A stretch of 64,000 nucleotides of DNA from Verrucomicrobiia bacterium. Its GTDB lineage: Bacteria > Verrucomicrobiota > Verrucomicrobiia > Limisphaerales > UBA1319. Both the position numbers and the translations under genes were made by a program. Under the pieces are notes generated by a model. That model saw only the letters and a list, made by a program, of their open reading frames with translations, was not told where the DNA came from and ran no database searches. The stretch spans positions 640,001 to 704,000 of the forward strand of contig OY760937.1 of assembly GCA_963664225.1 (NCBI GenBank), given 5' to 3'. This document shows, piece by piece, positions 1 to 64,000 of the stretch. Position 1 is the stretch's first letter, and the number at the start of each line of letters is the position of its first letter.

Positions 1-794
1 ATGAATCGGAACATCCAGAAGGTCGTCAATCGGGCGCACAAATTATCGGCAACTATAGTTAACACAAATACCACGGCCATCAAGACAAAGGCGATGGCCA
101 GGTGCGGGGTCCAGAAAAGGCCCACCAAAGCCAGGAAGAACGCGGCTTCGTAGCAATGGGCGATTTCAATCAAGCCCAGATATGGACCCGCAAACTCGAG
201 GGTGACGCCTTTAACGATTTCCTGATGGGCGTGATGGGAGGTCGCCAAGTCGAAGGGCGATTTTTGGAATTTGATCATCACCACGGTCAAATAGGCCAGA
301 AACAGGAGGGGCATGGAGAGCAGCAGGGGCTTGCTGGAATCATAGATGGACTGGATCTGGAAATTGCCGTTGATGAGATAAAAACCGATGACCATGAGGA
401 TGAGGATCGGTTCATAGGCGACCATCATGACAATTTCGCGCTGGCTGCCGATGCGGCTGAAGGGCGAACGCACGCTCATGCCGCCCAGCACGAGGGACAG
501 GGAGGCGAAGGCCAGAATGAAGAGGAGCATCAGGCTGTCCTGCCCCATGGCCAGCATGAAGGTCGAGAGGACCATCAGCATGAGGTGCAGGATGGCGTAA
601 GTCACCTGGATGCGGTTGACGACCACCGGCTCCTTGCGCATCAGCTTGAGGATGTCGTAGAAAGGCTGGAGCAGGGGCGGACCCACGCGGCTCTGCATGC
701 GAGCGGTAATAACGCGGTCAAGGCCGCGAATAAAGCCACCAATAACGGGCGCCAAAACAACGGCGCCCAAGGCCAGACTCACCTTGGAATTCAT
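1..794 (-). CDS. echB: Ech hydrogenase membrane subunit B (NuoH/complex I subunit 1 family), runs off window edge
   Basis: Not in the ORF track because it is truncated. Own translation from ATG at 794 (ATGA overlap with echA stop): MNSKVSLALGAVVLAPVIGGFIRGLDRVITARMQSRVGPPLLQPFYDILKL...SPFSRIGSQREIVMMVAYEP...KSPFDLATSHHAHQEIVKGVTLEFAG, which are NuoH/EchB motifs. Confidence 0.85.
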   Translation of the reverse strand, partial: MNSKVSLALGAVVLAPVIGGFIRGLDRVITARMQSRVGPPLLQPFYDILKLMRKEPVVVNRIQVTYAILHLMLMVLSTFMLAMGQDSLMLLFILAFASLSLVLGGMSVRSPFSRIGSQREIVMMVAYEPILILMVIGFYLINGNFQIQSIYDSSKPLLLSMPLLFLAYLTVVMIKFQKSPFDLATSHHAHQEIVKGVTLEFAGPYLGLIEIAHCYEAAFFLALVGLFWTPHLAIAFVLMAVVFVLTIVADNLCARLTTFWMFRF

Positions 795-2719
795 ATCAGG
801 CTAATGCGTGCGAAGAAACTAATGAGAATGAGGAATGCCACCGGATTGGCCCAGCGAGTGATTATTGTTTCACCGAACCACGGTGCGAAATAGTAACTGG
901 TCACCTGCGCGGTATTTTTACCGTCCATCAAGCTGCGGAATTCGAAGCTTTTCGATTCGGAACCGACATTTTCACCGCAGAGGAAGGGCAGGCGGACCTG
1001 GGTTTTACGCCAGGTAACGATGGAGGCCAGGCCGACGATGGCGACAATGGCCAGGATGGGATACATGGCCCAGCTCATGTAGTCATCGACGGTTTTCATG
1101 AGGGCTTCGGAGCCTGGTTGGGCGGTGACATTGGCCAGGGCGTTTATCGCGATGGGTTGGAGCCAATTCTTATACACGGCCATGGAAGCCGCGCCGGAGA
1201 TGACCACCGCCGTTGCCAGAAGAACCAGGGCGGCCCTCATGGTATTGGGCATGGATTCAATGGTGTAATGGTCGTGATACGAGGTGGTGGTGATGCGGCC
1301 CATCCATTTGGCCCAGAAAAAGACCGTCAACGCGCTGCCCAGGATGAAGAGCATGACAACCACCGGAGTGTGGGCAGCGGCCACGATGGCCATCCACTTG
1401 CCCACCAGCATGCCGAAGGGCGGGGCCATCATCGAGATCATGCCGACAATGGCGATGGTGGTGGTCATGGGCATTTTAAACATGATGCCGGCCATGTCAT
1501 CGATGTTGCGGCTGCCGATCTGCTGTTCGATGGTGCCGACGCACAGGAAGAGCAGGGCTTTGGAAATCGCGTGATAAACCAGGATGATCAGGGCCGCGGT
1601 ATAAGCCAGCGGCGAATTAATGCCCGCGCAGGCGACGATCAAGCCCAGGTTGGCGATGGTCGAGTAAGCGAGCACTTTCTTGGCGTTGTTCTGGCTGATG
1701 GCAATGGCCGAAGTAATGGCGAAGGTAAATCCGCCGGCCAGGGCGACCAGGAGCGCCAATGGGGTGTCCTGAAACGCGGGCGCCAGGCGCAGGACCAGGT
1801 AGGAACCGGCTTTGACCATCGTGCTCGAGTGGAGCAGGGCCGAAACGGGTGTCGGGGCCACCATCGCGCCCAGGAGCCAGCTTTGGAAGGGCAGTTGGGC
1901 GGATTTGGTAAAGGCGGCGATGAGCAGCAAAAGGATCGGGAGAAGAAGGGTTATGGGCGATGCGGTATGAATCATCCCGCTGATAGTGCCGTTGCCGCCC
2001 TCATGCGCGAACGCCACCGCCGCAGCGGTCATGGCGACGCCGCCGATCATGTTGATCACCAACGCGCGCCGGGCATTCTGGCGGGCTTCCGTGGTGCGAT
2101 CATGACCGATCAGGAAGAAGGAGCAAAGCGTGGTGCATTCCCAGAAGATCGACAACCATTTCAGGCTGTCGGTGAGCACCAAACCGTTCATCAGGCCGAG
2201 GAAACCGGTAAGAAAGAAGAAAAAGCGGCCATTGGTGGCGGCTGTGGATGGCGCATGGTGCTCGTGGCGGTGCATGTAGCCAATACCGAAGACCACGATG
2301 GTCGAGCCGACCAGAGTGATGATCAGAATGAGCACGGTGGACAGGGAATCCAGCACGAAGCCCGCACCGGCATGTTCGGCCCCGCCGTGGAACAATTCAT
2401 ATACGGCCATGGCGAATTGGAGCACCGTCATGCCGACCACAGTCCAGATGCGAAAACGAATGCCGATTGTCGCGACTGTGGCGATGACGCCAAATTCCAG
2501 CACGGTGGCGAGATGGCCCGCCCAAGGCCCGGCTTCAAAGACAAACGGTCCTCCCCGGGCCAGCAATATGCCCAGCGATGCGGTCAGCACCGCGGCGGTC
2601 ATGACGATTACATTGCGTATTCGCTCCGCGCGCACCGCCCAGGCCGCCATCCCCAAGAGGATGGGCCCGGCAATGATCGCCAGCAATACGCCCGATTGAA
2701 ATTCAGAGCCTGTCAACAT
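791..2719 (-). CDS. echA: Ech hydrogenase subunit A (NuoL/MrpA-like proton-conducting subunit)
   Basis: Polytopic membrane protein with FTKSAQLPFQSWLLGAMVAPTPVSALLHSSTMVKAG and KKVLAYSTIANLGLI motifs; C-terminal FLCGEN; directly followed by an EchB-like gene. Confidence 0.85.
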   Translation of the reverse strand: MLTGSEFQSGVLLAIIAGPILLGMAAWAVRAERIRNVIVMTAAVLTASLGILLARGGPFVFEAGPWAGHLATVLEFGVIATVATIGIRFRIWTVVGMTVLQFAMAVYELFHGGAEHAGAGFVLDSLSTVLILIITLVGSTIVVFGIGYMHRHEHHAPSTAATNGRFFFFLTGFLGLMNGLVLTDSLKWLSIFWECTTLCSFFLIGHDRTTEARQNARRALVINMIGGVAMTAAAVAFAHEGGNGTISGMIHTASPITLLLPILLLLIAAFTKSAQLPFQSWLLGAMVAPTPVSALLHSSTMVKAGSYLVLRLAPAFQDTPLALLVALAGGFTFAITSAIAISQNNAKKVLAYSTIANLGLIVACAGINSPLAYTAALIILVYHAISKALLFLCVGTIEQQIGSRNIDDMAGIMFKMPMTTTIAIVGMISMMAPPFGMLVGKWMAIVAAAHTPVVVMLFILGSALTVFFWAKWMGRITTTSYHDHYTIESMPNTMRAALVLLATAVVISGAASMAVYKNWLQPIAINALANVTAQPGSEALMKTVDDYMSWAMYPILAIVAIVGLASIVTWRKTQVRLPFLCGENVGSESKSFEFRSLMDGKNTAQVTSYYFAPWFGETIITRWANPVAFLILISFFARISLI

Positions 2720-2789
2720 CAGTCACCTGCGCAAAAGCCATTAAAATTGGCCAACTCGGGTTCAGATTCAATAGAAATTTGCATATTTT

Positions 2790-2803
2790 TTGATTATGCT
2801 CAT
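2790..2803 (-). promoter_or_regulatory. Possible FNR/CRP-family box upstream of echA
   Basis: Minus strand ATGAG-CATA-ATCAA matches TTGAT-N4-ATCAA at 8/10, in an AT-rich region ~75 bp upstream of echA. Confidence 0.3.
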
Positions 2804-3183
2804 CAGCTTCCGGGGGTTGGAACGATTGTAATAAATTGGCATGCAGATACATGTAGCGTATTTTATCCGAACAATGAGGGTATAAAAATAATAATCAAAA
2901 CTAATGTATCGCGCTAAAATACGGGCTCTTTTTAATTTTGTGATGGGAAACCAAGTTTAATGTGGATGATTAGAAAATAAGAACAATCCGGGGAAGGGGA
3001 AAAGGGAAGAATGGATACGTGACAATGGACCCGAAGATGCCGCCGCGTGGACTGGGCTGGATGGGGATGCGGGATTTGATTCAACGCCGGGACGCAGCCG
3101 CGTCGGACCGCAAGTCGAGAACCGCAAAGCGGAACTGGATTCGCGATCAGACGTTGGCGCAGTTTCCTATTGTCCGGCTGGGA

Positions 3184-3270
3184 TCAGCGTCCGCGTCTGT
3201 TGTAGAAGAAGCCGCCGCCGCCCAACAATAGCACCAGCACTACAATGATTAAGATGGTTTCGTTTGACAT
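3184..3270 (-). CDS. 28-aa single-pass membrane microprotein (DUF3309-like)
   Basis: MSNETILIIVVLVLLLGGGGFFYNRRGR*: hydrophobic helix, Gly4, basic tail; GGA upstream of ATG; below the ORF-track size cutoff. Confidence 0.65.
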   Translation of the reverse strand: MSNETILIIVVLVLLLGGGGFFYNRRGR

Positions 3271-3666
3271 ATATTCCAAACGTATGACTTGTGGTGGCTT
3301 CGCGAAATGGGGTGTTCACCCCACAAGTTTGTTGACCAGGCGGTTTCGGTGCGGTGTCGGGGGCTGGCGCAAGGAAAGAAGAATGGATAATTGAAAATGG
3401 ACAATGGACAATGGAATTGAAAAATGCATTGACGTACGCCATAATCCATGCTTTCTCCAAAAGGAGAATGAGAAGTATTGCGGGTTCTGGGTTTGTTGAA
3501 CGGTTTGAGGGATGCCGCCGCGCCGGACTTAATGCCCCACGCCGCCCTTGCCCGGCTCGTCCGGTTCTGGCTTTTACCAGGTTCCTGAGTTTTGTTCTGT
3601 GCCGTCGAATTCAATCGATGGCGATTTCGAATTGCCATTGCGGAAATTTGCGCAATTATTCTGTCC

Positions 3667-4830
3667 ATGAGTAAGACGAGCGCCGCAAAGGCGAAACTGG
3701 CGAAATTTCCCCGGCTGAATCCTTCGGGTTTGACGAAGAGTGTTTCGGTCGCGGATTTGATGGATAAGACTTTTCTGGCGTACAACGCGGGGCGACTGCG
3801 CGAGGCGGCGCAGTTGTTGACGCGGAAGATGCTGCCGAAGGACGGGTATATCGGCATGAGCCTGACCGGGGCGCTGACGCCGGCGGGGCTGGGAAAATCC
3901 TGCCTTATTCCGATGATGAAGGCTGGGTTTGTGGATTGGATTGTCTCGACCGGGGCCAATTTGTATCACGATCTTCATTACGGGCTGGACTTGAAGTTGT
4001 ACGCGGGGTCGCCGTTTCTGGACGATGTGCAGTTGCGCCAGGACGGGGTGATCCGGATTTACGATATTCTGTTCGATTACGATGTGTTGCTGGATACGGA
4101 CGCGTTTGTGCGGGAGGTGATTCAGGCGCCGGAGTTCCAGCGGACGATGGGGACGGACGAGTTTCATTATATTTTCGGCAAATACGTGCATGAACGGGAG
4201 AAACGGCTGGGGATCACGGATTGTTCGGTGCTGGGCGCGGCGTATCGGTATGGGATTCCGGTGTTCACGAGCAGTCCCGGGGATAGTTCGATCGGCATGA
4301 ATCTGGCGGCGATGTCGCTGCGGGATTCGAAGTTGCTGCTGGATGTGAACCGGGATGTGAACCAGACGGCGGCGATTGTGTATGATGCCAAGTCGAGCAA
4401 GCACACGTCGTCGGTATTCATATTGGGCGGGGGTTCGCCGAAGAATTTCATGCTGCAAACGGAGCCGCAAATCCAGGAGGTGATGGGGATTCCCGAGCGC
4501 GGGCACGATTATTTCCTGCAGGTCACGGACGCGCGACCGGACACGGGCGGTTTGAGCGGGGCAACGCCTTCTGAAGCCGTGAGTTGGGGGAAGGTGGATC
4601 CGGAGAATCTGCCGGATTGCGTGGTGGCGTATGTGGATACGACGGTGGCGCTTCCGCTGTTGGCCAGCTATTGCCTGAGCCGTCACCCGGCGCGCAAGCA
4701 GAAGCGTCTTTACGATCGCCGCGATGCGATGTTTGGAGCGATCAAAGCCCAGTATTTAAAGCATGGTTCGGTGGATAAAATCGAGCCCAAACGAAAACCG
4801 GCATCGGGTCGAGCGCAAAAGAAAGGTTAA
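3667..4830 (+). CDS. Deoxyhypusine synthase-like protein (probable homospermidine biosynthesis, SpeY-like)
   Basis: [28 protein letters not shown] and [18 protein letters not shown] motifs of the DHS family; start set at MSKTS (3667). Confidence 0.85.
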
Positions 4831-4917
4831 GCCGCGCTTGCAATTCGATCCGGTTCTTATCATTCTGGAAAAAATCAATGTCACAGCCGGGCGGTTGTCC
4901 GGTGAACATAAAAACAA

Positions 4918-6735
4918 ATGAGCAACGTGCCAGATAGTAACTTTGACCTCGAGACGCTGTTCCTGCCCGCATGGGCGCAGAAGTCCGCATCGGTTAATCA
5001 GTTTGCTAATTTTAACGGCGATACGGAAGGTGGCGATCGACGCCGTTTCCGTGGCGGTGATCAGCGTTCAGACCGTGGACCACGACGGGGGCCTCCCGGC
5101 GGCGGCGGCGGTGGTGGCGGACGCGGACAGGGTCAGGGCGGGGGACGCAGCCAGGGCGGTCAGGGCGGTTTCAACCGCGGGCCTCGTCCAGGTGGCGCGC
5201 CGCAAGGCCGATTCGCCGAGGAACGCCGCGAGCGCGAGCCAGAGGTGCAGTTGCCGCAGATCGAGACTTCGATCCTGCCTGAGGAAAAGGGAGTGGAATC
5301 CCTGGCGCGACAGATCAAGCTCACGGGCCGCGCCTATCCGCTTTTTGACATTGGTCATCTGATTTTGAAGAAGCCTGAACGCTACAATGTGGAGTTCAAG
5401 GTCATCAAGAAGGCGGACGGACAAGTGGCGCAGACGATGGTGCTGTGCTCGCTGGACGAAACGCTGTGGCTGTCCGAGACGGACGCGATGAACCACATTC
5501 TGGACCGGCATTTCGGGACTTTCTACCAATCGGAGAAGATTCCGTCCGATCCGCCCAAGGGAGTGTTCACCTTCGTGGCGCAATGCGGCATCAGCGGGAC
5601 GGTGCTGGGGCCGCCGAATTATCACGATTACCAGACCAAGCTGCGCAAGCTTCATACGGAGCGTTTTCACAACATGCCTTTCGAGATGTTCAAGGCGCGT
5701 GTGAAGATTGTGAAGGACGAGGCGGTGGTCAAGAAATGGGTGGAAGACCAGAGTTTCAAGACGGAGTACATCTGCCTGAACGTGCCGGAGGCCCTGCGCC
5801 TGACGAGCCGCGAAGAGGTGGAGAACCATTTCCGCGCGACGCATCTGGCGACCGTGGTTCAAAAGCTGGAGACCTACACTTTGAATGGTGTGGCCGCGCG
5901 GGCATTGCCTTACGGTCCTTTTGCGGCGCTTGCACGGCGCGCCTTCGAGGAGCAACGCCGGTTTCCGTTGAGGGTTGTGACGGCGCTGAGCCAGTCCTTT
6001 GCGCATCACGGGCTGCAATTCTTCAAGGTGGACAAGACTGTCACGCATGTGGCGGTATCGCGGCCGCACTTCCTGGATGTCAATGTGACCCCGGTGTCCA
6101 CTGGCGTGAAGGCGGTTCTGAACTTCATCGACACCCACGCGAACACGACTCGCAAGAAACTGGTGGAAGCACTGGCTCCCACACCTGCGGCGGCAAAACC
6201 GGCGGCTCCTGTGGCCCCTGTTGCTCCCGCTGTTCCGGCACCTGTGGCCGTTGCTCCTGTTGCTCCTGTTGAAGGCGCGGAAGCCGCTGCTGCAAGTGAA
6301 ACGCCTGCGGCTCCGGCGGCACCGGTCGCGCCTGTGCCGACCGCTCCTGAAGCGCCTGCACTGACAGCGGCGCAAAGCGCGGTGATCGGGGATTTGCATT
6401 GGCTCATTCACCAGGGGCACGTCATCGAGTTTGCCAATGGTGTGCTCGAGACGGCGAAGCAGCCCGCGCCACGGCCGCCGAAACCGGCGCCCAAGGTTCA
6501 GGCCCAACCCAAGGAGAAACCCGCTGTTGAAGGCGCAGCCGCCACACCTGCGGTTGCCCCCGAGGTGGCTGCTGTTGCAGCCGCTGAAGTGGCCGCTCCG
6601 GCAACTCCGGTTGTCGTGGAAGCCGCGGCTCCGGTCGCGGAGGCACCTGTTACACCTGTTGCACCGGTCACGCCTGCAAGCGAGACTCCGGCGCCGACCC
6701 CAACGACTGCTGGCGAACAGCCCGCCGCCCAATAA
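4918..6735 (+). CDS. Hypothetical protein with Arg/Gly-rich N-terminus, globular core and Pro/Ala-rich tail
   Basis: 605-aa ORF with strong coding bias, followed by a terminator; no family recognised. Confidence 0.8.
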   Translation: MSNVPDSNFDLETLFLPAWAQKSASVNQFANFNGDTEGGDRRRFRGGDQRSDRGPRRGPPGGGGGGGGRGQGQGGGRSQGGQGGFNRGPRPGGAPQGRFAEERREREPEVQLPQIETSILPEEKGVESLARQIKLTGRAYPLFDIGHLILKKPERYNVEFKVIKKADGQVAQTMVLCSLDETLWLSETDAMNHILDRHFGTFYQSEKIPSDPPKGVFTFVAQCGISGTVLGPPNYHDYQTKLRKLHTERFHNMPFEMFKARVKIVKDEAVVKKWVEDQSFKTEYICLNVPEALRLTSREEVENHFRATHLATVVQKLETYTLNGVAARALPYGPFAALARRAFEEQRRFPLRVVTALSQSFAHHGLQFFKVDKTVTHVAVSRPHFLDVNVTPVSTGVKAVLNFIDTHANTTRKKLVEALAPTPAAAKPAAPVAPVAPAVPAPVAVAPVAPVEGAEAAAASETPAAPAAPVAPVPTAPEAPALTAAQSAVIGDLHWLIHQGHVIEFANGVLETAKQPAPRPPKPAPKVQAQPKEKPAVEGAAATPAVAPEVAAVAAAEVAAPATPVVVEAAAPVAEAPVTPVAPVTPASETPAPTPTTAGEQPAAQ

Positions 6736-6750
6736 GGTTAAGAAGATTCA

Positions 6751-6801
6751 AAAAACAGCCTTTGCGAGTTCAACAGGAACCTGCAAAGGCTGTTTTGTTT
6801 T
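6751..6801. terminator. Bidirectional intrinsic terminator
   Basis: AAAACAGCCTTTGC...GCAAAGGCTGTTTT inverted repeat with A and T tracts between convergent genes. Confidence 0.8.
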
Positions 6802-6853
6802 CAATGTGAGAGGGAGGAAGCCCGTTTTCAAGCGGGCTCAAAGAGGAGTGCGC

Positions 6854-7234
6854 TCAAATATGTTTTGAGTCGTCTGCGTTCTTCGCGGTGTAGCCTGTGT
6901 CCTGGCGTTGGAAATTGACGGCGTTCTTCTTGAGGTAAGCCTGGAAGACGTCATCGGCACTCATGCCGAGGACCTGGGCGGAGCTGATGAGGAAATGAAA
7001 GAGATCGACGACCTCGACGCGGGCGTTTTGAGCATCGAATTTCTGATATTTGGCCCACCACTTCCAGGGAACACTGTCGGTTAATTCAGCGATTTCCTGG
7101 GTCATGGCGCGGCAATAATTCAAAATCCACTCTGTTTTCTGGGCGTCGGTCATGTTCTCGGTGTGAACGCCGATACGCTCGTTGAGGGACTTCTGCATGC
7201 GGAACATTTCCCGCAATTGATCTGGTGTATCCAT
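6854..7234 (-). CDS. Dimeric (all-alpha) dUTPase
   Basis: QEIAELTDSVPWKWW and VEVVDLFHFLIS motifs of the dUTPase_2 family. Confidence 0.85.
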   Translation of the reverse strand: MDTPDQLREMFRMQKSLNERIGVHTENMTDAQKTEWILNYCRAMTQEIAELTDSVPWKWWAKYQKFDAQNARVEVVDLFHFLISSAQVLGMSADDVFQAYLKKNAVNFQRQDTGYTAKNADDSKHI

Positions 7235-7408
7235 GCGTCCACGATTTCCACAGACGGGCGCGGAGGCAAGCGAATTTAGCATTAAAATGCTTAAGGAATG
7301 CGCGCGGGCCGTGGAACTTTTGGCGGCAATCGCCCGTTTTTCTTAAAAAGAGTCATTTTTCGTGATATTTGGCTTGTCAAAAGACCGGGAGCTTTGGCAA
7401 CTATTCGT

Positions 7409-8971
7409 ATGGTAACTTTAAAGGAACAAGAGAACCTTGATTCCGTTTTTTTCAAATTGGCCGATGAGTTTTTTCAAAGCCGTGACACCGGACTGACGTT
7501 CGACGATGTCACGCTGGCCACCTTGTATTCTGAGATCCTCCCGCGCGAAACGCAGTTTGACGTGGAACTGGCAGAGGGATTGCGCCTGAACATCCCCATC
7601 ATTTCCTCCGATATGGATACGGTTACGGAGTCGAGAATGGCGATCGCCATGGCTCTGAACGGCGGTTTGGGGCTGATTCATTACAACATGCCGGAACGCC
7701 AGCAACTCTCAGAGGTTTCGCGTGTCAAAAACCATGTTCACGGATTGATTCAGGAGCCGATCAAAGTGGCGCCCGAACAACTGATCGGCGATGTGCTGGA
7801 ATTGGTTGAGGAAAAGCATTTTGGTTTTCGGACCTTCCCGGTGGTGGATGGGACCGGGAAGTTGATCGGGCTGTTGTCAGGGCACGTCGTGAAGCCACGT
7901 TATGCCAAAAGCACGGTTTCCCAACTGCTGACTCCACGCGATCAAGTCGAGACGATTCAGAAAAAGGACCTTGGAAAAGATCCCGTTGGTCGCGCCGATA
8001 AGTTTTTTGCGGAGCATCCTGGGATTAACAAACTGCTGGTGGTGGATGAGAATGACCATTTGCGGGGTCTCTTCACGATGAGCGATGTGGAGCGCATCAG
8101 CCAGGAACGCAAAGCCCAGTTTCGGCCCGCCCGTGATTCGCAATACCGGTTGCTTTGCGGAGCGGCCATTTCGGCCACACGCAATGCGTTTGGGGATTTG
8201 GATCGCGAACGCATTCTAGGCCATGTTGGGGGCATGGTGGAACGCGGTCTGGATGTGGTGGCGGTTTCCACGGCCCATGGTCATTCCAAAGGGGTGGGAG
8301 ACACCGTGAAGTTATTAAGGAGCGCTTTTCCAAGCTTACCCATTATTGCTGGCAACGTTACGAGCAGTTCGGGCGTGGAATATCTGGCGGAGTGTGGCGC
8401 CAATGGCATCAAAATCGGTCAAGGCCCCGGTTCCATCTGCACAACGCGACTGGTCGCCGGAGTGGGCATTCCACAGATGACGGCGCTGTATCTGGCTTCC
8501 CGCTCGGCCCGCAGGAAGAAAGTATCCATTATCGCTGACGGTGGCATCACGAAGTCCGGCGACATGGTGAAGGCATTAACCCTGGCCAATGCCGTTATTT
8601 GCGGCGGGCTCTTTGCCGGATGCACCGAGGCTCCCGGCGAACTTCTTGAAATCAATGGCAAGGTTTACAAACAATACCGTGGAATGGGGAGCATGGCGGC
8701 GATGAAGTCAGGTTCCGCCTCCCGATATGGGCACGAAAAACATCTCACACAAAAAGTCGCTCCGGAAGGGATTGAGGCTTTGAAAGAAGTGTCGGGTTCG
8801 GTCGATCAAGTGTTGGGGCAGCTCATTGGGGGTATTCAATCGGGAATGGGGTATCTGGGCGTGGCCAATCTGGAACAACTTCGGCAAAAAGCCCGATACA
8901 TGGAAGTCAGCGCCGCCGGCCAACGAGAGGCCGCACCGCACGATGTTGTGGAATTAAAGACGGGTAAATAG
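7409..8971 (+). CDS. guaB: IMP dehydrogenase with CBS pair
   Basis: [19 protein letters not shown], catalytic [15 protein letters not shown] and YRGMGS motifs. Confidence 0.93.
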
Positions 8972-9106
8972 AGGAAGAGGGGCGGTTCTGCAAAGGATCG
9001 CGACTTTGATAAATCCTTGCGCGATTGTGGCCGGCCCGGGGTAGTCAATGCCCTGGCCACTCCCATTTCAAATGGTGCCGGTCGTCTGTTTGATTGCATC
9101 AACTCC

Positions 9107-9135
9107 TTGCAGGCGGGTTGGCTGGAGATTATAAA
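9107..9135 (+). promoter_or_regulatory. Sigma70 promoter giving a probable leaderless exbB mRNA
   Basis: TTGCAG-N17-TATAAA, with the ATG (9142) starting 7 nt after the last base of the -10. Confidence 0.5.
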
Positions 9136-9141
9136 TGGGGG

Positions 9142-9768
9142 ATGTTGCCGACTTTGTTAAGCCATGGCGGCCCTGTGATGTGGCTGCTAATCGTGGTCAG
9201 CGCGGTGGCGATGGTGGTATTTTTGGAACGCTTTTTGCATTATCACCGTGCGCAGATCAATTCGACCGAGTTTTTAAACGGGGTGCGAAATGTGATGCGC
9301 CGTGAAAACGTGGTGGAGGCGATCTCGATTTGCGAAGCGACGCCCGGGCCGGTGGCGCGGCTGGTGAAAACCGCGATTTTGAACCGGGAACGCGGCCGCG
9401 ACGGCGTGAGGGAGGCCCTGGAGGAAGCAGGGCTGGTGGAAGTGCCGCGGCTGGAGGAAAAGCTCAATTTGCTGGCGACCATTGCGCATATCGCGCCATT
9501 GATCGGGCTGTTGGGAACGGTGCTGGGATTCATCCGGATGTTCATGGAGCTCCAAAAGGCCGGGCTTTACGCGAATGCGGGCGTGCTGGCGGGGGGGATT
9601 TGGGAGGCGTTGATCGGAACCGCCGCGGGTCTGGCGCTGGCGATTCCCTGCTATGCGGCGTATAACTACCTTGTGAGCCGCGTCAATGCGATCGTGCTGG
9701 ACATGGAGAAGGCGGCCACGGAGGTGCTGAACATCGTCACCGAGACCACGAATAACAAGCAGCCGTGA
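9142..9768 (+). CDS. exbB: MotA/TolQ/ExbB proton channel protein
   Basis: APLIGLLGTVLG and GGIWEALIGTAAGLALAIP motifs. Confidence 0.9.
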   Translation: MLPTLLSHGGPVMWLLIVVSAVAMVVFLERFLHYHRAQINSTEFLNGVRNVMRRENVVEAISICEATPGPVARLVKTAILNRERGRDGVREALEEAGLVEVPRLEEKLNLLATIAHIAPLIGLLGTVLGFIRMFMELQKAGLYANAGVLAGGIWEALIGTAAGLALAIPCYAAYNYLVSRVNAIVLDMEKAATEVLNIVTETTNNKQP

Positions 9769-10196
9769 AATTTCCCCGCAACGCCAAAATATTTCGTGGG
9801 CAAATGGACGCCGCGCCATTCATGGGCGTTTTCTTTTTGCTGACGATCTTTTTGCTGTTGAACACGAGCCTGGTGTTTACGCCGGGCGTGCAGATACGAT
9901 TGCCCGAGGCGTCCGGTCGGCCATTGCCCGGGGTGGAGAATCCCACGGTGGTGGTATCCATGGATTTGAGCGGACAGCTCTATTTTGAGAATCAAGCCAT
10001 TCAGGAGAAGGAGTTGTCGAGGCGCTTGAGGGAGAAAGCGGCGATGTATAACGACCTGGTGGTTGTGATCGACGCGGACAAGGCGGTGGAACTGGAGGCG
10101 TTATTCCGGCTCAGCAAGCTGGCCGGGGATGCCGGGGTCAAGGAAGTGCTGGTGGCCGGGCGACCGGCAGCCCGGAGAACACCTTTTGTGCCATGA
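9765..10196 (+). CDS. exbD: ExbD/TolR family protein with atypical transmembrane segment
   Basis: One N-terminal TM, 'IRLPEAS' and 'VVIDADKAV' periplasmic motifs; overlaps the exbB stop. Confidence 0.85.
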   Translation: MKFPRNAKIFRGQMDAAPFMGVFFLLTIFLLLNTSLVFTPGVQIRLPEASGRPLPGVENPTVVVSMDLSGQLYFENQAIQEKELSRRLREKAAMYNDLVVVIDADKAVELEALFRLSKLAGDAGVKEVLVAGRPAARRTPFVP

Positions 10197-10981
10197 ACGG
10201 CGCGGTCATGGAGAATTCAGCCTGGCCGGGGAGTCGCTGGGTCTGGCTGTTGGTTTTGCTGGCGGGCCTGCAAGTGTTCTTGATCTGGGAATATTCAGAA
10301 CAGGCCGAGCCACCCAGGGAGCGAATTGCGCGACCGGCGGTGTCGAGTCTTGTTTTCAATGCGCAATCCAACGCCGCATCGGTCGCGTGGCTTGCGTTGG
10401 GCGATCCCACCATTTTTTCACTGGCCAATCCCAATAATTTTTCGGGGCGCGCCTGGCTCAACGGTCAATCCATGGCGCATCCGTGGAAGGATTGGGTGGA
10501 GACGCATGGGGGACAAAAGTTGAATCCAGCGGATTTGGGGCAGACATTCGTTCGTGGTTTTGGAAACCGAACGGAAGTGTCCGGGGTGATGGTTGAAAAA
10601 CCTGAAGCGGCGCTGGCGGTTTTGATGGTCAATGGCGGCCCCATAACAACACAATCCGTAATGCGGATCGAAGGAGATCTGGCAAGACTCAAGCTTGAAA
10701 AAGCGGCCGATTTACCCGGATGGACCAATGCGGAAACGCTGGCTCCAACCACGGTGGAAATGGGGGTGGGATCCGATGGTTTGCCGTTCTCGGTGCGATT
10801 GATGGAGCGCTGTGGATTGGCGGCGGCGGATCAGTATGCCGTGAACGCGGCGCGCGGTTTGCGGTTTGCGGCCCAGAGCTTGAATCTTGAGCCAAGTCCG
10901 GATCTGACATGGGGGCGCGCGGTGTTTCAATGGCAGACCTTGATGGTGGCCGCCACCAATAGCGCGGCTGCAAATCGTTGA
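10193..10981 (+). CDS. Membrane-anchored protein with a TonB C-terminal-like domain
   Basis: N-terminal TM; C-terminal 'VGSDGLPFSVRLMERCGLAAADQYAVNAARGLRF' resembles TonB_C; coupled to exbD by an ATGA overlap. Confidence 0.6.
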   Translation: MNGAVMENSAWPGSRWVWLLVLLAGLQVFLIWEYSEQAEPPRERIARPAVSSLVFNAQSNAASVAWLALGDPTIFSLANPNNFSGRAWLNGQSMAHPWKDWVETHGGQKLNPADLGQTFVRGFGNRTEVSGVMVEKPEAALAVLMVNGGPITTQSVMRIEGDLARLKLEKAADLPGWTNAETLAPTTVEMGVGSDGLPFSVRLMERCGLAAADQYAVNAARGLRFAAQSLNLEPSPDLTWGRAVFQWQTLMVAATNSAAANR

Positions 10982-11024
10982 CTCGCATGAATCTGAGAGA
11001 ATCATTCATCTGGACCAGTATGCG

Positions 11025-11273
11025 ATGGGATGGCAAGGGGGTGGTTTGTTGACGCCGGACGCGCTCATTTTCGGCTTCGCGGTTTCGATGCTTGCGGCGC
11101 TTTCGATCGTTGCCCTATATTCAGAACTGCGTCGCAAGCGCTTCGAATCGCCGCCCAGCGCGGACCGGATTTTCCGATGCGAGAAGTGCGCGTTTGTCTA
11201 TACGGATGACGCGGATGTGGAGCGTTCGCGGTGTCCACAGTGCGGGTGTTCGAACCGTTATATCGTGTTTTAG
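11025..11273 (+). CDS. Small membrane-anchored zinc-ribbon protein
   Basis: N-terminal hydrophobic helix, then CEKC...CPQC; start uncertain. Confidence 0.65.
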   Translation: MGWQGGGLLTPDALIFGFAVSMLAALSIVALYSELRRKRFESPPSADRIFRCEKCAFVYTDDADVERSRCPQCGCSNRYIVF

Positions 11274-11390
11274 CGCCACGGTGGACGACGGTTCGCAGAG
11301 CCGTCCGTTTAAATTTACCGATCCAATCATCAGACACAAAGCGTGGTCAGGAGCCGACTTCCAGCCGCGCATTTTTTATCAGGAAACATC

Positions 11391-12062
11391 ATGAAAGAAT
11401 TTTTCATAGCCACACGCAACCAGCACAAGGCGCAGGAAATCATGGCGGTGCTTGGAGGTGAATTCGGATGCCGGACGTTGCGGGATTGCGCGTCCGCACC
11501 GGAGGTGGAGGAGGATGCGGACAGCTTTGCGGGGAACGCGCGGAAGAAGGCGGCGGCGCTGGCGTCCTGGCTGGAGAAGAATCCGCGGGCGGCAGATCGC
11601 AAGGGCGGCAAGGGTGGCAGGGGATTGGCGGAGGTTTATGTGCTGGCGGACGATTCGGGATTGGAAGTCGATGTGTTGAATGGCGCTCCGGGGGTGTATT
11701 CCGCGCGTTTTGCGGCCATGGACTCGGGTGCGAAAGGTAATTCGACGGATGCGGAGAATAACGCCAAGCTGCTGCGTTTGCTGGCCACAGTGCCTGCGGA
11801 AAAGCGCACGGCCCGGTTTCGATGTGTCATGGTGCTGATCCGCTTGGGCCAGCGAGAGACGGGTCCTGTGGTGTTCGATGGCGTGTGCGAGGGGATGATC
11901 GGTTTTGAACCACGCGGGAAGGGGGGCTTTGGTTACGATCCGCTATTCATGCCGGTGGGGCATGCGGTTTCCTTTGCGGAGCTGGGCGCGGAAGTGAAGA
12001 ACACGATGAGCCATCGGGCCAAGGCGTTGGAGAAGCTCAAACAGTATCTGGCGGGCATTTGA
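11391..12062 (+). CDS. rdgB: Non-canonical purine NTP pyrophosphatase (XTP/dITP diphosphatase)
   Basis: ATRNQHK, ADDSGLEVD, PGVYSAR, GFGYDPLF and SHR motifs. Confidence 0.93.
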   Translation: MKEFFIATRNQHKAQEIMAVLGGEFGCRTLRDCASAPEVEEDADSFAGNARKKAAALASWLEKNPRAADRKGGKGGRGLAEVYVLADDSGLEVDVLNGAPGVYSARFAAMDSGAKGNSTDAENNAKLLRLLATVPAEKRTARFRCVMVLIRLGQRETGPVVFDGVCEGMIGFEPRGKGGFGYDPLFMPVGHAVSFAELGAEVKNTMSHRAKALEKLKQYLAGI

Positions 12063-12147
12063 AAAATGGGTGGTTGGCGCGCTCGTGGGACGGTGCGGGT
12101 TTCGAGGGCTTTGACAGGGTGCGGACACCCGTTAGATTGGCAGGGCA

Positions 12148-15117
12148 ATGCGTAATGACCATCAGGCCGGGATCATCCGATTATGCGGGGTGCGGCAAAA
12201 TAATTTGAAGAACTTCGATCTGGATCTGCCGAAGAACCAGTTGATCGTGGTGACGGGATTGAGCGGATCGGGGAAAAGTTCGCTCGCATTCGAAACGCTC
12301 TTTGCGGAAGGGCAGCGCCGGTATATCGAGACTTTTTCGCCGTATGCGCGCCAGTTTTTCGACCGCATGGACAAGCCCCAAGTGGACCGCATCGAGGGCA
12401 TACCGCCGGCCATCGCCGTGGAGCAGCGCAACACCGTGCGCACCACGCGGTCCACGGTCGGCACCATGACAGAGGTCTGCGATTACATGAAGGCGGTGTG
12501 GCCGCATGTGGCGGTGCTGCATTGCCGGGGTTGCGGGAAGACGGTGCGCAAGGATACACCGGCTGGAATCTGGGAGGGATTGCAGACGACGGCGGGGGTC
12601 GGTGCGGAGGCGCTGATCACCTTTTCCGTGAAGCTGTCCGAAAAACTGAGCCTGTCCGAATCCCTCGTGCTGATTGCCAGGCAGGGTTATTCGCGGCTGT
12701 TTGCCAACGGAAGCGCGGTGCGGATCGAGGAGGCGGAGGCGTTTTTCAAAGATACCGAGATTCATGAATTGACGGTGCTTCAGGACCGGATCCGGCTCGA
12801 ATCCAGGAACCGGGCGCGTTTTGCCGAGGCCTGCGAGCAGGCGTTTCATTTCGGCAAGGGGCAGGTGGGAATTTTCTGCACGACGGTGGAGAATGGGGCT
12901 GCCAATGGGCAGAAAGATTTGAAGCCAATGCGGTTTTCGAACCGGCTGCATTGCGCGGAATGCGACCTGGCTTATGCGGAGCCGACCCCAGCGCTTTTCA
13001 CTTTTAATCACCCCGTGGGGGCCTGCCCGGCGTGCCACGGGTTTGGGCGAATCATCACCATCGATTACCGCAAAGCCCTGCCGGACCGATCGCTGACACT
13101 GGCGCAAGGAGCAGTGAAGCCGTGGCAAACGGGAGTTTCCGCGGAATGCCAGGAGGACTTGCTCAAATATTGCAGCAAGCGAAAAGTGAAGACGGATGTG
13201 CCGTTTGAAAAGCTGCCCAAGGCGCATCAGGATTGGGTGATTGAGGGGGATGCGGATTACGGGACGGACCCGCAGCACGAATGGCCGCACGCCTGGTATG
13301 GGGTGAAAGGATTCTTCCGTTATCTTGAGAAGAAGTCCTACAAAATGCATGTGCGCGTATTGTTGTCGCGTTACCGCACCTATACAACGTGTCCAGACTG
13401 CGGGGGAAAACGCTTTCAACCTGAGACATTGCTGTATCGCGTGCCCGGGCCCGAACCGATCTCCCTGGCGGATTTTTATCAAAAACCGGCTGCGGATGCC
13501 CTGGTTTACATGGAGAAACTGGCAATCCGAAAGAAATTCAAAAGCACGGACACGATCGGTCTGGCATTGACCGAGGTGGAATCGCGTTTGCGATATCTGG
13601 TGGAGGCGGGCCTGGGCTACATCACATTGGATCGGCCCATGCGATCGCTTTCCGGCGGAGAGACGGAGCGTGTGAACCTGACGACCTGCCTGGGAACGCG
13701 CTTGGTGCAGACACTGTTTGTGCTGGATGAGCCCAGCGTGGGACTCCATTGGCGGGACACGGAACGGCTGGTTCATATCCTGGAAACTTTAAGGGATACG
13801 GGGAACACCGTCGTGGTGGTGGAGCATGAGGCCACGGTCATGCGGGCGGCGGATCAGATCGTCGATCTGGGGCCGGGATCGGGCGAGCAGGGGGGACACA
13901 TTGTTTTTCAGGGGAATTATGGTGAGTTATTAAAATCCACGGAATCGCTGACGGGGCATTATTTAAGCGGGCGGAGGAGTGTGGAAATTCCGGCGCGCCG
14001 CCCGGTGAAGAGAAAGCAGGGCGACTGGATCGTGCTACGTCACGCCTGTCTGCATAACCTGAAAGATCTGACATTTGAATTGCCGTTGGGCCGCCTCGTC
14101 TGCCTGAGCGGAGTGAGTGGCTCGGGCAAGACCACGATCATTCGCGAAGTGCTCATGCCGGTGCTGGAGCAGAAGTTCACTTCCAAGCCGGAGGAACCGG
14201 ACGAGGAGGCGAATGGCGGAGACGATGCGGTTGAATCCCAGCAGACCCAGTCGATCGAGATTGAGGGATGGGAGGCATTGGGGCGGGTGTTGCTGGTCGA
14301 GCAATCGCCTTTGGGAAAGACGCCGAGGTCTAATCCGGCGGTTTACTCCGGCGCATTCGACGACCTGCGCGAGTTGTTTTCACAGAGTGAAATGGCGCGC
14401 CAACGGGGCATGAACGCCAGCGCATTCAGTTTCAACTCGGCCCAGGGACAATGCGAGCGATGCCGGGGCGCGGGGTATGAAAAAATCGAGATGCAGTTCC
14501 TGAGCGATGTGTTTGTCCGCTGCCCTGAATGCAATGGACGGCGCTACCGCCCGCATATTCTCGAGGTGACGATTTCCAATGGAGAGAAGTCCTGGAGCAT
14601 TGCGGACCTGCTCGAGGCAACGGTGGACGACGTGGTGCGATTTCTGACCAGCCGACCCGACGACAAATTTGCCGTGCGCGCCCGGGAGCGGCTAAAGCTG
14701 TTGCAGGAAGTGGGCCTCGGTTACTTGCGTTTGGGCCAACCGATCAACACGTTATCGGGTGGAGAAAGCCAGCGGATGAAATTGGTCCGCCACCTGGCCG
14801 AATTTGGGGCAGGGGCCGCCCAAGGGGATAAACCGGCGTTGTTCCTTTTCGACGAACCGACCACGGGGCTGCACTTCGAAGATGTGCGCGTGTTGTTAAA
14901 AGTCTTTCAGCGGATTGTGGACGGCGGACATTCAGTCCTGGTCATAGAGCACAATTTGGATGTGATCAAGTCGGCGGATTGGGTGATCGATCTGGGGCCT
15001 GAAGGGGGCGAGCAGGGCGGTCGCATTGTTGTTGCTGGAACACCGGAGACCATCGCGGCTTGCGAGGCCAGCCACACGGGGCGGGCGTTGAAAACCACAG
15101 AGCAAATCCGGCCCTGA
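12148..15117 (+). CDS. uvrA: Excinuclease ABC subunit A family protein
   Basis: Two ABC cassettes (GLSGSGKS, GVSGSGKT; LSGGE twice; DEP twice) plus CxxC zinc fingers; TTGACA promoter at 12111. Confidence 0.92.
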   Translation: MRNDHQAGIIRLCGVRQNNLKNFDLDLPKNQLIVVTGLSGSGKSSLAFETLFAEGQRRYIETFSPYARQFFDRMDKPQVDRIEGIPPAIAVEQRNTVRTTRSTVGTMTEVCDYMKAVWPHVAVLHCRGCGKTVRKDTPAGIWEGLQTTAGVGAEALITFSVKLSEKLSLSESLVLIARQGYSRLFANGSAVRIEEAEAFFKDTEIHELTVLQDRIRLESRNRARFAEACEQAFHFGKGQVGIFCTTVENGAANGQKDLKPMRFSNRLHCAECDLAYAEPTPALFTFNHPVGACPACHGFGRIITIDYRKALPDRSLTLAQGAVKPWQTGVSAECQEDLLKYCSKRKVKTDVPFEKLPKAHQDWVIEGDADYGTDPQHEWPHAWYGVKGFFRYLEKKSYKMHVRVLLSRYRTYTTCPDCGGKRFQPETLLYRVPGPEPISLADFYQKPAADALVYMEKLAIRKKFKSTDTIGLALTEVESRLRYLVEAGLGYITLDRPMRSLSGGETERVNLTTCLGTRLVQTLFVLDEPSVGLHWRDTERLVHILETLRDTGNTVVVVEHEATVMRAADQIVDLGPGSGEQGGHIVFQGNYGELLKSTESLTGHYLSGRRSVEIPARRPVKRKQGDWIVLRHACLHNLKDLTFELPLGRLVCLSGVSGSGKTTIIREVLMPVLEQKFTSKPEEPDEEANGGDDAVESQQTQSIEIEGWEALGRVLLVEQSPLGKTPRSNPAVYSGAFDDLRELFSQSEMARQRGMNASAFSFNSAQGQCERCRGAGYEKIEMQFLSDVFVRCPECNGRRYRPHILEVTISNGEKSWSIADLLEATVDDVVRFLTSRPDDKFAVRARERLKLLQEVGLGYLRLGQPINTLSGGESQRMKLVRHLAEFGAGAAQGDKPALFLFDEPTTGLHFEDVRVLLKVFQRIVDGGHSVLVIEHNLDVIKSADWVIDLGPEGGEQGGRIVVAGTPETIAACEASHTGRALKTTEQIRP

Positions 15118-15210
15118 AACGGGCCTGTTTTGCGATTTTCAGGAATTCTCCAATGCCACGGGCACCGGACAAAATTAATCGGTGAAAGGGCAAGGACCCA
15201 ATATTATTGA

Positions 15211-15256
15211 ACCTCCTCTCCCCAGGCCCTCTCCTCCATGGGCATGGAGGAGAGGG
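15211..15256. repeat. REP-like palindrome
   Basis: CCCTCTCCTCCATG-GG-CATGGAGGAGAGGG perfect 14-bp inverted repeat preceded by CCTCCTCTCCCCAGG; related element at 37547-37595. Confidence 0.6.
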
Positions 15257-15451
15257 TGAATACCGGACCCTCAATTCCATGGCCTGACTGTGTTCAGTCG
15301 GCCTGTATACCTCCATGTCGTTTTAAAGCCTTTTTCGGCATGCTGAAGAATTTTGTCATGCACGCCATGGCCACACATACCTGCACCCGCGCCTCGACGG
15401 CGGGCCGTTCGTCCACTACTTTAATTGTGATTGAAGGTTTGGGTTCAAAGC

Positions 15452-17245
15452 ATGGAACGCATCTGGAACGCAATGGCCAATTTCATCAAGGGTCATTGGC
15501 GTCTGGCGCTGCCCTGGCGGGAGCGCCTGAAGATCAGCGAGGAGGCGATTCATCTCCTTCTGGCGGGGGTTGTCGGCGTGATTGGCGGGTTTGTAAATCT
15601 GGGATTTCATCTGGCCAATGAGGCCATCGAGGCGTTGCTCTTCCATCGTCCGGGCGAACTGGCGTCTGTAGCGGCATCCCTGCCGTGGTGGGGCCGCCTG
15701 CTGGTGCCGTGCGCGGGCGGACTTCTGGCCGGCCTGATTTTGTATTGGGGCCTGCGCATGCTCAACAACACGGGTCCGACCAACCTGCTGGAGGTGGTGG
15801 TGGCCGGGGATGGCCGCCTGCCTTTTCGCTCAGGCATGGTCAAAGGCATTTCCTCCCTTGTGAGCATTTGCTCAGGCGGATCGATCGGCCGCGAAGGTCT
15901 CATCGTTCAACTGTCGGCCACGCTGGCTTCCAAATGGGGCCAACTCGCCCACTGGCAGCCCTACCGTTTGCGACTTCTCGTGGGGTGTGGAGCAGCCTCC
16001 GGAATGGCCGCCGCCTACAATGCTCCCGTGGCGGGCGCGGTATTCGCAGCCCAGATCGTCATGGGCAGCTTCTCCATGCATCTCTTCGCGCCCCTGGTGT
16101 TTTCCGCAGTCGTCGCCTCCATGGTCTCCCGTTCCTTCTTCGGGATTGAACCCTGGTATCAGGCGCCCGAATTTATCTTTACCAGCCTGCGTGAACTGCC
16201 CTGGTTCATTCTACTGGGAATACTTTCGGGATTCGCCGGGGCGGGCTTCTTGAAATTGCTGCGCACCAGCAGCGCGTTGTTCCGCAAGCTGCCGGCTCCG
16301 CTCTATATCCGTCTGGCCCTGGGCGGCCTGATCACCGGCGCCATTGCCATTCTCTATCCCGAAGTCTGGGGGAATGGTTATGAGGCAACCAATCGCATCC
16401 TGCATTCGACACTGCCTTTGACCTTTATCATTGGCCTGCTTTTCGCAAAAACCCTGGCCACTCTATCGACCGTTGGCTCGGGCGCGGTGGGCGGCGTTTT
16501 TACCCCCACTCTTTTTGTGGGAGCCACGCTTGGATGCGTCTTTGGAACCTTGCTCCACCTGGCGGGCCTGGCCCTGAACCTCCCCACGGGCGTCTTTGCG
16601 CTGGTGGGCATGGGGTGTGTGCTGGCCGCGACGGTGCATTCTCCACTGCTGGCCATGATCATGGTTTTTGAATTATCCATGAATTACACCTTCATGCCCC
16701 CGCTCATGATCGCCTGCGTCCTATCCTCCCTCATCGCCCGGAACCTCCACCCGGCCTCCATTTACACGGAGCCTCTCCGGCTTAAGGGATTGCAGGTGGC
16801 GGCGGAACGGGCCGAGCCAGCCTCCGCTTTGGAGAAAACGGTGGGCGACCTGATGCGTGAGAGTGTGCGCCCCGTGCGCGTCAACGCCCCCTTCTCGGAA
16901 ATAACGGATCGGTTTCTCACCAGTTCGAATAATTACCTGCCCGTGGTCAATCCCCAGGGTCGATTGGTTGGCATTGTGGCCCTGCACGATCTAAAAGCCC
17001 ATCTCAACGAAGGCGGAGACCTGGCGCTGGTCATCGCCTACGACCTGATGCGTCCTCCGCCGGCCACACTGACCCCAACCCAGCGGCTCATCGATGTGCT
17101 GCCTGTGGTTCTGGCCAGCGATCTCCACAACATCCCCGTCGTCAGCAGCAACATCGAAGGCCGCCTTGTTGGGGCCATCGTTCGCGCCGAGGCCCTGGGC
17201 GTACTTTCAGAGGCGCTGGCCGCGCGCAATCCCGAGTCGAACTGA
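15452..17245 (+). CDS. ClC family chloride channel/transporter with C-terminal CBS pair
   Basis: GGSIGREG, AAYNAPVAG, GAVGGVFTP and IY motifs; two CBS domains. Confidence 0.92.
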   Translation: MERIWNAMANFIKGHWRLALPWRERLKISEEAIHLLLAGVVGVIGGFVNLGFHLANEAIEALLFHRPGELASVAASLPWWGRLLVPCAGGLLAGLILYWGLRMLNNTGPTNLLEVVVAGDGRLPFRSGMVKGISSLVSICSGGSIGREGLIVQLSATLASKWGQLAHWQPYRLRLLVGCGAASGMAAAYNAPVAGAVFAAQIVMGSFSMHLFAPLVFSAVVASMVSRSFFGIEPWYQAPEFIFTSLRELPWFILLGILSGFAGAGFLKLLRTSSALFRKLPAPLYIRLALGGLITGAIAILYPEVWGNGYEATNRILHSTLPLTFIIGLLFAKTLATLSTVGSGAVGGVFTPTLFVGATLGCVFGTLLHLAGLALNLPTGVFALVGMGCVLAATVHSPLLAMIMVFELSMNYTFMPPLMIACVLSSLIARNLHPASIYTEPLRLKGLQVAAERAEPASALEKTVGDLMRESVRPVRVNAPFSEITDRFLTSSNNYLPVVNPQGRLVGIVALHDLKAHLNEGGDLALVIAYDLMRPPPATLTPTQRLIDVLPVVLASDLHNIPVVSSNIEGRLVGAIVRAEALGVLSEALAARNPESN

Positions 17246-17388
17246 ACTTTTTTCCCGGCGAATTCCGGTCTCCATTGAGCGCCCCCATTCGCGGAATTCC
17301 TTGCCTGAACGCGTGCCCTGGTCGTAAGTTACCAAAAGCATGAATTGATCTGGATCTGGCCATTATCTGGAGAAACACATGACAGGTT

Positions 17389-18048
17389 ATGAGTAAACCG
17401 CGCATTTTGATCGTGGAAGACGATGATCTCCAGTACGAGATTTACGAGGAGGCATTGTCGGATTACGAACTGACTCGCGCCAAGACGGGAACCGAGGCCC
17501 TGGCGCAACTGGCCAAGGGACTCCCACACATCATCGTCCTGGACCATATTCTGTCCGACGGCGAACTGGGCCTGGATTTCCTGCCCGAACTAAAGGAAGC
17601 ACTGCCGTTTGTACCGATAATCATCGTCTCCGGCGCACTTGAAGTGCATGAGCAAATGAGCGCGCTGCAGGGACCACGCCGCGCGCACTACTGCATCACC
17701 AAGCCCGTCGATGTCGAGGAATTGAAGCGCACGCTTGCCGTGGCCCTCAAGGAATGCGGTGAGACCGAGGTGGTCCGCCGTTTCGAGGCGCTCGAGCGCT
17801 CCAAACGGATCGACATCGAGGCGCTCCTGAGCCGTTCCACGGATCGGCTGGCCCGCCAGAACCAAATCTTCGAGCAGGTCAAAGACGCCCCCGGCCGACC
17901 TAATGTATCCGCTTTGGCGCGCCAGTTTCGCGTGGCGCGCCGGACCATTATTCGCGATCTGCAGGAATTAATACGCAGAGGTCAGCTTTCGCCCGAAAAA
18001 TTCCCCAAATGGGAGGAGGAGGCCGAATGCGGGGAAGATATTTCATGA
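17389..18048 (+). CDS. Response regulator (REC plus C-terminal HTH)
   Basis: ILIVEDD, VLD phosphoacceptor and TKP; C-terminal 'VSALARQFRVARRTIIRDLQEL' DeoR/HTH_11-like motif. Confidence 0.88.
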   Translation: MSKPRILIVEDDDLQYEIYEEALSDYELTRAKTGTEALAQLAKGLPHIIVLDHILSDGELGLDFLPELKEALPFVPIIIVSGALEVHEQMSALQGPRRAHYCITKPVDVEELKRTLAVALKECGETEVVRRFEALERSKRIDIEALLSRSTDRLARQNQIFEQVKDAPGRPNVSALARQFRVARRTIIRDLQELIRRGQLSPEKFPKWEEEAECGEDIS

Positions 18049-18923
18049 AATTATTATTCATTCACGCGCATTTCGACGATTACGAATTCACCGCTGCAGG
18101 CGCCTTTGAAATCTGGCGTCAAAGTCTGGGCGAAGCCTGCCAGACCAAGGTCGTTGTCTGCACCGATGGCGAAAGCGGACACCAATTCCGCACAAGAGAA
18201 GAAACCGGCCGTTTGCGTCTGAAAGAACAACTGGCCTCCGCAGGTGTCGGCGGTTACGGTTTTGAGCTTCTGCGCCTGCCCAACGGACGCGCCCCAAGGG
18301 AAGCCTGTCTGGAACGCACTCCCAGTCTTCTGCCCGCCCTGTGGAAGACCATCCGCGATTTCGAGCCGGATTACCTCTTTTGTCCGCCGCTGGCTCCCGA
18401 TCCGCTGGCCGGCGTCCACATCGACCATCTCGCCGTTGCGGAAGCCATCCGCAAGGTCGCCTATCTGATCAACGTGCCCCACTGCTTTACCCCGGAATAT
18501 CCAGCCGAGGAAACGCGATCCGAACCGTGCAAAGTGCCCGTCATCATCAACGTTCACGACAGCTACATGGCCCCCGGGGCATTCGACTTTGCCATGGATG
18601 TCGAATCCACGTTTGCCAAAATCGCTGAAATGTCCTACTGCCACAAATCTCAGATTATGGAATGGCTTCCATGGGTCGGCCGCCACTCCATGAATCCCCC
18701 AAAATCCATCGAAGACTGGCGGGAGATTCTGCGTAAACGTTACCTGCGCAAGAACGCCGCGCTGGGAATTCCGAGCGACCACGCATTGGAAGTCTTCACC
18801 GTCACCGCGTGGGGTGAGGTCCCCACCAGCCGTCAATTATTGGCCGACCTGCCACAGATCATGCCCGATCCCAAACGCCTGGCCACCCTGGAAAAGCGCC
18901 TGGAACTCTGGCGCAGCGCCTGA
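18045..18923 (+). CDS. PIG-L/LmbE family deacetylase
   Basis: IHAHFDD, CTDGESG, HIDH and HKSQ motifs; ATGA overlap with the response regulator. Confidence 0.88.
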   Translation: MKLLFIHAHFDDYEFTAAGAFEIWRQSLGEACQTKVVVCTDGESGHQFRTREETGRLRLKEQLASAGVGGYGFELLRLPNGRAPREACLERTPSLLPALWKTIRDFEPDYLFCPPLAPDPLAGVHIDHLAVAEAIRKVAYLINVPHCFTPEYPAEETRSEPCKVPVIINVHDSYMAPGAFDFAMDVESTFAKIAEMSYCHKSQIMEWLPWVGRHSMNPPKSIEDWREILRKRYLRKNAALGIPSDHALEVFTVTAWGEVPTSRQLLADLPQIMPDPKRLATLEKRLELWRSA

Positions 18924-19006
18924 AATGCCACCGTATTCCGCGCGGCGTAGCGCGGATTTTTCTGCTTTTGCAGCGGCTCCATCCGGTGCATAGTTCTAAT
19001 TAAGGC

Positions 19007-20263
19007 ATGGTCCCGTTCGTATTGGCTGTTTTACTGATCGTCGTGTTTGCGCTGGCAAGTTTCTTCTTCGCCGTGGCGGAAACGTCTCTTTTTTCGCTGG
19101 GCAAATGGCAGGTGGGGCGTCTGGCGGAACACGCCGGAGCGCCGGGCGCCAAGGTTGCCAGCCTCCTGGCCAAACCCCAGGAACTGCTGGCCACGATCGT
19201 CCTGGGCAACACTTTTTCCAACGCGGGCATAGTCGTCATGGGTTTGTGGTTCTGCCTCTATGGAGACTGGCCGGTGGGCCTGACTGCGGCGGGGGTGATC
19301 GCCCTGGTGCTTCTGGGCTGCGAGGTGGCCCCAAAAACCCTGGCCGTGCGCATGGCCGACCGCTGGGCGTTGCGGGTGGCCCAACCCATGCAGTGGATCA
19401 TGGCTCTGACCCGGCCCGTGCGCTGGCTTTCGCATTTCCTGAACACCAACCTGCTCAAGGTGACTGTTCCCAGCTCGCTGACTCCCCAGCCTGCTCTAAG
19501 TGACGGGGAATACCAGGAGCTGCTCGAACTGGCTTTCCAACAGGGCACGCTGGCGCGATCCGAGAAGGAAATCATTCTGCAAATCATCAGCCTGGACCAC
19601 CGCATCGCCCGCGAAGTCATGAGGCCGCGTTCGCGAATGGCCTGCATTGCAGATGATCTTAGTGTCGAAGATATGATCGCCGCGGCGCGCCGGCTCAAGC
19701 ACCGCCGTCTGCCCATGTATGACGAGGCCGAGGATACCATTGTCGGCGTCCTGAACACCCGCACCTTATTGCTCGATCCGTATGCGGATCTGGCTGAGGC
19801 CATCGAATTCCCCTCGTTCGTTCCCGAGACGATGAACCTGCTGCAACTGCTCAAAAGCCTCCAGCGCCAGCAGCGCGGTCTGGCCATCGTGCTCGACGAG
19901 TACGGCGGCGTGGCCGGGCTGGTGACCGTGGAGGACATTTTGGAAGAAGTCATCGGCGAAATTCACAGCGAAGGCGAGGAATCTGGATTTGTCATGGAGA
20001 AGCTGGGCGAGAACCGCTGGCGCGTGAGCGGCACGATGCGCCAGGAGGATTTCCAACGCGAGTATCCGCTGCTACAGCCGCTTCCTGACGTGGAAACACT
20101 CGGCGGCGTCATGCTCAAACTCATGGAGTGCGTTCCCGCGAGGGGCGATTCCGTGCTTTTCCAGGGGTTGACGCTGATTGCCGCGGCAACGGATGAACGG
20201 CGTGTGCGTGAAATCATCATTGAAATCTCGCGGCGCAAGAACGGCGGGGGAGGCCCAACGTGA
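19007..20263 (+). CDS. CNNM (DUF21)-CBS-CorC hemolysin-family protein
   Basis: SFFFAVAETSLFSL, EVAPK, REVMRPR and VLDEYGGVAGLVTVEDILEE motifs. Confidence 0.9.
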   Translation: MVPFVLAVLLIVVFALASFFFAVAETSLFSLGKWQVGRLAEHAGAPGAKVASLLAKPQELLATIVLGNTFSNAGIVVMGLWFCLYGDWPVGLTAAGVIALVLLGCEVAPKTLAVRMADRWALRVAQPMQWIMALTRPVRWLSHFLNTNLLKVTVPSSLTPQPALSDGEYQELLELAFQQGTLARSEKEIILQIISLDHRIAREVMRPRSRMACIADDLSVEDMIAAARRLKHRRLPMYDEAEDTIVGVLNTRTLLLDPYADLAEAIEFPSFVPETMNLLQLLKSLQRQQRGLAIVLDEYGGVAGLVTVEDILEEVIGEIHSEGEESGFVMEKLGENRWRVSGTMRQEDFQREYPLLQPLPDVETLGGVMLKLMECVPARGDSVLFQGLTLIAAATDERRVREIIIEISRRKNGGGGPT

Positions 20264-21249
20264 ACGACTGGCTCCTGCAAATCATCGCGGTCATCGCCTG
20301 CATGACCTTTTCCTTTTTCCTGTCCGGCATGGAAGTGGGTGTGTTTGCGCTGAACCGTTTGCGCATTCGCCAGCGGATGCGCACTGGCGACCGCCAGGCG
20401 CGCGTGCTTCATGGCTTTCTGGAGAATCCCGAGAATTTCCTTTGGACCATCCTTGTGGGCAACACACTGGCCAATTGCTTCAGCGTGTTCATGGTGGCCG
20501 CCGGCCTGCATTATTGGATCGGGGACCAAACGGCGCTGTTCGCAGTCGCTTTTGTGGTCTTCCTTTTTCTGCTGTATGGCTTGGGCGATCTCCTGCCCAA
20601 AATGCTTTTTCAAGCGCTGCCCAACCGGCTTTGTCTCGCGCTGGCGCAACCCTTCAAACTGATCCATTTCGCGCTTTCGCCGCTGGTCGGATTGGTGACC
20701 TGGTTTGCGCGCGGCCTGCTGCGATGGACCGGTGGGAAAACCTTTACCGGTCGGCTCTTTGGCAACCGCGAAGAGCTGCGGCTGATCATGCAGGAAACCG
20801 GCCAGTCATTTTCCTCCGAGGAAAAGGCCATGATCAACCGCGTGCTCGACCTCCAAAACCTGACGGTTCGCGAGGTCACCATTCCTCTGGACAAAGCTGT
20901 AACCGTTCCCATGGATACACCCATGAGCGAGGTTCTGCGTCTATGTCGCGAGCGCCAGCTTACACGGCTGCTTGTTGCCCAAAATATTGGCCAACGCCGC
21001 CGCATACTTGGGCTGGTCAGCCTTAAAACCGCGCTTTACCGGCCGGACCTGGACCTCAACAAAACCGCAGGCGACTATGTCAAACCCGCACTTTACCTGA
21101 ACGAAAACCTGCGCCTCGAAGTGGCGCTTGGGCGCATGCAACGCACGGGCCAGCGCCTGGCCGTGGTTCTGGATCGCGACCGCAAAGAGGCGGGAATCGT
21201 CAGCCTGGAGGACATGCTCCGTTCGCTCTTTGGGGAGGTGAGTCTGTAG
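20260..21249 (+). CDS. CNNM (DUF21)-CBS protein lacking the CorC/HlyC domain
   Basis: SFFLSGMEVG, TILVGNTLAN, DLLPK, CBS pair ending GIVSLEDML...GE. Confidence 0.88.
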   Translation: MNDWLLQIIAVIACMTFSFFLSGMEVGVFALNRLRIRQRMRTGDRQARVLHGFLENPENFLWTILVGNTLANCFSVFMVAAGLHYWIGDQTALFAVAFVVFLFLLYGLGDLLPKMLFQALPNRLCLALAQPFKLIHFALSPLVGLVTWFARGLLRWTGGKTFTGRLFGNREELRLIMQETGQSFSSEEKAMINRVLDLQNLTVREVTIPLDKAVTVPMDTPMSEVLRLCRERQLTRLLVAQNIGQRRRILGLVSLKTALYRPDLDLNKTAGDYVKPALYLNENLRLEVALGRMQRTGQRLAVVLDRDRKEAGIVSLEDMLRSLFGEVSL

Positions 21250-21251
21250 CC

Positions 21252-22586
21252 ATGGAAATCGACTCCTTCATTTTGCTGATTGGAAAAGTCCTGCTCATCG
21301 TGGGTCTGGTGATGCTCAACGGTTTTTTCGTCGCCGCCGAGTTCGCCCTGGTAAAAATCCGGGACACCCAGCTCGACCCACTCGTGCTCAAAGGCCATCG
21401 CCGCGCCAAGCTCGCCCGGCGCATTCTCTCGAACCTCGATACTTACATCAGCACGACCCAGTTGGGCATCACCTTGGCCGGACTCGCGTTGGGCGCGCTG
21501 GTGGCCCCGGTCTATGAAGCCCTGCTCAGCCCGCTCTTTCTCTGGCTGGGGCTTGCCGATCCGCACGTTCGCAATGGCGTGGCGCTTGTATTTGGTTTTT
21601 TTGTAAACACCTTTCTGCTGATTGTGATGGGCGAACTGGCCCCCAAGGCGCTGGCCATTCGCAAGACCCTGCCCACGACTCTCTGGGTCGCCCAGCCCCT
21701 GATTCTGTTCAACCACATTTCCTACCCTTTCATCTGGGTGCTAAACCAATCCGCCCAATGGGTGCTCCGCCAGGTGGGCATCAAACCCGTGACGGAGGCC
21801 GAATCGACCCATTCACAGGAGGAATTGCGGCTCATGTACGCCTCTTCACAGCGCCATTCGCATACCTCCCGCATCGAGCGGGAAATCGTCCTGAATGCCA
21901 TGGATCTGCCCCATCGCGTGGTCCGCGAAGTCATGCGCCCGCGCCAGGAAATCGTCAGCCTGAGCACCGAAAACAGCATCGCCGAGTGTCTCGAAATCGC
22001 CGAGAAAACGCGCTACTCGCGCTTTCCACTGTGCGAGGCCGGAGACATCGACCGCACCCTGGGCGTGGTGCATATCAAAGACATTTATGCCATGCGCATG
22101 AAAGCCATCTCCGGGGCGGACCTGACACCGGCGGCGCGCAAAATCATCTATGTCCCCGAATCCGCGCGCCTGGAAAAAGTCCTGCAACTAATGTTGGACC
22201 GCCGCCTGCACATGGCCATCGTGGTCGATGAATACGGCGGCACCGTCGGGTTGTTATCCCTGGAAAACATCATCGAGGAATTGGTGGGCCAGATTCAGGA
22301 TGAATTCGACCAGGAAACCCCGCTCTCTCAAAAGACCGGAGATAACACCTGGCAACTGGATGGCGCATTGCCGCTGCACGGCTTGTCGGACATCCTCGGC
22401 CAACCGCTGGGGCACGAGGATGTCGCCACCGTCAGCGGCCTGGTCACCTTGCGGTGCGGTGGTTTCCCAAAAGTCGGAGACAGCGTTCGCGTTGGCCCCT
22501 GGGAATTAAAGGTTCAGTCCATGGATGGCCTGCGCGTTTCACGCCTAACCCTGACCAAACTTCCAGAGGATACCGCAGAGATTTAG
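21252..22586 (+). CDS. CNNM (DUF21)-CBS-CorC hemolysin-family protein
   Basis: NGFFVAAEFALV, QLGIT, GELAPK, YSRFP and VDEYGGTVG motifs. Confidence 0.92.
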   Translation: MEIDSFILLIGKVLLIVGLVMLNGFFVAAEFALVKIRDTQLDPLVLKGHRRAKLARRILSNLDTYISTTQLGITLAGLALGALVAPVYEALLSPLFLWLGLADPHVRNGVALVFGFFVNTFLLIVMGELAPKALAIRKTLPTTLWVAQPLILFNHISYPFIWVLNQSAQWVLRQVGIKPVTEAESTHSQEELRLMYASSQRHSHTSRIEREIVLNAMDLPHRVVREVMRPRQEIVSLSTENSIAECLEIAEKTRYSRFPLCEAGDIDRTLGVVHIKDIYAMRMKAISGADLTPAARKIIYVPESARLEKVLQLMLDRRLHMAIVVDEYGGTVGLLSLENIIEELVGQIQDEFDQETPLSQKTGDNTWQLDGALPLHGLSDILGQPLGHEDVATVSGLVTLRCGGFPKVGDSVRVGPWELKVQSMDGLRVSRLTLTKLPEDTAEI

Positions 22587-22629
22587 CCCGTTTCCTCGGT
22601 CGTCGGACCTTTGACGCACCGTATTCTTC

Positions 22630-22658
22630 TGTAACCTTTTCGCGACTTTTTGCGAATA
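22630..22658 (+). promoter_or_regulatory. Putative ECF-sigma-dependent promoter
   Basis: TGTAAC-N17-CGAATA upstream of the exported protein/ECF sigma/anti-sigma operon. Confidence 0.45.
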
Positions 22659-22748
22659 CCTGTGTAAATCAGTCAGGAGTGGCAGGGGCCATTCTCAAGA
22701 CCATTGATTGAATAAACCGAAATCTGGAATCTAAAATAAGGCAATATC

Positions 22749-23738
22749 ATGCTTCGCATCGCTCGCACCGCAGTCCTGTTCGTAGCCCTGGCCACACCGG
22801 TCCTGGCAGGCCCCATTCAAAAGGAAAATATTCCTGCAGACGCCAAGTGGCTACTGCATTGGGACTTGGAGAAATATCGCAGCACGGAGGTGGGCCAGTT
22901 TGTTGAACGCGAGATTGTAACAAAACAAATCGCAAAGCCCCGCGCCGATCTCAAGCAGTACTTTAATTTCGATCTTGAGTGGGAAAAATTCACCTCGCTG
23001 ACTGCGTATGGGACCGATTTCGAACCCAAAGACGGCCCCCACGGCGTGCTGATTATTAAAACCGATCTCACCACGGCAAATACCGCCGAAATGGCCTTCA
23101 TTAAGCAAGCCGACTACGCCAAAACCAACGGGGGTCCTGTCGAAGAGGTCAAAGCCGGGCCTTTCGGGACCTACTCCATCCACAAAAACATTTTCGTATC
23201 CGTTCAAAAAGAGGGGCGCATCGTCCTGGGCAAATCGCTCGATCAGGTCAATAAAGCCACCGCCCTCTTTCAGCGCAAAAGCGCGAACGCTGCCGTCTCC
23301 CCCGCTTTGAGCGGAATTCCATCTGGCGACAACGATTTCTTTCTGGTCGGGTTGGCGGAGGGTTTCGGCGACCGCATCCCACTGCCCCCCAACGCCAAAA
23401 TCCTGCAGACCACGGAAGGTCTTCGCGCCATGCTGTGCGAGAAAAACAATAGACTCAGTCTGAACCTGACCCTCAAGGCCAAGTCATCGGATACCTGCAA
23501 ACAAATGCAGCAGATCATTCAAGGCATGATCGCGCTGATCAACCTCAGCCAGCAGGAAAACAAGGACCTGATGCTTCTGGCCCAGTCCGCATCCGTCACC
23601 GCCGATGACCGCCTGGTATCGCTCGGGTTGGATTACCCCGTGAAAGACGCCATCGCCAAACTGGCCGAATTCAACCGGATGAAAAACTCCGAAAAACAAG
23701 CGGAAAAATCCGAGAAAAAGTCCGCCCGCAATAACTGA
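22749..23738 (+). CDS. Exported hypothetical protein
   Basis: Signal peptide MLRIARTAVLFVALATPVLA; first gene of the sigma/anti-sigma operon. Confidence 0.8.
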   Translation: MLRIARTAVLFVALATPVLAGPIQKENIPADAKWLLHWDLEKYRSTEVGQFVEREIVTKQIAKPRADLKQYFNFDLEWEKFTSLTAYGTDFEPKDGPHGVLIIKTDLTTANTAEMAFIKQADYAKTNGGPVEEVKAGPFGTYSIHKNIFVSVQKEGRIVLGKSLDQVNKATALFQRKSANAAVSPALSGIPSGDNDFFLVGLAEGFGDRIPLPPNAKILQTTEGLRAMLCEKNNRLSLNLTLKAKSSDTCKQMQQIIQGMIALINLSQQENKDLMLLAQSASVTADDRLVSLGLDYPVKDAIAKLAEFNRMKNSEKQAEKSEKKSARNN

Positions 23739-23740
23739 TC

Positions 23741-24379
23741 GTGAGTCCTGTCCTCCCAATGGACGTTTCCGTAGTGTCCGCCGCCAGGCCTGAGCGTTCC
23801 ATCGCCCCGGGCCTGCGCGCCGTCATCACTGAAACGCCGGACACGCTGGCCCTCCGGGCGCAGGCCGGTTGCGAGGACTCGTTTGGCGAACTGGTCCAAT
23901 TGCTCGGGCCCCGGCTCCACAACTTCCTTTTCCAACTCCTGGGTAACACCCATGACGCCGAGGATGTCACCCAGGAGACCTTTATTCGCGCCTACAAAGG
24001 GCTGCCCAATTTCCAGGCAACCCGCGCCAGTGTCACCACCTGGCTCTATGCCATCGCCCGGAATACCGCCATCACCCATTTGCGCCGCCGCAAATCCAGC
24101 CAGCCGATGGATGATTTTGAATTCTCCACCGACGTCAATCCATCGATCCTTCTGGAAACCAGGGACGAAAACCGTGCGCTCTGGACGCTGGCGCGCTCGT
24201 TGAAACCGCGCGAATTCGAGGTGCTCTGGTTCCGTTATGGCGAAGGCTTTGCGGTTGCCGAAATCGCCCGCGTCATGAGCCTGACTCAAATCCACATCAA
24301 AGTGCTTCTCCACCGCGCGCGCAAACATCTGGCCGAGAAAATCGCCCAGTCTCAAACCATCCACCCGAATTTCCTATGA
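23741..24379 (+). CDS. ECF RNA polymerase sigma factor
   Basis: Region 2 DAEDVTQETFIRAY...TWLYAIARN; region 4 EIARVMSL...IKVLLHRAR. Confidence 0.92.
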   Translation: MSPVLPMDVSVVSAARPERSIAPGLRAVITETPDTLALRAQAGCEDSFGELVQLLGPRLHNFLFQLLGNTHDAEDVTQETFIRAYKGLPNFQATRASVTTWLYAIARNTAITHLRRRKSSQPMDDFEFSTDVNPSILLETRDENRALWTLARSLKPREFEVLWFRYGEGFAVAEIARVMSLTQIHIKVLLHRARKHLAEKIAQSQTIHPNFL

Positions 24380-24945
24380 TCCACTGCTGGCTTTATCAAA
24401 AGGTGGGATTCTGGTTCCGTGAAGACTCCCGGTCGCTCCCCGCGCCGGTGCAAAACCACCTCAAGGCCTGCGCCTCCTGCCGCCAGCACTTCGCGATTCA
24501 CGACGCCCTGATCCATCGCCTTTCGGCAGAAAGCGCCCACGCGTTCCGGCCCGGGCCACCTTTTCTCCAGGAGAAGATCATGGCCTCCATTCGCGCGTGC
24601 AAAAACTCGCGCAATGCCTCGGAGCAGGCCCGCTCCGGCTGGCTGCTTCCCGCTGCCGGTCTCGCCCTGCTGGCGTTGCTTGTGGGCCTGACTCTTGCCA
24701 AATCACCACAGTCGAGTCACAACACGACGATGACTACAACGGTCACCACTCCTGCAGCCAACCAGACCGCGCCATTCCCGGCGAACACTCTGGCGTCCAT
24801 TGTTCTCCCCACAAATTCCGTCGCTCAATGGAGCGCGCTACTCGATGATCCTTTACAGGTGGAAATGGCCAGCGTGATCAAGGATGCCAAAAATGCCGCT
24901 CTGGTTCTGGCCGCAAATTTCCTGCCTCCCAATTATCTCGAATAG
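24376..24945 (+). CDS. Zinc-binding (ZAS) transmembrane anti-sigma factor
   Basis: HLKACASC (HxxxCxxC) followed by a TM helix; ATGA overlap with the sigma gene. Confidence 0.8.
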   Translation: MIHCWLYQKVGFWFREDSRSLPAPVQNHLKACASCRQHFAIHDALIHRLSAESAHAFRPGPPFLQEKIMASIRACKNSRNASEQARSGWLLPAAGLALLALLVGLTLAKSPQSSHNTTMTTTVTTPAANQTAPFPANTLASIVLPTNSVAQWSALLDDPLQVEMASVIKDAKNAALVLAANFLPPNYLE

Positions 24946-25003
24946 GCGGATGGCCCTGACGTTGCCGCGCAGGAAACAGGGAGTCGCTGCGGGACCATCG
25001 TAT

Positions 25004-26725
25004 CTATTTCAGGCGCAAAATGTAGAACTGCTGGGTGGTTCCAAACACCATCGCATTGGTTGCGCTGAAGCATCCATTGGATTGAAATTGATTGGTCGCG
25101 ACCGATATCCAGTCCGCACTTTGTAATGCCAGGTTTGTCCCAACCAGTACGCTGTAGCCACCTCCCGGAAAACCATTCGTTCCGGCGACGATCAGGTTCG
25201 TCGAATCCCGCACAACGCTCGTAATGACGGGAGGAGCCATCACCGCTCCGCATCCATAAACCGCAAAACCATGTATTGGGCACGAGGCAAGCATGGCATT
25301 GCTGCTGCCAGAGAAGCCCTCCGCAATGCTGTAGGTGATGTTTGAGAATCCGATGGAACTCCAACGATCTGGAACAATCTTTTTTGCGTCGCTGGGGCAG
25401 AATAACCGCATCGGAGTATCCAGACTTGTGGTGTAGGTCAAAATGTCGGCTGGCACCACTTTGTGGAATTCCTGCCACGCCGCGAATATTTGATGCAGAT
25501 TATTGCTGCAGGAAAGCGCCTTCCAATCATAGCGGCCGGTGATGTTGGTCAATGGCTCGACACGCAAAAATGCCATTGCACTGGTCGCAGTGATACCGGA
25601 CGAATGACTCACAACAACGCTGAAATAGCCCTCATTCGTGCTTTGGCAATTGGTCAAAACAAGGCTGGCATTGGTCGCGCCAAGAAAGGACAGCGCGTTA
25701 GTGAAAGGCCCTCCAGTTGCGTCGAATGGCGACTCCTTGCGCCACTGAAATGAAAGTGCCGCATCAGGATAATCAGAGGCAACCTGAAGCGTGATCCCGG
25801 CTCCCGGGTTGACGGTCTGACTTATGGGACTGCTTCGGATCAGCGCCGGAGTCTCCCAGACGGTTGAATCCACCACCGTGCTCAGGTCCGCATTGACGTG
25901 CGCACCATGGTGCAGGCAACGGATAAAGACCGCATTCGGATCGCTGTATTTGGTTATGGGCTCCATCAGGTAATCACCCCCTGCAAGGCCAGACGCGGGA
26001 CAGATCAACCAGTCGGGCCTGTCGGCCAGTCCATAGGCGAGCAAGTCCTGAAAGGATTGTGCCGGCGCATCCGCATTATCCATGGCAAATCCAGACGCGC
26101 AAATTGCAAGCTGGCGCAAATTCGCCAGGCATTGGACCACCTGGCGGGCTTTGGATGGATAGTCTGCAACGCTGTACGACGTAAAAAGCTCGGCATCATG
26201 GGCTGCCGGAAACAGTGCGTAAGGGTGCTTCACGATGACCCGCCCATCACAGAGCAAACGGTTGTCGTCATACAGGCAGGTCGTATTGGTGCAATTGGGA
26301 TGGCTGCCATCAAATTCAGGCGCGGTGTAACTGGCTTGCGCAAAATCGAACTGATCCCAGTTGGTGCCTGAAGGCTGGTAGGGGGACAATGGGCAAATGA
26401 GGAAAGAAGGACTGCCGATATAAAGCCGCATCGTTGCCCAGGCCTTCGGGAACTGGGCATTATAATCGATGGCATAAAGACTTTCGGCTTTGTAAAGCTG
26501 ACTCAGATTGTTTGAGCAATGGTCTATCAATGTTCTTTTGGCAAGTGCAGAGGATTGGGTTCCCGCACCCCGGAACACCGCAATTGAATCCGTTGTTTGC
26601 CATTGTTGACCAAAAGTTGTATGGCAGAACACCAATAAGCCGAACAGCAATACTGGATGGCGAAATGAGATGGCCAATTTAATGAAACGGGAGGCAAACG
26701 GTGACTTTCTACATTTGTTTTGCAT
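25004..26725 (-). CDS. Secreted protein with three pilin-head-like repeats, an Ig domain and a C-terminal sorting-like domain
   Basis: Signal peptide; three C-x-(N/A)-N-L-x-Q-(L/I)...L-(I/F)-C-P repeats; Ig domain 'SQTVNPGAGITLQV...FQWRK...GATNASLVL...EGYFSVVVS'; C-terminus GTNL..DW...QQFYILR. Confidence 0.75.
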   Translation of the reverse strand: MQNKCRKSPFASRFIKLAISFRHPVLLFGLLVFCHTTFGQQWQTTDSIAVFRGAGTQSSALAKRTLIDHCSNNLSQLYKAESLYAIDYNAQFPKAWATMRLYIGSPSFLICPLSPYQPSGTNWDQFDFAQASYTAPEFDGSHPNCTNTTCLYDDNRLLCDGRVIVKHPYALFPAAHDAELFTSYSVADYPSKARQVVQCLANLRQLAICASGFAMDNADAPAQSFQDLLAYGLADRPDWLICPASGLAGGDYLMEPITKYSDPNAVFIRCLHHGAHVNADLSTVVDSTVWETPALIRSSPISQTVNPGAGITLQVASDYPDAALSFQWRKESPFDATGGPFTNALSFLGATNASLVLTNCQSTNEGYFSVVVSHSSGITATSAMAFLRVEPLTNITGRYDWKALSCSNNLHQIFAAWQEFHKVVPADILTYTTSLDTPMRLFCPSDAKKIVPDRWSSIGFSNITYSIAEGFSGSSNAMLASCPIHGFAVYGCGAVMAPPVITSVVRDSTNLIVAGTNGFPGGGYSVLVGTNLALQSADWISVATNQFQSNGCFSATNAMVFGTTQQFYILRLK

Positions 26726-26808
26726 ATGGATATTTGCAAACAGTTACACCTTGTTTTCTGAGCAGCAGGACACGGCGAACCTACTCTCTCCTATTTACAC
26801 TGGCAATA

Positions 26809-26836
26809 CGTTATTCCAGCAGCGTTATTCCAGCAG
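26809..26836. repeat. Perfect 14-bp tandem direct repeat in a divergent intergenic region
   Basis: CGTTATTCCAGCAG twice. Confidence 0.7.
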
Positions 26837-26971
26837 TGTCAGCGATTGACATCCGGCTCGTTTTGATCGAGAGTTTTTTGAGGCTAAGTTGCCACCGTAC
26901 GATCCCGCTTCATTGGAGCCGCAGACCGGGCGATTCCATCTTGACCAGAAAGAATATTTTACGGCGAAGCT

Positions 26972-28921
26972 ATGACAAAAAAGGTCCTTTTAACCAGTGT
27001 GTGCCGCCCCTTGGGGCCGAAATACGGCGAGTCTCCATCCGTTGGCTATGAATTGCTGCACGGGCAGGTGACGCGCGCCCAGGGATTGTTCAGCCCGCGC
27101 GCGGTGCATCTGCAATTCGGTCTCGAATATATCGCGGAGAACCTCGATGCGCCAACCGTGGTGCTGCAGTATCCGTCGAAGCGCGAGCTGATCGAAGAGT
27201 TGAAGAAGGGCTACGAATACGTGGGCGTCTGTTTCGTAATGGCGGTGATGCACAAGATGAAGGACACGGTGGCCTTGATCCGCCAATATGCGCCGCAGAG
27301 CAAGATCGTTCTCGGAGGTTACGGAACGGTGCTCAAGGATGAGGTGCTTGCGCCCTTCGCGGATTACATTTGCCGCGAGGAAGGGGTGGCCTTCATGCGG
27401 CGGTTGCTGGGCGAACCCGAGATTCCGATTCCCTACAAACATCCGCTCCTGGTGAGCAGCCTGAAGGTGTTTGGTCAAAAGGTTTCAAGCACGGGGATGA
27501 TTTTTGCGGGCCTGGGTTGTCCCAACGGTTGCGATTTTTGCTGCACTTCGCACTTCTTTTCCCGGAAACACATCAAGCTGCTGCCGACCGGGCAGGACAT
27601 CTTTGGCGTGATGGAGCGCTACCTCGATACGGACCCGAACATGGTTTTCACGGTTCTGGACGAGGATTTTCTGCTCAACAAAAAGCGGGCGATGGAGTTC
27701 CACGAATGCGTCGTGAAGAGCGGAAAAACGCTTTCGATCTTTGTCTTTTCCAGCATCAAAGCGATCAGCCAATACACGGTTGAGGAAATCCTGGAAATGG
27801 GCATCGACGGTTTCTGGATTGGCTACGAGGGGACACGCTCGGGCTACGCCAAACAGCAGGGGCGGCCCGTGGAAGAGATTCTCACGGAGTTTCGCGCGCA
27901 TGGCATCACTGTGCTGGCTTCGATGATTCTCGGGTTTGATTATCAAAATCAAGAGGTTGTGGCGAAGGAGTTGGATGGATTGCTGAAGCTCAAACCGGCG
28001 CTGGCGCAATTCCTGATCTACGGTCCGGTGCCGGGCACGCCGTTTTATGAGCGGGTTATCAAGGAAAAACTCTTGCAGGATAAATTTACCAACGACAAGG
28101 ACCTTTACTATCGCCGGGCGGACGGGTTTGCGACGATGATCAAACATCCGACGCTCTCAACCGATGCCATTGAAGAGATGCAGCGGTGGTGTTTCGAGGA
28201 GGATTTTCGACGCCTGGGGCCGAGCATTTTCCGGGTCCTGGAAACCCGGTTTCTTGGATACCTGAAACTCAGGGACTCGCCCAATGCCCTGCTGCGCGAA
28301 AAGGCGTCATTCTACGCCAGGGATCTGCGGGTGGCGTACCCAGTGTTTCTCGCGGGCAGGCTCCTGGGCCCCAATGCCGCGGTGCGGCGCTGGATTGCCG
28401 ATTTGGAAGCGAGCATCCATGCCGAATTGGGACGCCCTGGATTCGTTGAAAGGGTTAAATCCGTGCTGGCCGTGGGGGCTGCCGCGTGGACCGGAGCAAC
28501 GTTGAAACTGAATCTGTTCCAGCATCCCAAACTGACACGCACGCCTTACCGGATGCCCGGGAGCCGTTGGAGCGCGTATGAACTGTGGGAGCAATTCCGC
28601 CGCGAGACATCGATTCCCGATCTGTCCATTCAAGTCGAAGTGCAGCACTCGAAGCGGCAGGTCTGGTTGCGTCTGGAAGGCAGGATTTCCGCAGCGACTG
28701 CCGAGGGACTGGGCCAACGAATCCGTGATTCCCTCGCGCGGAGCAAGAGCCGGCTAGTGCTGGATTTGAAGAAGCTCCATTGGGAGAAGGGGGAAGACCT
28801 GAGCCCACTCAGAGAAAAGCTTGCGGCCTATCGCTCCAGAATTCGGCTGGTCTTACCAAAGCTCTCGGCGGCACATCCTGAGTTGTTGGTGATTGCCAGC
28901 ATGTTTCAGCATTACAAGTGA
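26972..28921 (+). CDS. Cobalamin-binding radical SAM protein with C-terminal STAS-like domain
   Basis: B12-binding N-terminus (IVLGGYG), GCPNGCDFC (CxxxCxxC), LDEDF and PVPGTP; tail 'LRLEGRISAATA...LVLDLKKL'. Confidence 0.85.
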   Translation: MTKKVLLTSVCRPLGPKYGESPSVGYELLHGQVTRAQGLFSPRAVHLQFGLEYIAENLDAPTVVLQYPSKRELIEELKKGYEYVGVCFVMAVMHKMKDTVALIRQYAPQSKIVLGGYGTVLKDEVLAPFADYICREEGVAFMRRLLGEPEIPIPYKHPLLVSSLKVFGQKVSSTGMIFAGLGCPNGCDFCCTSHFFSRKHIKLLPTGQDIFGVMERYLDTDPNMVFTVLDEDFLLNKKRAMEFHECVVKSGKTLSIFVFSSIKAISQYTVEEILEMGIDGFWIGYEGTRSGYAKQQGRPVEEILTEFRAHGITVLASMILGFDYQNQEVVAKELDGLLKLKPALAQFLIYGPVPGTPFYERVIKEKLLQDKFTNDKDLYYRRADGFATMIKHPTLSTDAIEEMQRWCFEEDFRRLGPSIFRVLETRFLGYLKLRDSPNALLREKASFYARDLRVAYPVFLAGRLLGPNAAVRRWIADLEASIHAELGRPGFVERVKSVLAVGAAAWTGATLKLNLFQHPKLTRTPYRMPGSRWSAYELWEQFRRETSIPDLSIQVEVQHSKRQVWLRLEGRISAATAEGLGQRIRDSLARSKSRLVLDLKKLHWEKGEDLSPLREKLAAYRSRIRLVLPKLSAAHPELLVIASMFQHYK

Positions 28922-29068
28922 GCGGTCGATTGCGCCTTCGTTAATCCACACACCGGGCGACGGTTCAAACCCGTTTCCCGGGAGCTGAAGACGTTTTTTT
29001 GGCGAGGAGTTTTGCGGGGCTTTTGTGGGGAAAAAATAGCGCGCTGCAATCGGTGTTCCCTCATTGGT

Positions 29069-30850
29069 TCAGACGTTACAGCCGCAACCCATTTCCCAAA
29101 GGCGTCCATCCGCACCAAAAATGGGGGTGTGACTGTGTTGTGCCGCAGGTGCATTAACGTAGCCGCCATAGCGTCCAATGGGTGACCAATCGGGACTTAC
29201 AGGAGGCAGGGGAGGATTCAACGAAGCAAATTCCTCTGCCGCGTATGCGATCTTTCCATCGCAAAGAGTGAGCACTGATTCGATTCGACGGATTTGCTCG
29301 TCGGCGCAGGTGATGAAGTCATCGCTCAATACAGCCATATCGGCAAATTGCCCATTCGACAACGTGCCCTTTTTATCCGCTTCGCCGCTGAACCAGGCGC
29401 TGCCCTGTGTGTAGAGGCGCAAGGCCTGTTCGCGTGAAAGCAGATTCTCGGCTGAGGTCAATGGGGTGCCGCCGACCGACTTTCCGGTCACCAGCCAATA
29501 GAGACAGGTCCATGGATGATAACTGGCGACCCGTGTGCCGTCCGTTCCCGCGCCAACGGGAAGACCGGCTGCGAGCATTTTCTTGATTGGCGGACAAGCC
29601 ATTGCGGCGCCGCGTCCGAAGCGCCGGATGAAATACTCTCCCTGGTAGGCCATGCGGTGTTGGATGGCGATGCCGCCGCCCAGGGCGCGCGTGCGGTCCA
29701 GGTTCTTCTGGGAAATGGTTTCCGCGTGATCGAAGAACCAGCGCAGACCCTTGAAGGGGATGTCGCGGTTGACCCGCTCAAAAACGCCAAGGAAACGTTC
29801 GATGGTTTCATCGTAGGTCGAATGAATGCGGAACGGCCACCGGGCGGTCACCACAGCGCGCACAACAGCTTCAAGCTCGGATTCCATCACGGGACGCAGT
29901 TCAGGTCTCGGCTGAAGGAAGTTTTCAAAGTCGGCGGCGCTCCAGACCAGGTTCTCACCCGCACCGGCCACCCGGAGCATGTCGTCGCCTTCACCGGGTT
30001 TGGTCATGCCGATCCAGCGTGTGAAATCCGCCAATTCGCTTCCGGCCTTCTGTGCGAAAAGACTGTAGGCAATTCTTACGGTGAGTTGGCCGTCCTGGGC
30101 CAGGCGACGGATGACGGCATAGTCGTCTGGGAAATTCTGCCAGCCACCGCCGGCATCGCAGACGCTAGTCACTCCGAAGCGGTTCATTTCCCGCAGGAAA
30201 TGGCGCGACGAATTCAGTTGGTCATCGAACGAGAGTTTTGGGGCGCGGCCGATGGTCGAATAGAGAATGAACGCGTTGGGTTCGGCAATGAGCAAACCGG
30301 TTGGCTCGCCGCTGGCGTCGCGGGCGATAAGACCCTCGGGTGGGTTCGGTGTGCCGCTATTCATGCCCAGCGCACGAATCGCAGCGCGATTCAACAGAGC
30401 GCAGTCGTATAAGTGCAGCACTATGACTGGAGTATCCGGTGCGGCGGCGTTCAATTCATCCAGTGTGGGCATCCGTTGTTCTGCAAATTGCCACTCATTC
30501 CAACCGCCAATGACCCGCACCCAGTGTGGGGGCGGCGTGCGCTGGGCCTGTTCCTTGAGCATTCTTAAGGCATCGGCCAACGAGGGCACGCCATCCCAGC
30601 GTAGCTCGAGGTTGTAGTAAAGGCCCGCCCGGATGATGTGGAGATGGGAATCGTTCAGGCCGGGAATCACGCGTCTTCCGTGCAGATCGATGACTCTCGC
30701 ATCCGGATTGCGCAGGTCGGGGTTTGGATTGTCCACGCCGACGATGTGTCCTCCCCGAAGCGTGAGGTTTCCGGCCTCGGGATGGTTGGGATCGAGCGTG
30801 GTGATGCGTCCGTTGTGCAGAATCACCTCAGGAATATTTGGAGTTGTCAT
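29069..30850 (-). CDS. Amidohydrolase (YtcJ-like, amidohydro_3)
   Basis: DLHGRRVIPGLNDSHLH, RIH, DHAE, GAGTDG and ADMAVLS motifs. Confidence 0.9.
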   Translation of the reverse strand: MTTPNIPEVILHNGRITTLDPNHPEAGNLTLRGGHIVGVDNPNPDLRNPDARVIDLHGRRVIPGLNDSHLHIIRAGLYYNLELRWDGVPSLADALRMLKEQAQRTPPPHWVRVIGGWNEWQFAEQRMPTLDELNAAAPDTPVIVLHLYDCALLNRAAIRALGMNSGTPNPPEGLIARDASGEPTGLLIAEPNAFILYSTIGRAPKLSFDDQLNSSRHFLREMNRFGVTSVCDAGGGWQNFPDDYAVIRRLAQDGQLTVRIAYSLFAQKAGSELADFTRWIGMTKPGEGDDMLRVAGAGENLVWSAADFENFLQPRPELRPVMESELEAVVRAVVTARWPFRIHSTYDETIERFLGVFERVNRDIPFKGLRWFFDHAETISQKNLDRTRALGGGIAIQHRMAYQGEYFIRRFGRGAAMACPPIKKMLAAGLPVGAGTDGTRVASYHPWTCLYWLVTGKSVGGTPLTSAENLLSREQALRLYTQGSAWFSGEADKKGTLSNGQFADMAVLSDDFITCADEQIRRIESVLTLCDGKIAYAAEEFASLNPPLPPVSPDWSPIGRYGGYVNAPAAQHSHTPIFGADGRLWEMGCGCNV

Positions 30851-30862
30851 GGCAGGAATTGG

Positions 30863-32260
30863 TTAAAAGCGGAAGGTCATCCAGGTCGAAACATAGTCAA
30901 CGTCCGCAGCCGGCGGATTCGCCTGGAGGAATGTCCCGGCAAAAAAGTGCGAATAATTGGCGGACCACGAGAGGAGCCTCGAAAGGCGCCTGTCAACTTG
31001 CGCGGCGCACTGTGCTCCGATGTAGCGGGAGCCGCCGTTGACGCCTGATCGGGCAATGTTGAGGCCGGTATTATACACTCCGTCATGAATGCTTTCGCGC
31101 CAGAAGAAATCGGCGTCAGTGGTAAAAGTGATGGATCGCGTGGGATGTAAATCAATCGAAGGATGCAGATCGATGTGGTTCTGCGGACCTATCAATCCGG
31201 TCTCACCAAAATAGGCGCCTTTTGGGAATAGGGGATTGAAAGTCTGGAGGTCAGGATTCTTTGGGTCGCGGTCGCCGCTTGTTGCGTCCGCCTTGAAGCC
31301 CAGACGCGGAGTCCACATGGTGTTTTCGAACGTGAAGCCCGTGTCGCTTGCCGCCGTCCATGCCGAGATGTTGCCGTCACCAAACTCGCCGAACTGATAG
31401 ACAAACTCAAAATTCCAGTCCCAACCGGCGTGGCGTCCCCAGAGGCGTGTGCCGACCGAATGGCGCAGTTCCCGCGCCGTGCCCTGGTCATAATGAGCCG
31501 CGTCCCTTTGCAGTCCAAGATAGTAGAAGTCCGCATGGCCCCCCGGCACCCACTTGAACGGAGCGACGCCATACAATCCCCAGAACCCGGTATGCGGATC
31601 GGGGTGGTCATCGAATATGCCGGGATTGGTTTCGACGGGCCGCGTGGCAAACGCGTCGAATTGCCAGTTCTCCAACTTCAAGGTTGCGCGCGCGCCATCG
31701 AAACTCTGCCGGACGTTTGGAGATTCACGAACGGAGACCAATCGTTGGGATCCAAACGACAATTCCTGACGCCCCAAACGCAGGGTGAGCGACTGTTGCG
31801 CATCCCACGGAATCCTTGCGTCGGCGAAGAGTTGATGGACATCTAAATCATCGCGATCCGTGGGGCGGGGTCCGCCGTCGCGGTCGTATTCCAACCCGGT
31901 CTTGAACTGCGTGAATAAACGGAAGTATTCGCCGGCGTGCGCATCGGCGTGAAGCATGAACCGTGTCAGGGAGTAACCGTTGTCGTCCTGCGGGCCGCGG
32001 CCCCAATTCGCATTTTGGAAGTATTCATAGCGTTCCCGCACCTCGCCACCGAGCGTGAGCCACGTCGTGCCATCGTGGCTTAAGGGAATGAACTTGAGCT
32101 GGTCAATGACGTTTGTGCGGAGCTCGGGGTCGCGCAAAGCTGAATAGTCCTCATCCTGGCGCGACAGCTTGAAATCCGGGCGAATGCCCTCATCACCCGC
32201 ATACAGGTTGCCTGCAATTACTGAAGGCATTCCGATCATAAAGCAAAGGAGGCACTTCAT
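30863..32260 (-). CDS. Alginate-export-family outer-membrane beta-barrel
   Basis: LKFIPL...GGEVRERYE, RLGRQELSFGSQRLVSVRE, SGD...TFNPLFP; terminal Phe. Confidence 0.85.
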   Translation of the reverse strand: MKCLLCFMIGMPSVIAGNLYAGDEGIRPDFKLSRQDEDYSALRDPELRTNVIDQLKFIPLSHDGTTWLTLGGEVRERYEYFQNANWGRGPQDDNGYSLTRFMLHADAHAGEYFRLFTQFKTGLEYDRDGGPRPTDRDDLDVHQLFADARIPWDAQQSLTLRLGRQELSFGSQRLVSVRESPNVRQSFDGARATLKLENWQFDAFATRPVETNPGIFDDHPDPHTGFWGLYGVAPFKWVPGGHADFYYLGLQRDAAHYDQGTARELRHSVGTRLWGRHAGWDWNFEFVYQFGEFGDGNISAWTAASDTGFTFENTMWTPRLGFKADATSGDRDPKNPDLQTFNPLFPKGAYFGETGLIGPQNHIDLHPSIDLHPTRSITFTTDADFFWRESIHDGVYNTGLNIARSGVNGGSRYIGAQCAAQVDRRLSRLLSWSANYSHFFAGTFLQANPPAADVDYVSTWMTFRF

Positions 32261-32304
32261 TTGCACTGATGGAATGAGCGAAGGATTCGCCCGGGTTGCC
32301 GGTA

Positions 32305-32982
32305 TCAGTGACTCTCTTTTTTTGCCACGATCTGAGGTTTTTGCGCGGACTGCGGCGCTTTATGAACCATCGTGTAGGCATATTCGATCCCGCTGCCGTA
32401 AGCGCCTGCCTGCTTGTTGAGGATGCCCATCAGCGCGTTGTAATGCTCGCGATTCTTCCAGTCGCGCTGCCACTCAAGGAGGGCGGCGATGGTCGTCAAA
32501 CGCACGGCACCCGCCTGGACCATGCGGGACAAGGCGGCGTCATGAGCCGCCTGCGAAGTTGCACCGCAACAGTCTTCAACCACGTAAACATTGTAACCCG
32601 CACCGAGCATTTCAATGGTCGGCCACGTTATGCAAACCTCAGTCCAGAGGCCGGTCATGATGATGTTCTTGCGGCCTGTGGCTTCGATGGCCTTGCGAAA
32701 GCCAGGGTCGTCCCAGGAATTCATGGAACTGCGCTCGACGACCGGCTGACCCGGAAACACGTCCAGCAACTGGGGCCAGACGTAGCCGCTGAAACTCTCG
32801 GTCTCCACGGCTGTGAGCACGCCGGGAACGTTGAACTCCTTGGAAACTTTGGCGATCAACGTCACATTGTTGATCAACGTGGCGCGGTCGATGCTGGCCA
32901 CGCCGAAAAGCATTTGTGGCTGGAAGTCAATGAAAACAATCGCACTGTCCTGTGCCGTGTAGAGTTTTTGATATTGATTCAT
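32305..32982 (-). CDS. ycaC: Isochorismatase-family cysteine hydrolase (YcaC-like)
   Basis: FIDFQPQM, RSSMNSW, GLWTEVC (catalytic Cys) and LEWQRDW motifs. Confidence 0.88.
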   Translation of the reverse strand: MNQYQKLYTAQDSAIVFIDFQPQMLFGVASIDRATLINNVTLIAKVSKEFNVPGVLTAVETESFSGYVWPQLLDVFPGQPVVERSSMNSWDDPGFRKAIEATGRKNIIMTGLWTEVCITWPTIEMLGAGYNVYVVEDCCGATSQAAHDAALSRMVQAGAVRLTTIAALLEWQRDWKNREHYNALMGILNKQAGAYGSGIEYAYTMVHKAPQSAQKPQIVAKKESH

Positions 32983-33204
32983 GGAGTGTTTCTTTCTTTG
33001 GATTTGGTTGTGAGGTTGGGGAGTTTGATTGGCACCGTGGATTTGACAAGCTCCAGCGGTGCGATGGGCGGCCTGATCAGGTGATCCCACGCCGCAATTC
33101 GACTGCCGGGAGAATCGGTGGACTTCTCGTGGGTATTGCCTGCCAAAGCGAACATAAATAGATGATGCGATATGGATTGGCCAATCCGGGGTGGAATAAT
33201 GTGT

Positions 33205-33960
33205 TCAGATTTGCGCCGCGCCTCCATCGACGAAAAGTTCGATTCCGTTGACGTAACTGCTGTCATCAGATGCAAGGAACACCACAGCCTTGGCGATTTC
33301 GTCAGGCGTGCCGACGCGCCCCAATGGCGTTGAGGCGGCAGCCTGCGCAGTCATCTGGCCAATCTGCGCATCGCTTAAGCGGAGTTCGCTCTTATAGCCA
33401 GGGGTGACGACGGTTCCCGGGCTGATGACGTTGACACGAATGTTGCGGCGTTTGAGGTCAACGGACCAAGTTCTCGCGAAGGATCGCAGGGCTGCCTTGG
33501 TCGCGGCGTAAACGCCAAATGCCGGGATGCCTTTGATGGATACCATCGAGCCATTGATGACGATTGTCCCGCCCGCCGTCATCAGCGACACGGCCTTCTG
33601 CACCGTGAACAGAGTTCCCTTCACGTTAATCCCAAAATATTTGTCAAAGTGCTCTTCGGTGACCTGTTCGAGCGGCACAAATGCGCCACCACCGGCATTG
33701 GCAAAAAGAATGTCCAGGCGGCCTTTTAGATCTTTGATTACGGCGAAGAGACGATCGAGATCCGCCATTTTTGAAATATCACTGCGGACGCCAATTGCGC
33801 CTGATCCGAGACCCTCCACTGCGGCGTCAAGTTCGGGCTGACGGCGCCCTGTGATGATGATCTCCGCCCCCTCGGCAACGAAGCGCCTGGCCGTGGCGAG
33901 ACCAATGCCGCTAGTGCCACCGGTGACAAGGGCGATTTTTCCAGCGAGTTTCTGTGACAT
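33205..33960 (-). CDS. Short-chain dehydrogenase/reductase
   Basis: TGGTSGIG, NAG and YAATK motifs. Confidence 0.92.
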   Translation of the reverse strand: MSQKLAGKIALVTGGTSGIGLATARRFVAEGAEIIITGRRQPELDAAVEGLGSGAIGVRSDISKMADLDRLFAVIKDLKGRLDILFANAGGGAFVPLEQVTEEHFDKYFGINVKGTLFTVQKAVSLMTAGGTIVINGSMVSIKGIPAFGVYAATKAALRSFARTWSVDLKRRNIRVNVISPGTVVTPGYKSELRLSDAQIGQMTAQAAASTPLGRVGTPDEIAKAVVFLASDDSSYVNGIELFVDGGAAQI

Positions 33961-33981
33961 AATAAATCAATTGATGGAACG

Positions 33982-34740
33982 TCAGGCGTTGAATCCGCCG
34001 TCCACGTTAAGGGTCGCACCGGTGATATAGGACGCTTCGGGGCTGGCAAGGAAGGCGACGGCGGCCGCGACTTCCACGGGTTTTCCATAGCGGCCTAGAG
34101 CTGTTCCCGCTTTCTGATCCGCTGCGGCCTCGCCATCGGCGGGATTCATGTCCGTGTCGATCGGGCCGGGCTGGACGACGTTCACCGTGATGGCCTTGGG
34201 GCCGAGATCGCGCGCCCAACCGCGCGTGTAGGCGGCAATGGCGGCTTTGGTCGCACTATAATCGGCCATACCCGGCGAAGGAGAGCGGGCGGCCAGGACA
34301 GAGCCAATCGAAATGATCCGGCCTCCGTTGGCCATGAACGGCACCGCGGCGCGCACCGCTGAGGCCACCCCGCTGACATTAACCGCCAACTGCCGGTCAA
34401 ATTGAGTCGCATCGGCGGCGGGATTGCTTATTGGTCCGCCCACGAACACCCCGGCGCTGTTGACGAGGATGTCAATGCGACCAAAGTGCTCCGCAACAGT
34501 CCTGACCAACTGTCTGGCTTGCGCGGGGACCGCCTGATCGGCTTTGAATGCTGCGGCGCGAACGCCAATGCTTTCAAGTTCGCGAACGACGGCGTTGGCC
34601 TTGTCCGCTGACGATGCGTAGCTGAGGGCGACGTCGGCGCCGTCCTCTGCGAGGCGCTTGGCGATGGCCGCCCCGATGCCGCGTGAACCGCCGGTGACCA
34701 ATGCGACTTTACCTGTGAGTTTTCCGGGTTGTGCAGTCAT
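33982..34740 (-). CDS. Short-chain dehydrogenase/reductase (BdcA/FabG-like)
   Basis: TGGSRGIG, YSATK and QPGPIDTDMNP motifs. Confidence 0.92.
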   Translation of the reverse strand: MTAQPGKLTGKVALVTGGSRGIGAAIAKRLAEDGADVALSYASSADKANAVVRELESIGVRAAAFKADQAVPAQARQLVRTVAEHFGRIDILVNSAGVFVGGPISNPAADATQFDRQLAVNVSGVASAVRAAVPFMANGGRIISIGSVLAARSPSPGMADYSATKAAIAAYTRGWARDLGPKAITVNVVQPGPIDTDMNPADGEAAADQKAGTALGRYGKPVEVAAAVAFLASPEASYITGATLNVDGGFNA

Positions 34741-34797
34741 GGTATTCGTGGATCGATGGTTATGAGCCTGCTGTGTTGTGTCGGTTGATGAAGTGAA

Positions 34798-35397
34798 TCA
34801 GCCGCGCAGTTTTGAGGCGATGGTGGCGACGTGTTTACCCTGGAAACGGGCTTGGGCCAGTTCCTTGGCGCTGGGTTTGCGCGAGCCGTCCGCGCCCGCG
34901 ATGGTCGCGGCGCCCCACGGGGAACCGCCCTTGACTTCGGTGATGTCTGAGAGTTCCGGACAGGAATAGGGCAGGCCAACGTAGATCAGGCCCTGGTGCA
35001 TGAGCGTGGTGACAAAGCTGATGATTGTGCTTTCGTTGCCCCCGCCCGTGCCGGTGCTGGTGAAGACGCTGCCCACCTTGCCGACCAGCGCGCCTTTGAC
35101 CCAGAGACCGCCGGTCTGGTCGAGGAAGTTGCGCATTTGAGCCGCCATGTTGCCGAATCGGGTGGGTGTACCAAAAATGATGGCGTCGTAATCGCCCAAT
35201 TCCTTGGGGGATGCGATGGGCGCGGCCTGATCGAGTTTAACACCATGCTCCCTGGCCGATTCGGGCGACATGATTTCGGGGACACGTTTGAGGGTCACTT
35301 CGACGCCAGGAACAGCGCGCGCGCCTTCGGTGATGGCATTGGCCATGGTTTCAATGTGGCCATACATGGAATAATAGAGAACAAGCAGCTTAATCAT
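34798..35397 (-). CDS. wrbA: NAD(P)H:quinone oxidoreductase WrbA
   Basis: [21 protein letters not shown] and GGSPWGA motifs. Confidence 0.95.
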
Positions 35398-35548
35398 AAT
35401 TTTAACTTTTTGTTTAGTCCAAGACCTTCGCTTCCACGGTGGCAATGTCAGACGACCCTGGTCGGTTGGCTAATGCTTTTTTGCTTAAACTTCCATGCGC
35501 GGAAGTTATGGTCGGATGCGAATGGAGCCTCGAACTACCAGTGGGAAA

Positions 35549-35811
35549 GGCTCGGCGGGAGCCTCGCCCTACCGGTGCAAGTGGTGGTAAGGCGAAGAGG
35601 TGGCTCGGCAGGAGCCTCGCCCTATCGGTGCAAGTGGTGGTAAGGCAAAGAGGTGGCTCGGCAGGAGCCTCGCCCTACCGGTGCAAGTGGTGGTAAGGCG
35701 AAGAGGTGGCTCGGCAGGAGCCTCGCCCTACCGGTGCAAGTGGTGGTAAGGCAAAGAGGTGGCTCGGCGGGAGCCTCGCCCTACCGGTGCAAGCGGTGGT
35801 AAGGCAAGAGG
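35549..35811 (+). repeat. Tandem array of 5 x 53-bp REP-containing units
   Basis: Units start at 35549, 35602, 35655, 35708 and 35761: GGCTCGGC(G/A)GGAGCCTCGCCCTACCGGTGCAAGTGGTGGTAAGGC(G/A)AAGAGGT. Confidence 0.92.
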
Positions 35812-35838
35812 CGTTTCGACGGCCTTAAGGGACTGTGT

Positions 35839-37365
35839 TTAAGGGGAGGAAAGTTTGAATGAAGATGAGGTTTCGGCCCAGGCCATACTGGCGGCGTTCG
35901 TGGAATAAAAGCGGTAATAGTAAGTCGTGTCGGGTTCGAGCGCGCGAAGGCGGGCATCAAAGGGATTCGATCCGAAACGCGAATTGGTTCCCAAGTCCAC
36001 GGTATATTCCCATTGCGCGGCATTCGTATTGCCATCCCTGGTTCCCCATGCGACGAATACGCGCCCCCAAGAATCGCCGTAGATGCCTTGTCGCAGCGTG
36101 CCCGTGACGACGGCCGCATTGGCACTGGCCTTGGTCGCAGACAGGTTCTTGACGTTCAGACTCACGGGCGGGGCCATTGGCGCATTCAGTTGGGTGACGG
36201 CCCAGTTCTGATATTCTTTTGCAGATGGGACTCGGGCGTGAGTCTGCTTGAATTCGGCAACCCAAAGTTTGGCCGCATTCAGGAAGCGTTGATGCAAATA
36301 GTAATTGGGGGTTTTCTCATCTTTTGGGTTGATGAGGTAAAAATATCTGTCCGGCTCGTTGTTGTAAATTTCCCACCAGAGCACGAAGGGACAGCCCCAG
36401 CCCAAAAGAGTTTGGGCGTATTTCCTCGAGCGGGATTCCTGTATGTCCGGCGGTTCAGCGCCCCAACCGTATTCGCCGATGAACAGGCGCTTGCCGGAAA
36501 TGCTGCCGGCTTTGTTGGTGGGGATTTGGGACTCCGCATAATTTAGCGTCGCGGTAATATCCGCCGGACTCAGGTCCTGCATGTCGTAGGAGGAATAGGA
36601 GACGAAATCGAGGTTGGTCACGCCGGGCACGACCGCATTAATGACGCGCTGTTTTCCGTCCATCGCATCGCGGACGCGGTTGACCTCGGCATAAGCAAAG
36701 ACCTCGACACCGCGATGGGGCGTGTCGCGCTTGGCGTCGTCCACGGCTTGCTGGCGTGTGTTGAGCCAGTCCCGCATCCCCTGAATGGCGGTCGGGGATG
36801 GGATAATGGAGGCGTTATAACCTGGCAGCAGATACCAATCCCCCTCCCAATGGCCCAGATAAAAACGTTTTCCTGAGTTCGCATAATGCGTGAGAAAATA
36901 CCGGGTGAGATCGTAAATCTCGCGATATTCCGCCTGCCTTTCCTCTGCGGAAAAACCGTCCGCCCACCAGCCAGGGGAGGTGAAGCAATAGGCCCATAAA
37001 ACATATTGCTGGAACGGCATGTCCAGCACGGCCCGGCAGGATGGCTCGTTTTGTGCCAGGGCTACCAGGTTGGTAATGGTGGATGGCAGCTTGACGCTGT
37101 ATTGCTGATCGAAGCCCTTGCCCAGAAAAAACTTGATCGTCGTGCTGCCCATTCCTTGTATGGCCTCCGCGGTTTCCACCAGCCTGGCCTTGTCGGTGAA
37201 GTGATATAGCGGGCTGAAAGTCTGGGTGCCTATTCCATAATTGAAGAGATCGGCTTCGGCGTCACGAACGAGTGCTGGTTTGGATTCCGGGCTGGACACG
37301 GCAGGAGGATTGCTGGCGGAGAGGCTCAAGGCTTGGAGAAGAATAGTCCACAGCAAAGCGCGCAT
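35839..37365 (-). CDS. Secreted glycoside-hydrolase-like protein with C-terminal FN3-like domain
   Basis: Signal peptide; 'HWEGDW', 'DFVSYSSYD' and 'FIGEYG' suggest a GH-A clan TIM barrel; tail 'LEPDTTYYYRFYSTN'. Confidence 0.65.
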   Translation of the reverse strand: MRALLWTILLQALSLSASNPPAVSSPESKPALVRDAEADLFNYGIGTQTFSPLYHFTDKARLVETAEAIQGMGSTTIKFFLGKGFDQQYSVKLPSTITNLVALAQNEPSCRAVLDMPFQQYVLWAYCFTSPGWWADGFSAEERQAEYREIYDLTRYFLTHYANSGKRFYLGHWEGDWYLLPGYNASIIPSPTAIQGMRDWLNTRQQAVDDAKRDTPHRGVEVFAYAEVNRVRDAMDGKQRVINAVVPGVTNLDFVSYSSYDMQDLSPADITATLNYAESQIPTNKAGSISGKRLFIGEYGWGAEPPDIQESRSRKYAQTLLGWGCPFVLWWEIYNNEPDRYFYLINPKDEKTPNYYLHQRFLNAAKLWVAEFKQTHARVPSAKEYQNWAVTQLNAPMAPPVSLNVKNLSATKASANAAVVTGTLRQGIYGDSWGRVFVAWGTRDGNTNAAQWEYTVDLGTNSRFGSNPFDARLRALEPDTTYYYRFYSTNAASMAWAETSSSFKLSSP

Positions 37366-37546
37366 GCGGCTCAGTTGATTAGAATTTAATAATTTCAAAA
37401 TACGGATTCCAACCTGTTTATGTGAATTGTTTTCGGCCGTGAGTTTATCAAGGTCGAGCACAGGCCGCAATAAGGTAATGGAACAACTGGAATGCATGAG
37501 TGTAGGACAAAATTCCTCGGCAGGAAAGCAAGGGCTATAAAAGGAT

Positions 37547-37595
37547 CCCCTCTCTCCGGCTCTCACCCCACTCGTGCCTCGCGGGGCGAGAGAGA
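37547..37595. repeat. Degenerate REP-like palindrome
   Basis: CCCCTCTCTCCGGCTCTCACCCC...GGGGCGAGAGAG, similar in layout to the 15211 element. Confidence 0.45.
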
Positions 37596-37741
37596 AGATC
37601 GCGCGTTCAGTTCTTTGGGCCGACTATGTTCATTCGCCACCATATACTTCCATGTCGTTTTACATCCTTTTCGGCGTTCTGAAGATTCTTGTCCTGCACC
37701 CGGAGGGCATGTTTATGGACGGCCTGGCGTGGCATGTTAAC

Positions 37742-37777
37742 GGCAAGAGGTGGCTCGGCGGGAGCCTCGCCCTACCG
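37742..37777 (+). repeat. Solo copy of the 53-bp array unit
   Basis: GGCAAGAGGTGGCTCGGCGGGAGCCTCGCCCTACCG. Confidence 0.88.
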
Positions 37778-37879
37778 TTGTTTTCCAGAGCGCATGCGCG
37801 GCTTCAAACCGCTTGCTGGCAAAGATGCAACCCGGTATCGTGGCCCTCATGCACGCAACAACAACCTTGAATTGACATC

Positions 37880-40800
37880 ATGGTCACCATGCGACTCAGC
37901 AATTTGGTGTTCACCATGAGCGTTGCCGGCCTGTTGCTGGCCTGCGGTTCCTCCAAAGCGAAGGAAGTTTTTGAAGCGCCGCGAAATCTGCCTGTCGTCC
38001 ACGAGGTGGATGTGGTCGTGGTCGGAGGCAGTTCCGGCGGTGTCTCCGCCGCTGTGGAAGCGGCACGCAACGGAGCCCGGGTTTTTCTGGCGGCGCCGCG
38101 CACCTATCTGGGCGAGGACATTTGCAGCACCTATCAGCTCTGGCTCGAGCCCGGTGAATTGCCCGCGTCCGAACTGGCCCGGGAACTATTCAAACCGACG
38201 TCTTCAGTTATTCCACCGAGCGTGCCATTTACCTACACTGCCGACCTGTCATCGGCTGGCGTTCACAAAGATAACGTTCCGCCTTCGCTGCTCAGCGATG
38301 GGAAATGGAACAGTGCCGCCAGCGAGAGTGTTCAATACGACGGCAATGTTGTTTTGCAGGTCGATCTGGGGCGGGAGCAGAAGATCCAAAGAGTTCATGT
38401 GCTGGCGTATCAGCGGGACGATGAATTTGAAGTGGGCTCGATTCACGTTGCTGCAAGCAGCGATCAGAAGGAATGGCAACCGTTGGCGAAAATTGAAAAC
38501 GACCGGATTGGACAAGGATCCCATGAGGGGCTGGCTCTGGATCTCTCGGCGCCCACAATGACGCAAACGCGTTATTTGAGGTTGGATGTAAAAAAAGGGC
38601 CGCAAGCCAAACGGATTCTTCTGGGTGAAATCGTTGTCGAAGCACAACAGCCCGCCGGCCAATCCGTGGTTGCGTCCTCTGAGCCGCAAGTGGTCACGCC
38701 CATGCAGGTAAAACGGGTTTTGGACCAGGCGCTCATCCGGGCCAAAGTGCCGTTTCTGTTTTCCAGTTACGTCACCGATGTTCTGCGGGACCGCCAGGGC
38801 CAGCCCGCAGGAATCGTCATTGCCAACCGCTCCGGCAGGCAGGCTGTAATCGCGAAAGTGATTATCGATGCGACCGAGCAGGGCACCGTGGCGCGTCTGG
38901 CCAAGGCTCGTTTCACAGATTATCCCAGCGGCATGCAAATGTTTCGTTGGAACGTGGTCGGAGGTTTGCGCGCCACCAATGATAATCTGAGTGTGATTGC
39001 GCGCGATAAACCCATCATCGTTACCGACCGCAAAGGGGTGGGGCATCCGGTGACGGAATACCGGGTTCGGGTCCCGATGCAGAATGGCCGTTTCGCCTCT
39101 TATGCGGAGGCGGAGCAACTGGCGCGGGATATAACGTGGACCCAGGAACAGGTGGATGCGTCCGAAGTGCCGTTTCTGATTTCTCCCGATCACATTCGCA
39201 GTCAGCAGCCCCAGACTGGCGCATGGCCCGGAGCCGATCACCTTGCCATGAAAACGCTCCAACCGGAAAAGAACGACCGCCTCTTTGTGTTGGGCGGTTG
39301 CGCGGATCTTACCCGCGCCGCAGCGGCTGATTTGGTGGGACCATTGAATTTGATCCAGGTTGGGGCGCGTGTTGGCAAGGTCGCCGCCGTTCTGGCCCAA
39401 AAGATGCCTCAACCTGATGGCGCGCATTTGCCCGGCGCAAAGGCACCTGCCGAACTTGCGGGTGAAGCGCGCGAAATCGGCCCGGAGATGAGTCCCCGCG
39501 AGATTAACGCGCGCCGGATTCCTGCGGAACGCCAGGCCGTGCCCGTGCTCGGTGAATATGACGTGGTCGTGGTGGGAGGAGGGACGGGGGGGTCCCCGGC
39601 AGCCATCAGTGCGGGACGCCAGGGTTCACGGACGTTGTTACTCGAATACCTGCACACCCTGGGCGGAGTGGGCACCGCCGGGTATATCAGCAGTTATTAT
39701 TATGGAAATCGCGTGGGCTTTACGCAGGAGATGGAAGAGGGCATGGCTGCATTTAACGATCCGGAGACCCGCCGCAACGCGGGATGGAATCCAGATTGGA
39801 AATCAGAATGGTATCGCCGCGAGTTGCGCAAGGCCAGGGTCGATCTCTGGCTGGGCACGCTGGGCGTTGGGGCGTATGTCGAGAACGGACGGGTGCGCGG
39901 TGTGGTGGTCGTCACGCCCCAGGGCCGCGGCGTGGTGCTCGCCAAAATGGTGATTGATTCCACCGGTAACGCCGACATTGCCGCCGCAGCCGGAGCGCCC
40001 TGTCGTTACACGGATGATTCCGATATCGCAGTGCAGGGTGCGGGATTGCCTCCGCGCGAACTGGGAGGCCGCTACACCAATACGGACTACAACTTCGTGG
40101 ATGACACGGATATCGTCGATATCTGGCGCACGTTTGTCACGGCGCGGCAAAAGTTCGCTTCCGCCTACGATCTTGGGCAACTGGTGGACACCCGCGAGAG
40201 ACGGCAGGTGCTGGGCGAGTTTACGCTGAGCCCCATGGACATGATGCTGGGGCGCACGTTTCCTGACACCGTGGTCATCACCAAGAGTAATTTCGATTCG
40301 CACGGATATACGATTCATCCGATGTTTCTCATCCGTCCACCGGACCGAAAGGAAATGGCCGTGCGCGTTCCCTTCCGCTGTTTGATTCCCCGGGGACTGG
40401 ACCGCATCCTGGTCACCGGCCTGGGGGTGAGTGCCCACCGTGATGCGCTGCCGGTCATCCGCATGCAGGCGGATATCCAAAACCAGGGCTATGCCTGCGG
40501 AGTTGCCGCCTCGATGATCATTCGCAAAAACTGCGGTGTGCGGGAATTGGACCTGAAGGCATTGCAACAAAATCTGGTGGAGAAGGGGATTTTGCCGGAG
40601 TCCGTGCTCACCGAGATCGATTCGTTTCCGATGTCCCAGGAGCGACTGGCGAAGGCAGTGACGCAAGTGGCGCACGATTACGACGAGTTGGAAGTGCTGC
40701 TCACCAATCCCGAAGCGGCCAAGCCTCTCTTGCGGGCGGCACTGGCCGGCACTAATTCCGCGCCAGCGCAGCTTGTTTACGCTCATATCCTGGGCATGCT

Positions 40801-41350
40801 CGGCGATCCTTCCGGCTCACTGATATTAACCAAGGCCATCACCAGCGATTCCTGGGACACGGGATGGAACTACACCGGCATGGGCCAGTATGGGATGAGC
40901 CTGAGTCCGCTCGACAGCCTGCTCATTGCCTTGGGACGCAGCGGCGACAAGCAAGGGTTGGGCCCCATTCTTGCCAAGGTGGGCGAACTGCGCGCCGACA
41001 GCGAGTTTTCGCACTTTCGCGCGGTGGCCATGGCCTTGGAATCGCTGGGCGATCCCGCCGCCGCCAAACCATTGGCCGCGCTGCTGCAAAAGCCTGGCAT
41101 CTCAGGACATGCCGTGACCAATATTGAAGCGGCCCTGCGTGATAATCCTGCCAGCGGCACCGATACGACCACTCGAAATCGGGCGCTCACGGAGTTGATT
41201 CTGGCCCGCGCTCTGTATCGCTGCGGCGACGAACAGGGATTGGGTGAACAAATTCTCAAGCAATTTGCCTTGGACCTGCATGGTCATTATGCACGCCACG
41301 CCCAGGCCGTTCTCAATAGAGGTCCATATATCCTGTTGAAGCCGGAGTAA
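37880..41350 (+). CDS. Large exported FAD-dependent oxidoreductase (two FAD domains, discoidin/CBM32 insert, HEAT-like tail)
   Basis: Two dinucleotide-binding motifs (DVVVVGGSSGG, DVVVVGGGTGG), two ID(A/S)T motifs, F5/8C-like 'LLSDGKW...VDLG...TRYLRL'; possible lipobox LLAC. Confidence 0.85.
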   Translation: MVTMRLSNLVFTMSVAGLLLACGSSKAKEVFEAPRNLPVVHEVDVVVVGGSSGGVSAAVEAARNGARVFLAAPRTYLGEDICSTYQLWLEPGELPASELARELFKPTSSVIPPSVPFTYTADLSSAGVHKDNVPPSLLSDGKWNSAASESVQYDGNVVLQVDLGREQKIQRVHVLAYQRDDEFEVGSIHVAASSDQKEWQPLAKIENDRIGQGSHEGLALDLSAPTMTQTRYLRLDVKKGPQAKRILLGEIVVEAQQPAGQSVVASSEPQVVTPMQVKRVLDQALIRAKVPFLFSSYVTDVLRDRQGQPAGIVIANRSGRQAVIAKVIIDATEQGTVARLAKARFTDYPSGMQMFRWNVVGGLRATNDNLSVIARDKPIIVTDRKGVGHPVTEYRVRVPMQNGRFASYAEAEQLARDITWTQEQVDASEVPFLISPDHIRSQQPQTGAWPGADHLAMKTLQPEKNDRLFVLGGCADLTRAAAADLVGPLNLIQVGARVGKVAAVLAQKMPQPDGAHLPGAKAPAELAGEAREIGPEMSPREINARRIPAERQAVPVLGEYDVVVVGGGTGGSPAAISAGRQGSRTLLLEYLHTLGGVGTAGYISSYYYGNRVGFTQEMEEGMAAFNDPETRRNAGWNPDWKSEWYRRELRKARVDLWLGTLGVGAYVENGRVRGVVVVTPQGRGVVLAKMVIDSTGNADIAAAAGAPCRYTDDSDIAVQGAGLPPRELGGRYTNTDYNFVDDTDIVDIWRTFVTARQKFASAYDLGQLVDTRERRQVLGEFTLSPMDMMLGRTFPDTVVITKSNFDSHGYTIHPMFLIRPPDRKEMAVRVPFRCLIPRGLDRILVTGLGVSAHRDALPVIRMQADIQNQGYACGVAASMIIRKNCGVRELDLKALQQNLVEKGILPESVLTEIDSFPMSQERLAKAVTQVAHDYDELEVLLTNPEAAKPLLRAALAGTNSAPAQLVYAHILGMLGDPSGSLILTKAITSDSWDTGWNYTGMGQYGMSLSPLDSLLIALGRSGDKQGLGPILAKVGELRADSEFSHFRAVAMALESLGDPAAAKPLAALLQKPGISGHAVTNIEAALRDNPASGTDTTTRNRALTELILARALYRCGDEQGLGEQILKQFALDLHGHYARHAQAVLNRGPYILLKPE

Positions 41351-41405
41351 ATGGGAAGTGAAGAGACAGGATGAACGGGATAAACAGGATGGATTGGAGC
41401 GATGG

Positions 41406-42254
41406 TCAGTGAATCGAGGCGGCCTGGGATTTAAAGTATTCGGTGTAATTCAATGCCTCTTTCGGGAGCAAGTGCAAACCATCCGTCGTCCGATATTCGC
41501 TGCAATCCGGGAGCGCGATATATTTATATTTTGTGGCGGGAAAATAGCGGTAAAACGTTTCGCGAATTATTTTTGGTTTTGGCAAATTGCACAGCCTCGC
41601 ATGGATCGGCATTTCAAAGAACACGACCTGGACGCCTTTTGATTCCAGCTCATTCACACGCCTCCGGATGCTTTCAAAGCGCGAGACAAGCAATTCATCG
41701 GCGGGATTTTCCGAAAACTGTTCGATTTGGCGCGCCAAAATTGTTTCAAAGAACGCGGGATCGAGGACAGTGTCAGCGGCGCCGGACGGCCTCGAGGATT
41801 TTATTTGTTCGAGGAATTTGCGGAATATTCCAGCCGGCTGGTTTTCAGCCCGCAGAGAAGGGAAAACGCGGCGGCAGTCATAAAGGATGGGCGAAAACAA
41901 GGCAGAGGCAAAACCAGAGGACTCTGCCCGCAAAGGCATGTTCATCTCCACATAAACATTCTTTGGCAGAGTTCTGGCGTGAGTGAGGATGCTCAAACCG
42001 TCGTGAATGCTTAAGCCGCCAAAGGAAAGGTTATAGAATCCGGGGAGATTGGTGTTGACCAGGCGGAACGACAGGGAAGATCCCACGATCACATTCTGAA
42101 TGGGATCGCCTTCATGATAAAGCAAGGTTTGCGCCTTGATGACATTGGCCTGCCATTGGTTTTGAGCGGCGTATTCAGGATGCGGGGAGCCTCGAAATAA
42201 AACGGCGTGCAACAAAAGGAACACCAGAGCGGCAATCAGGGCTTTCTTGATCAT
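41406..42254 (-). CDS. SGNH-like periplasmic partner of MBOAT (AlgJ/DltD-like)
   Basis: N-terminal anchor; IVGSS, NLSFGG and DGLH blocks; downstream of the MBOAT gene. Confidence 0.6.
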   Translation of the reverse strand: MIKKALIAALVFLLLHAVLFRGSPHPEYAAQNQWQANVIKAQTLLYHEGDPIQNVIVGSSLSFRLVNTNLPGFYNLSFGGLSIHDGLSILTHARTLPKNVYVEMNMPLRAESSGFASALFSPILYDCRRVFPSLRAENQPAGIFRKFLEQIKSSRPSGAADTVLDPAFFETILARQIEQFSENPADELLVSRFESIRRRVNELESKGVQVVFFEMPIHARLCNLPKPKIIRETFYRYFPATKYKYIALPDCSEYRTTDGLHLLPKEALNYTEYFKSQAASIH

Positions 42255-42266
42255 GGTGTAAGGCTC

Positions 42267-43670
42267 TTAGAATTGAAAATAAATAAAGGTCCCCGGCGAC
42301 CCGCTGTTGGTGACGATCATAAAGATCATGAATCCGTATGCCACGTAATCCAGGTCCCGGAACTTCTGAAAGCCTCCTCGCTGTTTAATCAGGTAAAGGG
42401 CATGGTAAGCCACCACGGGAAACGAATAGATCAGCAAATACATGTTGAGGCCGGCGTCCAATCCGCCGCGATTGGCGACAATGGCTTTCATGTATCCGAT
42501 GACGTGGTGGAACTCAGGCAGTTTGAACAAGAGCCATCCGAGGGTGACGAAGGAAAAAACCATGAGACCCTTGAGAATCATGAGACATCGGTTGTTGCCA
42601 ATGGTGATTCGTTTGCCCAAAAACCTTTCCACAGCCAATGCCAATCCATGAAACCCTCCCCAGACCGCATAGCTCCAGGCCGCTCCGTGCCACAACCCTC
42701 CCAGAAACATCGTAATCATCAAATTAATATACGTTCTCGCGCGGCCTTTGCGGTTACCGCCCAGCGGAATATAAAGGTATTCCATGAGAAAAGTGGACAA
42801 GGAGATGTGCCAGCGTTTCCAAAAATCCTTAAAGGAAGTCGCGATGTAAGGGAAATTAAAGTTGTCCTTGAAGTGGTATCCAAACAACCCTGCCAATCCG
42901 ATTGCAATCAGGGAGTAGCCGGCAAAATCCGCAAAAATCTGGCAGGAATAGCCAAAGAGCATGTTCACCAAGGTCAGAGTGGAGCTGGCTTCGAAATACG
43001 GAAACGCAATCCCAATGGTGTGTTCCTTGAGGTTATCGGCGACCACCATTTTAAGAAAATATCCAAGGACCAGGGACTTGAAACAGCTTTTCCACTTAAT
43101 ATCTTTAAGGGTTTTGACACCAATCTGGGGCAGGAACTCGTGCGCCTTGACAATGGGCCCCGAGATGAGCTGCGGGAAAAATCCTTTGAACAACATGATC
43201 TGTTTTGCATGCTCCACGAACGAGATGGGGACAACGTCTTTGCCCTTGAGATGCTTCTCTTTGAAGACGTCAATGACCAGACTGATGCCTTGAAAAGTGA
43301 AAAACGAGATGCCAATGGGCAATGGAATGGTGACCAGGAATTCCCCGATGGAGCTGGTTTCTTTAAAGAAGGTTCTGGCAAAGAGAGGGCCGTATTTGAA
43401 AAACGACAACACCGCCAGATTTAGGAGGACGCCCAAAGATGCAAAGATCCTCCTGTGCTCGACAGGACCATGGACGATGTAGTAGCTGGATATGATGTTT
43501 ATTCCCACCGAGAATAGCAGCAACAGCACCAAAACCGGCTGGTTATAGGCATAAAAGACCAGGCTCGATACAATAAGAACGGGAATCTGAAGCTTTACCA
43601 GTTGTGGCAGGTAATATGCGACCCATGTGACGATCAATAATGCAATAAATGCGAAGCTGTTAAATAACAT
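42267..43670 (-). CDS. MBOAT O-acyltransferase (AlgI/DltB family)
   Basis: MLFNS, PIGISFFTFQ, FPQLISGPI, DFAGYS, FWKRWHISLS and GLWHGA motifs. Confidence 0.93.
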   Translation of the reverse strand: MLFNSFAFIALLIVTWVAYYLPQLVKLQIPVLIVSSLVFYAYNQPVLVLLLLFSVGINIISSYYIVHGPVEHRRIFASLGVLLNLAVLSFFKYGPLFARTFFKETSSIGEFLVTIPLPIGISFFTFQGISLVIDVFKEKHLKGKDVVPISFVEHAKQIMLFKGFFPQLISGPIVKAHEFLPQIGVKTLKDIKWKSCFKSLVLGYFLKMVVADNLKEHTIGIAFPYFEASSTLTLVNMLFGYSCQIFADFAGYSLIAIGLAGLFGYHFKDNFNFPYIATSFKDFWKRWHISLSTFLMEYLYIPLGGNRKGRARTYINLMITMFLGGLWHGAAWSYAVWGGFHGLALAVERFLGKRITIGNNRCLMILKGLMVFSFVTLGWLLFKLPEFHHVIGYMKAIVANRGGLDAGLNMYLLIYSFPVVAYHALYLIKQRGGFQKFRDLDYVAYGFMIFMIVTNSGSPGTFIYFQF

Positions 43671-44137
43671 GCGGATCGTTGGTTGCCTTATTGGACGTCA
43701 AGAGGAGCCATGTCGTTGTCTTGATGACGCGTGATCCGCTGGCAAGGTTTTGTGGTTAATCCTTTGCGGCGATCTGAGCGTGTCGGAAAATTCAACATTT
43801 ACGATTATTTTTATGCATGGACGGGAGTTGACAAGTTAAAATGATCAAAATGAGAATGGATGGAGCGCATTCTCCGGGGAGGATTCAAGGGATGAGTCGA
43901 TTTTCGGCCGATTTCCGGGGTATTTGAGACCGTGATCAACGTGAAGGCAAAGAAACGTGGATTGTCGTGCGCTTGAAACTGTTGGCTTCAATATTTTTCG
44001 ATATCGATAATAAAGAGGTGATTTAACATAGATCTGAAAACATCCGAATGTTCGCATTGCTCTGATATCCCAGGTGAGAACGGGATCTTCCGCGAAAGCC
44101 ATTTAAGTAAACGCGCCGTTTGCCGATAACATCTGGG

Positions 44138-44968
44138 ATGTCTGTAAAGAAAATGCTCGAGCGTGGAATCCTAGTCCTCCTGGCGATGTGCCTGTGGGGC
44201 ATGCCGGGCGCATTTGCCGACGAATGTCAGGAAAACGCGACGGCGTACACCACGGGTTCGGATGCGATGGTCAGGTTGGGGATTACGCTGCAACAAAATC
44301 TGCCTCCCGAGTATCGATCTCAAGTGAATATCCAACCCGTGAATATCACCCCGGATGTCATCCCAATTGTCAGACTGGATGAGGTGGTCAATCCGAACAC
44401 AGCCCAGAGGATGGCTTGTGTGCATGTGTCGAGCGGATTTGTGGATCTAGTCAACAATGTGGCGCACGCAAAGGCAATCGACAGAATTGAAAGGGGCTAT
44501 TTCAAAGATTACATTTTGAGCCTGTCCAGGGAGAACGGGGACAGGCCTCTTCAGCCTCTTCCGAGGATATCCGATCCCCGATTCTGGACGGATCGGATGA
44601 TGAACGAACAGCAGAGCAATTTCAATCAGATCGTGGGCGGTGTCATTGGCTCCAAGCTGGCGCTTTATTACCTGGGGCATTATCAAAAACACAGGGGTCA
44701 ACTGCAATTGGGCGAGAGGAATGGTAAGCCTTTGCCGATCAATACGGTTTTGACGCTTGATGATTGGGATGACGCCCTGCAGCACGGTGTCAACAACGCG
44801 TTAAGCTGCGGCTATGGAGTGGAGGGGATAAAGGCTTTTTTCGAGTGCATTGGAAAGATGCCGTCACGCCCCGGATGGACGCTTTACTTTTTGCCGGCGG
44901 CTGTTAATGTCGCGAAAGCAAATAAGGAAATGGAGAAGCTGGAGAAGAAGTTTTTCGGTCACAGTTAG
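44138..44968 (+). CDS. Exported protein with degenerate M48 peptidase-like fold
   Basis: Signal peptide; 'VHVSSGFVDL', 'GVIGSKLALYYLGH' and 'GYGVEGIKAFFE' echo M48 blocks, but HExxH is absent. Confidence 0.6.
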   Translation: MSVKKMLERGILVLLAMCLWGMPGAFADECQENATAYTTGSDAMVRLGITLQQNLPPEYRSQVNIQPVNITPDVIPIVRLDEVVNPNTAQRMACVHVSSGFVDLVNNVAHAKAIDRIERGYFKDYILSLSRENGDRPLQPLPRISDPRFWTDRMMNEQQSNFNQIVGGVIGSKLALYYLGHYQKHRGQLQLGERNGKPLPINTVLTLDDWDDALQHGVNNALSCGYGVEGIKAFFECIGKMPSRPGWTLYFLPAAVNVAKANKEMEKLEKKFFGHS

Positions 44969-45070
44969 TTTTTCCGTTTCCGCGGTGCGGCCCGGCTTCC
45001 GCAGCCAGGAACCGCTTATATTCGGTCGGTTTAATTCTGTTTCTGCTAATTGGCAGAGGTATCATCACCT

Positions 45071-47359
45071 ATGAAAATGATAACGCGCGTGATCGGGATT
45101 CTGGCCACGGTGGGATTTGCCGCGAGCCTGTGTGGCGCTCAAATTAGTCTGGCGCCTGCTGTTTTAACCAATGACTTCACCGGGTCCATAAAGATGGACA
45201 TCACAGATTTGAATGTGGGAGAATCGGTGGTGGTGGAGCGGTTCATCGATTTCAACGGGAACGGGGTGGTCGATGCGGAGGACGTCCCGCTCCAAAGTTT
45301 TTCGCTGGCCGACGATGTCGCGCCTTCCATTGGGGGCGTGCGCAATCCCAACCTTCCGGGCGATGAGGACGGCGGGATTCCAAGACAGATTCGCTCCGTG
45401 ATGAATATGCGGCTTTCGGAGCTGGATTTCATGAGCGGAACCTTTCTAATGCGGCTCTCCAGCCCCACCCATGCGTTTTTACCGGTGGCGCAACCATTGA
45501 CCGTATTTTCCCGGCCGGCCGGCCAACTCATTGTCGGCAATGTGATGACGAGCGGAGGCGTGCTCTCATCCAACGCATGGATCATCGCGCAGGATCCAAA
45601 CACGGGAGAATTGATTGCCGGCGCGCCCGCAGGTTCCACGGGCGGTTTTTTGCTCAAGGCGCCCGCCGGAGTCTGGCGACTGCTGGCGCTGAAGGCGGGT
45701 TACGTGGCGCAAACGCCGCCAATGGTGGCGCTACAGGCGGTATCGGTCGTGACGACCAATCTGGTGTTGACGCCAGGCTCGGTCAAAGTTTCGGGAGTGT
45801 TGCATGAAAAGGGAACGAATACCGGCCTGCCCGCGGTTTCCATGATGCTCCGTTCCGACACCGGCGCGCAGACTGTGGCCTATACCGATGCGGACGGACA
45901 TTTCGAATGCTCCGTGACCCCGGGGCAGTGGACCATCACGCCGAATCTCAAATCGCTCACTGTGCTCGGGTATGTGGGTTCCAGCGAGGCATGGAAGTTC
46001 GATGGCACAACAGGGGATGTGACCAATCTGGATTATGCGCTGCCGAGAGTCACCGCATTGTTGTATGGACGGGTGAAGAATACGATCAACCGCAACATCG
46101 CCGACCTGGAACTGGTGGCTGATACGACCAATTCATTGGCTGCCGCCGTGGCCTACACGGATCCCTATGGGACATTCTTCCTCGGGTTGGCCGAAGGGGC
46201 GTGGTACATTGCACCATACGAAGTGGACATGAGCGAGAGGGGGTTATTTGGGGCGGGGCAGACGGTCACTTTGGCGAGCGGCGAGGCGCAGGTGCTCAAT
46301 CTGACGTTCACGCAGGGTGGATCTCATATTCGCGGGCAGGTGATGGACGGGAATGGGGATCCGGTGAGCGGCCTGAAAGTGGAGGGTTGGAATTTTGGCG
46401 ATGCAACGGCGCATGCGTACACGGACATCGAAGGGGCTTTTGATCTTCATGTCAAGGCCGGGCAGTGGTTTGTCAGCGTTGCCGACACCGGGGCATCCTT
46501 AGATGAACTGGCGGCGGATGGCGCTCTGGTCCAAGTGGCCGATGGGGATGATTTCGGAGGGATCCTTTTGACAGCCGTTCCCGTTATCGGGCATTTGACG
46601 GGTCGATTTGTCGATTCATTGGGCGGCGCGATCACCAATATGCCGTTTGTGGCGACCAATGGATTGGGAATGTTCCTCCTCCAGATTCCGGGGGCGGATG
46701 GAGAATTCGATTTTGCGGTGTCTTCAGGCCATTGGACCGTGCAGCTTGAAACGTCCGGCGCCCTGGCCGGCGGTTTGCTCTCGCCCCAGTTGATTTGGGC
46801 CATAACCAATGCGGATGGCGTTTCCAACGTGGTTTGTGTGGCGCAGAAAACGACGACCACGCTTTCGATCACTGTGGTGGCGGATGGTCAAACGCCGGTT
46901 GCGGCCCTGCCGGTGTTCGCGGATGCGGACGTCAGCGGCACCAATTACCATCAGGAGATTCTAACGGGAGCGGACGGGTCGGCCACGGTGTCCGTTTTCG
47001 ATGGGGTGTGGGATGTGACTTTATTGGCGACTGCGCTTGAGCAGTTGAACTATAAACCGGCTCCGGCTCAGGAGGTCACCATCAACGGCGGGCCGGGCAC
47101 AGTCAGTTTCGCGCTAAAAACGCAGGGCCCCACCATCTCACCAAGCCTCATATCCCTTGGTTTTCAAACCCTGGGCTACGAAATGGCCATCGCCGGCGAA
47201 CCCCATAGAACATACCGGATCGATGGTTCGACCAATCTGACAGAGTGGTTCGAAGTGGGCCGTGTTCTTACGACAAACGATCAAGTCATCAGCCATTTCG
47301 TCGATTCGACGGCAGACTTCCAAGGCCAGAAGTTCTATCGCATCGTGGTTGAAAAATGA
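45071..47359 (+). CDS. Secreted protein with repeated carboxypeptidase-regulatory-like (prealbumin-fold) domains and a C-terminal sorting-like domain
   Basis: Signal peptide; repeated I-x-G-x-V...YTD.DG.F...G.W units; C-terminus YRIDGSTNLTEW...FVD...KFYRIV. Confidence 0.8.
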   Translation: MKMITRVIGILATVGFAASLCGAQISLAPAVLTNDFTGSIKMDITDLNVGESVVVERFIDFNGNGVVDAEDVPLQSFSLADDVAPSIGGVRNPNLPGDEDGGIPRQIRSVMNMRLSELDFMSGTFLMRLSSPTHAFLPVAQPLTVFSRPAGQLIVGNVMTSGGVLSSNAWIIAQDPNTGELIAGAPAGSTGGFLLKAPAGVWRLLALKAGYVAQTPPMVALQAVSVVTTNLVLTPGSVKVSGVLHEKGTNTGLPAVSMMLRSDTGAQTVAYTDADGHFECSVTPGQWTITPNLKSLTVLGYVGSSEAWKFDGTTGDVTNLDYALPRVTALLYGRVKNTINRNIADLELVADTTNSLAAAVAYTDPYGTFFLGLAEGAWYIAPYEVDMSERGLFGAGQTVTLASGEAQVLNLTFTQGGSHIRGQVMDGNGDPVSGLKVEGWNFGDATAHAYTDIEGAFDLHVKAGQWFVSVADTGASLDELAADGALVQVADGDDFGGILLTAVPVIGHLTGRFVDSLGGAITNMPFVATNGLGMFLLQIPGADGEFDFAVSSGHWTVQLETSGALAGGLLSPQLIWAITNADGVSNVVCVAQKTTTTLSITVVADGQTPVAALPVFADADVSGTNYHQEILTGADGSATVSVFDGVWDVTLLATALEQLNYKPAPAQEVTINGGPGTVSFALKTQGPTISPSLISLGFQTLGYEMAIAGEPHRTYRIDGSTNLTEWFEVGRVLTTNDQVISHFVDSTADFQGQKFYRIVVEK

Positions 47360-47488
47360 CGCGTCGATTTCATTAATCCTTTTGGCGAACCGCAGTCAAG
47401 GCGCTGGTAAAACAGCGCCTTCGCTGTCTGGTTGAATTGGGGTGGGGAAGACCTCCAAGTCGTCTGTGTGGCCGAAATTGGCGCAAAA

Positions 47489-48478
47489 TCAAGGCTGACG
47501 ATAGATGTGTTTCCACTGGAGGCGACAGGCATCGACCACTTCCATGACGGCCAGCGTGTCGTCGAGAGGCATGAGAGGACATTCCAAAAGTCCTTCCTGC
47601 AGACATCGCATGACTTCGGCGATTTCAAATTGATAACCCAGGCCGGGGTAGGGATGTGATAGGACCCGTGGTTCCTTGCCGTGGTATATCAGGGAAAGGG
47701 TGTGGGGTTTCCAGCAAGGCTCGTGGATGCGGATGCGGCCTGTGGTGCCGATGATGTCCGCTTCCTTGAAGGTGTGGAGCATGACGGAGCAGTTGCATGT
47801 GGCCAGTTCGCCTCCGCCAAATTGCATGAGAATGGCCAGCGCCTCGTCCACGCCCGTTGTGCCGATGCCGGCGAAACTGCTCACGCGGTCGGCGCGTCCA
47901 AAGAGCATGTTGGCCAGGGCGATGGCATAAACGCCCACGTCCATGAGCGTGCCGCCACCCAGTGCGGGATTGAGCAGGCGGCCTTGCGGACTCGGATCGC
48001 CTGCATATCCGAAATTCACGTTGATCATGCGGGTCTGGCCAATCGCACCCTCCTGAATCAAACGCATCATTTCCCGGATGGCCGGGAAGAAGCGCGTCCA
48101 CATGGCCTCCATGAGAAAGAGCTTGCGTTCCCGTGCCAAATCAATCATTTGACGCGCCTCCGTGGCGTTCAATGCAAAGGGTTTTTCGCAAAGCACCGGC
48201 TTGCCTGCGTTGAGGCAGAGGTAAACACAGGGGCAGTGCCGGGGATTGCGCGTGGCCACATAGATGATGTCCACGTCCGGACAGGCGGCCAGGTCTTCGT
48301 AGGAGCCAAAGGCCTTTGCGCCGGAATAGGGCTTAACCACCGCTTCAGCGCGTTGCAGGGAGAGTGATCCCACTGCGGTCAAACGCGCGCCGGGTAGGCG
48401 CGGCAGATCGGAGGCAAATTTTGCGGCCATCTGGCCCGCTCCCATGATTCCCCAGCGAATTTCCCGAGGTGTTTTCAT
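47489..48478 (-). CDS. Gfo/Idh/MocA family oxidoreductase
   Basis: WGIMGAG, CEKP, EAMWTRF and GGTLMDVGVY motifs. Confidence 0.92.
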   Translation of the reverse strand: MKTPREIRWGIMGAGQMAAKFASDLPRLPGARLTAVGSLSLQRAEAVVKPYSGAKAFGSYEDLAACPDVDIIYVATRNPRHCPCVYLCLNAGKPVLCEKPFALNATEARQMIDLARERKLFLMEAMWTRFFPAIREMMRLIQEGAIGQTRMINVNFGYAGDPSPQGRLLNPALGGGTLMDVGVYAIALANMLFGRADRVSSFAGIGTTGVDEALAILMQFGGGELATCNCSVMLHTFKEADIIGTTGRIRIHEPCWKPHTLSLIYHGKEPRVLSHPYPGLGYQFEIAEVMRCLQEGLLECPLMPLDDTLAVMEVVDACRLQWKHIYRQP

Positions 48479-48655
48479 CCTAAAAAAGTCTTTGAACTTA
48501 ACCGCAAAGAGCGCAAAGAACTCAAAGAAAACGAGTCACAGTTCTTGCCGGTGGTGAAAGAGTGTCACCCGCCAGGCTGGCTTTGTGGTTAATAATCCGT
48601 GCGTTTCAGTTCCATAAAGCGAGAGCGGATCCAACCATTCTCCGCAACGAAACGA

Positions 48656-49456
48656 TCAGACCGATTTAACGGCTTGGGACAGTTCTCCGACAAAGGCGGC
48701 CACTTTTTCCACCATGTCCGCATTGGCACCGCCCTGGGCAATCCGGTTGACCACGGCGCTGCCGACAACGACCGCGTCGGCGCTGGCGGCGACCACCCGG
48801 GCCTGTTCGGGTGAGGACACGCCAAACCCCACCGCAATGGGCAGGGGAGTATGGGCGCGAATCCGGGTGATCATGGAGCCAATGTCTGCGGAGACGCTGG
48901 CCTGCATTCCCGTGACACCCTCGCGGGAGACGTAATAGAGGAAGCCCGCGGCATGGCGGACAATGGCGTCGATGCGCGAGTCCGGCGTGGTGGGTGCGAT
49001 GAGGAATATGGGGCACAATTGGGAAGCGCTCATCCATTCCACGTATTGGGTGGATTCCTCAGGCGGCAAATCGAGAATCAGCAGGCCATCGACTCCCGCT
49101 TTGGCGGCGCGTTCGATGAACTGTTGCGGACCGAAGTGATGGATCAGATTATAATAGACGTAAAGAACGATCGGGATTTGGGATTGCGCGCGGATCTGGG
49201 TCACACAATCGAGAATCCCGGCCGGAGTCGTGCCGGACGCCAGGCCGCGTTGGGCGGCCAATTGATTGACCAGCCCGTCGGCGAGGGGATCGCTGAAGGG
49301 GACGCCCAATTCGAGCACGTCCGCGCCCGCCTTGTCCATGGCAAGGGCGAGCCTGCGGGTGTGTTCGAGGTCGGGATCCCCGGCGCCGATATAAATGACC
49401 AATCCTTTGCGCTTGTTTTTGGCCAGTCGCGCGAAACGTTCCTGGATGCGGTTCAT
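48656..49456 (-). CDS. trpA: Tryptophan synthase alpha chain
   Basis: [33 protein letters not shown] and VVGSA motifs. Confidence 0.96.
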
Positions 49457-51270
49457 TGCTCGTAGATCATATCCGAAACGGTGCCGCCGGCCTTGATGAA
49501 CGGAAGCACGTGTTCGCTATATGGCGTGGCCACATCGAGCAGGAACGGCCCCTTGCAATCGAGCATTCGCTGCATTGCGGCCTTGAGGTCCTTTCGGAAG
49601 ATGACCCGTTCACAATCGACGTTAAAGCCTTTGGCAATGGCGACGAAGTCAGGGTAGATCTGGCTCTTCTTCAACGGATCTCCGAGGTAGGTATTGCCAC
49701 GATTACCCGCGTAAAAACGATCTTCCCATTGCATCACCATGCCCAAGTGCTGGTTGTTGAGGATGATGGCCTTGGCGCTGATTTTTTCGATGTGGGCGGT
49801 CGCCAGTTCCTGGATGTTCATGAGGAAGGAGCCATCGCCATCGATATCGACGACCTGTTTGTCGGGACAGGCCACCTTGGCGCCGAGGGCGGCCGGATAG
49901 CCAAAGCCCATGGAACCGAGTCCGGCGCTGGTGAGGAAGCGGCGGGGCTTGTCGAATTTGTAATACTGTCCGGCCCACATCTGGTGCTGGCCCACGCCGG
50001 TGGTGATGATGGCATCGCCGCCGGTCAATTCGTAGAGCATTTCGATGACCATTTGCGGCATGATGATCTGGCTGGCGTCGCCGCCCATGAGTTCGCGGAC
50101 GTGCTGGGACTTGAGCACTTCGTCGGTGACGTGGTAACGCAACGCGCCCTTGATTTTCCACTCTGCGATCTGCTTGTTCCATGCTGAAAAATCGCTTGTC
50201 ACGGGATGGTCCTTCAACAAGGCGTTCAGACGATGAAGGGCGTGCAAAATATCCCCGACCACCGGGAGGTTGGCGGGTTTGTTTTTGTTGATTTCCGAGG
50301 GATCGACATCGACATGGACAATGGTGCCATGCTCGCAAAACTTTTTGACGTTGCCTGTGACCCGGTCATCGAAACGAACGCCAAAGGCCAGGAGCAGGTC
50401 GGCTTTTTCCACGGCCCAATTGGCATAGGGGGTGCCGTGCATGCCCAGCCATTTGAGGGAGAGGGAATTGGTTTCCGGGAAGGCGCCGCAGCCCATGAGG
50501 GTGCTCGTCACGGGGATATGGGTGGCTTCCGCGAATTTGCGCAATTCCTGGCTGGCGCCGCTGCTGATGATGCCGCCGCCGACATAGAGGACGGGGCGCT
50601 CGGCTTTGTTAATGGCCGCGAGGATGTCCAACAAGGCGGAGTCGCTGGCCTCGCGTTTTGGACTGTAGCCGCGCAGGGTGATTTCATCGGAAAAGACCGG
50701 GGCTACGCGGGTCTGCTGGACGTTTTTGGGAATATCGATGAGCACCGGGCCGGGGCGTCCGCTGCTGGCAACGAAAAAAGCCTCTTTGACGATGCGCGCC
50801 AGGTCGTTGGCGTCGGTCACCAGGTAGCTGTGTTTGACCACAGGCAGGGTCATTCCGAAAATATCGGTTTCCTGAAAGGCGTTTTTGCCGATCATGGCCT
50901 GGGCGACCTGCCCGGTGATGGCGACCAGAGGAATGGAGTCCATGTAGGCATCCGCGATGCCGGTGACCAGGTTGGTGGCTCCGGGGCCGCTGGTGGCCAT
51001 GCAAACGCCGACCTTGCCGGAGGCGCGGGCGTAACCTTCCGCAGCGAAAACCCCACCTTGTTCGTGGCGGGGGAGAACCGTGCGGATTTTTTTGGATTTG
51101 GTCAGCGCCTGGTGGATTTCCATGCTGGCGCCGCCCGGATAAGCAAAAATGGTATCAACCCCTTCGCGCTCGAGGGCTGCAACGAGAATTTCGCTGCCCA
51201 GCATTGTGCTCACTGCATTCTTTGCGTCCACGTTTTTTTGCGGTTCCTGCGTTCCAGTCATCTTGCTCAT
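49453..51270 (-). CDS. ilvB: Acetolactate synthase large subunit (biosynthetic)
   Basis: [35 protein letters not shown] and GDGSF...NN TPP motif. Confidence 0.96.
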
Positions 51271-51304
51271 ATCAGCCTTGGGTCGGACGGCCTGGACGGA
51301 GCGT

Positions 51305-51333
51305 GAAAAGACCACGACCGCCGGCAGCCGTGG
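51305..51333 (-). terminator. Attenuator terminator upstream of ilvB
   Basis: Minus strand CCACGGCTGC-CG-GCGGTCGTGG hairpin followed by TCTTTTC. Confidence 0.7.
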
Positions 51334-51356
51334 ATTGCATCAAGACAGCGTTCTGT

Positions 51357-51431
51357 CTAATGAATCCGTGCGGTGTCAGCGCATGCGACAACGACTACCA
51401 GCATTACCGCTTGCATTAGACAACAAATCAC
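51357..51431 (-). CDS. ilvB leader peptide (Val-rich)
   Basis: GTG at 51431 gives MICCLMQAVMLVVVVACADTARIH*; alternative ATG at 51416; four consecutive Val codons followed by a terminator. Confidence 0.7.
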   Translation of the reverse strand: MICCLMQAVMLVVVVACADTARIH

Positions 51432-51437
51432 GATTGG

Positions 51438-51466
51438 AACGTAACGAACGATGGCCCGGTGGTCAA
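51438..51466 (-). promoter_or_regulatory. Sigma70 promoter of the ilvB leader
   Basis: TTGACC-N17-TACGTT; predicted +1 at about 51431, the G of the leader GTG. Confidence 0.65.
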
Positions 51467-51757
51467 GCATTCCCCCCACTGGTTTTTGGGTTACGAAGGG
51501 AAACGGCGGCCAGGCGGCCCTTGGGCGAGGGGATGGGGTCGGGATGCAACTGGCTTTGGCGGAGGGTTTTGATTGCAATCACAACAAGGGCGAGGTTCAC
51601 AAACAACTGGTTAAAATGAATTTTCTTTGCAATTCAGCCATAGATGGTCTAGTTTGAAGTCAAGCAAAACAATGCAAGTTGCGTGACACTGGCAGGCCCA
51701 ATGGGATGAATGGGGTGAGCGGGCGCCCTGAATCGCAAACGAACAGGTTAGAATACT

Positions 51758-53506
51758 GTGAAAACGATACTCAAGACAAAAAATGTTGTCGCAAAGACAA
51801 CGCCAATTTCCATACCCGCGCATGTGCGGCAGTGGCCGCTGGGGCAGATGCCTCTGTCTGTCCGGCTCGCCGGAGTGCTCCAAAAAATGGGCTTTCGCGT
51901 CCTGGGGGATTTGCACGGCATCCTTTACGACCAGGTGCTCTCAATGCGCAACTGCGGGCAGCGCAGCATTCGCGAGTTGGAGACGCTGGTGGATCGCGTG
52001 GGAGCGGGTGAATTCGATTATGGCAAGGTCAAGGGGCTGGGACTGGAACTGCTGGTTCGCCAGGCCGATGACGCCATCGACAAGATCGACGACCGCGAGC
52101 GCGAGATGCTGCTGATGCGCCTGGGCGGCACGGGCCAGCGCCCGATGACGCTGGAGGAGATCGGAACGGAATTCGATCTGACCCGCGAGCGGGTTCGCCA
52201 GGTGGTCGATTTGCTTTATGATCGAATTTACAAGCATGGCGGTCCCGCGGTGGATTCGATGCTGCGGCGTCTGGCGGAGAAGTGTCTCGAATCGACCTGT
52301 CCGTTGACCCCGGAACTTTTCGACCGGTTGCTTGCGAGCAAATCGATGTCCGGCAAATATCCAGCCGCATTTTACGTTCGACTGGTTGGAGAGCTGCATC
52401 CTGAAATTCCGGCCTGGCCCGATGGTCAGAAGCCTTACCCCAATCTGGACCAGCGCGCACGGGACATCATCCGTCCTGTGGCGGATATCCTGCGTGGGAA
52501 TATCTCCCCTCTGGAATTGTCCGACATTTACAAACGGCTCAAGGAAGCCGGCCAGCCGGCCAATTTAAATCCGAGCGAATTTCTGCGGGCGCTCAAGCAG
52601 TGCAGTTCGCTCACGGTCGAATTCCCCGAACCGGAGCATCCGGTGGTGCGGTTGACGAGCTTGCGCATCTGCGACTGGGTGCAGCGTGTTCTGGCCCAAT
52701 CTCCCCAGCCGTTGCGGCCGGAGGAAATCATCGCCCAAGCCAAGAAGCTGTTTGGCCACGAAGTGCCGCCCATCTCAATCGGGGGATTGCGCAACTCGCT
52801 GCGCCCCGAGCAGGGCATTTACTTGCTGGATCGCCGGGCCTTTGGCATGCGCCAGCATATTCTTCTGCCTGAGAACCTTTGGGCCAAGATGCGCACGGAT
52901 GTTTTCAAGCTGTTGAAGGATGAAAACCGCCCGGTCTCGACGCGCGAAATGCTCAAGCGCAATCGTTTCTCATGGGCCAGCCAGACGAATGTGCATGAAA
53001 TCGCACACATCCTGCGTGAGGACGAGCGGTTTGTCGATCTGGGCCGTTTTCTGTTCGCCTTGAAGACGTGGGGTTTACACGAGCGTGAGCACATCAAGGA
53101 CTTGATTCCCGAGGCGCTCAAGGCTGCGGGACACCCGATGACGGCCACGGAAATCCTGAAGGAACTGCGGCGCAAGCGCTCTGTGGGACGCGCGACCATC
53201 TCCGCGGTGATCCGCCATCACGAGGGGGTCAAACATTATGGTTTTGGTTATTACGGCTTGAAAAACTGGAAGGACATGGACAAGGCCTTCTATGTCACGC
53301 AACCATTGCTGGTGCGCCGGATCATTCTCAACACCGCTCCGCCGCTGACCTTCAGCGGGCTGTGTGAGAAATTGAAGATCCCCGCTAAAGGCAAGCTGGC
53401 CAGCCAGCTTTGGGAAACGATCACCACATTACGCCGGGTCAAGACCAAGCCCGAGACCATGGGGCCTGATACGTTGATCATTCACAAGACCTGGAAGAAA
53501 GAGTGA
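51758..53506 (+). CDS. RNAP alpha-CTD + sigma70 region 4 + multiple winged-helix (HARE-HTH-like) fusion protein
   Basis: LSVRLAGVLQKMG...LGDL...NCGQRSIREL (alpha-CTD); REREMLLMRLG...TLEEIGTEFDLTRERVRQ (sigma4); repeated (V/I)L....P(L/M)...EI units and DERFVDLGRFLFALKTW. Confidence 0.85.
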   Translation: MKTILKTKNVVAKTTPISIPAHVRQWPLGQMPLSVRLAGVLQKMGFRVLGDLHGILYDQVLSMRNCGQRSIRELETLVDRVGAGEFDYGKVKGLGLELLVRQADDAIDKIDDREREMLLMRLGGTGQRPMTLEEIGTEFDLTRERVRQVVDLLYDRIYKHGGPAVDSMLRRLAEKCLESTCPLTPELFDRLLASKSMSGKYPAAFYVRLVGELHPEIPAWPDGQKPYPNLDQRARDIIRPVADILRGNISPLELSDIYKRLKEAGQPANLNPSEFLRALKQCSSLTVEFPEPEHPVVRLTSLRICDWVQRVLAQSPQPLRPEEIIAQAKKLFGHEVPPISIGGLRNSLRPEQGIYLLDRRAFGMRQHILLPENLWAKMRTDVFKLLKDENRPVSTREMLKRNRFSWASQTNVHEIAHILREDERFVDLGRFLFALKTWGLHEREHIKDLIPEALKAAGHPMTATEILKELRRKRSVGRATISAVIRHHEGVKHYGFGYYGLKNWKDMDKAFYVTQPLLVRRIILNTAPPLTFSGLCEKLKIPAKGKLASQLWETITTLRRVKTKPETMGPDTLIIHKTWKKE

Positions 53507-53531
53507 TCTGACATTCCAATGTTTTTTGCAT

Positions 53532-53564
53532 ACGGGTCGGCCTAAAAACCGGCCCGTTTTTTTT
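53532..53564 (+). terminator. Intrinsic terminator
   Basis: ACGGGTCGG...CCGGCCCGT hairpin followed by a T run. Confidence 0.8.
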
Positions 53565-53588
53565 GTGGCTTTTAACCAACAAAGAAGA

Positions 53589-55754
53589 TTACCGCGCTTT
53601 TTCCAAAAGACGGGTGACCAGGTTCGTTTCGGCCAGTGGCCCGGCGCTCAAGGCGAGCAGGGTGGGTTTCCAGGGATCGACCTCCAACGTGAAGCGGTTC
53701 CCATGCGCTTGCAAGGTTTGGGCGCGCAGGTCATAAACATAGGCGGCATTCTTCAAGGCTACATTCACGCGAACCGGTTTTTCCAAATGCTCGTTGCCAC
53801 CCGCCTGTTTGAGGGACTCGCTCATGTGATAGGCGATGTTTCGTTCGAGGGCAACGAGTTGGGTGGCGCCCAATTGGAACCGATGGATCAGAACGTGTGG
53901 GTTTGAAGCACTGTCATCGACCGCGCTTACGATGATTTCAGGGGCGAACGGCATTTGGGACTGAAGCCAGTGTGTCCAATCCGGGCTGGGTTTGGCGCTT
54001 AGTCGATCCGATGCGTAGTTTGCGATATCGCCGTCATGACGTTGCGCGGGGGTGGTGTTGGTGGCGCAGGCGGCCATGGCGCACTCCCACGAGAGCGATG
54101 ATGGGAATTGGTCTTCCAAGGGACTGCGAGAACGGAGCTTTCCGTGAGCATCAAAAATTCCCGGTGTGCCGTCGGAGAACACGACGTGATGGTCATTGGT
54201 CAGAAACTTTTGGATGCGCGCTCCTTCGGTGTCGGACAACGCCAGGGCCTCTGGCAGAACCAAGGCGCGGATGCCCTGACTGTCCAGAAAACCGTTCTCC
54301 ACTTGTTCGGATGCGACGAAGGTGGGGGAGTAGCCCGAGTCCTGGAGGAGTTTGAGCCAGCTCTCGCGCACGCGCACCTGGCGGTTGTGATCCGCCTCGT
54401 AACTGGAGAAGCGGCGGAGCCATGTGGAGCCGTCCACACAGGATTCGACGAGCCAGTCCGCCTGGATGGAGGGTTGGGAATAAAGGATGGCGATGGGATC
54501 GTGCAGCCTTTGCGCGGTCATGAAAAGTCGGGCCAAAGGTCCGGTCATTTCCTTAAGCACAGGAATCAGCGGCTTGGCGCGCGGGGTCAGGGCGTAGTCC
54601 GGGGATTTCCAGTCGATGCAATCCTCGCTCCACCAGACGATGCACCCTTTGTCGCCCTGGAACAGCAAATGCCACAGGCGGCGCGTGGCGGGATTGGTTT
54701 CCTTTTCAAATACGGTGGTCAGAAATGGCTTGCCGGGCATGAAAGAACCCAGTATTTCGCGCGCCGAACCGATGTCGTAGGGTTCGATCCAATCCAGCGC
54801 GTTGGCCATCCGCCACAAATCGTAGCCGCCAAAGGCCGAGGGCATTTGTGTGCCTTCGATTCCAACCGGAGTGCCGGGATCGATGGTGTGAATGGACGCG
54901 CGCAAATTGTCCAGGGTGCGGGCCAGGCTCAGATCCATGTAGGTCCTGAAATCGGCCCAGGGACTGAAATTCCATCGGGTGGGCTGTTTGCGGGCTTCGG
55001 ACAGAACGAGCTGGATTTTCTGGACCGCCTGCCAATCGGGATTGCCTCGGGGCAGTGCATCTCCACTGGCCAGTCGATTTTTAATCTGGTCCGTGGTGAA
55101 AGGGCGCACATCATCCCAGGCGGCGAATTCGGTTTGCCATTGGTGATTCAAGGCGTCCAATGTCGCATACCGGGTTTTCAACCACAGACGGAATCCATTG
55201 AGCGCATGAGGCGAAAAATCGTAATCGAACGGATTGGCGGAGATCGTGATGGAAATTTCGTCGCGTAAATCATAGGCCAGGGGCTTGAACGGCTGGTTCT
55301 GGCGGGCGTTGTTCAGGACCTGCTTGCGGGACCAATCGATCCATGCCGGATCGTCCAGTGAATGATCGCGTTCGAGAGCCGCGGTATCACGCGTGCGCGA
55401 CCATGCGGTGACCAATGACTCCCAATCCGCAGCGCGGGAGTTGAACTTGAGGCAAAGGCCGCGATTGACCACGTTTTCCACATAATACGGAAATTGATTT
55501 GTTGCCCAGAAGTCGGGCGCGGCGTCGCCGAAAACCATTCCTGTATTGATGCCCATTTCCTCCATGCGCTGTTTGAAAAGGGGCAGCCGGGATGCATCTT
55601 TCCAGGCGGAGTCGCCAATCCAGAGAATCGTGCGGTAATCGTTCCATGGGCGGATGGCATCAGGCCGGGGCGTTTGTGCCGGGGCAAAAAGCGGGAGCAG
55701 AAACAGGGCGGCAATAAAAGGCCACGACCGTTGGATTCGATGTGAGAATGGCAT
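53589..55754 (-). CDS. Secreted GH42/beta-galactosidase-like glycoside hydrolase with trimerisation (GATase-like) domain
   Basis: Signal peptide; 'FRLWLKTRYATLDALNHQW..F..WDDV.P', 'WADFR.Y', 'IAILYS' and 'ALVLP' motifs. Confidence 0.75.
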   Translation of the reverse strand: MPFSHRIQRSWPFIAALFLLPLFAPAQTPRPDAIRPWNDYRTILWIGDSAWKDASRLPLFKQRMEEMGINTGMVFGDAAPDFWATNQFPYYVENVVNRGLCLKFNSRAADWESLVTAWSRTRDTAALERDHSLDDPAWIDWSRKQVLNNARQNQPFKPLAYDLRDEISITISANPFDYDFSPHALNGFRLWLKTRYATLDALNHQWQTEFAAWDDVRPFTTDQIKNRLASGDALPRGNPDWQAVQKIQLVLSEARKQPTRWNFSPWADFRTYMDLSLARTLDNLRASIHTIDPGTPVGIEGTQMPSAFGGYDLWRMANALDWIEPYDIGSAREILGSFMPGKPFLTTVFEKETNPATRRLWHLLFQGDKGCIVWWSEDCIDWKSPDYALTPRAKPLIPVLKEMTGPLARLFMTAQRLHDPIAILYSQPSIQADWLVESCVDGSTWLRRFSSYEADHNRQVRVRESWLKLLQDSGYSPTFVASEQVENGFLDSQGIRALVLPEALALSDTEGARIQKFLTNDHHVVFSDGTPGIFDAHGKLRSRSPLEDQFPSSLSWECAMAACATNTTPAQRHDGDIANYASDRLSAKPSPDWTHWLQSQMPFAPEIIVSAVDDSASNPHVLIHRFQLGATQLVALERNIAYHMSESLKQAGGNEHLEKPVRVNVALKNAAYVYDLRAQTLQAHGNRFTLEVDPWKPTLLALSAGPLAETNLVTRLLEKAR

Positions 55755-55904
55755 GCATGAAAAATAGTGATTTTGAGCACGCTTTACCAGAGCGAATGTG
55801 TGGTTCTGCAAGGCACGCCGTCACGTCCTGTTTGCGTTGATTCGGGCGGTTTGGGCAAATCCCGCTGGCCACTGGCGTGCTTCTGCATTAAGATCGTGAT
55901 CAAC

Positions 55905-56840
55905 ATGGTATCATTGCCAAAACCTGAGGTCATCCTGACTCACGAGAGTGATTTGGATGGCTTGGTGTCGGGACTGCTTTTGCAGCGCCTGGCTCAAAAA
56001 CTGTTTAATCAATCGATCCGGCTTGAAGCCTACCCTTACGACGCCTGGCGCCAGAGGACGATGCGCGAGAATTGCGCCTGGACCTCGGATTTTTATTTCG
56101 ATCCGCGTCTGGACAAGCCGGGCTGGGTGGTGATCGACCATCATCCGACCCAGACACCGGCCAAGAATGCCTATTTGATTCATGACTTGGGCAAGTCGGC
56201 CAGCCTGTTGTGTTACGACCTTTGCAAGGAGCAGGGGCTGGGTTCTGAGACTCTGGATAAACTGGTGCGTTACAGCAATATCGCGGACCTGTTTTTAAGT
56301 GACGACCCTGAATTCCCAGTGGCTGTGGATTACGCCAATCTGGTGAAGACCTACCAGTTCTGGAATTTACACGCGGTGATCGAGGGACAATTGGAGCGGT
56401 TGGTGGATCATCCATTGCTTGAGGTGATGGCGGTGAAACGCAGGGTGGAAGACCCGATCGGCCTCAATTGGAGCGAGGCGAACATCGTGGAACTCGCGCC
56501 GAGGGTTGGCTATGCGGACACCGTGCTCGGGAATACGAACCTGATCGCATTCAATCTGCTCGAAAAAAAGAACACCGCCTTCGATGTGGTGATCACTCTC
56601 TTTCGCAAGGGCAATGGCACGGTCATCGCGAGCTTTCGCAGCCGCGGCGGTCAGGCATTGAACCTGGCGGAAAAGTTCCAGGGCGGGGGCCATCCCAACG
56701 CCGCCGGGGCCACGTTGCCGCGTTCGGTGTCGCGCATTCCAGACGCGGTGGATTATTTGCGCAAGGTGCTCACCCCCACGGCTACCCGTGAAGCGCCGCT
56801 CAACAGCCTCGAAAGTATTTTCGATTCGCTCAAACTTTAA
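55905..56840 (+). CDS. DHH/DHHA1 family phosphoesterase
   Basis: THESDLDG, IDHH and SFRS...GGGHPNAAG motifs. Confidence 0.88.
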   Translation: MVSLPKPEVILTHESDLDGLVSGLLLQRLAQKLFNQSIRLEAYPYDAWRQRTMRENCAWTSDFYFDPRLDKPGWVVIDHHPTQTPAKNAYLIHDLGKSASLLCYDLCKEQGLGSETLDKLVRYSNIADLFLSDDPEFPVAVDYANLVKTYQFWNLHAVIEGQLERLVDHPLLEVMAVKRRVEDPIGLNWSEANIVELAPRVGYADTVLGNTNLIAFNLLEKKNTAFDVVITLFRKGNGTVIASFRSRGGQALNLAEKFQGGGHPNAAGATLPRSVSRIPDAVDYLRKVLTPTATREAPLNSLESIFDSLKL

Positions 56841-56842
56841 TT

Positions 56843-57637
56843 ATGCCTCAGACCAAAAAAATTGTTTCCAAAACAGCCCATTCCAAGGTGGATGCCACAA
56901 CAACCCCTTCCTCGGGTTTGCGAGCCGATGGCCGCGCCCCGGGCGATCTGCGCCCCATTAAATTTCAGAACGGCATCGCGCCAAACGCGGCCGGATCCAC
57001 ATTGATTTCCTTTGGGAATACCCAGGTGATTTGCGGTGTCACGATCGATGAGGGGGTGCCCCGCTGGATGAAAGAGCAGGGGGTGACCGGTGGATGGATT
57101 ACGGCCGAATATTCCATGTTGCCTTATTCGACGTTGCAGCGCAAACAGCGAGACAGCACCAAGGGCAAGGTCGAGGGGCGCTCCCAGGAGATTCAGCGTC
57201 TGATCGGCCGGTCCATTCGCACGGCGGTGGATCTGGAAAAGCTGGGCGCCCGCACGATCTGGATCGATTGCGATGTGCTGCAGGCCGATGGCGGAACGCG
57301 GACTGCGGCGATCACCGGCAGTTACGTGGCTCTCTCGCTGGCGATCAAGAAGTTGATGGATGCGGGAACTCTCAAGGAAAGCCCTATAGTCAATGCGGTG
57401 GCCGCCGTGAGTGTGGGCATCGTCAAGGGGCGCGTTCTGGCCGACCTCTGTTATACGGAGGACGCGGACGCAGAGGTGGATATGAATCTGGTCATGACGG
57501 CCAAAGGCGAATTTGTGGAAATCCAGGGTTCCGGCGAGGAATCCACCTTCACCATCGAACAGCTCAACACCATGCTGTGTTCGGGGAGTCAAGCGGTGAA
57601 ACAATTGCTCGAACTACAGAAACATGCCATCGCCTGA
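56843..57637 (+). CDS. rph: Ribonuclease PH
   Basis: RADGR, GWITAEYSMLP, GRSQEIQRLIGR and DVLQADGGTRTA motifs. Confidence 0.96.
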   Translation: MPQTKKIVSKTAHSKVDATTTPSSGLRADGRAPGDLRPIKFQNGIAPNAAGSTLISFGNTQVICGVTIDEGVPRWMKEQGVTGGWITAEYSMLPYSTLQRKQRDSTKGKVEGRSQEIQRLIGRSIRTAVDLEKLGARTIWIDCDVLQADGGTRTAAITGSYVALSLAIKKLMDAGTLKESPIVNAVAAVSVGIVKGRVLADLCYTEDADAEVDMNLVMTAKGEFVEIQGSGEESTFTIEQLNTMLCSGSQAVKQLLELQKHAIA

Positions 57638-58562
57638 CGCAACCCTGCATCACATTTCCGTCCTTGTGCCTTCCGAATTTGAGGAAGCGGTGGCGGAGGT
57701 TTTTGAGAATGTATTCGGTCAACCTGCGGTCACCTTTCGCAAGGAGGGGAGCGTGGTGGGAACCGTTTCCGTTTATTGTGATGCTCCGCGGGCGCGCGCC
57801 ATGGTTTTGCGGGGCGCCGTCCAGAAGGCGGTCAATGAACTGAAGCCGCTGCGCGACGCCGGACATCGCGCCCGGGTGTCGCTGAAGAAGGTGCGGCGTG
57901 AAGATTGGGCCGAGTCCTGGAAAAAGCATTTCAAGCCGCTGAAGATTGGACGGTCGCTGCTGATCAAGCCCAGTTGGAGCCGGGTCAAGCTTCTCCCAGG
58001 TCAGCAATGTGTGGTGTTGGATCCGGGGCTGAGTTTTGGCACCGGCCAGCATCCGACCACCGAGTTTTGCCTGCGCCAATTGGAGAAACGGGCCAAGGAG
58101 GCAAAACGACATTTGGATCCGAAGCAGAAGCGGGGATTGTCGTTCCTCGATGTGGGGACCGGGACAGGCATTTTGGCCATCTCAGCCTCCAAATTGGGGT
58201 ATGGTCCGGTGCATGCCTTCGATTTCGATCCTGTGGCCGTGAAGGTGGCGCGGGAAAATGCCCTTGGCAACGGAAACGCGGGTGAAATCAAATTCTGGCG
58301 CGGGGACCTCAAGAAGATGTCGTCCAAATCCCGTCAACAATTTGACGTGATCTGCGCCAACGTCGAGTTCGATGTCTTAAAAAGCGAGCACGCCAAAATC
58401 ATCCATCGTCTTAAGCCGCAAGGAATACTGATTCTGGCGGGGATTTTGAAAAAGCAATTTCCAGCCATCCTGGAGACGTACACCAAGGCGGGCCTCAAAC
58501 GGGTGGCTGAGAAGGTGCAAAAGGAGTGGCACTCCGGGGCGTTTGAATGGGCAGCGGATTGA
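57624..58562 (+). CDS. prmA: Ribosomal protein L11 methyltransferase
   Basis: EDWAESWK, DPGLSFGTGQHPTT and LDVGTGTGILAI motifs. Confidence 0.93.
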   Translation: MPSPDATLHHISVLVPSEFEEAVAEVFENVFGQPAVTFRKEGSVVGTVSVYCDAPRARAMVLRGAVQKAVNELKPLRDAGHRARVSLKKVRREDWAESWKKHFKPLKIGRSLLIKPSWSRVKLLPGQQCVVLDPGLSFGTGQHPTTEFCLRQLEKRAKEAKRHLDPKQKRGLSFLDVGTGTGILAISASKLGYGPVHAFDFDPVAVKVARENALGNGNAGEIKFWRGDLKKMSSKSRQQFDVICANVEFDVLKSEHAKIIHRLKPQGILILAGILKKQFPAILETYTKAGLKRVAEKVQKEWHSGAFEWAAD

Positions 58563-58665
58563 TTCTTCGGATTGTCTTCCGTTGTGGCGGCTCGTTATAC
58601 TTACGATTTGCATAGTGGCGGAGATGATGTATCGTATGACGGAGTTAGTAATAGAGCGGGGGTTT

Positions 58666-58884
58666 ATGTCTGCCAAAAAGCATAAGAAATTGCAGCGGAA
58701 GCCGGGAAAAAGCCCGGCCAAGCCGGTTGCAGACCATGCTGGTAAGACTATCGCAGGAATCCCCCATGCTCTAAAAACCAGTCCCCCGGTGCAATGGGCG
58801 AAAGCAGTGGCGGAATTCTTCCATTTGCCCAGTTACTTCATGCCTTCGAAGTCCAAGCATCCCTTTCAACGCATCAACGAATAG
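58666..58884 (+). CDS. Possible small basic protein
   Basis: MSAKKHKKLQRKPGK... with a G-rich SD-like sequence upstream; no family recognised. Confidence 0.3.
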   Translation: MSAKKHKKLQRKPGKSPAKPVADHAGKTIAGIPHALKTSPPVQWAKAVAEFFHLPSYFMPSKSKHPFQRINE

Positions 58885-58905
58885 GGGCCGACTTTATCTC
58901 TTGGG

Positions 58906-59229
58906 CTATGGGCTCACCGTAAACAGGCGCTCCAAATCTCGCGCGCCATGTAGTACACGCACGATTTCGATACTAGCTGCTGTCTCCCGGTTAAAAACCA
59001 AATAGGTGGGGAATTCGTCAATGCGCCACGATCGCAAGCCCTTCAGCAAGTTCCTGCGAAATTGCCGGGGACGACCTTGTCCGGGGGATTTGGAGAGCTT
59101 TGTAAACGTGGACTCAGCGCAATTGGTGAAACGAATCGCCAACTCAGCGTTTCCTGCCACATCGAGAAAATAATCCAAAATTGCATGGAGATCGCACCTG
59201 GCGGCCGGGGCGATTGTATAGTGGCTCAT
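58906..59229 (-). CDS. parE: ParE/RelE family toxin
   Basis: IAPAARCDLHAI...LSKSPGQGR...GLRSW...IVRVLHGARD. Confidence 0.9.
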   Translation of the reverse strand: MSHYTIAPAARCDLHAILDYFLDVAGNAELAIRFTNCAESTFTKLSKSPGQGRPRQFRRNLLKGLRSWRIDEFPTYLVFNRETAASIEIVRVLHGARDLERLFTVSP

Positions 59230-59504
59230 CGATTGGCACGCTTGAAGTTCGCATTCCGCTTCCTGAGTTCGGCCATAACCTGGTCCCCCGGAATGCCATC
59301 GCCCTGTTCAAGTTGTTTGACTCCCTCAGCCAGCTTGTCTTCCAGTTCTTCCAAAGTGGAAACCGAAAAGGAAGGTTGCCGTTCTTTATCTTCCTTGAGT
59401 CGGCGAAGGCCGGCACGCACCACTTCGCTGGCAGTCTGGTAAAGGCCGCCTTTGACTTCGCCGTTTATAAAATTTTCAAGCTCTGGTGTTAGTGATACGT
59501 TCAT
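59226..59504 (-). CDS. parD: ParD family (CopG/RHH) antitoxin
   Basis: MNVSLTPELENFI...GLYQTASEVVRAGLR; ATGA overlap with the toxin. Confidence 0.9.
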   Translation of the reverse strand: MNVSLTPELENFINGEVKGGLYQTASEVVRAGLRRLKEDKERQPSFSVSTLEELEDKLAEGVKQLEQGDGIPGDQVMAELRKRNANFKRANR

Positions 59505-59573
59505 AACTGTTTCCGCGTTCTCCTCACGCTTCTTGCCATATTTTACAAAATAACAGAAATTGCGCAAATTATG

Positions 59574-60239
59574 TTATTGAGTGTTCTGCAAAGCGTTTGA
59601 TGTGACCCGGCTTCCCTGGATCACCAAGGAGCCACTCTTTTGCAGGACCAGTCGCAGGACCATGGTGTTGAGATCGGCGGCGGTTTTGATGTTTTTCTGG
59701 ATTTGATTTTTCACGCCCAGATCGATTTCCCGCGCGGGTCCCGGGGTTTTCAAGCTCACAAAACGGATTTTGCCCAAGGTCAGGTTGAGCGTGTCAATTC
59801 CCATAAAGTCCAAGGATTGTACCTGGGCTTTTTTCTGTGAATTGGCCTGGGTTAATGCCTGAAGCATTTGAAGATTCGTCTGGCCTTTCTGGTTTTCCAC
59901 CACGTCGATCTCGCTCAGATTGAAGCGCAGTAGGGTGAGTCTAAGCTCGCGGTGGCTCAAAGCCGCGCGGTCGTACTCGACATGGATCTCCTTGACGATG
60001 AGGAAGGGGGAGCCGCCGAATTGGGCGGGGTTGTAGAGGATAAAATCCTCGAGCGTCAGGGTGGGGGCCATAAGCGCTAGTTCGAACGAGCCGATGCGGG
60101 CTTCCAAACCGGTTTCCGAGCGTATGCGGCTCTCGATCCATGACTTGAGCAGGATGTCCTTGAGCAGAACCAGCGACACGCCCAGGACGATGAGCAGGAT
60201 TACGAGCCGGAACAACCAGCGTGTTATGAATCGGATCAT
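59574..60239 (-). CDS. Short AsmA-family protein
   Basis: N-terminal TM, 'IRSETGLEARIG', 'LYNPAQF' and 'GQTNL' motifs. Confidence 0.7.
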   Translation of the reverse strand: MIRFITRWLFRLVILLIVLGVSLVLLKDILLKSWIESRIRSETGLEARIGSFELALMAPTLTLEDFILYNPAQFGGSPFLIVKEIHVEYDRAALSHRELRLTLLRFNLSEIDVVENQKGQTNLQMLQALTQANSQKKAQVQSLDFMGIDTLNLTLGKIRFVSLKTPGPAREIDLGVKNQIQKNIKTAADLNTMVLRLVLQKSGSLVIQGSRVTSNALQNTQ

Positions 60240-60319
60240 CGTGGAATGGGATTGATGCAAGGAAGCATAGATGGGGCGGAGAGGATTTCAACCCGAAAGG
60301 GTGGGGTTGTATTGGATAT

Positions 60320-60346
60320 AAAAAAAGCCCCGCGCTTGCGGGGCTA
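60320..60346 (-). terminator. Intrinsic terminator after skp
   Basis: Minus strand AGCCCCGC-AAGC-GCGGGGCT followed by a T run. Confidence 0.8.
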
Positions 60347-60371
60347 TAGTGAAATTTATACGGCGTCCCGA

Positions 60372-61049
60372 TTACTTCTTGTCATCCTTTTTCGGAGCTT
60401 TGGCGTCCGGTGTCGGCTTGGGATTCAGATCCAGGGGCGAGACTTTGGAGGCTTCATCGGCGGTCTTGAGGAAATCCGCGGGGGCGTTGATGTTGAGTTG
60501 ACGAAGGACATCTTCCGTAATCTCATTTTCGCCATTGTTATAGACGAGGACGGGCGTGTTGTTGACGCTCTCAGCCGCCGTATCGAGCACCACGGAATAG
60601 GCCGCTGTTTTGGCCTTGGTAGCGATGACTTCCTGAATTTCGCGCAGGATGGAGTCCCGCATGCGGCGTTGTTGCTCGTTAAGGGTGGCCCGGGCCGTGC
60701 GGTCGAACTGGTTCACCTGGGTTTCGATTTCCTGAATTTCCCGAAGCTTGGTTTCGGCGGATTTCTTGCGTTTATCGCGCTCCTCGGTGGAGACGGCTTG
60801 ATCGCCGGCGCTATCGAGAAGCTTTTTGTATTCCTCGTTGGCTTTTTGATAGCCGTCGATCAGGTCTTTGCGTTGTTTGTCGAATTCCGCCGCGCGCTCT
60901 TTTAATTGGACATCGGCCTGCCTGGTTTTCCAAAAACCATCGAACACCTTTTTGAGGCTGATGATACCGACCTTGGTCTCGGCCTGGGCTGGAATTACCA
61001 TTGCCAGGCAGATCGCCGCGAGAATGGACCTGAAAAATGTTGATTTCAT
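60372..61049 (-). CDS. skp: OmpH/Skp periplasmic chaperone
   Basis: Signal peptide, KVGIISLKKVF, coiled coil, YSVVLD...EITEDVL; downstream of bamA. Confidence 0.9.
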   Translation of the reverse strand: MKSTFFRSILAAICLAMVIPAQAETKVGIISLKKVFDGFWKTRQADVQLKERAAEFDKQRKDLIDGYQKANEEYKKLLDSAGDQAVSTEERDKRKKSAETKLREIQEIETQVNQFDRTARATLNEQQRRMRDSILREIQEVIATKAKTAAYSVVLDTAAESVNNTPVLVYNNGENEITEDVLRQLNINAPADFLKTADEASKVSPLDLNPKPTPDAKAPKKDDKK

Positions 61050-61219
61050 AAAATTCGAACTGTTATTTAACTTATAACCGTCTCATTGTAATCGTCTGCG
61101 AGATATTTTCCATCATTTATTGCCCGACTGAGAAATTTCGTGATTGAACCCCGCTTTGAATGTCCAAAACGGAGTCAATGATCGAAGAGGCTTGTCTGGC
61201 AGGGCTTTGCGTATGACGC

Positions 61220-63610
61220 TTAAAACTCGCGGGTGTAGCCCACACTGAATTGGAACTTGCCCGTGTCGCCTGTGAATTTTCCGCTGTTGAGCGGAATGCC
61301 GTAGTCCAGGCGCAAGGGGCCGATGGGCAGGTTCAGGCGCAAGCCCACGCCGACATCGTGCAGGTATTCGCTCATCCGGTAATTATAGGCGCCAGTATAA
61401 ACGTTACCAATGTCGTAGAAAGCAGCCACGCGCACGCGATCGATGACCGGAATGCTGTATTCGGCGCTTCCATACCAATAAGTGCCGCCACCAAAGGGCT
61501 CGCCGTCGCTGGCGATGAAGGTGTCGTCGGCTCCGACGTAATGGTATTTATAGCCGCGCAAGGTGTTGGCGCCGCCCAGGAACCACCGGTCGAACAGTGG
61601 AACTTTTTTGGTATCCCCGTAGGAATCCACGACGCCGGTGCGCCCGGTCAATTCAATGATGTGGCCTTCACTCAAACCCTTGAAATACCAGGAGGAACGC
61701 AGCTCCAGTTTGTAGAAATCGCGTTCGCCACCAAAGGGTCCGCCCGCCACTTCGGTGAGTAATTCAGTGCGCTGGCCGTGGTTTGGCTGAATGGCGCTGT
61801 TGCGGGTATCGTAGGCGATGGAGGTGCCGACTTTGGAGACGAGGTAACTGCCTTGTTCCTGTTTGATGAGTTCGGGGGCGGTGTCGGCGACATTGATGAT
61901 GCCAATGTTTTCCACGGTGTAGCTGACGCCTCCAATGAGGAAGTCGCTTCCCAAGGCGCGGGTCAAACCGAGGCGCGCGCCGGTCTGGCGTTCGTCGTAT
62001 AAATCGCTCAAGTAATTGAGTTCGCGGTGGTACAAATCCACGCTCAAGGCGAGTTTTCGACCCAAAAACCAGGGCTCGATGAAACTCATGATATAGTCCT
62101 GCCGCTGGGTGCCCAATTGCACGCGGATTCGGAATTTCTGGCCGCCGCCGGTGAAGTAGGGAGGCTTGAACAGGTCAAAATTTCCCTGATTGACTTCAGC
62201 AAAACCGACGACTTCGTCGATGGTGCTGAAACCGGCGCCCACGAGGAAGTTGCCGGTGTTTTTTTCCTCGACCCCAACGACCAGGTTTTTGCGGTTGGGA
62301 ACGTCGGTTGGCTCGGGTTGCGCCTCGACTTTTTCGAAGTAGGTGAGTTGTTCGAGGCGGGTTTTGCTCAGGTTGACTTTGACCATGTCAAAGACTTCGC
62401 CGGGGGCGACCGCCAACTCGCGACGAATGACCTTGTCCTTGGTCTTGGTGTTGCCTCGAATTTCGACCTTTTCGATGAAGGACTTGTCTTTTTCCTCAAT
62501 CTGATAGGTCAAATCCATCGTGCTGGTTTCGGGGTTGGGCATGCGAACGGCTTCGATGCGTGAGTCGATGTAGCCCCGGGCCCCATAAAAATTCTTGATC
62601 GCTTCGATGTCTTTATTCAAGCCCACCGGGGTGAATGTCTGGCCCACAGTGAGGCGCAAGCCGGTCGGATTCTCGGTCTTTTTGCGTTTGCCCGGGTCGA
62701 TGCGGCTCTTGTTATCGGCGATCCATTTTTTGATTTCCGCGGCGGAAAAGAGCTGGTTGCCTTTGAAATCGACCGCGCCGACTTTGTATTGGCGACCTTC
62801 GTTGATGAAAAATTGGATGACCTCCCATTTGGGATTTACCTGGTTGAATTTGACATCTTTAAGCTCGAAATCGATATAACCTTCGTTGCGGTAGAATTCG
62901 GAGAGCTTTTCCTTGTCGTCTTCAAATTGCTCGTCCTTGAGGACGCCGCTTCCGGTCAGCCAGGAGAACATCCAGCGCTTGCGGGTTTTGATGGTTTTGC
63001 GGAGCTTTTTCTCGGGAAAGGCATTTGAACCCACAAATTCGACGCGCTCGATTTTGATTTTGGGCGCTTCCGTGATCTCGAAGACAACGGTGCCGCGTCC
63101 GGCGCGTTCATCAATGTTCTCGACGTATTTGACCTGGGTTTTTTGATAACCCTTTTTTTGGTAATACTTGAGGATTTCCTGTGAATCGGAGAAGAGTTTG
63201 CGCTCGTCCACCGGTTCGCCCGTTTTGGAGGTGACTTTTTTGAGGAGCTTCTTGCGGGATTGGATTTTGTTACCGTTGAAAACGACCTCGGTCAGGACGG
63301 GCTTGCCCTGCATGACGTAGGTCAGGCTTACGCCGTCCGTGCCACGCTCTTCTGTGACCTGGACATTTCGAAAAAGCCCTGTGGAATAGAGGGTGCGTAT
63401 GTCGTTGTCGATGGTGCTGCGGGTATAAACCTCGCCGGGTTTGGTGCGGATGTTGGCGCGCACCAAATCATCGCTGGCGGCAGCCGGTCCGATGTTTTTG
63501 ATGGCGACATTGACGATGGACGGCCCCTCAGCGGCCTGCATGTGGGGAGCGGGAGCGCCCAGCAATAATAACGCCACAATGATGGCGCAGCGGCGAATCA
63601 GTAATTTCAT
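61220..63610 (-). CDS. bamA: Outer membrane protein assembly factor BamA
   Basis: POTRA repeats (GNTKTKDKVIRRE), LGGANTLRGY, PIGPLRLDYG; terminal Phe. Confidence 0.96.
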   Translation of the reverse strand: MKLLIRRCAIIVALLLLGAPAPHMQAAEGPSIVNVAIKNIGPAAASDDLVRANIRTKPGEVYTRSTIDNDIRTLYSTGLFRNVQVTEERGTDGVSLTYVMQGKPVLTEVVFNGNKIQSRKKLLKKVTSKTGEPVDERKLFSDSQEILKYYQKKGYQKTQVKYVENIDERAGRGTVVFEITEAPKIKIERVEFVGSNAFPEKKLRKTIKTRKRWMFSWLTGSGVLKDEQFEDDKEKLSEFYRNEGYIDFELKDVKFNQVNPKWEVIQFFINEGRQYKVGAVDFKGNQLFSAAEIKKWIADNKSRIDPGKRKKTENPTGLRLTVGQTFTPVGLNKDIEAIKNFYGARGYIDSRIEAVRMPNPETSTMDLTYQIEEKDKSFIEKVEIRGNTKTKDKVIRRELAVAPGEVFDMVKVNLSKTRLEQLTYFEKVEAQPEPTDVPNRKNLVVGVEEKNTGNFLVGAGFSTIDEVVGFAEVNQGNFDLFKPPYFTGGGQKFRIRVQLGTQRQDYIMSFIEPWFLGRKLALSVDLYHRELNYLSDLYDERQTGARLGLTRALGSDFLIGGVSYTVENIGIINVADTAPELIKQEQGSYLVSKVGTSIAYDTRNSAIQPNHGQRTELLTEVAGGPFGGERDFYKLELRSSWYFKGLSEGHIIELTGRTGVVDSYGDTKKVPLFDRWFLGGANTLRGYKYHYVGADDTFIASDGEPFGGGTYWYGSAEYSIPVIDRVRVAAFYDIGNVYTGAYNYRMSEYLHDVGVGLRLNLPIGPLRLDYGIPLNSGKFTGDTGKFQFSVGYTREF

Positions 63611-63616
63611 GACACT

Positions 63617-64000
63617 CTAGTTTTCCACTGGCATAGACTCGCTGACCTTCGACGCGCTTTCAAAGCGCGTATAACCTTTGAAAAAGGTCAGATTCACCTC
63701 GCCGGTCGGGCCATTGCGCTGCTTGGCAATGATCAAATTGACAGGCAACGATTCTTGTTCCTCGCGGGGGCCTTCATCATCGTCGCCACCACTGGGCTTG
63801 TACAATAAGGCCACAAGATCCGCATCCTGTTCAATGGCACCCGACTCGCGCAGATCCGACAGCCGGGGTTTGCGGTTTTTTTCCTTCTCGACCTCGCGGT
63901 TGAGCTGGCTCAAGACGATGACCGGAACGTTTAATTCCTTGGCCAGAGCCTTGATGCCGTTGGAAATATCCGCAATTTCCTGTTGGCGGTTGTCTGCTCG
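63617..64000 (-). CDS. dnaB: Replicative DNA helicase, C-terminal part (begins outside window)
   Basis: [19 protein letters not shown]...[17 protein letters not shown]...[10 protein letters not shown]. Confidence 0.96.

Follow-up and report, generated by a model that had tools for sequence, protein, structure and literature searches.

Does a protein assembled from promoter-contacting parts of RNA polymerase (RNAP) read DNA on its own, act on the polymerase or belong to a defence system? The question is raised by one gene in a 64,000-nucleotide stretch of a Verrucomicrobiia genome (Limisphaerales, UBA1319; contig OY760937.1, positions 640,001 to 704,000), referred to below as the window. Sigma region 4 (sigma4) and the alpha subunit's C-terminal domain (alpha-CTD) are the two parts of RNAP by which the upstream half of a bacterial promoter is read. 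In this protein they occur outside RNAP, with DNA-contact residues kept and no enzymatic domain.

Gene structure and overall organization of the protein

The coding sequence occupies 51758..53506 on the + strand, which carries all features given below, and encodes 582 aa from a GTG start with the stop codon included, exactly as in the preliminary description. The surrounding open frame comprises 584 aa and orthologues align from residue 1; with a TAG in frame only three codons before the GTG, a longer N-terminus is impossible. Full-length homologues and purifying selection (see below) place the reading frame beyond chance. A terminator-like hairpin with a T-run follows the stop codon on its 3' side (53532..53567; hairpin 53532-53557, 9 pairs, 7 GC), and terminator-like sites were not enriched in the region (4 versus 3.2 ± 1.8 in shuffles). 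RNA-library contigs from two studies spanned 51703-53518, ending at the gene bounds; one entered the hairpin and none extended past 53551. These ends hint weakly that the transcript is monocistronic. The contigs derived from relatives (identity about 90-97%), and DNA can be present in libraries of this type.

In an AF2 model of high confidence (pLDDT 92.5, pTM 0.74), an alpha-CTD-like domain is followed by sigma-70 region 4, a helical linker and then winged helices, exactly five in number. The Pfam scan of the protein found neither sigma region 2, nor the alpha N-terminal domain, nor any enzymatic domain. As a whole, the protein is basic, with a pI of 9.67 and a net charge of +23; the pI of its winged helices lies at 8.2-10.2. 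The sigma4 domain is acidic overall (pI 4.9), which counts against a DNA-reading role.

The alpha-CTD-like and sigma-70 region 4 modules

The alpha-CTD-like helix-hairpin-helix (residues 27-82; 51836..52003) was recovered by Pfam, PDB, Foldseek and VIA comparisons, and contains the arginine of an SVR motif (R36) and the turn G67-x-R69-S70. Its Pfam score was 0.9 bit short of the cut-off (22.9 versus 23.8 bits), while alpha-CTDs of relatives scored well above it (up to 102.6 bits, 3 copies). In a search of PDB sequences with residues 21-85, all 28 matches were RpoA (best E 0.0014), and the module superposed on 3n4m_B (Foldseek; rmsd 1.0 Å, 60 columns) and 1z3e_B (VIA; Z 9.7, rmsd 1.7, 64 aligned), which bears out the N-terminal alpha-CTD recognized from the letters alone in the preliminary description. 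Equivalents of the DNA-contact residues R265, G296, K298 (as R) and S299 (E. coli numbering) are kept. The equivalents of two further DNA determinants, N268 and C269, are replaced by G39 and V40, a point against the protein being a DNA reader.

Sigma-70 region 4 (residues 96-160; 52043..52237) was identified by Pfam, by PDB matches to SigA and by its structural similarity to sigma4/-35 complexes in Foldseek and VIA. The Sigma70_r4 family (PF04545) matched residues 106-149 with 37.2 bits, well over its gathering cut-off (24.1). Primary sigma factors were the best matches in the PDB sequence search, SigA 7l7b_F (37.2 bits) placing TRERVRQ on its own TRERIRQ. At the structural level, the module matched 4g6d_A (Foldseek; rmsd 1.4 Å, 57 columns, 38% identity), 1ku7_A (Foldseek), which is a sigma4/-35 DNA complex, and 2h27_D (VIA; Z 7.8, rmsd 1.9, 69 aligned). 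The TRERVRQ segment (residues 142-148; 52181..52201) is the equivalent of the -35-reading recognition helix of primary sigma factors: T142, R143, E144, R145, R147 and Q148 are invariant in alignment A2, and R143, E144, R145, R147 and Q148 are at least 90% conserved in the 64-sequence alignment A1. Sigma factors of the host genome itself carry TRER[IV]RQ. No Sigma70_r2 or r3 match was obtained in the protein with Pfam at E<=10, and NCBIfam sigma models aligned to it by their C-terminal ~50 positions only; the earlier claim of a sigma4 with an intact recognition helix and no region 2 thus stands. Lacking sigma regions 1-3, the protein cannot be an initiation factor. A broken sigma factor was also considered and rejected, no leftovers of regions 1-3 being present.

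Linker and winged helices

A family-specific helical linker (residues 163-231; 52244..52450), modelled by AF2 as helices over residues 163-213, joins the two promoter-reading modules to the winged helices. It matched no Pfam family, and C176, P182, Y206, R208, L209, P218, W220 and Q224 are invariant within it in alignment A2. The preliminary description had counted about five winged helices resembling HARE-HTH domains; the AF2 model contains exactly five H-H-H-beta-beta units (residues 232-299, 304-365, 372-435, 446-501 and 509-576), each holding one of the repeats listed there.

Winged helix 1 (52451..52654), defined by AF2 secondary structure, gave a weak Pfam match to WH_Rok and resembled LOTUS and cullin WHB domains in structure (VIA; Z 8.0-8.4). 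Winged helix 2 (52667..52852; AF2) would be, when mapped by its offset from sigma4, the counterpart of the segment recognized as HARE-HTH in the relatives P0054 and P0147. Winged helix 3 (52871..53062) carries DLGRFLFAL, the top-conserved motif of the family, and a weak TFIIE_beta match. Winged helix 4 (53093..53260) is HARE-HTH-like by Pfam, phrog_12313 and phrog_4665 and matched many winged-helix structures (VIA; Z 8-9.4), and winged helix 5 (53282..53485; AF2) is the most basic unit (pI 10.2). The HARE-HTH family (PF05066) includes the N-terminal domain of the RNAP delta subunit. Its score in the 582-aa protein was below the cut-off (19.3 versus 25.9 bits, residues 447-472), and above it at homologous positions in the relatives P0054 (51.8 bits), P0147 (29.5 bits), P0098 (26.4 bits) and an L130 member (36.6 bits). 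The very highly conserved winged helices 3 and 4 could equally form a protein-binding surface, which counts against the DNA-reading role.

A family of long-form relatives in restriction-modification-like cassettes

The protein belongs to an uncurated family of the build (alpha-CTD)n-sigma4-linker-(wHTH)n, here called the reader family, with 219 representative clusters at E<=1e-30. Its homology to other members is full-length and collinear, including the linker and the DLGRFLFAL winged helix, and reaches E 8e-194 with the long form P0024. Pfam alpha-CTD, Sigma70_r4 and HARE-HTH domains occurred together in most of the listed relatives. The greater part of the family exceeds the window copy in length, having 2-3 alpha-CTDs and additional winged helices at the C-terminus. 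When alignment A2 was used as a profile against genome contigs, the result was dominated by ordinary sigma factors (LTRERVRQ), and only 1 of 80 loci held a true orthologue. Proteins of the (alpha-CTD)n-sigma4-HARE-HTH/winged-helix type were reportedly noted on computational grounds by Aravind and Iyer in 2012. The literature search returned no experimental paper on any member of the reader family, in agreement with the earlier statement that fusions of this kind have been noted by computation alone; what is new here is a shortened, stand-alone variant.

The closest long forms are the first gene of restriction-modification (R-M)-like operons. Among the 13 distant loci analysed, the long form was followed by a ~193-aa partner in 7, and a ~592-aa protein was present in 6; a C5 methylase and Vsr each occurred in 3; other long-form loci contained Mrr and Dcm, a NOV_C nuclease or PIN genes. 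Distant family members in Planctomycetota are solo. The ~193-aa partner matched no Pfam, PADLOC or NCBIfam family and fell in unnamed Atlas clusters only.

The ~592-aa partner is probably a GHKL/MORC-like protein, a lead drawn from its Atlas features, a weak NCBIfam match to BbrUII/HgiDII (24 bits) and motifs that we take to be MORC-like. Even with permissive settings, Pfam detected no GHKL match in it, a PDB profile search returned nothing meaningful, and none of the 120 homologues listed, out of 1,020, carried a Pfam domain. Its AF2 model, built on a 5-sequence alignment, was too poor for use (pLDDT 35.6). A plain type II restriction enzyme was also considered for this partner and dropped, the match being weak and partial.

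Genomic context, distribution and selection of the window copy

The window copy is single in its genome and stands alone between ilvB/trpA and a GH42-like gene. No homologue of the cassette partners was found near it or elsewhere in the single-contig, 96%-complete genome, so that the word 'standalone' in the preliminary description proved apt. Around the short-form gene, neighbours are housekeeping genes that differ from genus to genus, and none of the 9 short-form orthologues examined adjoined an effector, methylase or partner gene. A search run without a positive control, which covered 41 genomes (40 relatives besides G000, with 9 genomes of the family among them), detected no ~592-aa partner. 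No leftovers of the extensions that long forms carry at their N- and C-termini were found around the window gene; within the 582-aa protein, these extensions matched only its own alpha-CTD and winged helix 3, as paralogous repeats.

The gene is present in all 9 genomes of the host's family, in 5 of 341 other genomes of the order and in none of 300 sampled in the phylum. Its dN/dS of 0.02-0.25 indicates purifying selection, and the reading frame is unbroken in the 8 other genomes examined. A defence system, one of the functions proposed in the preliminary description, is supported for the long relatives, which head R-M-like cassettes, and not for the window copy, which has a housekeeping setting, lacks partner genes, is fixed in its family and is under purifying selection. 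No shared stack of -35-like boxes was found upstream of the 9 orthologues, which speaks against DNA reading.

Candidate functions of the solo form

The 582-aa protein is predicted, with about even chances, to be a solo non-enzymatic DNA reader, a transcription or nucleoid-associated factor. In such a protein, sigma4 with its retained -35-reading helix would contact a TTGACA-like hexamer, the alpha-CTD-like module would contact the neighbouring A/T-rich minor groove, and the five basic winged helices, modelled with confidence as one multi-domain body, would lengthen the DNA contact. The long-form reader would probably tell the ATPase, nuclease and methylase set where to act; the short form of the host lineage, which may derive from a cassette-linked ancestor, would most likely act alone, close to promoters. 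A narrower and distinctly more doubtful version supposes that a cassette-linked R-M reader was captured by one verrucomicrobial family and trimmed into an RNAP-independent reader of -35 and UP-like DNA, which would mark, occlude or organize sigma-70-type promoters genome-wide. Against any such derivation, the solo state could be ancestral rather than derived, because the tree does not resolve at its base; the distant Planctomycetota members are solo as well.

The same modules might instead act on the polymerase. The protein would then be an RNAP-binding factor whose sigma4 sits on the beta-flap tip while its HARE-type helices behave like delta, and which competes with sigma region 4 on the enzyme or takes its place, a competitor or appropriator of sigma rather than an independent DNA binder. 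Each of the three module types has its origin in an RNAP subunit, the fold of sigma4 closely matches that of flap-tip-bound sigma4 (7kuf_B, 6ido_A; Foldseek, prob 1.00), and winged helix 4 matched small chains of Gram-positive RNAP complexes (VIA; 8x6g_E, Z 8.4; 7f75_L, Z 8.1), which we guess to be delta. However, the invariant residues are the DNA-contact ones, winged helix 4 had no sequence-level match to delta in the PDB and a sub-threshold HARE-HTH score, and the long-form relatives lie in R-M-like cassettes and not beside RNAP genes; we regard a polymerase-bound role as unlikely. A co-fold of the protein (A1) with the host RpoB flap domain (L156:3802-4140) scored 0.00 in both runs, and with the partner fold itself uncertain it has no bearing either way.

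Sigma4 and alpha-CTD are also modules attacked by phage early proteins, and a persisting defence role, about as improbable as the polymerase-bound one, would make the protein a sensor or decoy mimicking both, working with unlinked effectors or by tying up phage factors that counter sigma or modify alpha. Its nearest long forms do lie in R-M-like cassettes with interchangeable Mrr, NOV_C and ~592-aa proteins, plus PIN genes, segments of MzaA and PglW gave the best NCBIfam/PADLOC matches, and the genome holds one Mrr-like gene, distant from the window copy by about 190 kb. The alpha-CTD-like domain and three wHTH of PglW are described as a sensory hub (PMC12839542). Retention in 9 of 9 genomes, a dN/dS of 0.02-0.25 and a housekeeping setting do not resemble the patchy, island-borne pattern of defence genes, though, the 9 short-form orthologues have no adjoining effector, methylase or partner, the cassette partners were not found in the genome, and neither viral contigs nor plasmids yielded a member of the family. 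That the gene is a functionless, decaying remnant of a cassette gene is very improbable: both ends are shorter than in most relatives and the cassette neighbours are gone, but purifying selection and the frames intact in 8 other genomes contradict decay, AF2 models the protein with very high confidence, contigs from RNA libraries span the gene and no traces of the missing parts lie nearby.

If the protein does bind promoter-like DNA alone, as in the favoured DNA-reading role, sigma-70-type promoters would be regulated, or competed for, in a new manner; if it was also captured from a cassette, it would be a transcription factor made from the polymerase's own promoter-recognition parts. The cassette-linked long forms, presumed targeting subunits of MORC-like R-M systems, and the solo form under purifying selection make a natural pair in which the reader's target is directly testable, and which could illustrate a defence part recruited into core physiology.

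Comparison with known systems

Compared with the long forms of its own family, the window copy has one alpha-CTD and lacks the C-terminal extra winged helix(es) and the cassette genes. It shares with region 4 of RpoD/SigA the fold and the recognition-helix residues TRER[VI]RQ, but not regions 1-3, which those factors possess. The RNAP alpha subunit's C-terminal domain has the fold (Z 9.7) and the SVR and G-x-R-S DNA-contact positions in common with it; RpoA further has an N-terminal dimerization/assembly domain that Pfam did not find here, and RpoA NCBIfam models matched over positions ~233-320 only. The C-terminal tandem winged helices of SelB (1lva) gave the best global Foldseek match (E 5.6e-5) and likewise form a winged-helix chain, an architectural analogy only given a TM of 0.20-0.33, an rmsd of 11 Å and 13% identity.

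Among defence systems, MzaA (NF041931), a sigma-70-family protein of the MZA anti-phage system, was the best NCBIfam/PADLOC match, on the sigma4 segment, with 44.4 bits against a cut-off of 800 and only positions 645-693 of 726 aligned; a literature search for 'MzaA' gave unrelated papers only. MORC/paraMORC-type R-M operons, as described by Iyer, Abhiman & Aravind (2008, PMC2292703), have the same gene company as the long forms, whose cassettes hold Vsr, a C5 methylase and the probable GHKL protein. The word 'sigma' is absent from their paper, and no such cassette neighbours lie beside the window gene. PglW of type-2 BREX differs by its NERD nuclease, tandem kinases and C-terminal iSTAND, which the 582-aa protein lacks, and the PADLOC PglW profile, which fell on the alpha-CTD segment here (14.1 bits, residues 26-82) and on alpha-CTD plus sigma4 in long forms, scored 14-24 bits, far below membership. 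The two proteins nevertheless share an alpha-CTD-like helical domain followed by several winged helices, the C-terminal half of PglW being described as a DNA-binding/sensing apparatus of this build (PMC12839542).

Domain architecture and predicted contacts

The ORF at window positions 51758..53506 (+) encodes, from a GTG start codon, a 582-aa protein whose N-terminus is set by an in-frame TAG three codons upstream. The Pfam scan gave Sigma70_r4 (residues 106-149; 37.2 bits, cut-off 24.1), RNA_pol_A_CTD (residues 27-75; 22.9 bits, cut-off 23.8), a partial HARE-HTH (residues 447-472; 19.3 bits, cut-off 25.9) and further weak winged-helix matches (WH_Rok, TFIIE_beta), and detected no sigma region 2, sigma region 3 or enzymatic domain. 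Structure prediction, which the preliminary description had proposed for the domain boundaries, delimited all modules: the AlphaFold2 model, computed from a 64-sequence family alignment, was very confident (mean pLDDT 92.5, pTM 0.74) and comprised an alpha-CTD-like domain (residues 27-82), a four-helix sigma4 (residues 96-160), a helical linker (residues 163-213) and five H-H-H-beta-beta winged helices (residues 232-299, 304-365, 372-435, 446-501 and 509-576). Each of the latter contained one of the repeats on which the earlier estimate of about five had been based.

With Foldseek, the closest fold to the alpha-CTD was 3n4m_B (rmsd 1.0 A, 60 columns), and sigma4 matched 4g6d_A (rmsd 1.4 A, 38% identity) as well as 1ku7_A, a sigma4/-35 DNA complex. 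A second aligner, independent of Foldseek, matched the alpha-CTD to 1z3e_B (Z 9.7), sigma4 to 2h27_D, the sigmaE region 4 on -35 DNA (Z 7.8), and residues 444-506 to many winged-helix structures. All PDB sequence matches to residues 21-85 (28/28) were RpoA. The claimed combination of alpha-CTD and sigma4 with no region 2 was borne out by Pfam, PDB sequence and fold matches. A terminator-like hairpin with a T-run lies 3' of the stop codon (53532-53557); such sites were not enriched in the region (4 observed vs 3.2 expected).

The recognition helix reads TRERVRQ, compared with TRERIRQ in SigA structures, and matches the TRER[IV]RQ of the genome's three sigma-70-type factors. Its residues R143, E144, R145, R147 and Q148 were at least 90% conserved among 64 family members and, together with T142, invariant in a closer family set. 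In the alpha-CTD, the arginine of the SVR motif (R36) and the turn G67-x-R69-S70 align with E. coli alpha R265, G296, K298 and S299, and G39 and V40 stand at the N268 and C269 positions. With a pI of 9.67 and a net charge of +23, the protein is basic, as are all five winged helices (pI 8.2-10.2), and its sigma4 domain is acidic (pI 4.9). Strict conservation of the -35 contacts, retention of the arginine and turn in the alpha-CTD and the basic charge of the winged helices together point to DNA binding.

Family and distribution

The 582-aa protein is a member of an uncurated (alpha-CTD)n-sigma4-winged-helix family, which was reportedly noted computationally in 2012 and is experimentally untouched as far as literature searches show. 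A word-indexed search returned 156 proteins at E<=0.001 (8,000 candidates scored), and most of the 120 listed relatives carried alpha-CTD and Sigma70_r4 Pfam domains, often with HARE-HTH. When cluster representatives were searched exhaustively with HMMER, 3,143 matched at E<=0.001; tightening the threshold to 1e-10 left 576, and to 1e-30, 219. Full-length relatives are mostly 750-950 aa long; residues 16-581, for example, align with residues 189-754 of an 897-aa relative. Among 12 relatives scanned, the N-terminal extra part of these long forms consisted of one or two more alpha-CTDs (scores up to 102.6 bits, 3 copies), and HARE-HTH exceeded its cut-off in three (51.8 bits in the relative P0054). 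Their C-terminal extension is probably another winged helix, given its weak resemblance to the third winged helix of the 582-aa protein.

The gene is single-copy in the window's genome (single contig, 96%-complete), and full-length orthologues of this short form, which has a single alpha-CTD, were found in 9/9 further genomes of its taxonomic family, in one case split across two contigs. The orthologue of genome G004 (C519:2400-4145, locus L006), whose assembly is 75% complete, has one in-frame TAA, which may represent an assembly error or a pseudogene. Within the order, only one of 31 other families sampled had an orthologue. When the non-sigma C-terminal 414 aa served as query for order- and phylum-wide counts, five of 341 genomes of the order's other families matched (two partially), and a phylum-wide sample of 300 other genomes gave no match at E<=1e-10. 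The family profile recovered four multi-domain members and three alpha-CTD-only matches in 251 Planctomycetota genomes (3 candidates scored per genome), and no relative was found in the viral contigs and plasmids searched.

Gene cassettes of the long forms

The metagenome scan with the C-terminal alignment yielded 23 loci, seven near (70-95% identity) and 16 distant (33-45%); 13 of the distant loci, several of them near-identical, were analysed, and three contigs shorter than 2.6 kb were left out. In seven of these 13, a ~193-195-aa ORF lay 3' of the family member on the same strand, abutting or overlapping it in six, and six of the seven also had a ~592-aa ORF (537 aa in one). A C5 cytosine methylase was encoded downstream on the same strand in three loci, and a Vsr endonuclease in three. 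In a variant cassette, the order was PIN, 114-aa ORF, long-form member, Mrr-type endonuclease and C5 methylase; the PIN/Mrr/C5 methylase cassette at L128:44-5390 (genome G775; same as L151) is tight and on one strand, and its Mrr_cat endonuclease matched the PADLOC PDC-S02 and type IV mREase models. Other variant loci held a long-form member with a NOV_C protein, or PIN, member and an unknown 304-aa protein, an arrangement repeated in genome G644. The three Planctomycetota members examined (L130, L131 and L132; genomes G527, G367 and G400) were solo proteins of ~790 aa with 2-3 alpha-CTDs, each with an AhpC/TSA peroxiredoxin upstream and two (L130, L131) with a convergent Rv2179c-like 3'-5' exoribonuclease downstream.

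Some long-form genes were interrupted. An in-frame TGA at the same site in near-identical contigs (L141:1626-4160, also L140 and L142; L127:1598-4132, minus strand, in G644) divides the member into 304 aa (alpha-CTD + sigma4) and 539 aa (winged helices), and could reflect a two-gene split, a recoding site or a shared mutation. The nearly identical contigs of L153 (1854-4862) and L154 (72-2360) hold another cassette-linked member as two ORFs, divided by a single in-frame stop.

The ~592-aa protein had no Pfam, PADLOC or PDB match and a weak BbrUII/HgiDII-type match (24 bits). Its nearest named ESM-Atlas clusters (scores 0.97-0.98) contained PF13589 HATPase_c_3 in 77-98% of members, and one of them Morc6_S5 in 27%. 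Its consensus segments EWLKNSxDA, IDFVGM and GGHGNGGK are taken to be GHKL N-, G1- and G2-like boxes. Its putative identity as a MORC-like GHKL ATPase is therefore only a lead. The protein has 1,020 homologues; for at least 10 of the 120 listed, the longest contig is as long as that of a long-form member, an indirect hint that the two are widely linked. According to PMC2292703, in which the term 'sigma' is absent, MORC/paraMORC ATPases sit in R-M operons beside cytosine methylases and Vsr.

Genomic context of the short form

Comparison of homologue neighbourhoods, suggested in the preliminary description as defence islands versus housekeeping, gave a divided answer: short forms lie among housekeeping genes, and the closest long forms head R-M-like cassettes. 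The window gene is flanked by divergent ilvB-like/trpA genes and a convergent GH42-like gene, with DHH, RNase PH, PrmA and BamA beyond. Synteny is restricted to the genus; in other genera, short-form neighbours included MetH, PurM, BipA, a histidine kinase with response regulator, CorC/CNNM, GatB, MurC, Lnt and an aldo-keto reductase, with no defence gene or recurring partner beside the orthologues.

Contigs from RNA libraries (four runs, two studies; 90-97% identical to the window) span 51703-53518, with 5' ends at 51703-51740. No run covered the upstream intergenic 51452-51619 or extended past 53551, and the sole trace in 51620-51703 came from run X5 (0.06). The pattern hints weakly at a monocistronic transcript in close relatives; libraries of this kind may include DNA.

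Several features were observed nearby. In 48656-51315 (-), trpA shares a 4-base overlap with the end of the acetolactate-synthase-like (TPP enzyme) gene, an unusual pairing of tryptophan and branched-chain amino-acid genes that is conserved in G001, of the same genus. Immediately upstream of the ilvB-like start codon, a 9-pair terminator-like hairpin (51312-51333, -) may serve as a leader or attenuator, or may have arisen by chance. The 740-aa protein at 53589-55811 (-) is poorly characterised and glycoside-hydrolase-like; its Glyco_hydro_42 match is weak and partial (31 bits), and it has a hydrophobic segment at the N-terminus. The segment 42001-44000 (GC 0.478 vs about 0.57 elsewhere), holding an MBOAT-family acyltransferase gene and an unannotated 282-aa ORF, may be foreign.

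Phylogeny of short and long forms

In a 27-row tree (quick IQ-TREE search, Planctomycetota outgroup), the 12 short forms lay to the same side of a branch supported at 72, with 11 forming a clade supported at 97. Cassette-linked long forms formed two or three groups beside them, and the base was a polytomy. Since long architectures occur in the outgroup and the cassette-linked groups, truncation of the short form is most simply derived; the tree is equally compatible with loss of cassette linkage among the short forms and with its gain in the long-form groups. Around the window gene, no leftover was detected of the N- or C-terminal regions that the short form lacks.

Proposed function and comparison with known systems

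The 582-aa protein is a striking domain collage, and for this copy we infer that it is most likely a non-enzymatic reader, with seven nucleic-acid-binding-type modules packed in one body. Its preferred site would be promoter-like upstream DNA, with a TTGACA-like hexamer adjoining an A/T-rich minor groove. In cassette-linked relatives, the reader would probably direct the ATPase/nuclease/methylase set. The shortened solo copy, which all sampled genomes of its lineage retain under purifying selection and in housekeeping surroundings, most likely works alone, as a transcription or nucleoid factor, a reading given about even odds.

That the 582-aa protein competes with sigma by binding RNAP is improbable. 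The earlier idea of a defence system is supported for the longer relatives that head R-M-like cassettes, but not for the window copy, which has no partners and housekeeping neighbours. The window's genome held no homologue of the ~193-aa or ~592-aa partner, cassette methylase, Vsr, NOV_C or 304-aa protein, its sole cassette-type match being a distant Mrr-like gene about 190 kb off, and a defence sensor or decoy operating with unlinked parts is similarly unlikely. A dead remnant is very improbable, being contradicted by purifying selection: in pairwise comparisons of nine orthologues, the two pairs free of saturation had dN/dS values of 0.02 and 0.11, and other pairs with finite dS had 0.06-0.25, several pairs being saturated.

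Several known identities were rejected: sigma factor (no region 2), alpha subunit (no alpha N-terminal domain), MzaA (44 bits vs a cut-off of 800) and PglW (no nuclease, kinases or iSTAND). The likeness of the winged-helix chain to the tandem winged helices of SelB (1lva; Foldseek E 5.6e-5) is an analogy only. The architecture itself was already known; the novelty lies in this trimmed and stand-alone variant, fixed in its lineage. The nearest published description found is that of the 'sensory' half of PglW, which combines an alpha-CTD with three wHTH (PMC12839542).
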